46,700 nt of DNA from an uncultured Campylobacter sp. (GTDB lineage Bacteria; Campylobacterota; Campylobacteria; Campylobacterales; Campylobacteraceae), in NCBI GenBank assembly GCA_963519525.1, contig CAUQOI010000001.1:1-46700 (forward strand), written 5' to 3'. Within the stretch, counting starts at the first letter, position 1. Each line of letters opens with the position of its first letter. Below the pieces are notes generated by a model that saw nothing but the letters and a program-made list of their open reading frames with translations, was not told the origin of the DNA and did not search any database. The translations under genes and the position numbers were made by a program. Below are positions 1 to 46,700 of this stretch, in pieces.

Positions 1-2078
1 CACTTCACGCACTCGTGAAACGTCCCCTTTTTGAGCTCTTTTTTGATCATATCGCCGCCGCATTCGTCACATTTTTCGGCGACCGGCTCGTAGTTTGAGA
101 CAAAGTCGCATTTTGGGTAGTTTGCGCAGCCGTAAAATTTGCCCCTGCGGCTGATGCGCTCGACGATATCGCCGCCGCATTTTGGACACGGTACGTCGAT
201 CTTTTTGAGCTCTTTTTTCGGCTTTGTCGCCATTTCGCCTTCCTGCGCGCCTTGATCAGTCTTGGCGATATTGCGCGAGTATTTGCACTTAGGGAAATTT
301 CCGCACGCGATAAACTCGCCGTAGCGTCCCTTTCGTAGCAGTAGTTCGCCGCCGCACTCTGGGCACTTTTCGCCGATCGGAGTGGCGACTTTTTGGCTTT
401 TTATGCCTGTTTTGCCGGCTGAGATTTTATCCATAAACGGATGATAAAAATCGCTCAAAAGCTTTTGCCAGTCGGCTTTGTCTTCTGCGATGTGGTCGAG
501 CTTTTCTTCCATATTTGAGGTAAATTCGCTATCTACGATATCGCTAAAATGCTCCTCCAAAACGCCCATCATCGTAAAGGCGATCTCGTTTGGCACGAGC
601 TGCTTTTTCTCGACTTTGACGTAGTCGCGAGAGGTTAGCAACGAGATGGTCGGCGCGTAGGTGCTAGGGCGCCCGATGCCTAGGCTTTCTAGCTTTTTAA
701 CGAGCCCTGCCTCCGAGTAGCGAGATGGCGGTTCGGTGAAGTGCTGCGAGCTTTTGATGCTTTGCAGGCTCATTTCGTCGCCGATTTTTAAGTCGGGCAA
801 AATTTTATCCTTATCCATATCGCCGTAAACGCGGTAAAATCCGTCAAACAGCACCTTGCGGCCGCTTATTTTAAACTCGCCTTTTGCACCCGCGACGAAT
901 ACGTTTTGCGTCTGGCTAATGCTGGCGCTCATCTGGCAGGCTAAAAAGCGGTTGTAGATGAGCGTGTAGAGGCGCAATGCGTCTTTTTCGAGGTACTGCG
1001 CGGCGATAGCGGGCGTGAAGCTAAGATTCGTCGGACGGATCGCCTCGTGGGCTTCTTGCGCGCCTTTGCTCTTGGTAGCGTAAATTTTAGCCTTAGCGGG
1101 CAGGTAGCGTTCGCCGTACTCTTTCTTGATCGTCTCGCGCGCGGCAGCGACAGTTTCTTTGGCGAGATTTAGGCTGTCCGTTCTCATATACGTTATCGCG
1201 CCCATGAAGCCCTGGTGCGTCTGCACGCCCTCATATAAATTTTGGGCGATCATCATCGTTTTTTTTGGGCTAAAGCCTAGGCGGTTGCTCGCGCTTTGTT
1301 GTAGCGTCGAGGTCATAAAAGGCGGCGCGGGCTCGGTTTTACGCTCTTTGGCTTCGATCTCGCGGATGCTAAATTTATCGCTTTTTAGATTTTCTACGAT
1401 AAATTTGGCTCGGTCGCCGTTTGTTATAGTTAGCTTTTCTATCTTTTGCGCTTCAAATTTAACCAGCTCGGCGTCGAGGTCTTTTTTGAAAACCGCGTCG
1501 ATACTGTGGTATTCGATCGGTTTAAAGTCGCGAATCTCGCGCTCGCGGTCTACGATGATTTTTAGAGCGGCGCTTTGCACGCGTCCCGCGCTTAGGCCTT
1601 TTTGGATTTTTAAATTTAACAGCGGCGAGAGCTTGTAGCCAACGATTCGGTCCAGCAGGCGACGCGCTTGCTGTGCGTTTACGCTATCCATATTTATCGT
1701 GCGCGGGTTTTTTAAAGCGGCCTCGATGGCGCTTTTGGTGATCTCGTGAAACACGATGCGAGGCAGGCTCTCGGGCTTTTTGCCGATGGCTGCGGCGATG
1801 TGGTAGGCGATGGCCTCTCCCTCGCGGTCCTCATCGGTCGCGAGGTAGATTTGGTCGGCGTTTTTGGCTAGTTCTTTGATCTCTTTTACGATCGCGGAGT
1901 GATCGGCGCTTATTTTATACTCGGGAGTAAATTTTTCGCCCTCGATCTTGATGCCGAATGCCGTCTTTGGCAGATCCCTGATATGGCCTTTTGATGCGAT
2001 GACGTCGTAGTCTTTACCTAGAAAGTTTTTTATCGTTTTGGCTTTCGCGGGAGATTCCACGATGATTAAGCTTTTCAT
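1..2078 (-). CDS. topA: DNA topoisomerase I (3' end runs off the window)
   Basis: Reverse strand from ATG at 2078 reads MKSLIIVESPAKAKTIKNFLGKDYDVIASKGHIRDLPK; TOPRIM motif ATDEDREGEAIA, ITYMRTDS active site, GIGRPSTYA and C-terminal C4 zinc fingers (CPECGG, CPKCGG, CDECGG). Confidence 0.97.
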   Translation of the reverse strand, partial: MKSLIIVESPAKAKTIKNFLGKDYDVIASKGHIRDLPKTAFGIKIEGEKFTPEYKISADHSAIVKEIKELAKNADQIYLATDEDREGEAIAYHIAAAIGKKPESLPRIVFHEITKSAIEAALKNPRTINMDSVNAQQARRLLDRIVGYKLSPLLNLKIQKGLSAGRVQSAALKIIVDREREIRDFKPIEYHSIDAVFKKDLDAELVKFEAQKIEKLTITNGDRAKFIVENLKSDKFSIREIEAKERKTEPAPPFMTSTLQQSASNRLGFSPKKTMMIAQNLYEGVQTHQGFMGAITYMRTDSLNLAKETVAAARETIKKEYGERYLPAKAKIYATKSKGAQEAHEAIRPTNLSFTPAIAAQYLEKDALRLYTLIYNRFLACQMSASISQTQNVFVAGAKGEFKISGRKVLFDGFYRVYGDMDKDKILPDLKIGDEMSLQSIKSSQHFTEPPSRYSEAGLVKKLESLGIGRPSTYAPTISLLTSRDYVKVEKKQLVPNEIAFTMMGVLEEHFSDIVDSEFTSNMEEKLDHIAEDKADWQKLLSDFYHPFMDKISAGKTGIKSQKVATPIGEKCPECGGELLLRKGRYGEFIACGNFPKCKYSRNIAKTDQGAQEGEMATKPKKELKKIDVPCPKCGGDIVERISRRGKFYGCANYPKCDFVSNYEPVAEKCDECGGDMIKKELKKGTFHECVK

Positions 2079-2107
2079 TAATATAGCCTTTTTATTTTTT
2101 TGCGGTA

Positions 2108-2116
2108 ATTGTAGCA
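2108..2116 (-). promoter_or_regulatory. Putative sigma70 extended -10 (TGCTACAAT) for topA
   Basis: Matches the TGnTAnAAT extended -10 about 30 nt upstream of the topA start. Confidence 0.5.
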
Positions 2117-2162
2117 AAAATTTTGGCCGAAAAAGAAATTTGAAAATTTTTTCATTTACCCC

Positions 2163-2189
2163 TAAAGTTTTTTTGATTTCGTCCGATAT
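2163..2189 (+). promoter_or_regulatory. sigma28 (FliA) promoter of flagellin
   Basis: TAAA-N15-TCCGATAT, matching the sigma28 consensus TAAA-N15-GCCGATAA, about 50 nt upstream of the flagellin ATG. Confidence 0.85.
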
Positions 2190-2237
2190 AGTTTTCGTGC
2201 GACAAGAAGTCGTAACTAAACTTTAAAAGGATTTACA

Positions 2238-3734
2238 ATGAGTTTTCGTATTAACACTAACGTAAACGCACTCAACACACACGCAAACGCAGTCGGTAAC
2301 AACAGAATGTTATCTAACTCTCTTGGCAGATTAAGCTCGGGTTTGAGAATCCAAACAGCAGCGGACGACGCTTCTGGCCTATCGATCGCCGATAGCCTTC
2401 GCTCTCAAGCTTCTGCTCTTGGTCAAGCTATCGCTAACGGTAACGATGCTATCGGTATCATCCAAGTAGCGGATAAGGCTATGGACGAGCAGCTAAAAAT
2501 TCTTGATACTATCAAGGTAAAAGCTACTCAATCTGCTCAAGACGGTCAAACTACCCAGTCTCGTCAAGCGCTTCAGGCAGACATCGTTCGCCTAATGGAA
2601 GAGCTAGACAACATCGGCAATACGACGTCTTTCAACGGTCAGCAGCTACTAAACGGAACATTCTCTAACAAAGAGTTCCAAATCGGCGCTTATTCAAACC
2701 AAACAGTTAAGGCTTCTATCGGCGCTACAACGTCAGATAAGATCGGTCTAACAAGATTTGAGAGCTCAAAACTTTTAACTGGATTTGCTAAAGTTGATCT
2801 TAAGTTCTTAAATGTTGACGGAGTAAACGATGTTAAAGTAGCGCAAGCGACTGTTTCATCTGGTCTTGGTAACGGACTAGGAGCTTTGGCAGAAAATATC
2901 AACAAGGTTTCAGATAAGACCGGCGTTAGGGCTACGTTTGATGTTACTTGGGTAGCATCTAAAGCAATAAGCGGCGGTCTAGTTAAATCTCTTACTATCA
3001 ACGGCGTTAAGATAGGCGACCTTGAAGTAAAAGCAAATGATTCAAACGGTGCTTTGGTAAACGCTATCAATGCCGTGAAAGATCAAACTGGAGTTGAAGC
3101 GTCAGTAAATACCGAAGGTAAAATGGTTTTAACAAGCAGACAAGGTCGTGCTATTGAGATCAAAGGTAAAGATATTAGTGCTGGTCTTGGCGGAAAAGGT
3201 GTTAAGGCGAACGGTTCTTCTTTAACTGCTGGCTTCGTTGGTAGATTAAATTTGGTTCGTCTAGACGGACGCGATATTAAGATGAGCGGTGCACTACTTT
3301 CTAAGGCATTTAGTGATAAAGGCGGTGCGCAACAATCTGTATCATTGAGAGATGTAAGAGGTCAAATAGATAAAAACTTGGCTACCGCTATGGGCTTCCA
3401 AAGAATGAGTAAAAATATAAGCTCTAACCAATCAGCAGGCGTTATGACTCTACGTGGCGCGATGGCTGTTATGGATATCGCTGAGTCAGCTCAAAAAACT
3501 CTTGATCAGATCCGCTCAGACCTAGGTTCTGTTCAAAATCAGCTTGTTGCAACTGTAAACAATATCACGGTTACTCAAGTAAACGTAAAATCAGCTGAAT
3601 CTCAAATCAGAGACGTTGATTTCGCTGCCGAGTCAGCAAACTTCTCTAAGTTTAACATCCTTGCTCAATCAGGAAGTTATGCTATGAGCCAAGCTAACTC
3701 CGTTCAGCAAAATGTCTTGAGACTACTACAGTAG
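2238..3734 (+). CDS. flaA: Flagellin (major, FlaA-type by its sigma28 promoter)
   Basis: [12 protein letters not shown]...RLSSGLRI N-terminus and [11 protein letters not shown]...NVLRLLQ C-terminus; AAGGA RBS. Confidence 0.95.
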
Positions 3735-3923
3735 TCGAAAGCATTTCTACGCGAAGCGGGATTTATCCCGCGTAGCTGGAAAAACGTCCTAAGACTACTT
3801 CAGTAGTATTAAACGTTTCTAGTGAAGTAAGGCTATTTTAGGCCTTGCTGAACTACATAAATATCTTGAGATTACTACAGTAGTCGAAAGTATTTCTATG
3901 CGAGGTAGATCTATCTCGCATAG
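3710..3923 (+). repeat. Three-unit tandem array (72 and 77 bp spacing) of flagellin 3'-end hairpin plus variable hairpin
   Basis: AAATGTCTTGAGACTACTACAGTAGTCGAAAGCATTTCTA (3710), AAACGTCCTAAGACTACTTCAGTAGTATTAAACGTTTCTA (3782), AAATATCTTGAGATTACTACAGTAGTCGAAAGTATTTCTA (3859). Confidence 0.9.
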
Positions 3924-3959
3924 TTGTTTTTGGTGAGTGCATTTATAATACGTAAACTA

Positions 3960-3991
3960 AAGTCCTAGATTCGTTTGTTAATCTAGGACTT
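3960..3991. terminator. Inverted repeat, probable terminator between convergent flaA and maf
   Basis: AAGTCCTAGATT-N8-AATCTAGGACTT, a perfect 12-bp stem. Confidence 0.6.
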
Positions 3992-4255
3992 ATTCTGCTT
4001 TTATTATATTCATTTGATTATTTCAAAAAACAACTTGACTGACTTGGTATTTTAAGCGTTTCAAAGAGATAGCCAAAATTGACTACAAAATTTCCTTGCC
4101 TTTCTGGAAATATAATAAAACAAATAAGGACGACACACAGACCGCCGCGCTTCAAAAATCTAAATTTGTACCTGTTTTATATAAAACTCTAGTTTGCTAA
4201 GGAAAGTCGCTGCTAAAAAATATTAATCACAAAGGTTTTAGCCTTTTTTAAAAGC

Positions 4256-6307
4256 CTAAAAAGACAATTTAAAATCTTCTTTAGCTTCCCCTATCTCATT
4301 TTTAGTTATGAGATTTCGTTTTTTTAATTCCCTAACCAAATTTTTAGATGCTTTTTTTGTAACTTCTATTTCGGCATTTAGTCCGCCTGCAGCTGAAAAT
4401 AGCCAGTATTTATGCATTTCTATCCACTCGATCAATTTATTTACTTTTTGCATTACCGTATCGCTTGGAGCTACAGAAATTTTAGCAAGTTCTAGTTCTT
4501 GGTGATAAATAGATATGGACACGATATTTTCAATGAAAGGTTTAAATTTGGCTCTGGAGATAGTTTCTTTTGCTTTATCTATCTTGTTAGAAATTTCAAC
4601 TAATTGTGGGAAAAGTTCCTTGGTTATTTTATTTTCGTCTCTTAGCTTTATAATCTCGTCTATTTTAGGCACGATATCTAAGAATACTGTTTCTATTATT
4701 CGCTTAGCCTCGCTCTCGATACTGAGCTTTTTTACTATAAATTTATATGCTTTTAGTAGATTTTTATCGACATCCTCGTCTTTTGTGGGTTTAATATGCG
4801 GCAGTTTTTTTGGTTTTTTATTTTTGCAAAGCTTTTTTAAAGTTTCTAAAAACGGCTTTTCTATGCTGCCTTCTATTCTTGCGCCGCCCTCGGTGCAGTT
4901 GTATGTCGTTATGTCCTTTTTATTTGATTGTTCGATGTCGGCTTCAAATTGATTTCTAAATTTATCCCAAATATATGTTGTTCGCACTTCGCCCTCACCG
5001 CCGTAAGCTTTTATATAGAGGTATTCGTCTGCTTGAGCAAATGCGTGTCCTGTTGCGTGAGACTTGCCGTCTGGGGCAAAGGCTAGGTCTTGTCCGATCA
5101 AAATGATGTTTTTATGCCCTAATACGTAGGCTAGTTGGTAGGCTTGATTTGCTGTAGAATGTCCAAGCCCTAAGTAGCCGTATTTTCTTAACTTAAACGC
5201 CGTTTCGTTTTGCTGAGGTCTCATAGTGAGAGCTAGACGGCGCGGTAGGATATTTTTTATCGTTTGTTTGTGAGTCAATGAAGCGACTATAAAATAAATA
5301 TCTTCGTCAAATTTTTTATTTTTATGCTTAAAAAAGCTAGACGTCGCCTCTACTCGCTCAATCGAAGTTACATAGTCTGGCTTAATTCCGTGTTTGAATA
5401 GTATCGGATAAGAGGCATCAAGACTGATAACGGTAACATAATGAGCAAATTTTTTGAGCGTACTAAGCTGCTTATCTAGGCTAGGGCCTGTTGAGACTAT
5501 TACTGCCGTATCCATTGATTTATAGCGTTTTTTCACAAGATCTACATACGGATAGTTTTTTATCATCGTCGGCAAATTTTCTATATGCTGCCTAACGCCT
5601 ATTAGATTATCGTCGATGCTGTTGCCGTGACCTGCAACCATTTGAGATATGGCCTTTGTAAATTCTTGATTTATTTTCATGCAATCTTCGCTAAAATCGT
5701 CGTAAAAACGCGAGTGTATATGGAGGTCATAAATTTTAGCGTATGATGCGAATTTGTGATTGCAGATTAGATAGTAAAATTGCGTATATGTTGCAAATTC
5801 TGAGAAAAATAGCGTTAATCGCTCGCTCGCTAGTTCTTGCGACAAATCGACTAAATTTAGCGTTGCGTAAATGATTTCTATTTCAGGTTCGACGACGACG
5901 ATTTTTTGATGGGTTTCGTTTTTTAAGAGCGCTTTATAAAGTATTCCGTTGCCTAGCCCGTAAAAATACATAATGGGATAACGTTTATATTCTTTCTCGA
6001 TGGAGTCTAGCGCTTCTTGCGCATCTTTAACCGGATTATCATAGACGTATTTTAGGGTTTTGTTATTTATGATATTTATATCAATAGGATCTTTACCGAT
6101 AAAAATGTCATAATCCTTCATTTCTTCCATTCCCCAAAGACGAGCGGCTAAAATTTCGTCTTGCTGAAAGAGGGCGTTAAGGTTGCGTTGAAATACCGGA
6201 TTTTGTGGACCCTCGGCGTTTGTCATCTCTTGTTTTTTTGCATCTTGTTTAATGTTTTTTGTGCTTTGATGGTTTAAATTTAACTTTTTATCTATCTCTT
6301 TTGCCAT
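4256..6307 (-). CDS. maf: Motility-associated factor (Maf/DUF115) flagellin glycosyltransferase
   Basis: IVSTGPSLDKQL, GIKPDYV, IILIGQDLAF and YNCTEGGARIEG motifs; lies between pseI and flagellin. Confidence 0.9.
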   Translation of the reverse strand: MAKEIDKKLNLNHQSTKNIKQDAKKQEMTNAEGPQNPVFQRNLNALFQQDEILAARLWGMEEMKDYDIFIGKDPIDINIINNKTLKYVYDNPVKDAQEALDSIEKEYKRYPIMYFYGLGNGILYKALLKNETHQKIVVVEPEIEIIYATLNLVDLSQELASERLTLFFSEFATYTQFYYLICNHKFASYAKIYDLHIHSRFYDDFSEDCMKINQEFTKAISQMVAGHGNSIDDNLIGVRQHIENLPTMIKNYPYVDLVKKRYKSMDTAVIVSTGPSLDKQLSTLKKFAHYVTVISLDASYPILFKHGIKPDYVTSIERVEATSSFFKHKNKKFDEDIYFIVASLTHKQTIKNILPRRLALTMRPQQNETAFKLRKYGYLGLGHSTANQAYQLAYVLGHKNIILIGQDLAFAPDGKSHATGHAFAQADEYLYIKAYGGEGEVRTTYIWDKFRNQFEADIEQSNKKDITTYNCTEGGARIEGSIEKPFLETLKKLCKNKKPKKLPHIKPTKDEDVDKNLLKAYKFIVKKLSIESEAKRIIETVFLDIVPKIDEIIKLRDENKITKELFPQLVEISNKIDKAKETISRAKFKPFIENIVSISIYHQELELAKISVAPSDTVMQKVNKLIEWIEMHKYWLFSAAGGLNAEIEVTKKASKNLVRELKKRNLITKNEIGEAKEDFKLSF

Positions 6308-6319
6308 TTTCTTTCCTTT

Positions 6320-7348
6320 TTATAGATCTTCTTTTTTGATTCTTTCGCTAAATTTTATCTCTCTTTTTGCTTTTTTACCTAGTAATTCGGGTAAAAATTT
6401 AGGGTGCAAGCCGTATCCGGGGCGTACGCTTTTTACGTTTTTTTCGCTAAAAATTTCGCCCTCTTTGATATCCGTGCAAGCGTAAAGCGAGCGGGAAAAG
6501 CGGCGATTTTGCACGGCTTTTTCGTCTAGTTCGTAGTTTACTTTGCCAAGCAGAGCTTCGGCGTCTCGCACGGCTTTTACCATTTGGCTAAATTCCCGCT
6601 CGTCCAAGCTAAAAGCCTCATCGACGCTGCGAACGCTTTTATCTAAGATAAAGTGTTTTTCTACGATACGAGCGCCCAGACTCACGGCCACTACTGGCGC
6701 CACGATACCCAGGGTATGGTCTGAAAAGCCGACCTCTACGTCAAATTTTCGTTTCATATCGGCGATCGTACGTAGATTCATCCCGTCAAGCGGGGCGGGG
6801 TAGCTAGACGTGCATTTTAAAAGCGCGATCTGTTCGTTTCCCGCATCTTTGCAAATTTGCACGACGCCCTGGATCTCTTGCTCGGTCGCGATGCCCGTGG
6901 AGATTATGATCGGTTTGCCCTTGAGCGCGACGTACCGCACGAAATCATAGTCTGTGACCTCAAAACTTGCTATCTTGTAAGCAGGCGGGTTAAATTTCTC
7001 TAAAAAGTCCGCGTCGTCTCTGCAAAATGGGCTTGAAAAGCAGATGAGTCCTTCGTCCTTTGCCGCGGCAAAAAGCTGCTCATGCCACTCGCGCGGCGTC
7101 AGAGCTTGTTTGTAGAGCTCATATAAATTCGCTCCGTCCCACAGTCCGCCTTTTATCATGAAATCCTCGCTACGCGAATCTAACGTGAGGCTATCTGGCG
7201 TGTATGTTTGCAGTTTTATGGCGTCGGCTCCCGCGCGCTTAGCTGCTTTTATCGTGTCAAGCGCCGTTTGCAGGCTGCCCGAGTGATTTGCCGAGAGCTC
7301 GGCGATGATAAAGACCTTTTCGTTTGTGTCGAAATTTGCTATTTTCAT
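6320..7348 (-). CDS. pseI: Pseudaminic acid synthase
   Basis: IIAELSANHSG, KIASFE, GFSDHTLG, IVEKHF, C-terminal SAF domain; pse operon context. Confidence 0.95.
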   Translation of the reverse strand: MKIANFDTNEKVFIIAELSANHSGSLQTALDTIKAAKRAGADAIKLQTYTPDSLTLDSRSEDFMIKGGLWDGANLYELYKQALTPREWHEQLFAAAKDEGLICFSSPFCRDDADFLEKFNPPAYKIASFEVTDYDFVRYVALKGKPIIISTGIATEQEIQGVVQICKDAGNEQIALLKCTSSYPAPLDGMNLRTIADMKRKFDVEVGFSDHTLGIVAPVVAVSLGARIVEKHFILDKSVRSVDEAFSLDEREFSQMVKAVRDAEALLGKVNYELDEKAVQNRRFSRSLYACTDIKEGEIFSEKNVKSVRPGYGLHPKFLPELLGKKAKREIKFSERIKKEDL

Positions 7349-7356
7349 AAATTTTC

Positions 7357-7833
7357 CTAACTTTTAGCCATTATATCAAGTTTGCGTAAAGATAGCGACA
7401 TATAGCTCATTTGCCAGTCGCGCCCGTAAATTTCAAAGCCGAATTTACGGTATAGCGCGATCGCTTTTTCATTTTCGTTGCAGGCGCACGATTTTAGCTC
7501 GCCGACTTTAAGCGTTTTGGCGGCGTATTCTACGATGGTTTGCATTAGGATTTTGCCTTTGCCTTTTAGCTGGGGATTTGCGTAAATGCCAAATTTGCAC
7601 GAGTCCGCCGCGATATTCACGAAATCGATCACGCCGATATAGTCGCTATCCTCTTTTACTAAAAAATATCTTTTTGTTTCGTCGTTTTTTAAATTTGAGA
7701 TAAAGTTTCTGTGCTCTTGCTCGCTCACGCTTTTGTTTTTCATGTATTTTGCGACTCGCTCGTCGTTTCGCCAACGCAAAATCATCAAAATTTGCTCGTC
7801 CGTTAGATCGGTGAAATTTATAAGTTCAAGCAT
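7357..7833 (-). CDS. pseH: UDP-4-amino-4,6-dideoxy-N-acetyl-beta-L-altrosamine N-acetyltransferase (GNAT)
   Basis: MLELINFTDL...LRWRNDERV...NEKAIALYRKFGF; start taken at ATG 7833, overlapping the pseG end. Confidence 0.9.
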   Translation of the reverse strand: MLELINFTDLTDEQILMILRWRNDERVAKYMKNKSVSEQEHRNFISNLKNDETKRYFLVKEDSDYIGVIDFVNIAADSCKFGIYANPQLKGKGKILMQTIVEYAAKTLKVGELKSCACNENEKAIALYRKFGFEIYGRDWQMSYMSLSLRKLDIMAKS

Positions 7834-8678
7834 ATTTCGTCCGCCTCGTAGATCTCGCGCCCGTTTGCCGCTAGCCACTGCGCCGTCTCGTTTTGATTAT
7901 CCGATACGCGCACGGCTTTAAATCTCGCGCCCAAAACCAGCGCTTCGTTTACGAGCGAGCTAGCCGAAATCACTAAAATTTCGCTCTCGTTCATCAGTCG
8001 CGCAACCTCGTTTGAATTTATAAAAAGGCTAAAATTCGGCTCGCTATCCGCCAAATTTTGCAAATTTGCTAAATTTGCGTTCGCGCTCGTCGTGATAGCG
8101 GCTACTTTTTTGTTTTTGGCGAGCAAATTTGAGGCGATTTGTGCGGTCAAATTTAGCGCGTCAGTGCCGCCTAGCGCGATGAGGTAATTAAATTTTTTCT
8201 CGCGTTTGATTTTTGCTTCGCCATAAAACTCGCTCCTAACTAGCGGCGAAAAAACCAGCTCACAGTTTGCCGGCACTAGATTTACGTATTTTTGGGGCTG
8301 GGCGTAGATATTTACGTTTAACAAGTAGTCGCAAAAATGCTCTTTGTAGTTGTCGTCAAAGCTTAAAATTTTGATGTTCGTTTGCTCTTTGATTAGCTTT
8401 TCGTCCGCTGCGCTAATGCCGTAATGATCGATTATAAGAAGCTCAAATTTATGCTCTTTTATCAAATTTACCAGTTCGTTTACATCCGCACTTTTTAGCG
8501 TAAAAACGGGGTATGGTATCTCGCCTGCTAGGCTGCCGGGCAGGTCGATACAAGCAAAGCTAACGTCTTTAAAATTTTGCGCCAAGATGAGGTCGCGCCT
8601 AACGTGACCGTGCCCGATTTTTGAGCCGCTATCGGCGCGGATGAGGGTTTTTAGATTTGAGATTTTGTTAAAATTCAT
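7818..8678 (-). CDS. pseG: UDP-2,4-diacetamido-2,4,6-trideoxy-beta-L-altropyranose hydrolase
   Basis: LIRADSGSKIGHGHVRR, IIDHY, ALGGTD motifs. Confidence 0.92.
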   Translation of the reverse strand: MNFNKISNLKTLIRADSGSKIGHGHVRRDLILAQNFKDVSFACIDLPGSLAGEIPYPVFTLKSADVNELVNLIKEHKFELLIIDHYGISAADEKLIKEQTNIKILSFDDNYKEHFCDYLLNVNIYAQPQKYVNLVPANCELVFSPLVRSEFYGEAKIKREKKFNYLIALGGTDALNLTAQIASNLLAKNKKVAAITTSANANLANLQNLADSEPNFSLFINSNEVARLMNESEILVISASSLVNEALVLGARFKAVRVSDNQNETAQWLAANGREIYEADEICLNL

Positions 8679-8892
8679 CGAGTTTTTCCGCCAAATTTAA
8701 AATCCTAAGCGTCAAACAGACGGCGGCGATGAGGTAAACGGCGCCCGCCGAGGCGAAAAACAGAATCTGAACCTCGTTTAAGCCGCGGTAGCTAGCCGCC
8801 AGATAAAATATGTGCAAGATCCCCGCAACCGCAAAGATCTGCATGAGCGTTCTAGCTACCGATATTTTGGCTTTTAGGTAATCTTTTTGCAT
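8668..8892 (-). CDS. Small two-TM hypothetical membrane protein inside the pse operon
   Basis: 74 aa with two hydrophobic stretches; AGGA RBS; fills the pseF-pseG gap and overlaps the pseG start. Confidence 0.7.
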   Translation of the reverse strand: MQKDYLKAKISVARTLMQIFAVAGILHIFYLAASYRGLNEVQILFFASAGAVYLIAAVCLTLRILNLAEKLDEF

Positions 8893-8898
8893 TTTTCC

Positions 8899-9591
8899 TC
8901 AGTGATAATTTATCCGGTAAAGCTTCTGCGCAAACTCGAAATCCTCGGGCGTGTCGATGTCGCAGACCAAATTTCGCGGTAGCAAAAACGCCCTTGAGTG
9001 CGGCGCAAAGATCGGTTTTTTCTCCAGCCACGCCTCGCGCCTGCCGAAATAAAACGCGCCTGCGTCGTGATAAGCTCGCTCTAGATCTTGCGAGCGAGTT
9101 AGCGCAAACTGCGGGTAAAACATACTTGCGGCGCCATCCTTGCTAAGCCTAATCGCACGCTGGATAGGGAAGCTAAACTCCGTCGCGGAAAATAAAAACT
9201 CGCACTCTGTTTCCTCAAATTGGCCGTATGCCTCGCGTAAAATTTCTCCCGTGATAAGCGGCGCAGTCGCGTATAGGCAGCAAACGCGGGGGTATCCGCC
9301 CAGCCTCGCCGCCGTGTCCGCTACGGCGTCGCTGCTCGTGGCGTAGTCGTCGCTTAGCGCGGCGTCTCTCATAAACGGAACCTGCGCGCCAAATTTAACT
9401 GCGACGTCTGCTATCAGGGCGTCGTCGGTGCTCACTATGACGCGCTCGAAAACGCCAGAATTTAGCGCCGCCTCGATGCTGTAAGCTATCAGCGGCTTGC
9501 CTAAAAAATCTTTAACGTTTTTGCGCGGTATGCGCTTGCTGCCGCCGCGAGCCGGGATGACGCAAAGGGCGTGGTTTTGGTTTTCTATCAT
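8899..9591 (-). CDS. pseF: Pseudaminic acid cytidylyltransferase
   Basis: CVIPARGGSKRIPRKN, VSTDD, DIDTPEDF; start at ATG 9591 preferred. Confidence 0.93.
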   Translation of the reverse strand: MIENQNHALCVIPARGGSKRIPRKNVKDFLGKPLIAYSIEAALNSGVFERVIVSTDDALIADVAVKFGAQVPFMRDAALSDDYATSSDAVADTAARLGGYPRVCCLYATAPLITGEILREAYGQFEETECEFLFSATEFSFPIQRAIRLSKDGAASMFYPQFALTRSQDLERAYHDAGAFYFGRREAWLEKKPIFAPHSRAFLLPRNLVCDIDTPEDFEFAQKLYRINYH

Positions 9592-9604
9592 CAAATTTAC
9601 CGCC

Positions 9605-10735
9605 CTAAACCCTGCAGCCTTGCGGCGTATCAAAGCTCTTTAAAACCTCAAAAAGCGCGTCTGCGACGAAATTTGCGTCCTCTAGGCTCATACACTGATG
9701 GCACGGGATACTAAGCTCGGCGGCGTAAAAATCCTCGGCGCTAGGAACCGAAATATCGCCGTAGCGCTCGCGGTAAAAGCTAAATTTATAAGTCGGTTTG
9801 TAGTGCACTTGTACGCCGATGCCGCGCGCGTGAAGGGCGGCAAATATGTCCTCTTTGGCGCACCAAAACTGGCGAAATAGCAAGATAGGGTAGAGGTGGC
9901 GCGAACTAACGACGTCGCCGGGTAGCTTCACGGTGCTAAAATACGGACTTTTCTCAAATTTTTCGTCGTAAAATTTGGCGATTTTCTCGCGCGCCGCGAT
10001 GGTTTCGTCTAACCTTTTTAGCTGATTTAGTCCTAGCGCGCAGGCGACGTCGGGTAGGCGGTAGTTGTAGCCAAGCAAGCTCTGATCGCTGTCCCAGAGG
10101 CGTTTTTTGGCTATGCCGTGCGAGCGGTAGAGGCGTGCCAGGCGCGCGATCTCGTCATCGTTAGTCGCTAGCGCGCCGCCCTCAAAGGTCGTTAGCGGCT
10201 TAACGGGGTGAAAGCTAAAAATGCTAACGTCCGCTTTTGCGCCGACTTTGACGCCGCTTTGCGAGCTGCCCAGCGCGTGCGAAGCGTCGTCAAGCACCTT
10301 TATGCCGCGCTGCTTGGCTAGTTTTAAGATGGCGTCTAAATTTACTGGATTGCCGCCGAAATCAACCGCCGTTATGACTTTTGTTTTGGGCGTGATTAGG
10401 CTTGCTAGCGCGTTTTCGTCAATATTTCCGTTAAATTTGACGGGTGCAAATTTAACCTCGGCTCCCGCCATTAGCGCCGCGTTTGCCGTCGCCGCAAACG
10501 TGATGGGCGTCGTTATGACCTCGTCTCCCTCTCTCACGCCTAGTGCTAGATACGCGACGTGAAGTGCCGACGTCGCCGAGTTCATCGCTACGACGTGCTT
10601 TATGCCGACGTATTTTGCGATAGCCTGCTCAAATTCGCCGACCTTGTCGCCGCCGGTTAGGATATCGTCTTTTAGGGCGCTCACGACAGCGGCGATGTCG
10701 GAGTCGGTGATTTGTTGTCTGCTATAAGGTATCAT
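9605..10735 (-). CDS. pseC: UDP-4-amino-4,6-dideoxy-N-acetyl-beta-L-altrosamine transaminase
   Basis: MIPYSRQ, NSATSALH, SFHPVKPLTTFEGG (DegT family); AAGGA RBS before ATG 10735. Confidence 0.95.
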   Translation of the reverse strand: MIPYSRQQITDSDIAAVVSALKDDILTGGDKVGEFEQAIAKYVGIKHVVAMNSATSALHVAYLALGVREGDEVITTPITFAATANAALMAGAEVKFAPVKFNGNIDENALASLITPKTKVITAVDFGGNPVNLDAILKLAKQRGIKVLDDASHALGSSQSGVKVGAKADVSIFSFHPVKPLTTFEGGALATNDDEIARLARLYRSHGIAKKRLWDSDQSLLGYNYRLPDVACALGLNQLKRLDETIAAREKIAKFYDEKFEKSPYFSTVKLPGDVVSSRHLYPILLFRQFWCAKEDIFAALHARGIGVQVHYKPTYKFSFYRERYGDISVPSAEDFYAAELSIPCHQCMSLEDANFVADALFEVLKSFDTPQGCRV

Positions 10736-10749
10736 TTTTGTCCTTTTTT

Positions 10750-10883
10750 GGCTTGTCTTTTTGGCGGCTCGTCTTTTTCCGCTATACGTCGTTAAATTTA
10801 AAATTTTCTCGGTCACGTATTTTATATACGCTCCCTCGCAAATTTTAAATTTGCCTCGTCTAACAAAAAAATACTTTGCCTCG
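10750..10883 (-). repeat. Palindromic intergenic element, copy A (before the pseC RBS)
   Basis: On the minus strand: GTATTTTT...AAATTTAAAATTTGCGAGGGAGCGTATATAAAATACGTGACCGAGAAAATTTTAAATTT...AAAAAGACAAGCC; aligns with 11948-12058. Confidence 0.75.
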
Positions 10884-10933
10884 TTTTTCTAAATTTAAAG
10901 GCTTCGGCTCAAATTTTATAAATTTCGGCCAAA

Positions 10934-11932
<999 letters not shown>

Positions 11933-11947
11933 TTATTTTTGCCTTTC

Positions 11948-12058
11948 GCGGCTCGTTTTTCGCCGTACGAAGTAAATTTAAAATCGTTCAGCTGCGTATC
12001 TTGCATACGCTTCTTCGCAAATTTTAAATTTGTCTCACCTAGCTAAAACGGTTCGCCG
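11948..12058 (-). repeat. Palindromic intergenic element, copy B (pseB leader)
   Basis: GCGGCTCGT...AAATTTAAAAT...CGTATCTTGCATACGCT...TCGCAAATTTTAAATTTG, homologous to copy A. Confidence 0.75.
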
Positions 12059-12082
12059 TTTATTTAAATTTTATTCAGCCGG

Positions 12083-12098
12083 AGCAAAAACCGTGCCT
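12083..12098 (-). promoter_or_regulatory. sigma54 (RpoN) promoter for the pse operon
   Basis: Minus strand AGGCACGGTTTTTGCT: GG-N10-GC, matching TGGCACGNNNNTTGC. Confidence 0.8.
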
Positions 12099-12133
12099 TA
12101 AATTTGATTCAAAATTTAGCTCGTTAAATTTGT

Positions 12134-12288
12134 TTAGGTGCGGTATTTTTGATTTTACTTCGCTCTTTACGCTCGTAACGAGATTTTGCTACGAGAAGGC
12201 GAGGCGGATTAAATTTTAAGCGGATAAAGGTTACCCGGCTTAAAATTTGTAATCCAGCGAAGCATAAGCAAAAAAGACAAGCCCCTAA
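12134..12288 (+). repeat. Palindromic intergenic element, copy C (3' of dcd)
   Basis: Ends GGTGCGGTATTTTT...AAAAAGACAAGCCC, shared with 35519-35641; internal GGATTAAATTTTAAGC/GCTTAAAATTTGTAATCC stem. Confidence 0.75.
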
Positions 12289-12289
12289 G

Positions 12290-12850
12290 CTACTTCAAAA
12301 TCCTAGGCAGGGTTATGCCCTCCTGTGCCTGATATTTGCCCTTTTTGTCCGCATACGTCACCTCGCACGGCTCATCACCCTCGATAAATAGCACCTGCGC
12401 GATGCCTTCGTTCGCGTAAATTTTAGCCGGTAGCGGCGTCGTATTTGATATCTCGATCGTGATGTGCCCCTTAAATCCCGGCTCAAAAGGCGTGACGTTT
12501 ACGATGATACCGCAGCGAGCATAGGTGCTTTTGCCTAGGCAGATGGCTAGCACGTTATCTGGCATGTTAAAGTACTCGATCGTGCGCGCTAGAGCGAATG
12601 AATTTGGCGGCACGATGCAGACGTCGCCTTTAAAGTCCACAACGTTTTTCTCATCGAAATTTTTTGGATCGACCACGGTACCGCCGATGTTCGTAAAAAT
12701 TTTAAACTCGTCTCCTACGCGGATATCGTAGCCGTAACTAGACACTCCGTAGCTCACCACGCCGCGCCCGACTTGCTCCTCGGCAAACGGCACTATCATC
12801 GCCTTTTCGTGAGACATCTTGCGTATCCAGGCGTCAGATTTCAGCCCCAT
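12290..12850 (-). CDS. dcd: dCTP deaminase
   Basis: [39 protein letters not shown]. Confidence 0.97.
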
Positions 12851-12877
12851 TTTTTACCTTTATTTTAAATTTACGCG

Positions 12878-12886
12878 ATTATAACA
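12878..12886 (-). promoter_or_regulatory. sigma70 extended -10 (TGTTATAAT) for dcd
   Basis: TGnTATAAT about 28 nt upstream of the dcd start. Confidence 0.6.
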
Positions 12887-12907
12887 TAATTTAAATTTAT
12901 GTAAAAT

Positions 12908-13105
12908 TTGGGCGCTCATATGAACGTTACAGGCCTTGGCGCAACTAAACTAGAGGGCGAAAAGCTAAAAGATCTAGCCACTACCGAGCTTGGTATCGAG
13001 GCTGCATTTACCAGAAATTTTAGAGTCGGCCTTAGCTACGTTGGAGCATACGGCAGCAATGTAAAATCAAACGGGGTAAACGCCAAATTTAGTTGGGCGT
13101 TTTAA
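12908..13105 (+). pseudogene. C-terminal remnant of an autotransporter/outer-membrane beta-barrel gene
   Basis: Amphipathic strands ending ...NGVNAKFSWAF (BAM C-terminal Phe signature); no signal peptide, no RBS and no room for a 5' part. Confidence 0.65.
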
Positions 13106-13135
13106 TCTTTTGGATTAAAAGCTTAAATTTACCTA

Positions 13136-13163
13136 TAGCGAGCTAAATTTACTTAGCTCGCTA
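13136..13163. terminator. Hairpin after the autotransporter remnant
   Basis: TAGCGAGCTAA-N6-TTAGCTCGCTA. Confidence 0.55.
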
Positions 13164-13404
13164 CGGGCTTAAATTTGACTTTGTAAATTTGCTGCATTTT
13201 GGAGATAGAAATTTGTCTCAAAAATGCGGCTTAGAAAATTAAGCCGATAGATACGACTTGCGCCGCTGCTTGTAAGATCTCTTAATGTCTACTTCGATAT
13301 TTTAGTAATTGCGCCTTAAAAAACTACAAATGCAGTTTGGTAAAGCAAGAGAAATCGTGATTAGCGTCCCGTTAATCAGCAAGAAACCGACCGCGGATCT
13401 AACG

Positions 13405-13920
13405 CTAGTAGCCTTTTTCATTTAGCTCTCTATAATTATCACACCCTAGTTGAAGCCCTAGATCGCAGGCTTTGCCGTAGTACTCTTTTGCGGTAGGGAA
13501 ATTTTGTCTTACACCTTGACCGTATTCGTATAAAACACCTAAACTGGCGCAACCCGAAGTATTTCCCCCATCACAAGCTTTTTGATAAAAGTGGGCTGCC
13601 TTTTTGTAGTCCTGTTTTACGCCTTGACCTTTTGCATATAAAAATCCTAACATACCACAACCCAAAGCCTCTCCCCCATCACAAGCTTTTTGATAAAAGT
13701 GGGCTGCTTTTTGATAGTTTTGTCCTACACCTTGACCGTTATCGTATAAAACTCCTAAATTAAAGCAACCCGTAGCTTCTCCTCTATCACAAGCTTTTTG
13801 ATAAAGCTGGCTTGCTTTTTGGTAGTCACCCTGATTATAAGCTTCTGCTGCTAGCTTTGTAAGATCTTCGGAAAATCCAACGGAAAACAAAATGACGAGT
13901 AAAACAAAAACTCTTTTCAT
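13405..13920 (-). CDS. Secreted Sel1-repeat cysteine-rich protein (Hcp-like)
   Basis: Signal peptide; repeats YQKACDxGxxxGCxxLGxLYxxGQGV with 108-bp DNA periodicity (13570, 13678, 13786). Confidence 0.9.
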   Translation of the reverse strand: MKRVFVLLVILFSVGFSEDLTKLAAEAYNQGDYQKASQLYQKACDRGEATGCFNLGVLYDNGQGVGQNYQKAAHFYQKACDGGEALGCGMLGFLYAKGQGVKQDYKKAAHFYQKACDGGNTSGCASLGVLYEYGQGVRQNFPTAKEYYGKACDLGLQLGCDNYRELNEKGY

Positions 13921-14145
13921 CTCTACTCCTTTATATATAAAATATTTAAATTATATTTTGTCTTTTTTGGGCTTAGATTGTTATTAATTATTTTGGCTCG
14001 AGGTAAACTAAGCGGATTTTAGCCGCAACGTTATCATATCCAAATGCTACTTTGCTACATTTTGCCTACAAGAACGCGGTTTTATCGCAACTTATTGCTT
14101 CTTGTTTGACATTAAATTTTGCCGAATAAATTTAAAAACCCTGTT

Positions 14146-14172
14146 TATTATTTTGTGTAGTTATAAATAATA
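14146..14172. promoter_or_regulatory. Candidate metalloregulator (NikR-like) operator
   Basis: Palindrome TATTATTT-N11-AAATAATA upstream of the Ni/Co transporter genes; AT-rich context lowers specificity. Confidence 0.35.
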
Positions 14173-14283
14173 CCAGAATATTTTTCTTATACTTTAAATA
14201 TGATTTATCTCAAAAATTTAATAAATAATAAGCTTTGCAGGGATACAATTTCATTTAACAAAATACCTTCAAAAGGAGCAAAA

Positions 14284-15030
14284 ATGAAAATCAAGTCTTT
14301 GGCGCTTATGCTTTTGGGCGTTAGCGCTTATGCGCATTTTGGTATGGTCGTACCGTCAAATTCAACCGTGGACGACGAGAAAGAGGCAAATTTGCAGATC
14401 ACTTACAAATTTACCCATCCTTTTGAGGGCGATATGATGAATCTGGCCCTTCCAAACGAGGCGGGCGTTTTTGTAAACGGCAAAAAAGAGGCGATCAAGA
14501 GTCTAAAAGAGCTTAAAGAGGATAAATTTAGCTACTTTACGGCTAGCTACGACGCAAAAGAGCCTGGCATTTATCAGTTTTATATGGATCCAAAGCCGTA
14601 TTTCGAGCCTGCGGAGGATAAATTTATAAGGCATATAACAAAAACCGTCGTCGATGTCTACGGCTACGGCGAGGGCTGGGATAAACCGACTGGACTAAAA
14701 GCCGAGATAGTGCCGCTAACGCGTCCATATGGGCTTTATAAGGGAAATTTGTTTTCAGGCGTGGTTTATTATAAAGGAAAACGCGCCAAAAACGTAACCG
14801 TAGAGGTGGAGTACTATAATACCAAAGGGCTAAAAGCTCCGTCTGATGCGCATGTGACGCAGGTCGTAAACACTAACGAGCAGGGCGAATTTAGCTTTGC
14901 GATGCCGCTTGAGGGCTGGTGGGGATTTGCCGCGCTGATAGACGACGACCAAAAGATAAAACACGAGGGCAAAGAGTATCCCGTGGAGCTTGGAGCCGTC
15001 ATATGGGTGCAAACTAAAGAGTATAAATAA
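14284..15030 (+). CDS. DUF4198 periplasmic protein (Ni/Co ECF-associated)
   Basis: Signal peptide then AHFGMVVP, FTHPFEG, EIVPLTRPYGLY, GWWGFAAL; AAGGAG RBS before ATG 14284. Confidence 0.85.
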   Translation: MKIKSLALMLLGVSAYAHFGMVVPSNSTVDDEKEANLQITYKFTHPFEGDMMNLALPNEAGVFVNGKKEAIKSLKELKEDKFSYFTASYDAKEPGIYQFYMDPKPYFEPAEDKFIRHITKTVVDVYGYGEGWDKPTGLKAEIVPLTRPYGLYKGNLFSGVVYYKGKRAKNVTVEVEYYNTKGLKAPSDAHVTQVVNTNEQGEFSFAMPLEGWWGFAALIDDDQKIKHEGKEYPVELGAVIWVQTKEYK

Positions 15031-15618
15031 ATGCACATTAGCGAAGGCGTTTTAAAACCCGAGATCGTCGTGCCTTGCTCGGCCCTTTGCGTAGTTTTGG
15101 TGTCTAGCTTGATTTACAAGCTAAAAACGAGCGAGATACCCAAGGTAGCGGCCGTCAGCGCGATGTTTTTTATGGCGTCTTTTATCCACGTGCCCATCGG
15201 CGTTACCTCGATACATCTCGTGCTAAGCGGCCTTGCGGGGGCGTTTTTGGGCGCAAATGCCGTTTTGGCTATTTTTATCGCGCTGTTTTTTCAGGCTTTG
15301 CTGTTTGGTTACGGCGGCCTGAGCGCGCTTGGCGTAAATTTGCTGATCATCGCCTCCCCCGCGCTTCTTAGCCCCTATCTTTTAAAGTTATCTTTTAAGC
15401 GATACAGATCGTTTTTCTGGTTTCTAGTCGGGTTTTTGCCTATACTTTGCTCCTCGGCTTTGCTCTCCTTGACGCTTGTTTTAAACGGCAAAGAATTCGC
15501 CCCCGTAGCCGCGCTTGTTTTTACTTCAAATTTAGCCCTCATGGCGCTTGAGGGGATCATCTCGCTTTTTGCGCTCTCTTTTATTTTTAGGGTTAAAAAG
15601 GATCTTTTGATTTGCTAA
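15031..15618 (+). CDS. cbiM: Co/Ni ECF transporter S component
   Basis: MHISEGVL N-terminal metal-binding motif; multiple TM helices; QALLFGYGGLSALGVN. Confidence 0.92.
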   Translation: MHISEGVLKPEIVVPCSALCVVLVSSLIYKLKTSEIPKVAAVSAMFFMASFIHVPIGVTSIHLVLSGLAGAFLGANAVLAIFIALFFQALLFGYGGLSALGVNLLIIASPALLSPYLLKLSFKRYRSFFWFLVGFLPILCSSALLSLTLVLNGKEFAPVAALVFTSNLALMALEGIISLFALSFIFRVKKDLLIC

Positions 15619-16064
15619 AAATACTTTTAATGATGCTTTTTGCAAGCATCCTAAACGCGCACTCGCTAAAAGGCTTTGCAAAGCAAGAGGGTGAATTCGT
15701 CGAGATAAAGAGCTATTTTTACGGAAATTCCCCTTGTAAAAACTGCCCCGTATATTTTATAAAAGACGGCGCCGAGATAGGGGGCGCGCAAACCGACGAA
15801 AACGGCTTTGCTAGGGTTAAAATCCCCGCCGATGAATTTGAAATCCTGATCGACGGCGGACTGGCGCACGAAAAAAGGATCAAATTTACCGCAAACAAAG
15901 CCGAGCTAAAAAGCGCCGAAAGTAATGCGTCAAGCAATACCTCAAAGGTCAAATTTGACGAAAGCGAGGAGGATTTTAGGGCTTACACGCTTAAATTTAT
16001 CCTTGCGTTTTTGGGAATCGGGATGTTTTTCGGCGGAATATATCTAGCAAAAAGAGGCAAATGA
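15612..16064 (+). CDS. CbiL/NikL-like ECF accessory protein
   Basis: Signal peptide ending AH, GxTDENG, GGLAH and a C-terminal TM anchor; lies between cbiM and cbiQ. Confidence 0.65.
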   Translation: MLKILLMMLFASILNAHSLKGFAKQEGEFVEIKSYFYGNSPCKNCPVYFIKDGAEIGGAQTDENGFARVKIPADEFEILIDGGLAHEKRIKFTANKAELKSAESNASSNTSKVKFDESEEDFRAYTLKFILAFLGIGMFFGGIYLAKRGK

Positions 16065-16708
16065 ACCTATCCGTTTTACTCGTTTGCTTTACTTTTTTTA
16101 GTTTCAAAGTCTCGCTTTCAAGCGCTACGGACGCCGTTTTCATCGCGCCCGTGCTATTTTTGGCGATTTTAAATTTTAAAAATCTTTTTGAAATTTTAAA
16201 ATCCGTTTTAAAACTAAATATTTTTATAATCTTAGTCGTATTAAGCCTCGTTCTTTACGGAGAATACGCGCTTGCAAAGCTGATATTTATAAGGTCAAAT
16301 TTGATCATACTTTTTGGACGGTTGGCTTTTTATAGGAGCGATTATTTTAGTATCGCGCTTGCGGTTTCGTCGCTAAATTTAGGCGATAAGCTAACGGCGA
16401 TTTTTTATTTTAGCGCTAAATTTACGGCCGATCTTAAAACGATATTTATGAGGCTAAAAAAGACTTTAAAGGTTCGGGGATTTGAGCCTAAAGCCTCGCT
16501 TTTTACCTATAAAATTTACGCAAATTTGGTCGCTATGCTTTTTTTAGAGGCGTTTTATAAGGCGAGCGTGCTTGAAAAAACCTTTGTTTGTAGGGGATTT
16601 GACGGCAAACTTTACGGAGATAAAAGCCTCAAAATAGGCGCGAAAGACGCCGCTATAATCGCTTTAACGGCGTGTTGTTATATTTCTAGTTTAGGAGTCC
16701 TGATATGA
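16061..16708 (+). CDS. cbiQ: ECF transporter T component
   Basis: Hydrophobic, with two xRGF motifs (VRGF, CRGF). Confidence 0.85.
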   Translation: MNLSVLLVCFTFFSFKVSLSSATDAVFIAPVLFLAILNFKNLFEILKSVLKLNIFIILVVLSLVLYGEYALAKLIFIRSNLIILFGRLAFYRSDYFSIALAVSSLNLGDKLTAIFYFSAKFTADLKTIFMRLKKTLKVRGFEPKASLFTYKIYANLVAMLFLEAFYKASVLEKTFVCRGFDGKLYGDKSLKIGAKDAAIIALTACCYISSLGVLI

Positions 16709-17355
16709 GCTGCACGATAAGCCTAGAAAACGTCTGCGCAAAAATAGGCGAAAGAACGCTTTTTGAAAATCTAAATTTAAACGCGACGCACAAAGACAAA
16801 ATCGCTCTCATAGGCCCAAACGGCTGCGGTAAAAGCACGTTGCTAGAGATAATGGCGGGGCTTAAAGCACCTTGCGGCGGGCATATCGAGCTTTTTCACC
16901 ATAAAATTTCAAATTTAGACGAGTACAAACCGTTTCGCCGCGACGTGGGCTATCTTTTTCAAGAGAGCAACGATTGCTTTATCTGTCCTAGCGTGCTTGA
17001 TGACGTGATGTTTTCGCTACTTAGCCGCGGCGAGGACAAAGAGCCGGCCGGGGCAAAAGCAGAGGAAATTTTACGCGAGCTTGAAATTTGGCATCTAAAA
17101 GACGAGATCGTTTTTAATCTCTCGGGAGGCGAGAAAAAGCTCGTCGCGCTAGCTGGGATACTGGTGGCTGGGCCTAAAATTTTACTACTTGACGAGCCTA
17201 CGACCGCGCTTGATGCACAGATGCAAGCAAGGATAGCCGCTATCTTAAAATCCCTCGACGTCACGCAGATAATCGTCTCTCACGACAAGGAATTTATAAG
17301 CGACGTAGCGAGCGCGATGTACCGTCTAACCAAAAACGGACTAGAGTCGATATAA
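16705..17355 (+). CDS. cbiO: ECF transporter ATPase
   Basis: GPNGCGKST, LSGGEKK, LLLDEPT, SHD. Confidence 0.88.
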   Translation: MSCTISLENVCAKIGERTLFENLNLNATHKDKIALIGPNGCGKSTLLEIMAGLKAPCGGHIELFHHKISNLDEYKPFRRDVGYLFQESNDCFICPSVLDDVMFSLLSRGEDKEPAGAKAEEILRELEIWHLKDEIVFNLSGGEKKLVALAGILVAGPKILLLDEPTTALDAQMQARIAAILKSLDVTQIIVSHDKEFISDVASAMYRLTKNGLESI

Positions 17356-17464
17356 AATATTTTTATTTATACTTTTCTAAAATAACTCCAAAAATAGCAA
17401 AATTTATCAATGTATAATGATATATTTCATAAAATTACTAAATTTTATTACAAAGGAGAATTTT

Positions 17465-18166
17465 ATGAAAAAATTACTACTTATTTCTATCGCAGCCGCG
17501 GTTGCATTCGGCGGCGAAAATTTGCTCGTGGGTGCTGGCGGCGGATACAAAAAGCCGGTCAGCGAAGTGATAGAAAATCTCAAAAAAGAGGGCGTGCAGA
17601 TCGAAGGCGCGTTTGCAAATTTGGGTCAGATAACCATCCAGGCAAAAGAGGGCAAGATGGCTGCGATCGTTGGCGACGAGGCGTTTTTAAAGAAAACGGA
17701 TCTGGACATAAAAGGCTATGAGCGCATCGGCAAGGGCGCACTCGTGCTGGTCACGCCAAAAGGCAAGCAGATAAAAGACGCCTCTGAGCTAAAAAATCTA
17801 GCTAAAATCGCTATGCCGGACTCTAAAAAAGCGATCTATGGCGTTAGGACGACGGAGTTTTTGAAAAACTCGGGGCTAGAGGCTGATCTAGTGCCTAAGA
17901 TGCTACCGGTCGCGGGCGTACCGCAAGTGGTCACCTACGTCACGAACGGCGAAGTGGATGCTGGCTTTATCAACTCGACCGAAGCAGTGGCTAGAGAGGG
18001 CGAGTTTGGTAGCGTGATCTATATCGACGAGGCGCTTTATAGCCCTGTTTTTATCTCGGCGGCAAAGCTTGCTGCGTGCGAGGGTAACGAGGCTTGCGCT
18101 AAATTTATAGACGAGATAAAAACTCCTCGTTCGAAGGAAATTTTCGCTAAATTCGGGCTAAAATAA
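17465..18166 (+). CDS. modA: Molybdate ABC transporter periplasmic binding protein
   Basis: Signal peptide, KAIYG, GEVDAGFIN; AAGGAG RBS; precedes modB. Confidence 0.8.
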   Translation: MKKLLLISIAAAVAFGGENLLVGAGGGYKKPVSEVIENLKKEGVQIEGAFANLGQITIQAKEGKMAAIVGDEAFLKKTDLDIKGYERIGKGALVLVTPKGKQIKDASELKNLAKIAMPDSKKAIYGVRTTEFLKNSGLEADLVPKMLPVAGVPQVVTYVTNGEVDAGFINSTEAVAREGEFGSVIYIDEALYSPVFISAAKLAACEGNEACAKFIDEIKTPRSKEIFAKFGLK

Positions 18167-18341
18167 TTTAAATCGAGGGCTTTTGGCTCGGTTAAATTTA
18201 CCGTCAAATTTCTGCTTTAATGGAGCGAAATTTGACGATTTTTACCGCTCAAATTTGATGTCAAATTTGATTTAAACGCTAAAATTTACTCGCTAAATTT
18301 AACTCAAACGAAAAGCAAAATTTAACGAAAAAAGGAAAAAT

Positions 18342-19001
18342 TTGCACGAACTCGCCTGGCTTATTCACCCGCTGCTTTTAAGCGCCAAAACGCTAGCCGT
18401 TACTTTCGTACTGCTCCTGTTTTTGGGGCTCGGCGCGGCTTATTTTTTGGCGTTTTATCGCGGCAAATTTAAAGCCGTTTTAGAAGCGGCCGTGATGTTT
18501 CCGCTCATTTTTCCGCCGATTGCTACGGGATTTTTACTGCTTTACGTCTTGGGGCGAAACGGCGTGATCGGCAAGGCGTTAAATTTACAGATCGTTTTTA
18601 GCTTTTCGGCGCTTGTTATAGCTTCGTTTTTGGCGGGCTTGCCTCTGTTTGTAAAGCCCGTTCAAAGCGCGCTTGAAAGTCTGCCTAAAAGCTTAATCGA
18701 AGCGGGTCAAAGCCTAGGCAAAAATCGCTTTGAGATCGCCGTTTTTATCCTCATTCCAAACGTCTTTAAAAGCGTTGTTTCGGCGCTCGTTTTGGCTCTA
18801 GCTCGCGGTCTTGGCGAGGTCGGTATCACGCTGATGCTAGGCGGCAACATCGTGGGTAAAACCGACACCGTTTCGCTAGCGATTTATAACGCAGTTTACG
18901 ACGGCGAAAACGGCCGCGCGCTAATTTTAAGCGTGATTTTGGTCGTGCTTAGCTTGGTGCTTTTTGGATTTATAAATTTTCTCGAGCGAGCTAAAAAATA
19001 G
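18342..19001 (+). CDS. modB: Molybdate ABC transporter permease
   Basis: FPLIFPPIATGFLLL, EAA-like loop, ARGLGEVGITLMLGGNI; TTG start after AAGGA. Confidence 0.88.
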   Translation: MHELAWLIHPLLLSAKTLAVTFVLLLFLGLGAAYFLAFYRGKFKAVLEAAVMFPLIFPPIATGFLLLYVLGRNGVIGKALNLQIVFSFSALVIASFLAGLPLFVKPVQSALESLPKSLIEAGQSLGKNRFEIAVFILIPNVFKSVVSALVLALARGLGEVGITLMLGGNIVGKTDTVSLAIYNAVYDGENGRALILSVILVVLSLVLFGFINFLERAKK

Positions 19002-19158
19002 ACTAACATCGCAAATTTGCCATTTTAAACGTTTAAAGCGGCGAATGCCTAAATTTACCCCGAGCGTAAAAAACAAAATACGGCTTTGCGAGCATAAATT
19101 CATTATTTTTTTGCTACAATAAGAAGTTTTGAACTTTAACTATTTAGGAGAAATTTCT

Positions 19159-19611
19159 ATGAAAAAAGAAGACATAAAAGAGCTGATCGAGTTTTTTAAC
19201 GAGATGGACATGAACCGCATAAAGATAAAAAGCGGGGATTTTGAGGTCGAGCTTGAAAAATTCGCCGACTGCTGCGAGCTGCCAAAGCCCGTCGTCCAAG
19301 CTCCAGCCCCGACTCCGACTCCGGTAAACGTCGTGGTAAGCTCAGAGGTCAAAGCTCCTGCTAATTCTCCAAAAGACAGCATAAAATCGCCTATGGTCGG
19401 TACTTTCTACACTGCTCCGAGCCCGGGTGCGGTGCCGTTTGTAAAGGTCGGTCAACGCGTGAGAAAAGGCGACGTCGTGGGCATCATAGAAGCGATGAAG
19501 ATAATGAACGAGATCGAGGCCGAATTTGACTGCCAGATCACTGAGCTACTCGTTTCCGACGGTCAGCCGGTCGAGTTTGGCTTGCCGCTATTTGGCGTGG
19601 AGAAAATTTGA
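19159..19611 (+). CDS. accB: Biotin carboxyl carrier protein
   Basis: SPMVGTFY, EAMKIMNEIEA biotinylation motif; AGGAG RBS. Confidence 0.97.
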   Translation: MKKEDIKELIEFFNEMDMNRIKIKSGDFEVELEKFADCCELPKPVVQAPAPTPTPVNVVVSSEVKAPANSPKDSIKSPMVGTFYTAPSPGAVPFVKVGQRVRKGDVVGIIEAMKIMNEIEAEFDCQITELLVSDGQPVEFGLPLFGVEKI

Positions 19612-20942
19612 TGGAAATAAAAAGAATTTTAATCGCAAATCGCGGCGAAATAGCGCTGCGAGCCTTGCGAACGATAAAGGAAATGGGCAAAGAAGCCGTC
19701 GTGGTCTACTCCACGGCCGATAAAGACGCGCTCTACGTCAAATACGCGGACGTGGCGATCTGCATCGGCAAGGAGCGCTCAAGCGACAGCTACCTAAATA
19801 TCCCGGCCATAATCAGCGCAGCCGAGATCAGCGAAGCCGACGCGATATTTCCGGGCTACGGATTTTTAAGCGAAAATCAAAATTTCGTCGAAATTTGCTC
19901 GCACCACAAGCTAAAATTTATCGGCCCTAGCGTAGCTGCGATGGCGCTAATGAGTGACAAAAGCAAGGCAAAGCAGATGATGCAGCGCGCTGGCGTACCC
20001 GTGATCCCTGGCTCTGACGGCGCAGTGGCCGACACGAAGGCGGCCAAAGAGCTAGCTAAAAAAATCGGCTATCCAGTCATCCTAAAAGCAGCAGCCGGCG
20101 GCGGCGGACGCGGTATGCGCGTGGTCGAGCGCGAAGAGGATATCGAAAAGGCGTTTTGGTCGGCCGAGAGCGAGGCGATGAGTGCGTTTGGCGACGGAAC
20201 GATGTATATGGAAAAATACATCCTAAACCCGCGCCACATCGAGGTTCAGATCATCGGCGACAGCCACGGCAACGTCCTGCATATCGGCGAGCGCGACTGC
20301 TCTATGCAGCGCCGTCACCAAAAGCTGATCGAAGAAAGCCCCGCGATATTACTAGACGAAGCGACGCGAGAGAGGCTGCACGAAACGGCGATAAAAGCGG
20401 CAAAAGCTATCGGCTACGAGGGTGCGGGAACGTTTGAGTTTTTGGTCGATAAAAATTTGGATTTTTACTTCATCGAGATGAACACGCGCTTGCAAGTCGA
20501 GCACTGCGTGAGCGAGATGGTAAGCGGCCTAGACATCATTGAGCTAATGATAAAAGTAGCCCAGGGCGAGGCGCTACCGCCGCAAGAAAGCATCACGCTA
20601 AAAGGCCACGCCATCGAGTGCCGCATCACGGCCGAGGATCCAAATACGTTTACGCCAAGTCCCGGCAAGATAACCAAATACGTCTGCCCCGGCGGCCGAA
20701 ACGTGCGCATGGATAGCCACATCTATCAGGACTACTCGATCCCGCCGTACTACGACAGTATGATCGGCAAACTCATCGTCTGGGATACCAACCGCAACCG
20801 CGCGATACGCAAAATGAAGGTCGCGCTAGAACAGCTCGTCATAAGCGGCATCAAAACTACGCGCGATTTTCACATCGCGATGATGGAGAACCAAGACTTC
20901 ATCAACAACAACTACGATACTAACTACCTCTCTCGCCGCTAA
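19611..20942 (+). CDS. accC: Biotin carboxylase
   Basis: ILIANRGEIA, GGGGRGMR, ERDCSMQRRHQK, EMNTRLQVEH. Confidence 0.97.
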   Translation: MEIKRILIANRGEIALRALRTIKEMGKEAVVVYSTADKDALYVKYADVAICIGKERSSDSYLNIPAIISAAEISEADAIFPGYGFLSENQNFVEICSHHKLKFIGPSVAAMALMSDKSKAKQMMQRAGVPVIPGSDGAVADTKAAKELAKKIGYPVILKAAAGGGGRGMRVVEREEDIEKAFWSAESEAMSAFGDGTMYMEKYILNPRHIEVQIIGDSHGNVLHIGERDCSMQRRHQKLIEESPAILLDEATRERLHETAIKAAKAIGYEGAGTFEFLVDKNLDFYFIEMNTRLQVEHCVSEMVSGLDIIELMIKVAQGEALPPQESITLKGHAIECRITAEDPNTFTPSPGKITKYVCPGGRNVRMDSHIYQDYSIPPYYDSMIGKLIVWDTNRNRAIRKMKVALEQLVISGIKTTRDFHIAMMENQDFINNNYDTNYLSRR

Positions 20943-20969
20943 ATTTGCGGCTAGAGCGAGGCGGTTTGC

Positions 20970-21001
20970 GCACCGAAGCGAGTTTAAATTTGCTTCGGTG
21001 T
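20970..21001 (+). terminator. Hairpin after accC
   Basis: GCACCGAAGC...GCTTCGGTGT stem. Confidence 0.55.
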
Positions 21002-21029
21002 GGCTACTTTACACTTAAATTTATCGGCA

Positions 21030-21139
21030 AAACCCGCACCGCTTTACTATTGCTTAAAATATCAAATTTATAAAACTCTTGTCTGTGTAGCGTTAATAGT
21101 ATAAACCAGACGAATTTGACGTCTTAAAGGTGCGGGTTT
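21030..21139. repeat. 110-bp element bounded by 11-bp perfect inverted repeats
   Basis: AAACCCGCACC...GGTGCGGGTTT, with additional internal symmetry (TCAAATTT/GAATTTGA). Confidence 0.55.
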
Positions 21140-21232
21140 GGGCGAACAAGCAAATAAAATATGGGCGTCAAATTTAAAAAAATAGACGCGCAAATTTTAG
21201 TATAATACCCCAAATTTAACTAGGCGGACACG

Positions 21233-22324
21233 ATGATAAACGACGAATTTTACATGTCTTTGGCGATCAAAAAAGCTTGGGAGTTTCAAATTTTAACCTA
21301 CCCAAACCCCGCCGTCGGTTGCGCGGTTTTAGATGCCGGCGGTAGGCTGCTCTCGGTCGCCGCGCATAAAAAGGCGGGCTTTTTACACGCGGAGCCAAGC
21401 GCGATTTTGTTGGCGCTCTGCAAAAAAAGCGAGACGTTTTTAAGGGATTTTTTACGAGACTACAACGCGGCTTTGGGCGTCAAATTTGAAAACGCGGCCG
21501 AGCTTGAAAATGCGGACTTGGAGCCAAATTTCACCTACGAATACATCCTGCAAAATCACGGCGATCTGCTAAAAGGCGCCAAGGCCTATGTGACGCTCGA
21601 GCCCTGCGCTCACCGCGGTAAAACTCCGCCTTGCGCCGAGCTTTTAAGGCGGCTAAAATTTGCCGAAGTCGTTATCGCTAGAGGCGACGAAAACGCCGTG
21701 GCTAGCGGCGGCGCGCATATCTTGCAAAGCGGCGGCGTGGCGGTCAAATTTGACGTACTACGGCGCGAAGCGGACGAGCTAATGGAGCCGTTTTTGGCGT
21801 GGCAGAGGGGGAATTTTAGCTTTTTTAAGCTCGCTCTTAGCGCAAACGGCGTCGCAGCAGGCACCGCGCAGAGTAAAATCATCTCAAATCTAGCCAGCCG
21901 TACCCACTCTCACCGCCTTCGCAGCGCGGCCGAGCTACTAGTTATCGGCGGCGCCACAGTCCGCGCCGACCGCCCGAGGCTTGACGCTAGGCTGATAGAG
22001 GGCGGCAAAAATCCAAACGTGATGATCTACTCGCGCGCGCGGGAGTTTGACGCGTCTATACCGCTGTTTGGCGTGGAGGGTAGGAGCGTGTGCGTAACAA
22101 GCGATATAAACGAAGCTTTCGTGCCGCGCTTAACGATGTTTGAGGGCGGCAAAAACGCGCTAAAGGCCCTAGACGAACGCGTAAAATGGCTCTTGCTCTA
22201 CCGCTCGAGCGAGCTTTTGGACGCGCCCGCGGTAAAGCTAAATTTAAAGCTCAAACCGCTATTTCACGGCGAGCTTGGCGGCGACGTTTACGGGTGGTAT
22301 AAATTTGAGCGGGATTTGGGCTAG
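21233..22324 (+). CDS. ribD: Riboflavin biosynthesis deaminase/reductase
   Basis: TYPNPAVG, HAE, VTLEPCAHRGKTPPC, TVRADRPRLDAR. Confidence 0.93.
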   Translation: MINDEFYMSLAIKKAWEFQILTYPNPAVGCAVLDAGGRLLSVAAHKKAGFLHAEPSAILLALCKKSETFLRDFLRDYNAALGVKFENAAELENADLEPNFTYEYILQNHGDLLKGAKAYVTLEPCAHRGKTPPCAELLRRLKFAEVVIARGDENAVASGGAHILQSGGVAVKFDVLRREADELMEPFLAWQRGNFSFFKLALSANGVAAGTAQSKIISNLASRTHSHRLRSAAELLVIGGATVRADRPRLDARLIEGGKNPNVMIYSRAREFDASIPLFGVEGRSVCVTSDINEAFVPRLTMFEGGKNALKALDERVKWLLLYRSSELLDAPAVKLNLKLKPLFHGELGGDVYGWYKFERDLG

Positions 22325-22371
22325 ATCGCGTCAAATTTAGCCAAATGATTTTGTAAATTTAAAGGAGAAAA

Positions 22372-23226
22372 ATGAAAGAGATAACGCTAAATGGAGAGAA
22401 ATTCCATGTCGCGGCAAACACGATGGATGAGCTAAAAAACGAGGCTCTTGGCGATAAAAACGGCGAGATGTATAAATTTCTAGCCGAATTTAACGCGAGC
22501 GAGCCTGATATCTTTATCCTAGACGGCTTTGCGACGAAGGAAAATTTGGAGCTAAAAGACGGCTCAAATGTCGTATTTATCAGACGCGGCGCGATGCCGG
22601 GGAGAGAAGTGCTAAAAGCCATGATCGCCTCCAGAAACAGCCCCGAGCTAAACGCGGCGCTAGCTAGCGGCTGCGTGGGCGTGGCGGGACTTGGCGGCCT
22701 TGGCTCAAATATCGCGCTAAGCCTTGCCCGCACGGGAGTCGCCAAGCTCGTACTGGCCGACTTTGACGTCGTAGAGCCTAGCAACCTAAACCGCCAGCAA
22801 TACTTCGTCCGCCACATCGGCATGAAAAAGACAGACGCGCTAAAAGAGCTCATCACCGAGGTAAATCCATTCGTCGAGGTGGTGACGCACGACGTGACGC
22901 TAACTGCCGCCAACGTCGCCGAGATTTTCGCGCCGTGCGGCGTCATCTGCGAGGCCTTTGACAACGTCGCTGGCAAGGCGATGATGGTAAACGAGGCGGG
23001 CGCGAGTCTACGGGACAAAAAGATCGTCGGCGCGTCGGGCATGGCGGGGCACTTTAGCTCAAATCTCATAAAAACGGTCAAATTCGCGCGAAACGTCTAT
23101 CTGTGCGGCGACCTGCAAAACGCTGCGGGCGTAGGGCAGGGGCTCATGGCCGCGCGCGTGGCGATATGTGCAAATCATCAGGCAAATCTTGCTATCAGGC
23201 TTTTGATGGGGCTTGAGGAGGTTTAA
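22372..23226 (+). CDS. thiF: Sulfur-carrier adenylyltransferase ThiF with N-terminal ThiS-like domain
   Basis: GLGGLGS, DFDVVEPSNLNRQ, EAFDN, RVAICANHQA. Confidence 0.88.
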   Translation: MKEITLNGEKFHVAANTMDELKNEALGDKNGEMYKFLAEFNASEPDIFILDGFATKENLELKDGSNVVFIRRGAMPGREVLKAMIASRNSPELNAALASGCVGVAGLGGLGSNIALSLARTGVAKLVLADFDVVEPSNLNRQQYFVRHIGMKKTDALKELITEVNPFVEVVTHDVTLTAANVAEIFAPCGVICEAFDNVAGKAMMVNEAGASLRDKKIVGASGMAGHFSSNLIKTVKFARNVYLCGDLQNAAGVGQGLMAARVAICANHQANLAIRLLMGLEEV

Positions 23227-23572
23227 ATTTGACGGCGGCGTGGTATTTGGCGAGCGGTTTGGCATTTTTGATTCGCGATCAAATTTAGCCTTGGCTAGTT
23301 TTTGATTGTGTTAAATTTGAGCAAATTTCGTTGCGATAAAGTTAATGGCTTGCGTTTTGCCGTGTCAAAATTTAGCTTGCAAATCGGTTATTTATCGCAT
23401 GAAATTTTGTAAATTTGCGTCTAATTTATATAAAATTTGACCAAATTTACTCGTCTGATTGCTTGGTTAGTCGTTTGCGTTTGGCGGACTTTACCGAAGT
23501 TTGTTTTAAATTTTATCGTGAGATTCAATCCAAATGAACGCGCTCCTAATAAGAAGTCAAATTTTACCTACG

Positions 23573-24332
23573 CTACTTCATCTTCAGACGAAACGAGCGT
23601 TTTACGTCAAAGCCCTTACCGGCAATTTTTACCTCGTTTGGGACCATGCTTACGGGAGCTTGGGCGTCCTTTTGGGCGGATAAAAACTCAACTAAACTCT
23701 GCCAGACGAAATCAGCGTCCAGATAAAGCCCCATCGCGCTAAGCTGCGGATTTATCACTACGAAGTTGGCAGTTTGCGTCTTTTTAAAAAGCACGATCGG
23801 CGCATTTAAAATTTCGTCTGCGCTTATCGCTTTACCGTCGCGAACGATATTTTTTAACGATTTTTTGCAGGGAGGGGGGGGCGTCTAGGGGGTATTTTAT
23901 GTCGAGCAAAATATCCTCTCTCGTGGCGCGATCGCCTATCTGCCAAAACTGCGAAACGGGATAGGCGCGAAAATCGTCGTTAAACGTCAAGATCCCAGTT
24001 TTGTTATCGGTTTCTTTTAGATCGAGGCTGGAATAGATCTTGCCGTCAGCGGCGAAAATATGGACCAAATTTTGGCCAATAAAGATGATGGAGTGCAGCA
24101 GGCGCGGAACTTCATTGACGTCGGTTTTGTTTAAATTTATAAATTTACCGTCAGTAAATCGGTAGCCGCCCAGTTTTCGCTCAAAATCTATTTGATCTAT
24201 TTGGTTTAGTTTCCATAGCTCGTCCGCGCTTACGAGAGTCGAGTTTCTGCGGTCGTAGACTAGCATCTCGTCAAGGCCGTATTTTGATACCATAAAGTCG
24301 TAGTTGTCTTTAAATTTCGAGATTGTTTTCAT
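23573..24332 (-). pseudogene. Hypothetical gene frameshifted at a C8 (G8 on +) tract; possibly phase-variable OFF state
   Basis: ORF 24332-23832 joins the frame ending at 23573 if the tract at 23874-23881 is 7 or 10 long; fused product is 252 aa with 7 C's. Confidence 0.75.
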
Positions 24333-24347
24333 GGCATGCCTTTAAAT

Positions 24348-25217
24348 TTACCTCGCCTTAGTTTCAAAAAACGCCGAAATCAGCGAGTTTGCGCCTTGGT
24401 TTATAAATTTTTGCATCGCTTTTTCGTAGACGGACGGTTTTTCCCAGACGGGCTTGGCCACGCCGCTTAGCTTTTCTAGCTCGGCGCGCGCCGAATAATA
24501 ATCGCTCACCTCGTCGATGAGCCCAAGCTTTGCCGCATCGCTGGCGAGAAAGACCCGCGCGTTCGCCCACTCTTTGCTTTTGTTTGCGTCTAGATTTCTA
24601 TCCGCCGCCACGTCGCTCACAAACATCTCGTAGCTAGCGTTTACGAGCTCTTGCAGCTGCTCGCGCTCGACTTTGCTCCACTGACGCACAAAGGTTCCCG
24701 CCTCTTTATATTCGCCCGCCTTTACGACTTGCTGCGAGACGCCGATTTTGGCCGCTAGCTCGCTAGCGTCGGCGCCTTGCATTATCACGCCGATCGAGCC
24801 GATAAACGCGCCAGGATTTGCCAAGATCTTGTCCGCGCCCGCGCCCGCGTAGTAGCTGCCGCTCGTCATCGACCCGCCCGCATACGCTACCACGGGCTTT
24901 GCGGCGCGTAGATTTTTGACCGCCAGGTGCAGCTCGACGCTAGGCGCGAGCACGCCGCCCGGGCTATCGATGTAGAGCAGCACGCCTTTGATGTTGCCGT
25001 CCTTGCGCGCGGCCTCGATCTTTTCTAGCGCTTCGCCAGCGTCCATGATCGCGCCCGATAGGTTGATCTGGGTTAGGTTGGGCGGATTTACGCTCTCGCC
25101 TTTGCCACTAAAAAATATCAAAAATACGATGAGCAAAAACAACATCGCCTTAAAATAGGTGTTTATGAACTTAAAAATCGCCGCAATCGGCGCGAAAATA
25201 AATCTTAAAAATCCCAT
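24348..25217 (-). CDS. sppA: Signal peptide peptidase (S49)
   Basis: IDSPGG, SGSYY, IGSIGVI, AGEYKEAG, LGLIDEV. Confidence 0.93.
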   Translation of the reverse strand: MGFLRFIFAPIAAIFKFINTYFKAMLFLLIVFLIFFSGKGESVNPPNLTQINLSGAIMDAGEALEKIEAARKDGNIKGVLLYIDSPGGVLAPSVELHLAVKNLRAAKPVVAYAGGSMTSGSYYAGAGADKILANPGAFIGSIGVIMQGADASELAAKIGVSQQVVKAGEYKEAGTFVRQWSKVEREQLQELVNASYEMFVSDVAADRNLDANKSKEWANARVFLASDAAKLGLIDEVSDYYSARAELEKLSGVAKPVWEKPSVYEKAMQKFINQGANSLISAFFETKAR

Positions 25218-25364
25218 TTTTTTCCTTTAATTTATTTAAAATCGGGGCGCATTTTACCATTTAAATTTATAAATTTAGCTAGCGGGCGGGATTTGGGAAA
25301 ACGGCCTCAAATTTGAGCTTAAATTTGGCATTTGTCGCGCCAAAGTCTAAACCGCAAATTCGGC

Positions 25365-26591
25365 TCAATCGTTTAAATTTACCTCTGCGCCACCTACAAA
25401 TAGCCGCTCGCAGCCCTTGGCGTGCAAGATGAGCATGAGCGGTAGCTGCGCTGCGTCCGCGTCCGCAAAACCGCCATATAGCGCGAGGTCGGCTAGCTTG
25501 CCCTCTTTTGTTTCGCCTGCGTCTAAATTTAGCGCGCTTGCGGCGTTTTTAGTCGAGGCTAGAAGTAAAATTTTAGCAAGCTCTAGCGGATCGAATTCGG
25601 CGTGAATGAGTAAATTTGCCCGTAGCTCGTCGAGGAAATTTAGGCTCATATTTGAGCTAAGCCCGTCCGTGCCGATATTTACGCTCACTCCTGCATCTAG
25701 CGCGGCGCGTAAATTTAGCGTGCGTTTGCTAAGCAGCCTGTTTGAAACCGCGCAGTGCGTGAGGCTATGAAGCCCCGGGTCAAAACCCGAAAAATCATCC
25801 GCCCAAACGCAGTGCGTAAAGAGCGTGCGAATGCCCGCAAACATCGCTATAAACGAGCTTGGCGTATAAAGCGGACGCGCGGCGGGGTTAAATTTGCCCA
25901 GCCACTCTTTAAAGCCGCCCGTGCCGCCTTCTAGCCAGCTTTTTTCATGCTTGCTCTCCATAAAATGCGTCGAGACGACCAGCTCCAGCTCGCGTGCTAA
26001 ATTTAGCGCCGCAGCGGCCAAATCAGGGTGCGTGGAGTAGGGCGAATGCACCGAAACCGCAGGCGTAAAAAGCGGACTTTTGCGCTTTTGCGACGCTTCA
26101 AAGCGGGCGGTGAAATTTGCCAAATTTTGCTCGAGCGCTGCTTCGTTCGTGCCTAAAATTTCGTTAAAAAACACGACCCTGCCGCCGCAGTTCGCGCACG
26201 CGTCCAAATCCCCGCCAAAGCTCGACACCGCCCCAAAGCTCGCCACGCCGCTACGCTGCATGGTTTTTATCGCGGAGGCGATGACGTCCTCGTTTGCAGC
26301 CTGCGAGAGCGCGCCGCGAGAGGCGATAACCGAGCTTAGCCACTCTAAAAAATCGCCGTAAACGAGGCTGGTTTTATTCGCGCTAAACTCCAGGTGCACG
26401 TGCGGATTGATGAATGCCGGCGCCAAAACGGCGTCAGGATACTCGAAAAACTGCGCGCCCTCGTATCTTTTGCGTAGTTCCTCGGCCTCTCCAACCGCCT
26501 GGATATGCTCATCAAAAGCGACCGCCGCATCCTCTAAAACGGTAAAATTTTTGTCGCATAGCATTGTAAATTTCGGTTTAACGATGATCAT
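25365..26591 (-). CDS. Metal-dependent amidohydrolase, probable aminofutalosine deaminase
   Basis: NPHVHLE, HSPYS, THFMES, GTDGLSSN; sppA/aroQ synteny as in C. jejuni Cj0067. Confidence 0.8.
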   Translation of the reverse strand: MIIVKPKFTMLCDKNFTVLEDAAVAFDEHIQAVGEAEELRKRYEGAQFFEYPDAVLAPAFINPHVHLEFSANKTSLVYGDFLEWLSSVIASRGALSQAANEDVIASAIKTMQRSGVASFGAVSSFGGDLDACANCGGRVVFFNEILGTNEAALEQNLANFTARFEASQKRKSPLFTPAVSVHSPYSTHPDLAAAALNLARELELVVSTHFMESKHEKSWLEGGTGGFKEWLGKFNPAARPLYTPSSFIAMFAGIRTLFTHCVWADDFSGFDPGLHSLTHCAVSNRLLSKRTLNLRAALDAGVSVNIGTDGLSSNMSLNFLDELRANLLIHAEFDPLELAKILLLASTKNAASALNLDAGETKEGKLADLALYGGFADADAAQLPLMLILHAKGCERLFVGGAEVNLND

Positions 26592-26682
26592 TTTTAAGCT
26601 CCTATTTTTCGTGATTGTAGCGAAAATTTAGCTTAAAAAATGTATAATCAAGGCTAAATTTAAATCTTTTAAAAGGCTAAAA

Positions 26683-27165
26683 ATGGAAACAAAATCTAAA
26701 CTAATGGTCATCCAAGGCCCGAATATCAACATGCTGGGCACGCGCGAGACCGATATCTACGGCTCGATGAAGATGGAGGATATCCACGGACAGATGAAGC
26801 TTTTTGCCGAGCAAAACGGCATCGAGATCGAGTTTTTTCAGAGCAATTTCGAGGGCGAACTCGTCGATAAGATCCAAGAGTGCTTCGGCGAATTTGACGG
26901 CATCATCATAAACCCAGCCGCGTATACGCACACATCTATTGCGATCCGTGACGCTATCGCAGCCGTCGGACTTCCGGTCATCGAGGTGCATATCAGCAAC
27001 ATCCACCGCCGCGAAGAATTCCGCCAAAAAAGCCTCATAGCGCCGGTAACTGCGGGACAGATCGTGGGCTTTGGGCCTGTGGGCTACCACCTAGCCATGA
27101 TTGCGATGCTGCAAATTTTCGAGCAGATAAAAGCGCTAAAAGCCGCGAGAGAAAAAGCGGAGTAA
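26683..27165 (+). CDS. aroQ: Type II 3-dehydroquinate dehydratase
   Basis: [37 protein letters not shown]. Confidence 0.97.
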
Positions 27166-27177
27166 GATAGGGCGAAG

Positions 27178-28203
27178 TTGAAAAATTTTATCCTAAAGGA
27201 CGAAAACGCCGTATTTCACGAGTGTGGATATAGTTGCGACAACGCGATATTTTTAAGTCTCGCGGGGCGCAAATTTTTCCTCACCGATGCGCGTTATAGC
27301 ATCGAGGCGCGCGAGCTTTGCAAAGACACCGAGGTGATCGAGGTCGAGCGAAATTTGATAAAAGACGCGCGGCTGTTTTTGCGAAAAGCGGGCGTTCGTG
27401 AGCTTAGCTACAACCCGTACGATTTTAGCGCGGGCGAGTGGGGGGCGCTAAGCAAGGGGCTTGGGATAAGATTTAAGGCGCGGGCGAATTTTTCGCAAAT
27501 TTCGCGAATAGTAAAGACCGAAGACGAGATAAAAATTTTAAAGCAAGCGGCGCAGCTGGGTGCGGAAAGATTTGACGAATTTGCCGCCTTCGTGCGCGCT
27601 AGCAGCGAAGGTATGAGCGAAGAGGAGCTATTTTTTAACGCCGAGCTCATCTTTAAGAAAAAGGGCGAGCTCGCACTTAGCTTTTCGCCTATCGTCGCGA
27701 TCAACGAAAACGCCGCAAAAGCGCACGCTCTGCCGAGCAAAAAGCGGCTACGTCGGGGCGATTTGCTCCTGCTGGACGCGGGGGTTAAATTTAACCGCTA
27801 CTGCTCCGATAGGACGCGCACGGCGTGCTTTGACGAAAATTTTAACTTTGGCAAAGAGCAAAATTTTAAAAACGCCAAACGGCAAGAGATTTACGAAATC
27901 GTAAAAGAGGCTCAGGCTCTAGCGATCGCGGCGATTATGCCAGGCAAAAAGGCGCGCGAGATCGACGCGGCGGCTAGGGATTTTATCGCCGCTCAGGGTT
28001 ACGGCGAGGCGTTTTTTCACAGCACCGGACACGGCGTGGGAATCGATATCCACGAGCTTCCGTTCATCTCAAAGCGCGGAGATACCGTGCTAAAAGAGGG
28101 TATGGTCTTTAGCGTGGAGCCGGGGATCTATCTGCCCGGCGAGTTTGGCGTGCGCATCGAGGACGTCGTGGTCGTGCGCGAAAACGGGGCTGAAATTTTA
28201 TGA
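27178..28203 (+). CDS. Xaa-Pro aminopeptidase (M24)
   Basis: YCSDRTRT, HSTGHGVGIDIHE, SVEPGIY, GVRIED. Confidence 0.92.
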   Translation: MKNFILKDENAVFHECGYSCDNAIFLSLAGRKFFLTDARYSIEARELCKDTEVIEVERNLIKDARLFLRKAGVRELSYNPYDFSAGEWGALSKGLGIRFKARANFSQISRIVKTEDEIKILKQAAQLGAERFDEFAAFVRASSEGMSEEELFFNAELIFKKKGELALSFSPIVAINENAAKAHALPSKKRLRRGDLLLLDAGVKFNRYCSDRTRTACFDENFNFGKEQNFKNAKRQEIYEIVKEAQALAIAAIMPGKKAREIDAAARDFIAAQGYGEAFFHSTGHGVGIDIHELPFISKRGDTVLKEGMVFSVEPGIYLPGEFGVRIEDVVVVRENGAEIL

Positions 28204-28700
28204 GAGTAGCGGGGGCGAGGCGCTTTAGCAAATGCCTCTTTTTCCCGAAGGTTTTTGATTTTAAACCTGGCTTTCAAAATAGCGTTATTTTAGGGCTCGG
28301 CGGTAATATCGGCGACGTTAAAAAGCGCTTTAATCGGCTGCATTTTAAGCTCAGCAGAGATAGCAGGTTTCACGTCGTCGAAAACTCGGTCCTCCTCATC
28401 AACGAGGCGTTTGGGTTTAAGGAGCAGGCTGATTTCACAAACGCCGTAACGCTCGTGCAAACGAGCCTTGCCGCGAGGCAAATTTTAAAAATAACGGCAA
28501 ATTTGGAGAAGCGTTTTGGGCGAGTGCGAAGCTTTAAAAACGCGCCTAGGACGCTTGATATAGACATTTTGTATTTTAGCGGACGAAACAGAAACGACGC
28601 GCGGCTAACGCTACCGCATCCTGGCGCAAAAAACAGAATCAGCGTGATTTTGCCGCTTGGGACGATGAAGCGCGTTAGCAAAAGCGGAGTTAAATTTTAA
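28200..28700 (+). CDS. folK: 2-amino-4-hydroxy-6-hydroxymethyldihydropteridine diphosphokinase
   Basis: LGLGGNIG, FTNAV, PRTLDIDIL, LTLPHP. Confidence 0.93.
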   Translation: MRVAGARRFSKCLFFPKVFDFKPGFQNSVILGLGGNIGDVKKRFNRLHFKLSRDSRFHVVENSVLLINEAFGFKEQADFTNAVTLVQTSLAARQILKITANLEKRFGRVRSFKNAPRTLDIDILYFSGRNRNDARLTLPHPGAKNRISVILPLGTMKRVSKSGVKF

Positions 28701-28810
28701 AATTTAGCGGCCGCAAAGCCTAAATTTGAAGCGGGAACGGAAAATGCATAGCCTTTGCCGCGACGATTTCGGTGCGGCGGCGAAATTTAGCGAGAAACGA
28801 AGGAGAAGAT

Positions 28811-30217
28811 TTGGCGACGAAGTTTTATACGTTTACCGGCGAGAGCAGTATGGAGGCGCTAAAAAAGGCACAGGCTCAATGCGGCGAGAGGGCGATCTTG
28901 GTAACGACGAAGCAAATTCAGCCAAAGACGATAAACAAAAAGCCGCTTTATGAAATTTTGGTTAGCGTCGAAGAGGACGCGAGCGAGCAGAAAAAAAATC
29001 AGCCCCAAAAGCAAAATTTAAAGGGCTACGAGGAGTTTTTGCGCGCTCAAACGCCCAAAGATGAAAGACCGCAAAAGATCATTTTAGACGAGCGCGAACT
29101 TTTTAGAGCCGAGCAGCAAAACGCCAAAGCGGCGGTAAATTTGACCCAAAATTCCGCAAGAACCGCGCCGGGGAATCAAAACTACAAAACCGCTCAAAAC
29201 AGCGGCGAGGACATACTCCTAAACATCTCAAAAGCCGCAAAAGAGATAAGCCAGATAGCAAATATCGAAACCGCGCCGGGCCGTCAGGATCAAATTTACG
29301 ACAAAAAGATCGACGACGTCGCAAGGCAGGTAAGTATGCTGAGCGAAAAAGTAAATATGATAGCCGATATGTTCTGGGAGGAGCGTGCAAGTGCCAGAAA
29401 CAACCTGATCATACCGCCCGAGTTTGCCGGCATCTACAAAGACGCCAAAAATAGCGGCATGAAAGAAGAACACCTAGAGCAGATAATGAAAATAACCGCA
29501 GAAAATATGTCGCCTCAGATGAAGGCTAACCCAACCGCGGTGAGGAGATATTTTAGCTCGCTACTTAGAAAGATGTTACCGTGCAGGAGCGAAGAGGACA
29601 ACAGAAAACAAAAAATCATGATGCTAGTGGGACCTACCGGAGTGGGTAAAACTACGACTCTAGCCAAGCTCGCGGCGAGGTTTGCCTACGGCGAGGGCAG
29701 GCGCGCGAAAACGGGCATCATCACGCTTGATACCTACCGTATCGGCGCGGTAGAACAGCTGTTTCAATACGCAAAGATGATGAAACTACCGATCCTTGAC
29801 GTTATCGAGGTGGAGGACTTTAAAAACGCGCTAAAACAGCTAAATCACTGCGAAGTGATCCTCATAGACACCACGGGCAGCTCGCAGTACGATAAAGAAA
29901 AACTAGCTAGGCTTGAAATGTTTTTAAAGCATAGCGACGCGCAAATAGATGTAAATTTGGTACTTTCCGCAGGCTCAAAGATCGATGATATGCTAGAAAT
30001 TTACAACGGTTTTAGCTTCCTTGACATCGATACTCTGATCATCACCAAATTTGACGAAACCAAAATTTTCGGTAACGTATTTTCGCTAGTTTACGAGATA
30101 AATAAACCCGTTAGCTTCTTTTGCCTAGGACAAGAGGTGCCCGACGACATCATGGTCGCTAAGAGCGAGTTTTTAGTCGATTGCCTTTTGCAAGGGTTTA
30201 ATAAGGATAAAAAATGA
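28811..30217 (+). CDS. flhF: Flagellar SRP-like GTPase
   Basis: GPTGVGKTTTLAKLA, DTYRIGAVEQL, TKFDET, GQEVPDD; TTG start after AGGAG. Confidence 0.95.
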   Translation: MATKFYTFTGESSMEALKKAQAQCGERAILVTTKQIQPKTINKKPLYEILVSVEEDASEQKKNQPQKQNLKGYEEFLRAQTPKDERPQKIILDERELFRAEQQNAKAAVNLTQNSARTAPGNQNYKTAQNSGEDILLNISKAAKEISQIANIETAPGRQDQIYDKKIDDVARQVSMLSEKVNMIADMFWEERASARNNLIIPPEFAGIYKDAKNSGMKEEHLEQIMKITAENMSPQMKANPTAVRRYFSSLLRKMLPCRSEEDNRKQKIMMLVGPTGVGKTTTLAKLAARFAYGEGRRAKTGIITLDTYRIGAVEQLFQYAKMMKLPILDVIEVEDFKNALKQLNHCEVILIDTTGSSQYDKEKLARLEMFLKHSDAQIDVNLVLSAGSKIDDMLEIYNGFSFLDIDTLIITKFDETKIFGNVFSLVYEINKPVSFFCLGQEVPDDIMVAKSEFLVDCLLQGFNKDKK

Positions 30218-31080
30218 ACACTCAAGCCGAGAAACTAAAAGATATAGTAGCCTCTAGATCAAATGCGAAAAACACGCGCTTCATTGCCGTAACTAGCGGC
30301 AAAGGCGGCGTGGGCAAGAGCACCATAAGCGCAAATTTGGCAAACATCCTCGCTAGAAACGGTTACAAAGTCGCGCTTTTTGACGCGGACATAGGGCTAG
30401 CAAATTTAGACGTCATCTTAAACGTACGCATTAGTAAAAATTTGCTCCACGTGCTAAAAGGCGAGTGCTCGTTAAAAGATATCTTGATCGAGGTAAAACC
30501 GAATTTGACGTTGATTCCCGGCGAGAGCGGAGACGAGATACTTAAATTTAACAACCAATTTTTATACGAGCGCTTTTTCGAGGAGTCCTCGAGCCTTGAC
30601 GATCTTGATTTTATCATCATCGACACTGGTGCTGGCATCGGCGGAAACACTCAGCTGTTTTTAGAGGCCGCAGACGAGGTCATCGTCGTGACCGTGCCCG
30701 ACCCCGCCGCGATAACCGACGCCTACGCCGTCATCAAAATCACCTCTAAAAATAAAGACAATCTGCTTATGCTTTTTAACATGGTTAGGAGCGAAAAGGA
30801 GGCGGTTAGGATATTTGAGCATGTGCGCAAGGTAGCTAGGGCAAATATCGAAAATCCGTTAAATTTGGAGTTTTTGGGCGCTATCAGCGAGGATAAAAAC
30901 GTCTCTCGCAGCATAAAACAGCGCACGCTTTTTACCGACGACAGCAGATACGATGCCGCGAGCATGGAGCTTGAGCAGGTGGCGTCAAAGCTACTTTATA
31001 GATTGGAACAAAAAGTGCTTAATCCAAGTACGAACAACAGCTTCAGCGGCTTTTTTAGGCGGCTAATGGAGCAATTTTAA
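30214..31080 (+). CDS. flhG: MinD-like ATPase
   Basis: SGKGGVGKS, DADIGLANLD, DTGAG; follows flhF. Confidence 0.95.
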   Translation: MNTQAEKLKDIVASRSNAKNTRFIAVTSGKGGVGKSTISANLANILARNGYKVALFDADIGLANLDVILNVRISKNLLHVLKGECSLKDILIEVKPNLTLIPGESGDEILKFNNQFLYERFFEESSSLDDLDFIIIDTGAGIGGNTQLFLEAADEVIVVTVPDPAAITDAYAVIKITSKNKDNLLMLFNMVRSEKEAVRIFEHVRKVARANIENPLNLEFLGAISEDKNVSRSIKQRTLFTDDSRYDAASMELEQVASKLLYRLEQKVLNPSTNNSFSGFFRRLMEQF

Positions 31081-31095
31081 ATTTAGGATTTTACT

Positions 31096-31449
31096 TTGAG
31101 AGCGGAAAATTTTATAGCATTTTTTACGGTTTGCGGATTTTTCATCGGCGCGACTTTTTCGGCGTTAAAGCTGAACGACCCGATAGATATGCTTGTTTAT
31201 ACGTTTCTCATTACGTTTTTTTTCTATCTTTTGGTACACGTGGTTATTATAAATTATTTAGACGCCAAAGCGTCGCTAAAAAGGCGGTTTGATAAGGAAC
31301 TATACGAGCAAAGGGCCGATTATCTAATCGGCGAACTAGCGCTTAGAGAAAAACGAATAGATAATCTCTTAAGCAAGCTCGCAAACGAAAATATACTGAT
31401 AAAACAAACGTTAAATAAGAGCAACGAAAGTAATGCAAAAGCCGCTTAA
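31096..31449 (+). CDS. Conserved membrane protein between flhG and fliA (Cj0062c-like)
   Basis: ENFIAFFTVCGFFIG, two TM helices, synteny. Confidence 0.8.
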   Translation: MRAENFIAFFTVCGFFIGATFSALKLNDPIDMLVYTFLITFFFYLLVHVVIINYLDAKASLKRRFDKELYEQRADYLIGELALREKRIDNLLSKLANENILIKQTLNKSNESNAKAA

Positions 31450-32128
31450 TCCATACGCCCAGACGATAAAAAAAGAGCAAGACGACATCGTACTGGCCTA
31501 CATACCTGCTCTTCGAGCGATGGCTTTTAGGCTAAAGGAGCGCTTGCCCGCTCATATCGACGTTAGCGACCTGATAGGCGCCGGGCTTGAGGAGATGGTA
31601 AAGCTCTCCAGAAAATACGACAAAGAGCAAAACGACTCCTTTTGGGGCTATGCTCAAAAGCGAGTTTACGGCGCGATGCTTGATTTTTTGCGCGGGCTTG
31701 ACGTGGTTAGCCGCTCGGACCGCACTTTGGTAAAGTCTATCGAGGCTTTGGTGGATGAGTATTTTAATAAATTTGAGCACGAGCCCGACGACGCGTATAT
31801 CGCAGGAAAGCTTGGCGTCGATATAGAAAAAGTAAGCGAAGCAAGAAACGTGAGCGCGGTCGTCGCCGTCCTAAATATCGACGATCAAATGGAGTTAATG
31901 AGCGAAGAAAATACGCTCGAGCGGATCGAAAAAGAGGACTTGATAGAAAAGATAGCTCAAATTTTAAACGAATTTGAGGAGCGCGATCAGCTCATCGTGC
32001 AGCTTTATTATTATGAGGAGCTGAGCTTAAAGGAGATTAGCGAAATTTTACAAATAACAGAAAGTAGGATCTCGCAAATCCATAAGCGCTTGATGGATAA
32101 AATAAGAAAAAAGCTTGAGGGCAGATAA
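31433..32128 (+). CDS. fliA: RNA polymerase sigma-28
   Basis: AMAFRLKERLP, GAMLDFLR, LYYYEELSLKEI, ESRISQIH. Confidence 0.96.
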   Translation: MQKPLNPYAQTIKKEQDDIVLAYIPALRAMAFRLKERLPAHIDVSDLIGAGLEEMVKLSRKYDKEQNDSFWGYAQKRVYGAMLDFLRGLDVVSRSDRTLVKSIEALVDEYFNKFEHEPDDAYIAGKLGVDIEKVSEARNVSAVVAVLNIDDQMELMSEENTLERIEKEDLIEKIAQILNEFEERDQLIVQLYYYEELSLKEISEILQITESRISQIHKRLMDKIRKKLEGR

Positions 32129-33231
32129 TGGCGGACATTTTAAGTCAAGAAGAGATAGACGCGCTACTAGAAGTCGTGGACGACGAAGAGGCGAGCGGGT
32201 CGATCGGCGAGGGCGGTAAGGAAGAGCAGCGCCAGGTAATAATCTATGATTTTAAACGCCCAAACCGCGTCAGCAAGGAACAGCTACGCGCGATAAAGGG
32301 CATACACGACAAGCTTGCGAGAAATTTGGCTTCTCAAATTTCAAGCGTTATGAGAAGTATCGTGGAGATCCGCCTGCACAGCGTCGATCAGATGACCTAC
32401 GGCGAGTTTTTGATGAGTTTGCCGAGCCCTACTAGCTTTAACGTCTTTTCGATCAAGCCGCTTGACGGTAACTGCGTTTTGGAGATAAACCCGAGCATCG
32501 CATTTCCGATGATAGATCGCTTGCTAGGCGGTAACGGCGAGGGTTTTGAGGCTAGCAGGGAGCTAACCGATATCGAGGTAAATTTACTCGATGCGATCCT
32601 AAGGATGATGATGCAGCGCCTAAAAGAGAGCTGGGCGATGATCACCGATATGTACCCAAACGTCGAGGCTAAAGAGAGCAGTCCAAACGTCGTACAAATC
32701 GTCAGCCAAAACGAGATCGTGATAATGGTCGTCATGGAGATCATCGTAGGCAACTCAAGCGGTATGATAAACATCTGCTATCCGGTCATCTACCTAGAGC
32801 CGATCTTAAGCCGACTAGCCAACCGCGACATAATGCTTGGCGAAACGAGCGCGAAAAAGAGCCGAAACAAAGAGCTAAAAACGCTAATCGGGCGCGCTGA
32901 AGTGCTGTATGAGGCGATACTGGGCAAAAGCGTCGTTAGCGTAAACGAGTTTTTAAATTTAAAAGAGGGCGACATACTGCGCCTTGACCGCTCGGCAAAC
33001 GACAAAGCTATCGTCACGATAGATAAAAAAGAGGTATTTTTGGCCGAGGTCGGGCTGCATAGATTTAGAAAATCTATCCGCATAGAAGAGCTAATCAGAA
33101 GCGACAAGGACGAGATCAAAAACATCCTCGAGCAGTACGAAGAAGAGCGCAAAGCCAAGCTAATGAGCTACGATCAAGAAAACGAAGATGATGAGGATAA
33201 TATATTAGGCGAGGGTGAAGATGATGAATGA
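32128..33231 (+). CDS. fliM: Flagellar motor switch protein
   Basis: MADILSQEEIDALL, YDFKRPNRVSKEQ. Confidence 0.97.
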   Translation: MADILSQEEIDALLEVVDDEEASGSIGEGGKEEQRQVIIYDFKRPNRVSKEQLRAIKGIHDKLARNLASQISSVMRSIVEIRLHSVDQMTYGEFLMSLPSPTSFNVFSIKPLDGNCVLEINPSIAFPMIDRLLGGNGEGFEASRELTDIEVNLLDAILRMMMQRLKESWAMITDMYPNVEAKESSPNVVQIVSQNEIVIMVVMEIIVGNSSGMINICYPVIYLEPILSRLANRDIMLGETSAKKSRNKELKTLIGRAEVLYEAILGKSVVSVNEFLNLKEGDILRLDRSANDKAIVTIDKKEVFLAEVGLHRFRKSIRIEELIRSDKDEIKNILEQYEEERKAKLMSYDQENEDDEDNILGEGEDDE

Positions 33232-34060
33232 TTTTTTGAAAATTTTCGTAAATGAAGTAAAGGCTACGATCGAGGGACTAACGGGCAGGACGCCCGAGAT
33301 AGGCGAGAGAAACGAATACGACGCGCCCAAACAAGAAGGCATAAAACCGCCTCTGGCCGTAGCAAACGTAACCGTCAGCGGCGACGCGACGGCAAAGATG
33401 ATGCTAGTAGCCACGCCTGTGCTAATGAGCGCGATAGGCGAGTGGATGCTCGGAGAAGAGGAGATCTCTCGCAACGAAAATCTAAGCGACGACGAGCTAG
33501 ACGCCGCAAAAGAGGTATTTTCAAATATTTTGGGCGCATTTTCCACGAGCCTTGGCGCGCAAAAAGGCATGCCGAAGCTAAATTTTGAGGTCGCGAAGGT
33601 AAATTTTCTCGACGAGAGCGCGAATTTAGACGTAAACACGTTTGAAAAAATCTACATCTACTCCGTTAAAATCGGCGACATCAGCGAGCATATCGCTATC
33701 GTGCTTGATTTTTCGTTAGTTAAGTTTTTTAACAAAGATCAAAAAGAACCCGCCGCCCAGCAAGCAGCTGCTACAAAAAGTGATCTAAGCGCCGAAGAGA
33801 TGCGAAATATCGGGCTCATCATGGACGTGCGCCTACCGCTTCACGTACGCATCGGCTCAAAAAGAATGCTACTAAAAGACGTGCTAACGATGGACATAGG
33901 CTCGGTCATCGAGCTAAATCAGCTCGCAAACGACCCGCTAGAAATTCTAATCAGCGACAAGGTCGTAGCTCTAGGCGAAGTCGTCATCGTAGACGGAAAC
34001 TTCGGCATCCAGATCACTCAGATCGGCACGAAAAAAGAGCGCCTCGAACAGCTTAGATAA
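33221..34060 (+). CDS. fliY: Flagellar motor switch protein
   Basis: CheC-like N-domain plus C-terminal SpoA domain (GEVVIVDGNFGIQI). Confidence 0.93.
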   Translation: MMNDFLKIFVNEVKATIEGLTGRTPEIGERNEYDAPKQEGIKPPLAVANVTVSGDATAKMMLVATPVLMSAIGEWMLGEEEISRNENLSDDELDAAKEVFSNILGAFSTSLGAQKGMPKLNFEVAKVNFLDESANLDVNTFEKIYIYSVKIGDISEHIAIVLDFSLVKFFNKDQKEPAAQQAAATKSDLSAEEMRNIGLIMDVRLPLHVRIGSKRMLLKDVLTMDIGSVIELNQLANDPLEILISDKVVALGEVVIVDGNFGIQITQIGTKKERLEQLR

Positions 34061-34212
34061 GGTTAAATTTAGAAATAAGAGGCTAAATTTAGCCTCGCTT
34101 TAGCTCGGGCGCGCCTTTTCTTAAATTTGACGGTATTTGCTCAAATTTGAACGCAAAACTATGGCGCCTAAATTTAACCCCGCGAGCGCAAATTTAACCG
34201 CAAAGAGAAATA

Positions 34213-34809
34213 ATGGATGAAATTTTAAACGATCTGGCTAAATTTAGGGATTTTGCGACTTATAAAAATCCTAGCGTTACGTTTTTTGGTTCGGCCAGAT
34301 TTGACGAAAATAGCAAATACTGTAAAATGGCCTTTAGCCTCGCAAAAGAGCTTGCCGACGGCGGTTTTGCGGTCGTTAGTGGCGGAGGGCCCGGCGTGAT
34401 GGAGGCTGCGAACAAAGGAGCGTACGAGAGTGGCAAAAGTCCGTCAATAGGCCTAAATATCGTGCTTCCGTTTGAGCAGGTGACGAACAGATACGCCACG
34501 AGCAACATTGTCTTTTCAAATTTATCCGCTCGCAAATTTGCCCTTATCGAGCGCTCGAGCGCGTTTTTGGTGTTTCCGGGCGGCTTTGGGACGCTTGATG
34601 AGCTGTTTGAGATCCTAGTGCTCGCGCAAATCGGCGCCAAAAAAGCTAAAATTTTCCTCATCGGAAGCGAGTTTTGGAGTAAGCTCGATGATTTCATCAA
34701 AACCACGCTGATACGCGAAAAAGCCATCAGCGAGGAGGATCTGTCGCTTTATACGATCAGCGATGATCTAGACGCCGTGCGAGATGAAATTTTGCGGATT
34801 TTAGACTAG
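34213..34809 (+). CDS. LOG family (TIGR00730) protein
   Basis: FFGSAR, GGGPGVMEAANKGA, PGGFGTLDE. Confidence 0.92.
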   Translation: MDEILNDLAKFRDFATYKNPSVTFFGSARFDENSKYCKMAFSLAKELADGGFAVVSGGGPGVMEAANKGAYESGKSPSIGLNIVLPFEQVTNRYATSNIVFSNLSARKFALIERSSAFLVFPGGFGTLDELFEILVLAQIGAKKAKIFLIGSEFWSKLDDFIKTTLIREKAISEEDLSLYTISDDLDAVRDEILRILD

Positions 34810-34848
34810 GCGAGTGCGCTAAATTTTATAAATTTTGAGGATTTGGCG

Positions 34849-35085
34849 ATGTTTGACAGGATGCGAGATAGGATCGCTTTTGCGCTGATTTGCCTCGTTT
34901 TTATCGCTATTTGCGGCTATATCGCTGTCAAATTTGACGGTGCTCGCATCCATTTGCTGATTTTAACCGTCGTGGTTTTTGTAGTTGCGATCGCGGCGCA
35001 CATGATACACGAAAATTTAAAGCTGGATAAAGATCTAAAAGAGGGCGATGCTCAAGATAAAAGCCGTAAACAGCTTGGCGGCTAG
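34849..35085 (+). CDS. Small two-TM hypothetical protein
   Basis: Two hydrophobic segments; GAGG RBS; exact start uncertain. Confidence 0.55.
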   Translation: MFDRMRDRIAFALICLVFIAICGYIAVKFDGARIHLLILTVVVFVVAIAAHMIHENLKLDKDLKEGDAQDKSRKQLGG

Positions 35086-35518
35086 TTAAATTTGGTCGGT
35101 AAATTTGCCGATTGCTTATACTTGGCGTTCGGCGTTAAATTTTGATTTTTGTAAATTTAGCCGGCCTGCATTTTAGTAATTTTAGTGAGCGAATCTTTTA
35201 AATTTACGCTCCAAGCGCCTTGTTCTAAAAATTATAAATTCTCTCCGCCGAGCGCATTTGCATTTTGCGTCAAATTTGGTAAATTTAACCGTGCTATCAC
35301 CGTTTTCAAATTCTACGTTGCCGTCTCGGTGCGTAAAATTAAGAGCCGAGTAAGGCGCAAAAGCTAAATGCCCGTTTAGCTCGCTATCCTTGGCTCGCAA
35401 ATTTATAGCCTATTAAGCTAATTTTTATATAATCGCACCGAATTATACGAATTTGTCTTATTGTGGGGCTAGGGCGAGATTTGTAAATTTTAAAGCCGAA
35501 TTTAAAATACAAAACTTT

Positions 35519-35641
35519 AGGGTGCGGTATTTTTAGATGATTTTTGCGGCTGTGCCGTCAATTTTCGGCGTAGATAGAACACATAGTTCATCGAGCCGAA
35601 AATTTACAAGCTCCGCAAAAAGCGCTAAAAAGACAAGCCCT
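35519..35641 (+). repeat. Palindromic intergenic element, copy D (before the mnmA RBS)
   Basis: GGGTGCGGTATTTTT...TTTTTGCGG...AATTTTCGGC...GCCGAAAATT...CCGCAAAAA...AAAAAGACAAGCCC. Confidence 0.75.
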
Positions 35642-35659
35642 CGCAATAGGAAAGAAAAA

Positions 35660-36676
35660 ATGAAAATACTAATGGCCATGAGCGGCGGCGTCGACTCCAC
35701 CATGAGCGCCAAAATGCTGCTAGAGGCGGGTCACGAGGTCGTGGGCTGCTATATGAAACTACACAAAAAGCCCGGCTATCACGAGCAAAACATCGGTAAA
35801 GTAGCCCGCGCGTGCGAGTATCTGGGCATAAACTATCATGTGATCGATCTGCAAGACGAGTTTGATAGATACGTCTATACGCCGTTTGTCGGCGCTTATA
35901 AAGAGGGTCGCACGCCAAATCCGTGCGCGCTTTGCAACCGCTTTATAAAATTCGGCGAGCTGTTAAAATTCGCCAAAAGTATCGGCTGCGAAAAGCTCGC
36001 CACCGGCCACTACATCCGCGTTCAAGACGGCCTCATCAGAGTCGCCGCCGATCCTAGCAAAGACCAGAGCTACTTCGTCGCGCAGGTGCCAAAGGAGATA
36101 ATCGCCGATATGATTTTCCCGCTCGGAGACAAATTTAAAAAAGATATAAAAGAGCTGGCAAAATCTCTGCCGAGCTTTCGCGAGTACGGCGAGCAGGCCG
36201 AGAGTAGCGAGATTTGCTTCGTCGAAGACACCTATATCGAGGTGCTAAACAAGCACTACGAGACCGACCTGCCGGGCGACGTGGTCGATAGCGTGGGCAG
36301 GGTGATCGGGCGACATAACGGCTATATGCACTACACGATCGGCAAGAGGCGCGGTTTTGAGGTGTTTGGGGCGCACGAGCCGCATTTCGTGCTCGCTATC
36401 GACGCGGCAAATAACCGCATCGTCGTAGGTAGCAAAGAGGAGCTTGAGCGCGGTAAAATCGCGGTAAATAGCCTAAATTTGTTCACGGACGAGAGCGAGT
36501 TTGACTGCGACGTCAAGGTTCGCTACCGCAGTATCGGGCTAAACGCGCGCGTAAAAGTGCTAGATGGCGGCACCGCCGAGGTCGAGCTAAAACAGAGCGC
36601 GTTTGGCGTGGCTAGCGGGCAGCTCGCGGTATTTTACAGAGGCGAGCTGGTTATCGGCAGCGGATTTATACTGTAA
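35660..36676 (+). CDS. mnmA: tRNA 2-thiouridylase
   Basis: AMSGGVDS, TPNPCALCN, ATGHY, KDQSYF, YTIGKRRG; ATG 35660. Confidence 0.96.
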   Translation: MKILMAMSGGVDSTMSAKMLLEAGHEVVGCYMKLHKKPGYHEQNIGKVARACEYLGINYHVIDLQDEFDRYVYTPFVGAYKEGRTPNPCALCNRFIKFGELLKFAKSIGCEKLATGHYIRVQDGLIRVAADPSKDQSYFVAQVPKEIIADMIFPLGDKFKKDIKELAKSLPSFREYGEQAESSEICFVEDTYIEVLNKHYETDLPGDVVDSVGRVIGRHNGYMHYTIGKRRGFEVFGAHEPHFVLAIDAANNRIVVGSKEELERGKIAVNSLNLFTDESEFDCDVKVRYRSIGLNARVKVLDGGTAEVELKQSAFGVASGQLAVFYRGELVIGSGFIL

Positions 36677-36906
36677 ATTTTATCTTAAATTTGATCGCTT
36701 GGAGCGGTCAAATTTGTCAAATTTAGATCGGGGTTTGCGGGCAAAGGCTGGTCAAATTTGCCTGCATTTGATCAAATTTAAGATCTAGTCAAATTTACCG
36801 CTCGCCGTGCAAAATCCTCAAATTTTCTTTGTTTTACGGTCTGCTTTCATGCTTCAAATTTAGCCTAAAATAGCTAAAATATACAAAAATAATCAAAGGA
36901 TGCAAG

Positions 36907-37389
36907 ATGAATCAAAAAGAGATCACCGAGGAGCTCATCATAAAAATGATCAACGCCGCTGATCGCAAGCAAACCCAGCGCGTGCGCGAGTGCTTCGCCG
37001 ACGTCGTATTCGTCGATCACTCGAGCCTAAACGGCATGCGCGGCGCGCTCGTGAGCGCGGACGAGTTCGTGACGTCGTGGCAGCAGCTGCTCGAGGACGC
37101 GCAGACCTACACTTCGCTTAGCAACTTTGAGCTATTGCCCGCGCAGGAGGGCATCAGCGCCGAGTGCCACGCGCACATGGTTTACACCGCGTCCGGCGTC
37201 GAGACGTGGGAGATATTTGGGCGTCAGATTTTTGAGATATTTAGGGTTTCGGGCGAGTATAAGATCACTTCGTTTCAGTTTGCCGCCGCCGTACAAAGGG
37301 GCAATAAAAACTTCCTAAAAGAGCTGCAAGCGCGTAAAAAACGCTCAAAACTGGGTCAAATTTACGATAAATTTAGCGGGAAAAAGTGA
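36907..37389 (+). CDS. SnoaL-like/NTF2-fold protein
   Basis: AADRK...ECFADVVFVDHSSL pattern typical of the SnoaL-like family; AAGGA RBS. Confidence 0.7.
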   Translation: MNQKEITEELIIKMINAADRKQTQRVRECFADVVFVDHSSLNGMRGALVSADEFVTSWQQLLEDAQTYTSLSNFELLPAQEGISAECHAHMVYTASGVETWEIFGRQIFEIFRVSGEYKITSFQFAAAVQRGNKNFLKELQARKKRSKLGQIYDKFSGKK

Positions 37390-37480
37390 GATTTGTTTTA
37401 TGCGCGCGAGGCTTTAATGCAAAACCCGCACCGCAAAAATGCTAATTTAGTTGTAAAAACCCCAGCCGTTAAATTTGCCC

Positions 37481-38449
37481 TCACTTAAAAATATCAAGAT
37501 TCAAATTTAACTCGTCTATGATAGATAAAAGCTCTGAAATTTCCTTTTTTATCTGCTTTACGTCATAAAGGCTAGGCGGTAGCGAAAACGGCGTAGTTTC
37601 AAATCTATTTTTCGCTCCGTTTAAAAATAGATAAAATTTATCGTCCATAAACGCCGCACTCACGCCCATCTCTCCCGCAAATTTTATCTTTAACTCTCGC
37701 AAGCGCTTCATGAATGCGGGCGTCAAAAGATATCTTGCTTCGACCTTGTCGTCCGTAAAAACTCTAAATTCATCGTTAAAAAGAGTATCGTCCATCTGCT
37801 CTTTTTCGCCTAAAAATTTAGTATTTAGCGTGCGGCTCGCGACTATCGTTTGCCCGCTAAATTTCTTGTAAAACTCGCAGACTAAGACCGAGCCGCTAAA
37901 GGCTTGGGCATTGCTATATATTGTATAGAAAGCCGTAGCGACAAAAAGGACTGAGGCTATTTCCGGAGAGCAGCCGGTGCCGGCGACGATAGTTCCGCCC
38001 GGTATCCTTATTGCTTCGCTTAAGCTAAATTTAACGCCGTTATAAATGCCGCTGATTTGATCTTCGGCGCGGAATTTATTTTGCACATATATGCCTATCT
38101 TTTTAAATTCCTCACGGCTAATCCCCGCCGACGGTTCATAACTAAAAGCCTGGTTTATATCTGAAATAATGGTACGAATATAAACATCTTTGTAAAATTC
38201 CTCGTAAACCCATAATGGTTCAATTACATTAGACCAAGTTGTCACCCATGAGACGATAAAAATTGGAATATAACCGATGATGATAAATATTACGCCTAAT
38301 TCGCTTCTAAAAATTTTTTCCGCTACGAAAATCCCGCTAAGCGGCAATATGGCTATAAAAAAGATCCCCAAAAATAGATACTTTACAAACGCACGTCTGC
38401 ACTCTTTTTGCTTTTTTCTAGTTGCCTCTATGGCTTCGTTTATGTTCAA
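37481..38449 (-). CDS. DUF3137-family membrane protein
   Basis: Two N-terminal TMs; EDQISG, FSG, DDKVEARYLLTPAFM motifs; TTG start at 38449 inferred. Confidence 0.8.
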   Translation of the reverse strand: MNINEAIEATRKKQKECRRAFVKYLFLGIFFIAILPLSGIFVAEKIFRSELGVIFIIIGYIPIFIVSWVTTWSNVIEPLWVYEEFYKDVYIRTIISDINQAFSYEPSAGISREEFKKIGIYVQNKFRAEDQISGIYNGVKFSLSEAIRIPGGTIVAGTGCSPEIASVLFVATAFYTIYSNAQAFSGSVLVCEFYKKFSGQTIVASRTLNTKFLGEKEQMDDTLFNDEFRVFTDDKVEARYLLTPAFMKRLRELKIKFAGEMGVSAAFMDDKFYLFLNGAKNRFETTPFSLPPSLYDVKQIKKEISELLSIIDELNLNLDIFK

Positions 38450-38577
38450 ATTTTGCCTTTTTAGGATTTTACGTTTGGAGCGAATTTTAGCGAAATTTAC
38501 ACCGTAAAGGTGCTGGTTTGGGCAAGTAAGCAAATAAATTTAAAGAAAAATAGGTCAAATTTGGCCGAAAATAAAAG

Positions 38578-38607
38578 AATTTAAGCCGAATCAAATCGGC
38601 TTAAATT
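38578..38607. terminator. Hairpin after the SurA-like gene
   Basis: AATTTAAGCCGA-N6-TCGGCTTAAATT. Confidence 0.65.
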
Positions 38608-38612
38608 TGAGT

Positions 38613-39449
38613 TTATCGTAGATATTTGACGTTAGCTTTGGCGCGGAGTTTGTTGAAGTATTCGCCGATGACACGGTCTTGCTCGAGTTTATAAAGCGCG
38701 TTCATCGCTTCGTCTCTGACTTCGTCAAATTCAGGCATCGTTTGCCCCTTTTTAGACGCTACGTAAAACATCTCAAAACCCTCTGGAGTCTGAAAAATCT
38801 GTGTGAAAGTGCCGTCCGGGGTCTGCTGAAATATCGTTCGTAGTTGAGGCGGGATCTGCTCGCTTTTTAGATCTAGCACGTCCATGTGCACGCTGTGGTT
38901 GGTGTTCATCGGGGAGCTGTGTCTGGCGGCCTCTAAAAGCTGCATCGAAGGCGCCACGTATCTAGTCACGCTCACGTCGGTAAAGTGCGCGAAAAGGTCG
39001 CGATTTTGCTCGAAATACGCTCTCGCGGCATTTTCTGAAATGTTGATTTTGGCGTCGGCAAATATGCTTTGATACAGCTTTTCTTGTTTTATGGTCTTTG
39101 CGACGTCGTCTTTAAACTGCGCGTAGTCGCCGCCCTTCGATAGCACGGCCGAGCGTAGATCTGAGGCGCTCATACCGCTCTCGCTTGCGATCTTTTGCAA
39201 TCTTTGATTTAGCTCGTAGTCGCTGGCTTCGATTTTTAGATTTTTGATCTGCGCGGTTTCGAGTCTATCGCGGATCAGTAAATTTAGCGCGTTTGCTTCG
39301 CTTGTTTGCAGCTGCGCGGCGGCTTTTCGCACTTCGTTTACGGTGATGGGTTCGTTTTCGATGATGACGGCGATGCCGTTTGAGATCTGGCTCGCGTTAG
39401 CCATACAAAAACTGAGAAAAAACGCGGCGAATGAGATCTTTTTTAACAT
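38613..39449 (-). CDS. SurA-like periplasmic chaperone/PPIase (Cj1289-like)
   Basis: Signal peptide, IAVIIENEPIT, YFNKLRAKANV; divergent from gltX. Confidence 0.85.
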   Translation of the reverse strand: MLKKISFAAFFLSFCMANASQISNGIAVIIENEPITVNEVRKAAAQLQTSEANALNLLIRDRLETAQIKNLKIEASDYELNQRLQKIASESGMSASDLRSAVLSKGGDYAQFKDDVAKTIKQEKLYQSIFADAKINISENAARAYFEQNRDLFAHFTDVSVTRYVAPSMQLLEAARHSSPMNTNHSVHMDVLDLKSEQIPPQLRTIFQQTPDGTFTQIFQTPEGFEMFYVASKKGQTMPEFDEVRDEAMNALYKLEQDRVIGEYFNKLRAKANVKYLR

Positions 39450-39537
39450 ATAAAACCTTTGTTTAAGTCTAAAGTAAATATAATTTGAGCATTATAACAT
39501 TTTAAATTTAAGCGCAAGCTATACAAGGTAAAATTTA

Positions 39538-40929
39538 ATGCAAAATTCACAAATAGTAACTAGATTTGCCCCCTCTCCGACCGGATATCTACATATCGGC
39601 GGGCTTAGGACGGCGCTTTATAATTACTTATACGCTAGAGCAAACGGCGGAAAATTTCTGCTACGCATCGAAGATACCGACCTAAAACGCAACTCCGAAG
39701 AAGCAACGCAAGCGATAAAAGAGGCCTTTGCCTGGTGCGGGCTGGATCACGACGGCGAGGTGACGTATCAGTCGCGTAGATTCGACGTTTATAAAGAGTA
39801 CGTAAACAAGCTGCTAGCCGAGGGCAAAGCCTATAAATGCTACATGAGCAAAGACGAGCTAGACGCTTTGCGCGCCGAGCAAGAAGCGAGAAAAGAGAGG
39901 CCCAAATACGATAATCGCTACCGCGAATTTACGGGTACTCCACCTGCGGGAGTCGAGCCCGTCATCCGCATCAAAGCGCCTCTAAGCGGCGAGATCGTGA
40001 TCGACGACGGCATAAAAGGCGAGGTCAAATTTAGAGTCGAGGATATCCTGGATGATTTTATCATCGCGCGTAGCGACGGCACGCCGACGTATAACTTCAC
40101 GGTCGTGATAGACGACGCGCTGATGGGCGTAACCGACGTCATCCGCGGAGACGATCACCTCTCAAATACCCCGAAACAAATCGTGCTCTACGACGCTCTA
40201 GGCTTTAAAGCGCCGAAATTTTACCACGTCGCGATGATAAACGGCGAAGACGGCAGCAAACTAAGCAAACGCCACGGCGCGACCGACGTGATGGAGTATA
40301 AGCGCATGGGTTATCTTCCGGAAGCCCTTTTAAATTTTCTCGTGCGCCTAGGCTGGAGCCACGGAAACGACGAAATTTTCGGTATAGACGATATGCTAAA
40401 GTATTTCGATCCGCACGATATAAACAAGAGCTCAAGCACCTATAACGCAAGCAAGCTAGAGTGGCTAAACGCCCACTATATCAAGACGCTGCCGTACGAG
40501 AGGCTGGCAAGCGAGATGCTTGAATTTGATATAGATTTTAAAGCGATGCCAAAGGGTGAGGTGCTGTTAAATTCTCTGCGCGAGCGCTCAAAAACGCTAG
40601 TTGAAATGAGCCAAAGCGCAAGGACGATAATAAACGCTCCAAGCGCATACGACGAGAAAGCGTATGTTAAATTTATCACGCCCGAAAGTAAGGAAAATTT
40701 GGCTAAATTTGCCGAAATTTTAGGCGAAAATTTAGACGCTAAGGGCTACGAGGAGATGACGGCTAAATTTTTAGAAGCAAACGGCTTAAAGCTAAAAGAC
40801 CTAGCTCAGGCGCTTCGCGTCGCGCTAACTGGAAATAGTGTAAGCCCCGGGATATTTGAGGTGCTCGAAGTTTTGGGCGCGGACGAGACGAAAAAACGAA
40901 TAAGAAATATTTTAAAGGAGAACAAATGA
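39538..40929 (+). CDS. gltX: Glutamate-tRNA ligase
   Basis: [25 protein letters not shown]. Confidence 0.97.
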
Positions 40930-42179
40930 CACACGTAACTAACGAAGAGGCGCTCGCGTATCACGAGGGCGGAAAGATAGAGATAAAAGTAAAAACCCCG
41001 TGCGCCACGGCTAAAGACCTATCTATGGCGTATACGCCGGGCGTTGCGGTACCGTGTAAAGAGATCGAGGCCGACAATGAACTAGCCTACAAATACACCA
41101 ACAAAGCAAATTTAGTAGCCGTCATCACCGACGGTACGGCCGTGCTCGGTCTAGGCGATATCGGCGCGGTAGCGGGCAAACCCGTGATGGAGGGCAAGGC
41201 GGTTTTGTTTAAAAAATTCGCAAACGTAGACGCTTTTGACATCGAGCTAGACGAGCATGATCCGGACAAGATCGTAGAGATCTGCAAGGCTCTAGCCCCG
41301 ACGTTTGGCGGTATAAATTTAGAAGATATCCGCGCGCCGAAGTGCTTTGAGATCGAGCGCAAGCTACAAGAGGCAGTCGATATCCCGGTCATGCACGACG
41401 ATCAGCACGGCACGGCGATGATAACGAGTGCGGGCATGATAAACGCGATGGAAATTTCTGGCAAAGATATCTCTAAAATCAAAATCGTAGTTAGCGGCGC
41501 GGGCGCGGCGGGTATCGCATGCGCGAAGATGTACAAGGCTCTGGGCGCGAAAAATATCGTAATGATCGACAGCAAAGGCGTGATCCATAAAGGCCGCACC
41601 GATCTAACTCCGGAAAAGGTCGAATTCGCCCTTGAAACCGCAGATAGAACGCTAGCGGACGCGATGAAGGGCGCGGATATGTTCCTAGGTCTCAGTAAGC
41701 CCGGCGTCGTGACGAAGGAAATGGTCGCGTCGATGAATGACGAGCCGATTATTTTCGCGCTTGCTAACCCGACTCCGGAAATCTTCCCCGAAGACGTCGC
41801 TAGCGTGCGAAACGACGTTATGATGGGTACCGGCCGTAGCGACTATCCAAACCAAGTAAATAACGTTCTTGGCTTTCCGTTTATATTCCGTGGCGCGCTT
41901 GACGTCAGAGCCAAAAAAATAACCGAAAATATGAAAATGGCTGCGGCGCGCGCGCTTGCAAATTTGGCTAAAGAGCCCGTGCCTGCGGAGGTTTGCGAGG
42001 CGTTTGGCGTAAAAGAGCTAAAATTCGGCAAAGATTACATCATACCAAAACCGTTTGACAATCGCGTGCTTTTAGCCGTGGCTCCTGCGGTAGCCCAGGC
42101 CGCGGTCGATGACGGCATAGCTAGAGTGAAGGATTTTGACGTAAAAGCCTATACCGAAAAGCTAGCAAAGGGTCTGTAA
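40926..42179 (+). CDS. mez: NAD(P)-dependent malic enzyme (no PTA domain)
   Basis: [34 protein letters not shown]. Confidence 0.93.
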
Positions 42180-42806
42180 ATGAAAAACGTCAGGCTCATC
42201 TCTCATCCGCTCATCGAGCACAAACTAGCGATTTTAAGGGATAAAAACACTGAGCCGTTTCAGTTTAGGATGCTCGTGGACGAGATCAGCCACCTGATGA
42301 TATTTGAGGCGACTAGGGATCTGGCGCTGCGCGACGTGAGCGTGCAGACTCCGGTCGCCCAGGCCCATGCCAAAAAGCTCGCGACCAAGGTAATGATTTG
42401 CCCGATTTTGCGTGCGGCTCTGGGTATGCTAGATAGCGTATTTACGATCATCCCCGATGCTAGCGTCGGCTTTTTGGGCTTTCAGCGAAACGAAAAGACC
42501 GCAGAGGTGGAGTTTTTCTACGCCAAGCTGCCTCGCGACGCCAAAAACCGCCTAGCCATCATCATCGATCCGATGTTTGCCACCGGCGGTACGGCTATCG
42601 ACGCGGTTAAGTTTTTACGCGAGAACGGCATAGGGCAGATCAAATTTATCTCCATCATCGCCGCTCCAGAGGGACTAAAGCGATTTAGCGAAGTTTATCC
42701 GGACGTTGAGGTTTATACCGCCGCGATAGACGAGCGGCTAAACGAGAAAAACTACATCGTGCCTGGTCTTGGCGATGCGGGCGATAGGGTGTTTAATACG
42801 CTTTAA
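42180..42806 (+). CDS. upp: Uracil phosphoribosyltransferase
   Basis: HPLIEHKL, PILRA, DPMFATGGT, YIVPGLGDAGDR. Confidence 0.97.
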   Translation: MKNVRLISHPLIEHKLAILRDKNTEPFQFRMLVDEISHLMIFEATRDLALRDVSVQTPVAQAHAKKLATKVMICPILRAALGMLDSVFTIIPDASVGFLGFQRNEKTAEVEFFYAKLPRDAKNRLAIIIDPMFATGGTAIDAVKFLRENGIGQIKFISIIAAPEGLKRFSEVYPDVEVYTAAIDERLNEKNYIVPGLGDAGDRVFNTL

Positions 42807-43049
42807 ATTTGGCTTCTAGAGCGCTAAATTTAGCCTGCGTTTTTCTGCGGATTTATCAAATTTGACTGCGATCTATGTGGTCAAATTTGGCTTTCTAGCG
42901 CGCTAAATTTGACGCAAACGTTTGACGGGAGAGTAAATTTATTCCCGTCCTTACGGCGCCAAATCGTCAAATTTAGATTTAGCCTGTAAAATTCGACGGC
43001 AAATTTAACCCCGAAGCAAGCGCTTCAAATTTATTCCAAAAGGTCTTTT

Positions 43050-43580
43050 TTGAACAAACAACTCATTAGAAACGTCATCTTGCCGCTAGCTGTTTTGTTG
43101 CTCGCGGCGCTGTTTAAATTTATCGTCCCGGATAATTCGGCCGCGCCTGGTCAAAATCAACCGCAAAGCGAATTTAGAGGCGGCGACGCAGAGAAAAATA
43201 TAGCCGCCGCGCCGAGCGTAAACGTCGTAAAAGACGGCGTCTACACCTCAAAAGACGAGGTTGCGGCGTATATTTATAGATTCGGCGGGTTGCCGCAAAA
43301 CTTCATCACCAAAAAAGAGGCGATCGCGCTCGGATGGGACGCCAAAAGCGGCAATCTGTGGCAGGTCACGGACAAAAAAAGCATCGGCGGCGACCGCTTT
43401 TCAAACAGAGAAAAAAAGCTGCCAGAGGCTAACGGGCGCAAGTGGTTTGAGTGCGATGTCGGATACCGCGGAGGGCGACGCGGAGCCGAGCGTATCGTGT
43501 TTTCTAGCGACGGGCTGATCTACTACACGCCAGATCATTACGAGAACTTTTATCTACTTTATGAGCGGAGGCGGCAGTGA
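43050..43580 (+). CDS. Exported barnase-family ribonuclease
   Basis: N-terminal hydrophobic segment; LPQNFITKKEA, SIGGDRFSNRE, WFECD, RRGAERIVFSSDGLIYYTPDHY. Confidence 0.9.
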   Translation: MNKQLIRNVILPLAVLLLAALFKFIVPDNSAAPGQNQPQSEFRGGDAEKNIAAAPSVNVVKDGVYTSKDEVAAYIYRFGGLPQNFITKKEAIALGWDAKSGNLWQVTDKKSIGGDRFSNREKKLPEANGRKWFECDVGYRGGRRGAERIVFSSDGLIYYTPDHYENFYLLYERRRQ

Positions 43581-43843
43581 AAATCATAACTCTAAACGGC
43601 GCAAAAATGCGCGAGAAAACGGCGGCCTTTGAGTATCTGGCGCGAAAATTCGGCCTGGGTCCCGAGATAAAAAACCTCGACGCGCTTTACGACGCGCTCG
43701 GCGAAATAAACGAACCTACGCAAATCAAACTAAAAAATCACTCCTCTCTTGCCGCGCTAGGAGGTTACGCAGACGATCTGATCGCCGTTTTTACCGACCT
43801 TGCGGAGGAAAACGAGCGGGTAAAATTTGAGATTTTGTCTTGA
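43577..43843 (+). CDS. Barstar-family ribonuclease inhibitor
   Basis: NLDALYDAL motif; GTGA overlap with the RNase stop codon. Confidence 0.9.
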   Translation: MKIITLNGAKMREKTAAFEYLARKFGLGPEIKNLDALYDALGEINEPTQIKLKNHSSLAALGGYADDLIAVFTDLAEENERVKFEILS

Positions 43844-44310
43844 GTTTTTGCCTTTCGTACGGTAAGTTTTAGGTTAAATTTGTGGGTTTAGACGCGGTAG
43901 CTTTTAAAATTTAACTATCTAAAGCTCGTATGCTCTAAATTTGAGAGTATGCTGCTGCGACGCGGATGCGCGAACGCGAGTCAAATTTACCCCGCGCGGA
44001 GCTCCCGTCCGTAATAAAACACACAAAAGCCGAAAATTTAATCAAATTACGCCGCATTTACTTTCGTATATTTTACGCGCCGTTACCGCTAGCCTTAACC
44101 CGTTTTTAGGCTTTTGATGATATAATTTCTCAAAAATAAGACTTTTGCGATTTGGAGCAAAATTTAGGGTTTGGATCAAATTTAGCGCGATTTTGGCGGC
44201 TAGGTTCGAGTCTGAAACCGCGCCGCAGCGAGCTTGATTTGCGCAGGTAAGCTTAAATTTAACGCCCCAAAAGTGCAAACGCTCTAAAATTTATCAAAAA
44301 AGGAGCCAAA

Positions 44311-44859
44311 ATGAAAACGCTAGTAGTTTTATCCCATCCAAATTTCGCCGCCTCTCGCCTAAACAAGGCTCTGGCAAACGCCGCCAAGAGTGCGGGCGCC
44401 GAGGTTCGCCACCTAGAGGGACTATACGGCACCGACACCCTGAAAATCGACGTTGCGGCGGAGCAGGAGGCGTTTTTACGCGCCGATCGCATCGTGTTTT
44501 TGTTTCCGATGATGGGCTTTAACGTGCCTTCGATGCTAAAGGCCTACATCGACTACGTGCTCAGCCGCGGCTTTGCCTACGGGCAGGGCGCGAAGATCGC
44601 GGGCAAACAGCTGCAAATCGCCGTGAGCGCGGGCGGCGGACTAGGCGAATACTCCAAGCACGGCGCGATCAAATTTAGCCTAAACGAGATTTTGCTGCCG
44701 CTTCAGTGCTGCGCGGATTTTTGCGAGCTCGTTTACGGGCGCATTTTTGCTAGCTGCGGCGTGGAGCCGGGCGTGCCCGATAGCGCGATAGAGGCGCATG
44801 CGGCGAGATTTACGAAGCTCTTAAACGACGAGCTTGAAGAGCACGAATACCAAATTTAG
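44311..44859 (+). CDS. NAD(P)H-dependent oxidoreductase (Flavodoxin_2, KefF/KefG-like)
   Basis: LVVLSHP, IDVAAEQ, PSMLKAYIDYV, GFAYG; AAGGAG RBS. Confidence 0.88.
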   Translation: MKTLVVLSHPNFAASRLNKALANAAKSAGAEVRHLEGLYGTDTLKIDVAAEQEAFLRADRIVFLFPMMGFNVPSMLKAYIDYVLSRGFAYGQGAKIAGKQLQIAVSAGGGLGEYSKHGAIKFSLNEILLPLQCCADFCELVYGRIFASCGVEPGVPDSAIEAHAARFTKLLNDELEEHEYQI

Positions 44860-44900
44860 CGAAGCAAATAGCCCAGCCTTGAGCTCAAATTTGCACCGTT

Positions 44901-44934
44901 AGCGGCGATTTCCTGCACGGAGTCGCCGCTTTTC
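44901..44934 (+). terminator. Intrinsic terminator candidate
   Basis: AGCGGCGATTTC...GGAGTCGCCGCT followed by T's. Confidence 0.5.
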
Positions 44935-45262
44935 AAATTTAGCCTTAAAAGATAGCTTTGGAACTAAAGCTAGATGGTAAGCTCGGCGCGTTTTGGCGGT
45001 TTTTCATTGCCGCATTTTTGGGCGATTTCTAGGCGGCCGGACCCGCGCCTTTTTGGTGCTTTGTTTCGTCGCGGGCGTATTTTCCGGCGCGAGTCGATCA
45101 AATTTGCGCTATCATTTCAAGGCTCGCAGCCCGTATTTTTGACGCAGGCTATGATTTGGATTTTATGAAAATTGATTTTTATAGACTAGGTTTTTGGTTT
45201 TAAATTTAGCTCGTTTCGCCGCATTTTAAAACGGCGCAAATCCTTATAAATTCGGAGTTTTT

Positions 45263-45949
45263 ATGATTTTTGGCAAGATTGATTATCTAAATTTGCTTCC
45301 TTTTCACGTATTTTTAAAGCGCTCGCGACTAAGCTCGCAGGATAAAAAAATCATCGAATTTAAAAAAGGGGTGCCTAGCAAACTAAACCGCGATCTGCGC
45401 TGCCGCAGGATCGACGCCGCCGTGATATCAAGCATCGAAAGCCGCAAAAAACGCTACAAAAAGGTGAGTCTTGGCATCGTAGCCAAGGGTGACGTCAAAA
45501 GCGTGCTCGTGCGAAAGGACACCGCTGCGCGCCCGGATCCCGCGTCTGCGAGCTCAAACGCGCTAGCCGGAGTGCTGGGGCTTGAGGGCGAGGTGCTTAT
45601 CGGCGACCGCGCGCTAAAGGCGTATCTGCGGGAGGGCGAGGAGGCGTTTTACGACCTTGGGCGAGCGTGGCGCGAGCGGACGGGGTTGCCGTTTGTTTTC
45701 GGGCGATTTTCCTGCGTGAAGGGGCGCGGCGCGTATGAGCGGCTGGCGCGCGAGTTTTTGCGAGCAAATGTCAAAATCCCAAACTACATCCTCACCAAAT
45801 ACGCCCAAACTAGGGGCATCAGCGCGGATGATATCAAATGGTATCTCAAATTTATCAGCTACGAAATCGGCGCTAAAGAGCAAAAGGCGCTGCGGATATT
45901 TTTCAAAGAAGTGCGAAAAAACGGGCGGACGGCGAAGCTTCTGGCGTGA
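45263..45949 (+). CDS. mqnA: Chorismate dehydratase (futalosine pathway)
   Basis: GKIDYLNLLPF, GVPSKLN, LIGDRAL, DLGRAWRERTGLPFVF. Confidence 0.88.
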   Translation: MIFGKIDYLNLLPFHVFLKRSRLSSQDKKIIEFKKGVPSKLNRDLRCRRIDAAVISSIESRKKRYKKVSLGIVAKGDVKSVLVRKDTAARPDPASASSNALAGVLGLEGEVLIGDRALKAYLREGEEAFYDLGRAWRERTGLPFVFGRFSCVKGRGAYERLAREFLRANVKIPNYILTKYAQTRGISADDIKWYLKFISYEIGAKEQKALRIFFKEVRKNGRTAKLLA

Positions 45950-46323
45950 GGCGAGCGCTAGGCGCAAATTTACTCTAACGCGCCGCTTTTAAATTTGCCT
46001 TTTATCTCGGGCGGTTTTCGCGGTCGCTTTAAATGCCGTAGTTTAAAGCCTAACCACCGCGCAATGCCAAATTTAACCTCGCTAAGCGGCGATCGCGTTT
46101 TTTAGAAGCTAGCAAGGACCCTGTCAAATTTGAAATTTGAGGGGCAAATTTACGTACGGTCTCGTCAAATTTCGCCCGCTTAAATTTTAAATTTGCGCCG
46201 CCGCGAGCTAAAATTTCATTCGTCCGAATTTATATTTTGGCTTCGTCTTTACGACGAGATTATCTTACTTCAAATTTGAGTTTGGGCTAGATTTACTTCG
46301 GTTGCTATCTACGTAAATCACCT

Positions 46324-46700
46324 TTACCTGCTTTCCACTATAGCCTTTATCTCGTCGGAGGTTAGCCCCTTGTACGGTTTAATTGTGTATTGGGTTGTAT
46401 TGTTTTTAAAAATTACCTTATCTTTTTTGTCAAATAATATATATTCTATTGCATCCGCTTTTTTATACTCATTTGCCCAAGTTATGAAAGTCCTTACGTC
46501 GCTAAAGGTAGAATTTTTCTCGGAGCAGTATTTTTGTAACACGTTTTTTGTTAAATTTTCATATTTTAAGCTATAAGTCCCGTTGTCGTCTATACTATAA
46601 GCTAATATGATGCTAAGCGCATATTCATCGTAGCACTCATCATACGCCTCCTTTAGCTGATCCTTAGTAGGAGCATTAGGGAGGTCGTATTTTATAAATA
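46324..46700 (-). CDS. Hypothetical protein, 3' part only (start lies beyond the window)
   Basis: Frame is open from the window edge (FIKYDLPNAPTKDQLKEAY...) to TAA at 46324; AT-rich. Confidence 0.6.
   Translation of the reverse strand, partial: FIKYDLPNAPTKDQLKEAYDECYDEYALSIILAYSIDDNGTYSLKYENLTKNVLQKYCSEKNSTFSDVRTFITWANEYKKADAIEYILFDKKDKVIFKNNTTQYTIKPYKGLTSDEIKAIVESR

Follow-up and report, generated by a model that had tools for sequence, protein, structure and literature searches.

The window analysed here is a stretch of 46,700 nt from the draft genome of an uncultured Campylobacter sp. (157 contigs, 2.3% contamination), and it contains the sole full flagellin gene of that genome, an ORF of 498 aa on the plus strand (2238-3734) with the Pfam domains Flagellin_N, Flagellin_IN and Flagellin_C. 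Flagellin, a main antigen and motility factor of Campylobacter, is also its most abundant late flagellar product. Upstream of the gene, a topoisomerase I gene, recognized from its ORF and Pfam, lies on the minus strand (3-2117). Downstream, and convergent to flagellin, is a gene for a Maf-type flagellin glycosylation protein (4256-6307, minus strand; Pfam MptE-like and Maf_flag10_N), beyond which ORFs and Pfam matches reveal genes of the pseudaminic or legionaminic acid kind. Altogether, the 20 ORFs of at least 180 aa located between 3 and 26591 were assigned by Pfam to topoisomerase I, flagellin, Maf, NeuB, sugar-nucleotide enzymes, transporters and housekeeping enzymes, and no integrase, recombinase, transposase or cas family was found among these 20 ORFs, that is, up to 26.6 kb. 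The region 3735-4017 holds no ORF of at least 40 aa. The nearest flagellin loci are those of Campylobacter showae and of uncultured oral Campylobacter, with C. concisus and others farther away.

Behind the stop codon, the end of the flagellin gene is repeated. A repeat search identified a direct repeat family of three 45-nt copies (3710-3754, 3782-3826 and 3859-3903), spaced by 72 and 77 nt and showing 100, 71 and 91% identity to copy 1 for copies 1, 2 and 3, respectively. On translation, copies 1 and 2 gave identical peptides of seven residues followed by a stop, and one residue was different in copy 3; copy 2 is in frame with flagellin and copy 3 is out of frame. Repeat search and translation therefore bear out the preliminary description of this DNA, according to which the flaA end recurs twice downstream, with stops at 3734, 3806 and 3883, copy 2 having the coding sense of copy 1 and copy 3 being a variant. 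The gaps between the repeats are only 28-36 nt long, form hairpins and contain no ORFs. Tandem Repeats Finder did not call the array because its copies are too diverged. An older, decayed gene-end copy was considered at 3932-4000 but was not supported when a gapped local search was compared with shuffles. With regard to the idea of a CsrA-type sponge, two GGA triplets were seen by eye in the ~200 nt of the array, which is no more than expected by chance.

The repeated unit is a module of two hairpins, a first one (H1) with the stop codon in its 3′ arm or loop, and a second one (H2) that is shorter and G+C-richer; the window holds three tandem, diverged copies of this module, all on the plus strand. 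The 5′ arm of H1 corresponds to the last eight codons of the flagellin gene. In what follows, z values of hairpin folds are against shuffles, the H1 repeat being folded as 41 nt, and bit scores refer to R1, a covariance model built from 28 distinct H1 units. In unit 1, the live H1 copy (3709-3749; -13.4 kcal/mol, z -3.8; R1 68.5 bits) spans the real stop codon at 3732-3734, and is followed by H2a (3746-3780; -16.0 kcal/mol, z -3.0), a G+C-rich hairpin without a T-run that belongs to a covarying family. Unit 2 is made up of the second H1 copy (3781-3821; -8.6 kcal/mol, z -3.1; R1 61.9 bits), whose stop at 3804-3806 is in frame with copy 1, and of H2b (3818-3857; -17.6 kcal/mol, z -4.6). Unit 3 combines the third H1 copy (3858-3898; -8.9 kcal/mol, z -2.5; R1 61.5 bits), with an out-of-frame stop at 3881-3883, and H2c (3895-3932; -16.7 kcal/mol, z -6.0), which has a 12-pair stem at 3896-3923 and a T-run. 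When the region 3700-3935 was folded as a whole, six hairpins in series were obtained (-86.4 kcal/mol, z -7.9). The z values of the three H1 copies agree with the earlier statement that the repeats form long hairpins whose 3′ arms contain the stop codon, and the compensatory differences reported at the base of the three hairpins are indeed present, in the sequence as well as in the alignment. The intervening sequences had been presented as different self-complementary spacers; all three do fold, but they are not unrelated, as H2a can be aligned with H2c, and both with second hairpins of relatives. A search of positions 2000-4400 against Rfam returned seven matches at E values up to 10, all far below the gathering score and none of them within 3700-3935.

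A G+C-rich stem followed by a T-run, as in intrinsic terminators, was found only in H2c (3896-3923) and in a hairpin at 3960-3991; the three H1 hairpins, H2a and H2b have no proper T-run. H2c looks like the first canonical intrinsic terminator after the flagellin gene. The hairpin at 3960-3991 was detected by a terminator scan on the plus strand within the segment 3940-4001, where a conserved motif precedes it and a T-rich tail follows. This motif and its hairpin, the latter with other stem letters, recur behind the flagellin genes of the C. showae group and C. concisus, and the segment would represent the outer end of the flagellin 3′ region or, alternatively, a small transcript of its own.

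The array is no chance pattern. In a test independent of the window, the last 24 nt of the gene were searched for recurrence within the following 400 nt, allowing at most six mismatches, at 100 distinct flagellin ends, and extra gene-end copies were found at 27 of them (one copy at 24 ends and two copies at three; two of the 27 are doubtful by eye) versus 0 of 100 in each of two controls, which excludes chance. A gapped search placed 31 of the 100 flagellin ends above the 99th percentile of shuffles. The H1 core was absent from 29 of 87 distinct flagellin-downstream regions, occurred once in 41 and twice in 16, and was present three times only in the window; the genome set contains one genome per species, so that the variation compared is between species. 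Unit number and unit order, whose comparison across relatives had been proposed at the outset, both vary. Copies are offset by 50-51 nt in C. concisus, by 54-55 nt in two other species and by 45 nt in two more, and the unit sequences are quite different. Across lineages, the codon at which the duplicated copy starts is always the same and coincides with the hairpin foot. Another genus shows up to four adjacent units without any H2, followed by a canonical terminator. Within the C. showae group, units were read in the order copy-1 type, copy-2 type, hairpin-only units, and then copy-3 or simple terminal type, and this constant order fits the loss or gain of contiguous units.

The frame of copy 2 raises the question of stop-codon read-through, in which case flagellin would be extended by 24 residues and would still terminate with the same seven. 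The 23 intervening codons are open on translation, and, by reading, the first unit (45 nt) of two other species is also in frame and open. Against this, copy 3 lies in another frame, further unit types are either out of frame too (offsets of 50, 51, 55 and 149) or closed by early stops, and by a rough estimate about one in eight types would be in frame and open by chance. Read-through is therefore regarded as highly improbable.

Comparison with close relatives shows how the number of units has changed. In two complete genomes, alignment to the window extends to 3749 and resumes at 3781, the two aligned parts overlapping by 41 nt on the side of these genomes, which therefore have exactly one unit fewer than the window. 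A genome encoding a 100% identical flagellin protein has units 2 and 3 only, its live gene end being of the copy-2 type. Depending on the genome, the copy-2 type serves as the live gene end or as a downstream copy, and the same is true of the simple terminal type. The preliminary description had taken the kept coding sense as an argument against simple duplication, a conclusion that does not hold given that the 5′ arm of the hairpin is itself coding and that two of the downstream types are live elsewhere. Likewise, the synonymous-only differences between copies are no puzzle, because the downstream copies serve, or served until recently, as real gene ends, and because their 5′ arm also has to remain complementary to the 3′ arm. 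Flagellin loci are also rearranged in close relatives, with three different contexts as well as tandem genes, and in some relatives with another gene order topA lies downstream of flagellin. We infer that units are gained and lost by unequal homologous recombination between the repeated gene ends. Of the allele swapping that had been suggested, only this weaker form is retained, possibly following DNA uptake.

Since the source is a draft genome with the contig number and contamination given above, the three-unit order could also have arisen as an assembly chimera, in which a strain with units 1 and 2 was joined through unit 2 to a strain with units 2 and 3. Relatives carrying exactly units 1 and 2, and exactly units 2 and 3, do exist, and short contigs from other samples show differing arrangements at this place: one of them joins 3735 to 3929 via 51 other letters, and others have loose ends at 3736 and 3807 where they continue into other sequence. 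However, unit 2 of the window is identical to the unit 2 of neither relative, and arrays of three or four units are present in other genomes, some of which consist of few contigs. The chimera thus appears very unlikely, and the arrays found elsewhere make the phenomenon itself independent of the three-unit order of this window.

The array is not a dispersed repeat and is confined to flagellin gene ends. In the genome of the window, BLAST detected no further copy of the units, and R1 found the three copies of the array and nothing else. A genome-wide covariance search across relatives, another of the checks originally proposed, did find units, and all examined matches were at flagellin ends. 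Within the genus, R1 matched in 73 of 142 genomes, all matches listed sitting at flagellin 3′ ends when their coordinates were compared by eye with those of the flagellin ends; the one match located outside the initial list of flagellin ends (genome G002) proved to be the end of a further flagellin paralogue. Furthermore, in a sample of the family, R1 matched in 42 of 151 genomes and in 4 of 12 genera (14/34, 14/35, 12/19 and 1/1). All 18 R1 loci examined from the genera of the family had a flagellin match, and the four separate R1 matches of one genome (G144) corresponded to four flagellin paralogues. Also, a 17-letter pattern taken from the junction of H1 and H2a matched, exactly or with one mismatch, only on flagellin contigs in the genus.

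This confinement bears on the suggestion of site-specific recombination cassettes, according to which a recombinase would have inserted attC-like or att sites serially. Imperfect palindromes at a fixed boundary, with units that start at the same codon in different lineages, would be in keeping with such cassettes, but this boundary is no more than the hairpin foot. Moreover, no integrase or transposase family is encoded among the ORFs of at least 180 aa up to 26.6 kb, no ORF lies between the repeats, and no copy occurs elsewhere in the 142 genomes among the matches listed. The cassette interpretation, which the preliminary description had put forward, is therefore disfavoured as scarcely credible, in the absence of an integrase and of ORF-bearing cassettes in the regions covered and with units only at flagellin ends.

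The pairing of both hairpins is kept across units of diverging sequence. For H1, 17 pairs were evaluated in 28 distinct units, and 83.3% of the 455 cells were paired, compared with 34-42% when the partner was slid. Two-sided changes occurred at 9 of the 17 pairs (27 cells), a value reached in 0 of 500 shuffles. For H2 (11 pairs, 11 units), 82.6% of the cells were paired versus 31-46% with a slid partner, and two-sided changes were seen at 5 of the 11 pairs (10 cells), again with 0 of 500 shuffles reaching the observed value; for H1 and H2 alike, the shuffle controls overstate the support, the rows being related sequences. The comparison of relatives for covariation, as proposed in the preliminary description, thus supports both hairpins. 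RNAalifold alone retained only the inner 5 H1 pairs, at a weak -3.4 kcal/mol. Stop-codon windows of 43 distinct flagellin ends had a median folding energy of -9.4 kcal/mol versus -6.2 kcal/mol in coding windows of the same genes, 58% of the stop-codon windows but 12% of the coding controls had z below -2, and the stop codon was fully paired in 27 of the 43 ends. Other species have quite different stem letters, several of their units being perfect palindromes of 16-17 bp, and a stem is kept in some downstream units of another genus from which the stop and the tip of the hairpin have disappeared. An operator for a sequence-specific DNA-binding protein was considered and rejected, in that the stem letters differ freely between species while pairing is kept. 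Among the 455 H1 cells, 20 were G-U and 24 were A-C, which gives no sign of a sense-RNA constraint over a DNA palindrome, although the comparison is weakened by one structure having been forced on two unit types. Altogether, these comparisons indicate that a hairpin is maintained at flagellin ends, either as RNA or as DNA. Against this, template switching in quasi-palindromes could yield such perfect palindromes without selection, and could also mimic covariation.

Could the copies be neutral relics, that is, functionless, stacked leftovers of allele replacement after DNA uptake, or of lost tandem paralogues? The hairpins would then persist through self-correction of the palindromes by template switching, and because the copies are young. 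Several features would suit such relics. A-C cells are at least as frequent as G-U cells, some units form perfect palindromes of 16-17 bp, tips have been deleted in the manner typical of unstable palindromes, close relatives differ in the arrangement of their flagellin loci, and unit types are common to several species and even genera. Yet a stop-spanning hairpin is also found at single-copy flagellin ends in four genera with different stem letters, which points to long-term maintenance. In addition, H2 covaries although it is no copy of coding sequence, and downstream units without a stop still retain their stem. On this evidence neutral relics seem unlikely, though they deserve to be taken seriously.

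The interpretation that we favour, with somewhat more confidence than doubt, is that 3709-3932 constitutes a structured flagellin 3′ UTR, composed of tandem two-hairpin modules whose number is driven by recombination and which would have a role at the mRNA end. The units are probably within the flagellin mRNA, because they are located between the stop codon and the first proper terminator. Given that H2c alone among the H2 hairpins has a T-run, transcripts most likely extend across units 1 to 3 and stop at H2c or at the next hairpin, 3960-3991. Coding sequence forms the 5′ arm of H1, so that each duplicated module would carry a pseudo gene end, which accounts for the recurrence of the last eight codons. 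The number of modules would rise and fall via unequal homologous recombination or slippage between the repeated gene ends of 24-40 nt, exchange taking place within one chromosome or following uptake of DNA from relatives. The same exchange would shift units between the live and the downstream position, with the result that their codons stay sensible. What is conserved would then be the hairpins, and their likely job would be to define the 3′ end of a very abundant mRNA and to protect it. They may block 3′ exonucleases and add to termination, whereby neighbouring genes would be shielded from read-through, namely the convergent Maf gene here, and topA in relatives with the other gene order. This function at the RNA level, that is, mRNA 3′-end protection or termination, is inferred from the sequence features described above.

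A different use of the same transcript would be the release of processed regulatory RNAs or the provision of a binding platform, the units being cut from the 3′ UTR to act on flagellar or other mRNAs or on a protein. The units are predicted to fold as discrete, stable hairpin pairs of ~75 nt, and flagellin 3′ UTRs yield processed small RNAs in two other bacteria (PMC10578931, PMC11879080). Nevertheless, many relatives have one copy only, and stem sequences differ freely from one species to another, a pattern more in keeping with a structural role than with a conserved base-pairing seed. Processing into regulatory RNAs is thus considered quite unlikely, and a structural part in the flagellin 3′ UTR remains the preferred reading.

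The literature covered gave no description of repeats or hairpins at Campylobacter flagellin 3′ ends; this survey did not extend to older flaA-flaB papers, which may mention a terminator. Flagellin mRNA is regulated at its 5′ end by CsrA and FliW, and the passages covered of the paper reporting this contain nothing on the 3′ end (PMC4894983). The feature is real, and undescribed but not exotic, its anatomy, its restriction to flagellin ends, its variation in copy number and its covariation being demonstrated. A covarying stop-codon hairpin that is reiterated one to four times in several genera indicates an unstudied layer at the flagellin 3′ end, which might concern mRNA stability, termination beside glycosylation or topA genes, or small RNAs. 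Duplication of a coding-end hairpin also creates ‘fossil gene ends’ that annotators may mistake for pseudogene fragments or cassette arrays. The relevant hosts include cultivable oral and intestinal campylobacters, in which these possibilities are directly testable.

With respect to known systems, the alternation of palindromic repeats with different short intervening sequences is reminiscent of attC sites and CRISPR arrays. Integrons differ, however, in that here no integrase gene adjoins the array and there are no ORF-bearing cassettes. CRISPR repeats are near-identical, whereas the present repeats are only 71 and 91% identical to copy 1 and are copies of the adjacent gene end; moreover, the intervening hairpins are related to each other, and no cas genes are nearby. 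There is also a likeness to intrinsic or tandem terminators, as H2c and the hairpin 3960-3991 fit the consensus, and also to bidirectional terminators, in view of the A-rich run before and the T-rich run behind each H1. The difference is that H1, H2a and H2b are without a proper T-run, and that the H1 units of another genus precede a separate canonical terminator, which together suggest that the H1 units are part of the transcript and not its end. H1 and H2 keep their pairs through two-sided changes, as expected of a conserved structured RNA or DNA element, bearing in mind that the rows compared are related and that the element is a DNA palindrome.

Of the systems known, REP/BIME arrays and the flagellin 3′-UTR small RNAs FliX and FlaX come closest. 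The REP/BIME arrays of enterobacteria consist of repetitive extragenic palindromes located behind genes, where they act as stabilizers of mRNA 3′ ends, and REPs are dispersed in hundreds of copies. Like these, the present units are imperfect palindromes in tandem mosaic arrays at gene 3′ ends, their number varies, and both are plausibly barriers to 3′ exonucleases. Unlike REPs, the present units are not dispersed, being restricted to flagellin ends, and their first hairpin incorporates the gene's own coding end and stop codon.

Finally, the 3′ UTRs of flagellin genes have been studied as sources of small RNAs in two bacteria. In E. coli, FliX is a flagellin 3′-UTR small RNA of which the form FliX-S includes a repetitive palindromic element, and FliX co-purifies with Hfq (PMC10578931); in Vibrio cholerae, FlaX is processed from the flaA 3′ UTR and co-purifies with ProQ (PMC11879080). 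Neither shows sequence similarity to the present array, and the processing of FliX and FlaX was established by experiment, whereas the array is known from sequence alone. The likeness lies in a structured 3′ UTR of the major flagellin gene, on a very abundant late flagellar transcript. Extending this likeness further, the stop-codon hairpin and its copies might form a flagellin-specific RNA element across the Campylobacteraceae, one that controls the fate of the mRNA or is cut into small RNAs, and whose copy number, tuned by unequal recombination, would set the output of flagellin or the read-through into the glycosylation genes. Such an element, for which we see a rather low probability, would be a counterpart of FliX and FlaX that operates without Hfq.

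The gene order of the first 3734 nt of the window was compared with that of flagellin loci L041 (genome G082), L044 (G086), L018-L021 and L034-L040 of relatives. In the close relatives, in which topA (topoisomerase I) is 93-98% identical, the flagellin gene is directed towards topA, whereas in the window the two genes are divergent (flagellin at 2238-3734 on the forward strand; topA at 3-2117 on the reverse strand). A third flagellin gene context, as well as tandem flagellin genes, is also present among the compared loci. This variety of contexts and orientations indicates that the flagellin gene has been relocated or inverted repeatedly in the group. In G082, two ORFs of about 900 aa each, both with DUF4214, lie upstream of flagellin, and a DNA search found no match to them in the draft genome that holds the window. 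Convergent to the window's flagellin gene is a flagellin glycosylation gene set (4256-11932), that is, Maf, NeuB, a cytidylyltransferase, a DegT aminotransferase and a Polysacc_synt_2 dehydratase.

Downstream of the flagellin gene, at 3711-3806, the live stop codon (3734) and that of the second copy of the gene end (3806) are in frame, 72 nt apart, with no stop between them. Readthrough of the first stop would extend flagellin by 24 residues, the last seven of which are identical to the normal end. This open stretch is probably due to chance, since other unit types (sequence classes of the module) are out of frame. In a genome of another genus (G189, locus L164), the stop-codon hairpin at the second flagellin end has lost its tip by deletion in one paralogue. 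By reading of the sequence, the usual stop of this paralogue is gone and the frame continues into the next unit, so that the gene may be a pseudogene or encode an altered C-terminus.

Further downstream, at 3940-4001, a hairpin with a T-run behind it is preceded by a conserved motif, about 20 nt long, whose core is -10-like. The same element occurs 3′ of flagellin genes at five other loci (L012, L029, L042, L043 and L048) and at many C. concisus loci; the hairpin has other stem letters in C. concisus than in the C. showae group. The element may serve as the flagellin transcript's outer terminator or, alternatively, be a small RNA gene in its own right.

Finally, the G+C-rich second hairpin of unit 1 (3746-3780) is opened by a heptamer (3751-3757) that not all relatives share and that we take to be a known DNA mini-hairpin of unusual stability.
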